A stretch of 8,880 nt of DNA, taken from contig JADGIF010000420.1 in the NCBI GenBank assembly GCA_018985225.1, positions 1 to 8,880 of the forward strand. Direction: 5' to 3'. Under the pieces are notes generated by a model. It was given only the letters and a program-made list of their open reading frames with translations. It was not told the origin of the DNA and ran no database searches. Source of the DNA: Amoeboradix gromovi X-113. Taxonomy: Eukaryota; Fungi; Sanchytriomycota. Below, piece after piece: positions 1 through 8,880 of the stretch. The stretch's first letter is position 1. Every line of letters starts with the position of its first letter. The translations under genes were made by a program, and so were the position numbers.

Positions 1-2
1 CG

Positions 3-179
3 ACAAGGATTTTCCCTACTGAAGTAATATTGAACAGTATAAAACTTTTCCAGGGTTATGATACATCGGTTTGGATACAACAGTCCTACAGAGCTTTTGC
101 TCACTCAGTAGTATCACGTCGATACTACAAACCCAAGATTTACAGAGGAAGAAAAGCATCAACTGTTGAAGCTCTTTAG
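3..179 (+). CDS. Possible 3' end of a gene entering from the left edge; product unknown
   Basis: Frame 3 is open from the edge to TAG 177-179 (TRIFPTEV...RRYYKPKIYRGRKASTVEAL). A competing frame-1 reading (58-222, one internal TAG at 109) also looks protein-like, so the frame is uncertain. Confidence 0.25.
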   Translation, partial: TRIFPTEVILNSIKLFQGYDTSVWIQQSYRAFAHSVVSRRYYKPKIYRGRKASTVEAL

Positions 180-236
180 AATGTTGGTGGCCAAAAAGGC
201 GCCGGGAACAATAAGTTCTTAAATTAAAAAATTTGA

Positions 237-259
237 CATTTTAAATCTTCAACGGTGTA
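237..259. mobile_element. Putative solitary right end of an IS630/Tc1-mariner-like element
   Basis: CATTTTAAATCTTCAACGGTG followed by TA. It resembles, from memory and unverified, terminal repeats common in giant-virus contigs. TA is the established IS630/Tc1 target. No full partner in the window. Confidence 0.3.
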
Positions 260-265
260 AAGGAA

Positions 266-1179
266 TAAAAGATGTAGTTTGTAAGCTCTTGTTTATTAGG
301 AAACCAAAGAGCTTCTGGTTTCTTATTTTAACTAATAAATCTTGTTTATTTTTCATAATCAAAATCCAATAGACCATTTACATGGAATGACATTTAATAT
401 ACGCCATCCATCTAAACAGAATATATATTTGATTTATCACTTCTCTTTGATGTCACGCGGAAAATATAATCAATTGATTGGGTCAACATCGAATTTCATA
501 ATCGCTGTTATTGCTGAGTAGATCTCTATAGTTAATCAGCGATTAAAGCAAGTGAATGTAGCCTCTGTATTATTTTCATCCAGCCTTGCTTTGATATAAT
601 CAATTTGCTAACATAAAAATTCATACAAGTAGTCATGAGCACTTTCCCTCCAGCGTGCTGCGCTAACATGCTGGTATAAACATATTAAAGAAATACACCT
701 GATCGTGAAATTGAAAACAATTTATTAATCAAATTTTTACAGACCGCCAACTAACGACATAAACTTCATAGTATGTTAGAACAGGATGAGTCCACTCCTG
801 GCAATCGTTTGCCTGGACTCAAGGTACCATGCTCCTAGGTTTCTTGGATAACAACTCAGTTAAGGTCTCAACGTTATAAGACGTATCCTATTATATTCTA
901 TCCGAGTATTGCATAGATGAAGTACAGCAACAATAATCCGTGCCATGTGAAAAACGAATTTGCGTGAGCGGATAAAGCGCTAAAGACTTTGTGACCAAGT
1001 AATGGAATTACAATGACAAGTTATAATTTGAAATTGGCATGATTTGGATTGATGCTGCTCCAATCAGACCTGCTGTGCAAGTGCTAAATAATTATTTAAA
1101 CGGCTACGCTCCCGAGTAACAATGATGCTTATCTTTGCACTAGCTCTATTGGCTTAGGAATCTTCGAATACAGTTATAT
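266..1179 (+). pseudogene. Degenerate or recoded coding relic (many in-frame TAA, one frameshift)
   Basis: 10 of 12 TGA trinucleotides in 388-787 fall in one frame, the NNT-GAN pattern expected if + frame 2 is coding. Frame 2 (266 to about 800) then frame 1 (about 800-1122) contain 18 TAA/TAG but only one TGA (515). Confidence 0.35.
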
Positions 1180-1279
1180 GGGACATGCTCTGTAAAAACT
1201 AGACTAGGGGTAAAAAGTGGGTGACGAGATAAAGTCAATTGAAGTTTTTTCTCGACAATACTCTGTAAAAACTAGACTA
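1180..1279 (+). repeat. 100-bp left-end module, copy 1
   Basis: 94/100 identical to 2051-2150. Holds the 19-bp direct repeat CTCTGTAAAAACTAGACTA at 1188-1206 and 1261-1279, with an imperfect palindrome (1222-1257) between them. Confidence 0.95.
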
Positions 1280-1481
1280 TGAGTTGTTTCAGGTTTTTTA
1301 ATCTAATGATTGTTTTGTAATCCGTGTGCTGTAATAAATTTAATTTTCACCGTTGAATCAATAGTTGCCTTATGTCTATAGAACCAGAATGAATGAAAAA
1401 GCAAGGGAATAGATGTACAGGATATTTATTTTTGAAATTTCGATACAGATTGCGAAGTCTAGTTTTTATAGATCAGGTCCT
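1180..1481. mobile_element. Non-autonomous TIR element (MITE-like), about 300 bp
   Basis: 1181-1205 GGACATGCTCTGTAAAAACTAGACT matches the reverse complement of 1456-1480 (GGACCTGATCTATAAAAACTAGACT) at 22/25. No ORF inside. Flanks are ATAT and AATT, so no perfect target-site duplication (TSD). Confidence 0.72.
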
Positions 1482-1699
1482 AATTTGTAAACTACTTCAA
1501 TAATTGAAATTGACAAAAAAACAGGAAAATAGAAGTGGATCAGGCCACCCATCAATCTTGTTTATTTTGGACCATAGCCAGCACCCACTGCAGCTAGTCT
1601 TCAGCTCGAGGCACGATCAGTCTTATGGGTCTGATTTCTACCAGCGATTAGTCAAAATGTAATTCATGTTGGTCTTACTTTGACTTTTGAAACGTTGTT

Positions 1700-2095
1700 A
1701 TGGTGTTTTCAATTTTTGATATCACCGCTTTGGATCCTAAACTAGAAAGAGAAATTACAAAGCTAAAAGTATCTTATGGTAAACTATCGAAAAAATCTAA
1801 GCAAAAAAAGAAAAAAAAAGATAAATATAAATGTGGGGTATCGTTTTGTAGAGGTTTAAAGATCGCATTATGGGTTGTTTATATAGTTGGAAATTGGTTA
1901 CTTTATTTTTATCTAAGTGATAGTCGTCTTATTACTGCTATATTAAACACTGTTTGTGGTATTTTGGCATTTATAGAATTGGCCATTTTGGCATTTGTAA
2001 AAGCAAAATTAGAACCAGATTCAGAGTTAGAAATACAGATTTCAACATTAGGGACACGCTCTGTAAAAACTAGACTAGGGGTGAAAAGCGGGTGA
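1700..2095 (+). CDS. Two-transmembrane protein with Lys-rich N-terminal region, 3'-truncated by the repeat element
   Basis: 131-aa ORF with two hydrophobic segments (IALWVVYIVGNWLLYFYL; LITAILNTVCGILAFIELAILAFV). The last 14 aa (GTRSVKTRLGVKSG) and the TGA lie inside the module starting at 2051. Confidence 0.7.
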   Translation: MVFSIFDITALDPKLEREITKLKVSYGKLSKKSKQKKKKKDKYKCGVSFCRGLKIALWVVYIVGNWLLYFYLSDSRLITAILNTVCGILAFIELAILAFVKAKLEPDSELEIQISTLGTRSVKTRLGVKSG

Positions 2096-2150
2096 CGAGA
2101 TAAAGCCAATTGAAGTTTTTTCTCGACAATACTCTGTTAAAAGTAGACTA
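2051..2150 (+). repeat. 100-bp left-end module, copy 2
   Basis: Six substitutions versus 1180-1279. Similarity drops right after the second 19-bp repeat. Confidence 0.95.
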
Positions 2151-2240
2151 GATTGTTCTAAAATATAATCAGTTCGGCCATAGTATTTATACACATTCCA
2201 TATTAATAGGTAAGTGTTTTAGTGTAATTTGATATCATAT

Positions 2241-2462
2241 TTATTCACTATCATCGCTATCTTCTGCTGGTTCATTATTATATTCAAATTGAATAACCTG
2301 TTTTTGGAAATCACTTAAAGTCAAAGTCCATTGGAATGATCCCCCTCTAGGACAGACAATATTTAAAATGTTTTGATCCAATTCTATTTTCTCTTTTAAA
2401 TATAAATACACTTTTCGATAAATCTCAGCTCTTACAGGTTCGTCATCATTTTGACCAATCAA
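2241..2462 (-). CDS. Hypothetical protein, probably a 5'-truncated fragment with acidic tail
   Basis: 73 open codons, non-ATG start, acidic C-terminus PAEDSDDSE, AATAAA overlapping the stop. Confidence 0.45.
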   Translation of the reverse strand: MIGQNDDEPVRAEIYRKVYLYLKEKIELDQNILNIVCPRGGSFQWTLTLSDFQKQVIQFEYNNEPAEDSDDSE

Positions 2463-2537
2463 CTCGCAGGAAAAACTTGATTTGAATGGGACCTAAAACG
2501 TGTTAAAAATTGGTTTTCCAATAAAAGACGTAAATAA
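2414..2537 (+). pseudogene. Homeodomain relic
   Basis: 2460-2537 reads QLAGKT*FEWDLKRVKNWFSNKRRK*, with the helix-3 signature WFxNxR. 2414-2458 in another frame reads FDKSQLLQVRHHFDQ, matching helix-1 spacing F8/Q12/L13/F20. Confidence 0.6.
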
Positions 2538-2606
2538 TAAATGAAATTTGGCCATTCGATCAAATCTAAAATTTTTATTTAAAATAAAGTAATATCCTTG
2601 AATCAC

Positions 2607-2822
2607 ATGAGTATTTTATCATTTTTTTCCAAAAAACGTGAGGATAAAGAAATAAAAAGACAACAGGAAATAGATGAGCATAAAAGATACATTGCAAAGG
2701 TTTGCAACGATTTCTCTTTAGTACTTGAAGAAAAAAAACAAAAAGAACGATTGGAACGTGAAAAAATCTTTGGCATTAAAAGAAGTGGCATAAAAACAAT
2801 TCAAAGCGAAACACTTTATTAA
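2607..2822 (+). CDS. Small highly charged hypothetical protein (71 aa from ATG 2607)
   Basis: K/E/R-rich ORF; first ATG at 2607; AATAAA at 2822-2827 at the stop. Confidence 0.55.
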   Translation: MSILSFFSKKREDKEIKRQQEIDEHKRYIAKVCNDFSLVLEEKKQKERLEREKIFGIKRSGIKTIQSETLY

Positions 2823-2849
2823 ATAAAATCATTTATTTCAAAATATTTT

Positions 2850-3644
2850 ATGGAACTTTGGATTACCATCGTTTCATTTTTATTTTCTGCTCTTTCTATT
2901 TGTGTTACGGCGGGAATTGGTTGTTACATTTTTAAACGAGCACCTCGTTTAGCTTTTAATTACACAGATTATACTTCATTTTAAAAGAACGCTCTGATTC
3001 TTTTAAAGAGATAACTAATTGGTATAAAATAAAATTTAACGGCGAAACCCGCAAAACGTATTCTATTGGACTAGCTTTTTTAAATGAACTATCTTATTTA
3101 GTTGGAGGAGACGCCGAATTGTTTGAAATCTTTCAGCGTTCCGTTGGAGTTGCTCCTGTTTCTCCTTTGTGAAGATTGATAAATTTTCACCGATCAAATT
3201 GTAGACATTTCAATGATGAATGTGATGGAATTCTTGTTTCGATTGGTATTCATTTGAATGAAGATTCACTCATTGCTGTAGAAGCAACACCTCAAAATAA
3301 TACTACAGAAGAAACACATCAAATTAATACTACAGAAGCACAGACTCAAACCGATAGTACAGAAGTAGAAACTCAAGTTAAGACGAAAGCAAAATCTAAC
3401 CTTCGTAGTAATTTAATTAAAAGTTATCGCATTCGTACTATTATTTAATGTAGCAGAGGAAGAAATCAAAATATTGTTTTTAATTAAGAAGGATTTAGAA
3501 GAAAGAAATGGTAGAAAACCTCTTATAAATGAATTAACAAACTGTTTTGATAAAAAGATTGAAAGCAATAGTGCAAATTTTAATAGGGAAATTATACTTT
3601 TAGAAGAAGAAAATTATTTGCAACAATTGAATTTAAGGGGCTAA
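2850..3644 (+). pseudogene. Disrupted N-terminally membrane-anchored protein (about 265 codons)
   Basis: ATG 2850 starts MELWITIVSFLFSALSICVTAGIGCYIF (TM-like). Frameshift at about 2960-2982 into a frame open to TGA 3170, same frame continuing as ORF 3176-3448, second frameshift at about 3420 into a frame open 3417-3644. Confidence 0.6.
3272..3379 (+). repeat. Four degenerate 27-nt (9-aa) tandem coding repeats
   Basis: IAVEATPQN / NTTEETHQI / NTTEAQTQT / DSTEVETQV; E at position 4 and Q at position 8 in every unit. Confidence 0.8.
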
Positions 3645-3765
3645 TATAATTTCAGTTAAATAAAGTCTATTTGCGTAAAACATCAAAAGCGCTTTAAGCA
3701 CGGGAACGATAAAAATTATGAGATGCAAAGAAATGATGTTTATTAATTTAAGCATTTATTTTTTC

Positions 3766-3826
3766 TGGTCTCGATTTTACAGAGTAATATAGGTGAAACC
3801 AATCCTAGTCTCGTTTTCATAGTGCA
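3766..3826 (-). repeat. Diverged, inverted pair of the element's core motif (possible right end)
   Basis: Reverse complement of 3766-3788 matches 1257-1279 at 19/23; reverse complement of 3804-3826 matches 1186-1208 at 19/23. Motifs are 40 bp apart (73 bp in the left module). The terminal GGGACA is not conserved. Confidence 0.7.
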
Positions 3827-4023
3827 ACTTCAGAGTTGTGTTAAATAACGCATCATTTCAAGAACTGAGGTCTGATCATCATCAAACAAGGATTGAAAGA
3901 TACCCTTCGTTACCTTTATTCAAAATCATCATTTTTGTTTTTTCAAATTTTTTGAGATGGTCTATAAATCACAGAGTGCTTCCCACAACTTCATACTTTA
4001 CACGAAATTCTTGCGATAAATCA

Positions 4024-4557
4024 ATGACATATTTCAACATTTTAGTATCATACGAATCAATAGTATCTTACAAGTCAAATCAGATAATCATAATCGACGA
4101 GACGACGAATAAAATTCTTGCAGAAATGGGCGGCGCATATGATGAAATATATAGAAATATTGTAGACAAGACGTATAAGCCAATGCTTTCTATTAAAAAC
4201 AAAGCATCCGTACAACCCACAACTCTTGGTGGAAGTTTAGCTATAAACGTCAAGTATGAACAGATATTATTACATACTAAAAGAGAGGCATCAACGTATG
4301 TGTTCAAGTTATTAAACCCTTTGATAGAAAAAGTCAAAGCAAAATTGAGAGAACATCCTTCTCTTGAGATTAAATGGTATTATGATGCTATAAAAGAGAC
4401 TTCGGAATATCTGAACGAGACAGATGAATTTCAGTCAAAAGCACTTTGCTGTTTAAACCAAATATCTGACGAACTCCATAATACTTGTACATGTATAAAT
4501 GTCGGTCCTAAAATACAAAACTTTCTTGAAAATTTAAAGTATTGTAAAAAATGTTGA
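4024..4557 (+). CDS. Hypothetical protein (177 aa), Cys-rich C-terminus
   Basis: First ATG of the 3838-4557 ORF is at 4024. No family recognised. Confidence 0.7.
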   Translation: MTYFNILVSYESIVSYKSNQIIIIDETTNKILAEMGGAYDEIYRNIVDKTYKPMLSIKNKASVQPTTLGGSLAINVKYEQILLHTKREASTYVFKLLNPLIEKVKAKLREHPSLEIKWYYDAIKETSEYLNETDEFQSKALCCLNQISDELHNTCTCINVGPKIQNFLENLKYCKKC

Positions 4558-4735
4558 TAAGAAGAAAATTTCTGATTTATTTTTTGTTCCAGCTATATCA
4601 TCAGACGAACGCAACATTGTCTATAAGAACTATAGCGTGATATGTGCAGCGTATATTACATTTAACAAAGACTGATAAATTTTCAATAAACAAAATTTAT
4701 ACTAGAACAATAAGTAATTAATTAGACTAATTCTT

Positions 4736-5083
4736 CTATTGAACGATTTGAAAATTGAGATGAGTTTGACTTTCCTCATTGAATTCATTTATCTCTTCAA
4801 TGAATGCACCAGCAGCCTTGTAAAATGCAAATCGTTCTTTGGGTCTACTTATGTTGCTATCCAATATTTGATAATACTTTCGTATCAATTCTCTTTTATC
4901 CCTTGTTAATTGCAGATATACTGTCATTAATGATAGTGTAGTCTCTGAATATTTTTCAATCTTTAAATCATTCAATTCATCCATCTTTTTATCAGTTTCA
5001 AGATAAAATCCTGTTTGCGTCCATTTTTTATACTCTTCGTCCAATGTTAAGCTATTGAAAATAGTTAAAAAGAAGAAAAGCAT
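4736..5083 (-). CDS. Hypothetical helical protein with a signal-peptide-like N-terminus
   Basis: 115-aa ATG-started ORF: MLFFFLTIFNSLT, then charged amphipathic sequence. Confidence 0.6.
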   Translation of the reverse strand: MLFFFLTIFNSLTLDEEYKKWTQTGFYLETDKKMDELNDLKIEKYSETTLSLMTVYLQLTRDKRELIRKYYQILDSNISRPKERFAFYKAAGAFIEEINEFNEESQTHLNFQIVQ

Positions 5084-5099
5084 TTTAAAACACTGGAGA

Positions 5100-5540
5100 A
5101 TGACGAGTGTCTACGTGTTGAAATTAGAACAAGGTAAATACTACGTTGGCAAGACAAACAATATAGATAGGCGAATTGAAGAGCATTTCTCAAGTCAAGG
5201 ATGCGAATGGACTAGTTCGTATAAACCTATAGAAATTATCGAAACGGTTGAGAATGTAGATGATTTGTATGAGGATTTCATAGTTAAAAGATATATGAGA
5301 GACTTTGGAATCGATAATGTAAGAGGCGGTGCTTATGTTCAATTGGAACTGTCCTTTTCGAGTGAGTACTCTATTTTCAGAGAAATTGCTGCATCAAAAG
5401 ATGCTTGTATGCGATGTTTTAGAGTTGGTCATTTTATTGGAAGTTGTACTGCTAAAACGTATGCGAATGGTAAAAAAATAGTTGTTTGTTATCGGTGTGG
5501 ACAAGATGGTCACTACGCAGACGTATGTCAAGAATACTAG
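5100..5540 (+). CDS. GIY-YIG endonuclease with two C-terminal CCHC zinc knuckles
   Basis: VYVLKLEQGKYYVGKT, followed by RR..EH, a candidate catalytic Glu in YED and NVRGG. Two C-X2-C-X4-H-X4-C motifs (CMRCFRVGHFIGSC, CYRCGQDGHYADVC). ATG at 5100. Confidence 0.92.
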   Translation: MTSVYVLKLEQGKYYVGKTNNIDRRIEEHFSSQGCEWTSSYKPIEIIETVENVDDLYEDFIVKRYMRDFGIDNVRGGAYVQLELSFSSEYSIFREIAASKDACMRCFRVGHFIGSCTAKTYANGKKIVVCYRCGQDGHYADVCQEY

Positions 5541-5545
5541 AGTAA

Positions 5546-5805
5546 AATTTTGAAGATATTTTATGAATTGGCAAGCATTATGTCTTTATGTATAAATCTG
5601 AATATCCTGGTGTCGCGTATTATAAGAAATTGATTAATTATTCTGTAGAATTTAATACGCTAATGAAGATGATTTGAGTCAGAATAATAATTTATTTACT
5701 TCTGAATCGTTAAAACCATTGGAATTAAATGAAAGAAAGAAACATGATATCAGTCACTCATTGAGATATATTCCAGAAGAACATCATGCATTTTATGGTG
5801 TTTGA
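5546..5805 (+). pseudogene. C-terminal relic of a eukaryotic DNA-transposase-like protein (Sola/DUF7869-associated type)
   Basis: IGKHYVFMYKSEYPGVAYYKKLIN, frameshift at about 5660, then LKPLELNERKKHDISHSLRYIPEEHHAFYGV* followed by AATAAA. Family assignment is from recalled motifs (F.Y....PG....K and K..D....L.YIP..HH.FY), not from a search. Confidence 0.45.
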
Positions 5806-5944
5806 ATAAATAGTTATGTCTTAACCTTGTATTAATATTACCATTAGCAGAGTATAAATATCTAAATACCGCAGCTATTAACTATTCATCATCTTGCAAC
5901 CCAAAAGATGACCAGTTAATATTTGGAATTTCATTATTTTTCCA

Positions 5945-6181
5945 TTATCTTCCGCGGCTATTGTTATCAATTCTATCTTGACGTACATAATTAATAATAA
6001 CTGAAGAGATTCTAGTGAATTCTATTTCAGAAATTCCAAGATGACGCGAATAATCTTTTACATAAACTTCGATTAAAGGACAATGACGCCTTTGAATTTC
6101 TTCCATTTCATTTCCTTGTAGAAAATTTGCATACGCAGGAAAGCCCTGATAGTATAACATACCACCATTATGGTATTCCAT
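5945..6181 (-). CDS. Hypothetical protein; frame continues past the TAA
   Basis: 78-aa ATG-started ORF. Downstream the same frame reads WKNNEIPNINWSSFGLQDDE*LIAAVFRYLYSANGN. Confidence 0.5.
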   Translation of the reverse strand: MEYHNGGMLYYQGFPAYANFLQGNEMEEIQRRHCPLIEVYVKDYSRHLGISEIEFTRISSVIINYVRQDRIDNNSRGR

Positions 6182-6279
6182 TGATCTTATATTTTAATTT
6201 CTTTAGCCTTAATTGGCTCAAAACAATACGACTATGTCCAATTGGTCCAAGCATTTAAAAACAAGACCTCGCTATTGAT

Positions 6280-6657
6280 ATGGTAATTGGAAGTGCTGTT
6301 GGTGCTACAGGTTGGCCTGGCAATTTCTGTCAAACTGTATTCAATATATTTGCTGCTAACCCTAAATACGATTTAATTAAATTAGCTATCAATGATATTG
6401 AATTATGGCATTCTATAGCTCCCGAAGACTTTCTCAATGAAGAAATGATTGAAACGGTTACTGGTCAGAGATTGTTCGGAAGAAATGTAGTTAGATATCT
6501 CAAGTCTAAAGGTATCGGGCTTAACGATTGTTCAGAAGGACCTGTTAAAATAGGAAGTCTCTATATTGGACCTGTAAATATGTATAACTGTGGAAAAGTA
6601 TTCAACAACATAATATCACCGTACAATGATTTTACAGTTGCGAAGCCAATTGAATAA
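6280..6657 (+). pseudogene. C-terminal half of a GT32-like (Och1/Sur1-type) glycosyltransferase lacking the DXD region
   Basis: FCQTVFNIFAANPKYDLIKLAINDI...IETVTGQRLFGRNV resembles the GT32 pattern FAA.P.HP.L...I..I...TGP.LF. In-frame TAA at 6256 upstream; no DXD motif found. Confidence 0.55.
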
Positions 6658-6774
6658 ATGAAATTTCGTGAATACTTAAATTTAGATTGGTGCCAATTGT
6701 ATAGGGCAACGTAAATAAATCTTACTGACCTTTTGTATCTGGGGTTGCATTGATATAAAGTTTTTGAAACCTCG

Positions 6775-7515
6775 ATGCAAATGTTTTATCAAAGAAAAAA
6801 CGTAGCTTATAAATCTGCTATACTAGGTATACACCGCCATACTCTTTGGCCGGTCAAGAACTACCAGTCTGACTACCTGTTCGGTGATATTGTCTCAGGT
6901 CCAGCTTACCATTTACCCTGTATTGTTATAGTAAAAGTATTTCAGAACCTGTCTACGATACGGGATGACATTAAAAAAAAGATTGAGTCAAGAGCGTCTA
7001 AAAGCTGTCGGAAACGGGGTAGATGTGATGACTGTATTACTCTCTCGGAAGGAATCACTGATTGTCTTTACTTTGTACCAGAGCCCAATAACGATAATTC
7101 ACAGTCTTGGATACGTTTGACAGGGTTTCACCAAATACCTATAATTGAATGTGAAGAAATTTCAGGATTACAATCAAAACTTACCACACTGGCAAGTGCG
7201 TCCTCGAGGATTGTCGCTTTGAAGTTTATAAGAGAGTCAATTTGTTTCTATATTGGGCAACTAAGTAGTGATATTGGTAATATTTATACGAGTTCTATCG
7301 ACAGGGAGTTTCATTTTGCAATCTTAACACCTCCTATTTGGAACTATGGCAAGAATGTAAATTTAATGTTGAAGTTTAAGAATGAAATTATAAGACTAAG
7401 CCCTGTGTCTACCGTTTGGATCATATTTGAAAACTTGAATACTGAATTTAACACAACGAATGAATCTGTGGATCTGAATGTTTTAATGGATATGGTAAGC
7501 AATCAATTTCAATAA
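6775..7515 (+). CDS. Hypothetical protein (246 aa)
   Basis: Long ORF in AT-rich DNA, converging on the next gene with a 13-bp gap. No family recognised. Confidence 0.75.
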   Translation: MQMFYQRKNVAYKSAILGIHRHTLWPVKNYQSDYLFGDIVSGPAYHLPCIVIVKVFQNLSTIRDDIKKKIESRASKSCRKRGRCDDCITLSEGITDCLYFVPEPNNDNSQSWIRLTGFHQIPIIECEEISGLQSKLTTLASASSRIVALKFIRESICFYIGQLSSDIGNIYTSSIDREFHFAILTPPIWNYGKNVNLMLKFKNEIIRLSPVSTVWIIFENLNTEFNTTNESVDLNVLMDMVSNQFQ

Positions 7516-7528
7516 ACAAATTAATTTA

Positions 7529-8332
7529 CTAATCTAACGGTGTCTTAAATGTCCCATATAAAAGATCTACATGATCATTTGGTAAGTCTTTAAATTTTTT
7601 GTTGATAGTACTCAATATCTTACGAGTCTCGTCATATTTATCAACAAATTGAAAATATAATGGATGTCTAAAAGGTATTAACATCTCCAAAGTACTACAT
7701 TTAACTTCCGGCAAAATAACGCCAAGCCTAACAAGACCATCGTAATGATTTGTATCCTCTCTGTAAAGATATTCAATAACCTTTGATCTTTTCTCTTTGA
7801 GATGCTCAAATTGCTTTAAAGCCATATTATTAACAGATTTGAAAGTCAAAGTTGAATGACGAGAACCTCCGATGTACATGGTATCATCCCAATACATTCT
7901 CACATCTTTAGCTGTTGGGGATTTAAAAATAAATCTTTTGCACAACATTTTGGCATAAATAGCACACTTGTCAATATTGACATCAAGATTTGTATTAATC
8001 TCATCGTAATAAATCCCTGAACCACGACTACATACTTTCTTAACAACTAGGCGCCATTTATCAAGATTCTGAACAAGTTTAACCCAAATATTGAATTCGG
8101 TCAAATGCTTCATAATAAAAAATTCTTGGTAGTATTCCGGAAAAGTAGTTTCGGCTTTCCAGCCTTCAATAAACTCTTCTCGAGGTTCTACGTGAATAGA
8201 GAAAACAGGAACAGGATTGACATCAGAGAACTTTTTAATATCCATATCATTCCACAATTTGATTATTTCTGTAGCCGTGGGTATCATACTGACTGAAGAA
8301 AACTCTTTTTCAATTTGAAATTCATTTAACAT
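7529..8332 (-). CDS. Hypothetical protein (267 aa)
   Basis: Longest ORF, ATG start, natural composition. No family recognised. Confidence 0.8.
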   Translation of the reverse strand: MLNEFQIEKEFSSVSMIPTATEIIKLWNDMDIKKFSDVNPVPVFSIHVEPREEFIEGWKAETTFPEYYQEFFIMKHLTEFNIWVKLVQNLDKWRLVVKKVCSRGSGIYYDEINTNLDVNIDKCAIYAKMLCKRFIFKSPTAKDVRMYWDDTMYIGGSRHSTLTFKSVNNMALKQFEHLKEKRSKVIEYLYREDTNHYDGLVRLGVILPEVKCSTLEMLIPFRHPLYFQFVDKYDETRKILSTINKKFKDLPNDHVDLLYGTFKTPLD

Positions 8333-8596
8333 CTTTTGTTTTACAATGGGGCAGATTTTAATTTAAAAAATGTTACAAGCAAGATGAAGATTACAAGGAA
8401 ATAAATTATAATTTACTTAATAAATGCATCCCTGCTTAATCCGCCTCAGGGTAGTGGAAGTGTGGGCAACCATCGTAATAGAGCTAGCAATAGTTTTATG
8501 GTAGTTCTCGATTTTCTCGGAAATCGGGACTTTGAATGAGGAGCAGCGTCATAGTAATCACATTGAAATTAAATAAAATGTGATTTTATTAATAAC

Positions 8597-8866
8597 TTAA
8601 CTACTCATATATATTTCGCCAATTAATTTCAATCCTCTAGCTCTTCTTGCTAGTATAATTTCATCAACATTTGGTTCATACAAGACATCATCACAAACTT
8701 GTCTAAGGACATTTTGAACTTCTAACCTAGACCCTTTCCATATAGTTTCCATAGATTTTTGCGCCATTTCTGCCTGTAGTCTTCGACCCTCCTCTTCACT
8801 AGCTAAGGCTGTTTGTCCTTGTTCTACTTGTTGTAATTTAGCATGGCTTTTTTGCATATGGGACAT
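8597..8866 (-). pseudogene. C-terminal DnaJ-X domain fragment of a Djp1/Caj1-type J-protein, 5'-interrupted by the repeat element
   Basis: METIWKGSRLEVQNVLRQVCDDVL...LARRARGLKLIGEIY fits the DnaJ-X end pattern (W....E....LR.VC..VL...RA..L..IG..Y). No J-domain/HPD in the window. The ATG lies inside the element. Confidence 0.8.
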
Positions 8867-8880
8867 GCTCTGTAAAAAGT
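8860..8880 (+). repeat. Left-end module, copy 3 (cut by window edge)
   Basis: GGGACATGCTCTGTAAAAAGT matches 1180-1200 at 20/21; preceded by ATAT as in copy 1. Confidence 0.9.

Follow-up and report, generated by a model that had tools for sequence, protein, structure and literature searches.

A transposon end module of Amoeboradix gromovi and its family of asymmetric, Sola-like elements with variable interiors

Background

The Sola superfamily was reportedly first described by Bao et al. in 2009. In Ac/Ds, En/Spm and Pack-MULEs, binding sites are repeated in the subterminal regions and gene-carrying derivatives occur. Sola1 MITEs combine GGAC-type termini with an AWWT target and a 4-bp duplication, a pattern that has been called a Sola1 hallmark (PMC3845634). 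In the Sola2-Fanzor1 chimeras of Dictyostelium fasciculatum and Polysphondylium pallidum, one end is nearly identical from copy to copy and the rest of the element varies (Bao and Jurka 2013, PMC3627910). A survey of fungi recorded Sola1 only in Rhizophagus and in single cases in Dikarya (PMC5751038), and the genome paper on the lineage studied here, which presents a 10.5-Mb SPAdes assembly, contains neither 'transpos...' nor 'repeat' as words (PMC8371127). Records of Sola-type elements in fungi are rare.

Amoeboradix gromovi is a small fungus that parasitizes algae. The stretch of DNA analyzed here (the window) is an entire contig of 8,880 nucleotides (C681) from its short-read assembly, which comprises 10.55 Mb in 1319 contigs. 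A sequence-only reading of this window had proposed a cargo-capturing, non-autonomous transposon family with a fixed end module. We conclude, at a probability of roughly 80%, that the module is one end (the A-end) of a family of cut-and-paste, terminal-inverted-repeat DNA transposons in this AT-rich fungal genome. The family is real, and it is a fairly ordinary mobile element of a known general type.

End modules in the window and the genome

The terminus GGGACAYGCTCTGTAAAAA is found at positions 1180, 2051 and 8860 of the window, each time on the plus strand, in agreement with the claim of three left ends in the same orientation. The 94% identity given for the two complete 100-nt modules was reproduced (1180-1279 compared with 2051-2150). 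These modules were also said to diverge directly after the second motif; they do diverge, but conservation first continues for about 12 nt (GGAGTTGTTTCA), so that the module is ~115 nt rather than 100 nt in length. A 19-nt motif has six matches in the window (≤3 mismatches) as against 0 in 200 shuffles, and two of its copies, at 1188-1206 and 1261-1279, lie in the A-end of copy 1. The inverted motif copy reported at 1456-1480 was recovered as an inverted arm of 25 nt that is 88% complementary to 1181-1205, and the flanks ATAT, ATTA, ATAT and AATT read as claimed. The two inverted motifs reported within 3766-3826 proved to be weaker: one motif-like site departs from the motif at 3 of 19 nt, the other lies above the 3-mismatch limit and matches at ~82% by BLAST, and both are at the edge of a separate repeat.

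In the 10.5-Mb assembly, the 19-nt terminus has 241 matches (≤2 mismatches), compared with a single match for the reversed control. Among the 90 exact matches listed, 34 are situated at most 270 bp from the start of a contig and face it. This crowding of termini at contig starts indicates that the repeat breaks the short-read assembly, and a described family would account for many of its contig breaks. The A-end spacer is far less common, with only seven matches in the genome (≤3 mismatches), two of them in the window; likewise, there are only ~7 copies of the full 100-bp module genome-wide, again with two in the window. The terminus had no matches in viral contigs, and in metagenomes it had only two chance matches, in GC-rich contexts and with identity ending after 20 nt.

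When 47 termini were sorted by the sequence beyond their first 26 nt, three end types with a common 26-bp repeat (GGGACATGCTCTGTAAAAACTAGACT) were distinguished. The A-end consists of the 26-bp terminal repeat, a 45-nt spacer, a second 19-nt core and then GGAGTTGTTTCA; an alignment of 10 A-ends shows high conservation over ~115 nt and divergence beyond. The B-end contains the same second motif preceded by a different spacer of ~135 nt, and it is ~190-240 bp in length as against ~115 bp for the A-end. In both types the 19-nt core is repeated once further in, in direct orientation, and the spacers differ. The ends had been described as asymmetric with iterated sites. The asymmetry was confirmed, and the iteration amounts to one terminal and one subterminal 19-nt motif per end. 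We infer that these motifs are putative transposase-binding sites.

In the third end type, the first 69 nt of an A-end run into an inverted terminus, and the two together make up a hairpin-like unit of 88 nt, behind which lie ATAT and the 3' end of a Fanzor1-like gene (a 42-aa C-terminal relic ORF with a DRDGNA motif). A first look at the genome gave 1328 candidates for a related mini-element, and the outer 69 nt of the A-end form the outermost end of ~1000 mini-elements with a Fanzor1 relic. RNA folding of the A-end is not significant (z = -0.06 to -1.6). Only the 88-nt mini version folds well, which is a trivial result of its inverted ends.

A further type of terminal repeat, GGGACCTGATCTGACAAAATGTCCC, was observed at positions 93 and 4656 of L037 and at position 7665 of L045, with the same flank pattern. 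On C542, an end of this type may pair with an A-end to give a 4248-bp unit flanked by ATAT and AAAT.

Long elements and their passenger genes

Several longer relatives carry genes between their ends. The element on C689 (L031, 2020-5991) is 3972 bp in length; its 26-bp repeats are perfect, and AGAT flanks it on either side. Inside it are a relic of a resolvase-type TnpA, a TnpB/Fanzor2-like relic that is part of a nested IS607-type unit, and two more ORFs. The element on C367 (5157 bp, ATAT on both sides) contains two ORFs of 570 and 634 aa that are unrelated to each other; the inverted termini of these two elements are perfect over 26-28 bp. The A-end on C567 precedes a 573-aa ORF, behind which lies the gene of the 570-aa ORF, split in two pieces. 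The 6334-bp element on C781 contains the same gene as the 570-aa ORF of C367. In an all-against-all BLAST comparison, the only parts common to the long elements were the A-end, a transposase gene of ~1.8 kb and the B-end. The 634-aa passenger ORF of the 5157-bp element (L035, 3723-5627) has no Pfam match.

Two matched ends around foreign DNA are found on C689, C367, C567 and C781. The earlier claim that the ends enclose unrelated DNA is therefore valid for the family, but not for the copies in the window. The idea of a purely non-autonomous family had to be given up because copies with a transposase gene exist. A description of the family would reveal what carries passenger genes from place to place in this very small genome.

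The DUF7869 protein

The gene common to the long elements matches the Pfam family DUF7869 above the cut-off (E-value: 1e-19 to 1e-22). The search for an autonomous copy that the sequence-only reading had recommended yielded transposase-bearing copies and a total of 29 DUF7869 loci in the genome, with open frames of up to 687 aa (687 aa on C556, 586 aa on C915); no such loci were found in 14 control genomes. The protein is ~570-690 aa in length, and its paralogues conserve the acidic motifs SFD[FY]SQN, ADNCxGQNKN and GHTKFSPDS. In the open copy on C367, the last of these reads GNTKFSPYS instead. Four transposase copies were read, and none of them combines an open frame with a complete set of motifs; those other than the C367 copy are broken.

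Feature-based neighbors of the protein in the Atlas are eukaryotic DUF7869 clusters, mostly from arthropods and molluscs, and one of the DUF7869 clusters partly carries a DDE_Tnp_ISAZ013 domain. A search of the PDB gave no sequence relative of the protein, and no close relatives of either the transposase or the 267-aa passenger protein (see below) were found in viral contigs. The DUF7869 protein is the putative catalytic transposase of the family.

Target site and duplications

Two junctions and the flanks of a third element were informative with respect to the target. On C689, removal of the element and one AGAT joins a paralogous transposase gene, and tblastx alignments with three paralogues of that gene cross the rejoined site without gaps. 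A GST-like ORF on C781 becomes continuous across the junction with a removal of 4 bp, and no other removal between 0 and 6 bp has this effect; the two flank copies differ at one base. On C367, the flanks are ATAT and ATAT. A flank logo built from 66 termini, as had been suggested, gave a C-AWWT-G pattern: C at -5 (68%), A at -4 (77%), T at -3 (62%; T or A, 85%), A or T at -2 (77%) and T at -1 (86%), on a background of ~17.5% for C or G and 32% for A or T. The exact sequence AWWT is present at 28 of the 66 termini, with ATAT the commonest form, and the pattern is equal for A/B ends and for mini-element ends. Together, the logo and the junctions point to a C-AWWT-G target of which the middle four bases are duplicated. 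The target had been predicted to be 4 bp in length and AT-only. The length is correct and the site is AT-rich (ANNT/AWWT).

The check for target site duplications had a mixed outcome, with AGAT on C689, ATAT on C367 and the restored frame on C781 on one side, but a chance-level result for short pairs on the other. Among 15 nearest-neighbor end pairs, most of them short MITEs, two have identical 4-bp flanks, which is no better than shuffled pairs, and four have flanks with at most one mismatch. Possible reasons for this poor matching are age, ectopic exchange among copies or a different mode of spread.

As a separate observation, the short mini-elements (15 end pairs) have ANNT on both sides, and the two sides rarely match each other. 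Their flank matches are fewer than the simple decay of a true duplication predicts.

Proposed mechanism

A complete element consists of an A-end, an interior and a B-end, and autonomous-type copies encode the DUF7869 protein of ~570-690 aa, which in the mechanism that we propose is their transposase. Elements would insert at C-AWWT-G-like sites, with duplication of the central 4 bp. Internal deletion and replacement would then give rise to three kinds of derivatives: minimal two-end MITEs, such as that at 1180-1481 of the window; elements in which the interior is replaced by unrelated passenger DNA; and mini-elements, present in very large numbers, in which the first 69 nt of the A-end recur beside a Fanzor1 gene relic. 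For copy 2 of the window there are two readings: a solo end, or the left end of an element that was rich in cargo and has decayed.

Copies in the window

Copy 1 (1180-1481, plus strand) is a complete, non-coding MITE of 302 bp that consists only of an A-end and an inverted B-end, as determined from BLAST matches to the end modules and from its inverted arms. Its A-end module (1180-1294, plus strand) has the terminal repeat, the spacer and the second motif followed by GAGTTGTTTCA, based on the alignment of 10 A-ends, and bp 1180-1291 are 95-96% identical to the A-ends of other loci by BLAST. Its B-end module (1306-1481, minus strand) is 77-88% identical to B-ends at 15 other loci, and BLAST gives 79% identity over 176 nt between 1306-1480 and the B-end module. 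The B-side terminal repeat is degenerate, with 4 of 26 positions mismatched and the final C changed to T; the inverted termini of the copy match at 22 of 26 positions. Only ~11 nt between the two modules are unassigned (1295-1305). The left flank ATAT (1176-1179) is a candidate target duplication, and the right flank AATT (1482-1485) differs from it at two of four positions.

Copy 1 is a MITE by definition, being short, non-coding and built from the ends of transposase-bearing elements, although its flanks (ATAT vs AATT) are not a matching target duplication. The reading of the family as a cargo-capturing transposon rather than a uniform MITE does not hold for this copy, a plain 302-bp MITE with both ends and without cargo. 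With a B-end at 79% identity and a degenerate terminal repeat, copy 1 is old.

Copy 2 (2051-2163, plus strand) is an A-end only. It has ATTA as its flank, interrupts an ORF at 1700-2095, and the DNA behind it is single-copy: 2152-3754 has no second copy in the genome. No B-end or other terminus that could partner it was found in the window, so two matched ends enclosing foreign DNA are not seen at this copy, and the cargo element proposed here has no right end in the window. The site at 3766-3826 was considered as its partner end and rejected because it is the edge of another repeat. The sequence-only reading had also called for empty sites, and for copies 1 and 2 no empty-site allele or paralogue is present in the assembly, in which their flanks are single-copy.

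Copy 3 (8860-8880, plus strand) is a terminus only, 21 nt in length and cut off by the end of the contig; every end type shares this sequence. The copy adjoins a fragment of a DnaJ-X gene. Fanzor1 sequence was not found within any of the window copies.

The DnaJ-X fragment (8597-8866, minus strand) is open over 89 codons and stops exactly at the terminus at 8860. It matches the DnaJ-X Pfam profile (E-value: 6e-19) at profile positions 102-184 only. A full paralogue with 74% nucleotide identity is present on C756, and the missing N-terminal half of the window gene was not found in the assembly.

The region between copies 2 and 3

Several pieces of the window between 2164 and 8400 recur beside the transposase at other loci. 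The separate repeat noted above lies at 3755-3985 (plus strand); it is ~230 bp in length with ~9 copies, and two inverted and diverged motif copies (3766-3784 and 3804-3826) lie within its first 72 nt. The contigs C558, C475, C811 and C367 each contain a copy of this repeat and a DUF7869 locus, and C558 contains the repeat as an inverted pair. At 5546-5812 (plus strand) there is a C-terminal relic of the DUF7869 transposase, identified by tblastn with the tail of the L031 protein (57% identity over 56 aa, E-value: 6e-17). Only its last ~90 codons remain, and the DNA has matches in at least 12 other contigs. The adjoining segment (5818-6164, plus strand), with a 78-aa ORF at 5945-6181 on the minus strand, is 84% identical over 347 nt to C781, where its counterpart lies in the 6.3-kb element, close behind the end on the A-side. 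Finally, a convergent two-gene cassette at 6775-8332 consists of a 246-aa ORF on the plus strand (6775-7515) and a 267-aa ORF on the minus strand (7529-8332). The cassette has no Pfam match but is homologous to part of the C689 cargo (L031, 4077-5687; BLASTP: 32% identity over 180 aa, E-value: 3e-26). The 267-aa family has four open members in the genome, each of which either neighbors a transposase locus or relic or lies within an element. The recurrence of these pieces by transposase elsewhere suggests that the pieces within 2164-8400 derive from decayed cargo-rich elements.

Three other features of the region were recorded. Three tandem 27-nt units (70-89% identity) at 3280-3360 lie in an ORF at 3176-3448 and encode a Thr/Gln/Glu-rich repeat. 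An ORF at 5100-5540 (plus strand) encodes a GIY-YIG nuclease domain and, behind it, CCHC zinc knuckles; parts of this gene, too, recur beside the transposase elsewhere, and partial DNA copies are present on C578, C466 and C106. A different high-copy repeat is situated at 8421-8546, with 124 first-look candidates in the genome and 72-80% identity to copies in 12 of the loci examined.

It is possible, at somewhat less than even odds, that copy 2 is the left end of one large cargo element that spanned much of 2051-8400 and has since decayed, its right end being lost or beyond the contig. The transposase relic (5546-5812), the adjoining segment (5818-6164) and the two-gene cassette (6775-8332) are all contained in this stretch, as is the repeat at 3755-3985, which is found near transposase loci elsewhere; in addition, the GC content is 0.29-0.31 over ~2000-6000 as against ~0.35 in 1-1500 and 6000-7500. 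However, there is no correctly oriented B-end or terminus within 2164-8859, and the terminus at 8860 has the wrong orientation for closing such an element. Moreover, 2152-3754 and 6165-8400 are single-copy at the DNA level, and the transposase relic is limited to the last ~90 codons.

Classification and alternative explanations

The family has terminal inverted repeats and, in its long elements, a 4-bp duplication, both of which are characteristic of Sola, and its 66 termini show the AWWT target preference of the Sola1 group. The suggested link with Sola fits in this respect, since the preference agrees both with Sola1 (PMC3845634) and with the Sola2-Fanzor chimeras (PMC3627910). On target, termini and size, the best fit would be that the family belongs to the Sola superfamily, nearest to Sola1 by its target site.

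It is unlikely, if still worth weighing, that this is a 4-bp-duplicating family outside Sola, with DUF7869 marking either a distinct, undescribed superfamily or a sister of the bacterial ISAZ013-like elements. The only Pfam family matched is a domain of unknown function and Pfam is without a Sola model, one Atlas cluster mixes DUF7869 with DDE_Tnp_ISAZ013, and the motifs of the protein differ, by eye, from the Sola2 sequence in the supplement of PMC3627910. Against this, the 4-bp AWWT target and GGAC-type termini are as in published Sola1 MITEs (PMC3845634), and the lengths of 5-6 kb agree with curated Sola1 elements (PMC10294476). The other families with 4-bp duplications that were considered (piggyBac, Kolobok and Ginger) have Pfam domains or TTAA/TATA targets, which are unseen here.

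A bolder proposal concerns the mini-elements. The end of the transposon might co-evolve as one unit with the end of a Fanzor1 guide RNA, with C-AWWT-G doubling as a target-adjacent motif and with copying triggered by the nuclease. We consider this very improbable. If it were true, the poorly matched flanks of short copies would mean that many of these copies arose by nuclease-triggered copying and not by staggered cuts made by a transposase.

The interpretation of these repeats as a dispersed regulatory or structural module or as intron-generating introner elements, prompted by a minus strand that reads TTTTTACAG at the terminus, like a 3' splice site, and by the open DnaJ-X frame beside copy 3, is ruled out by inverted ends, an encoded transposase, element sizes of 300-6300 bp and insertions that disrupt genes, the frame of which returns only after removal of the element and 4 bp.

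Comparison with known systems

As a cut-and-paste transposon family, the elements described here alter nothing in the mode of action already known for transposons. The new findings are how the A-end and the B-end are built, the numbers of copies, the C-AWWT-G logo and the chance-level result for end pairs.

Similarly to Ac/Ds, En/Spm and Pack-MULEs, the elements have direct motif repeats in their ends, subterminal regions that differ between left and right, and interiors that have been replaced. They differ from these systems in having only two motif copies per end, for which binding is putative, and in carrying passengers that are whole ORFs or nested elements and cannot be shown to be pieces of host genes.

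With the Sola2-Fanzor1 chimeras (PMC3627910), the family shares an end region that is nearly identical among copies with an unrelated remainder, AT-rich 4-bp duplications (AWWT; ATAT, AAAT, ATTT), an association with Fanzor1 and the existence of transposase-deleted derivatives. The Sola2-Fanzor1 elements are 10-15 kb in length, with 12-22-bp repeats and a transposase of ~888 aa; in contrast, the elements here are 0.3-6.3 kb in length, with 26-bp repeats and a transposase of ~570-690 aa. Furthermore, Fanzor1 is represented here only by a short C-terminal relic in the sampled mini-elements, which borrow 69 nt of the A-end.

Compared with the Sola1 MITEs of silkworm and Rhodnius (PMC3845634), the family has a sanchytrid fungus as its host, an extra C/G on each side of the target (CAWWTG), asymmetric ends with a second motif copy, and many copies with passenger genes. 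The likeness to Sola1, drawn from target, termini and size and not from a comparison of transposases, extends to the 4-bp duplication with an AWWT/AWDT preference, to terminal repeats of ~28-36 bp that start with GGAC, and to the coexistence of MITEs (~250-700 bp) with autonomous elements that measure a few kb and have a transposase of ~600 aa.
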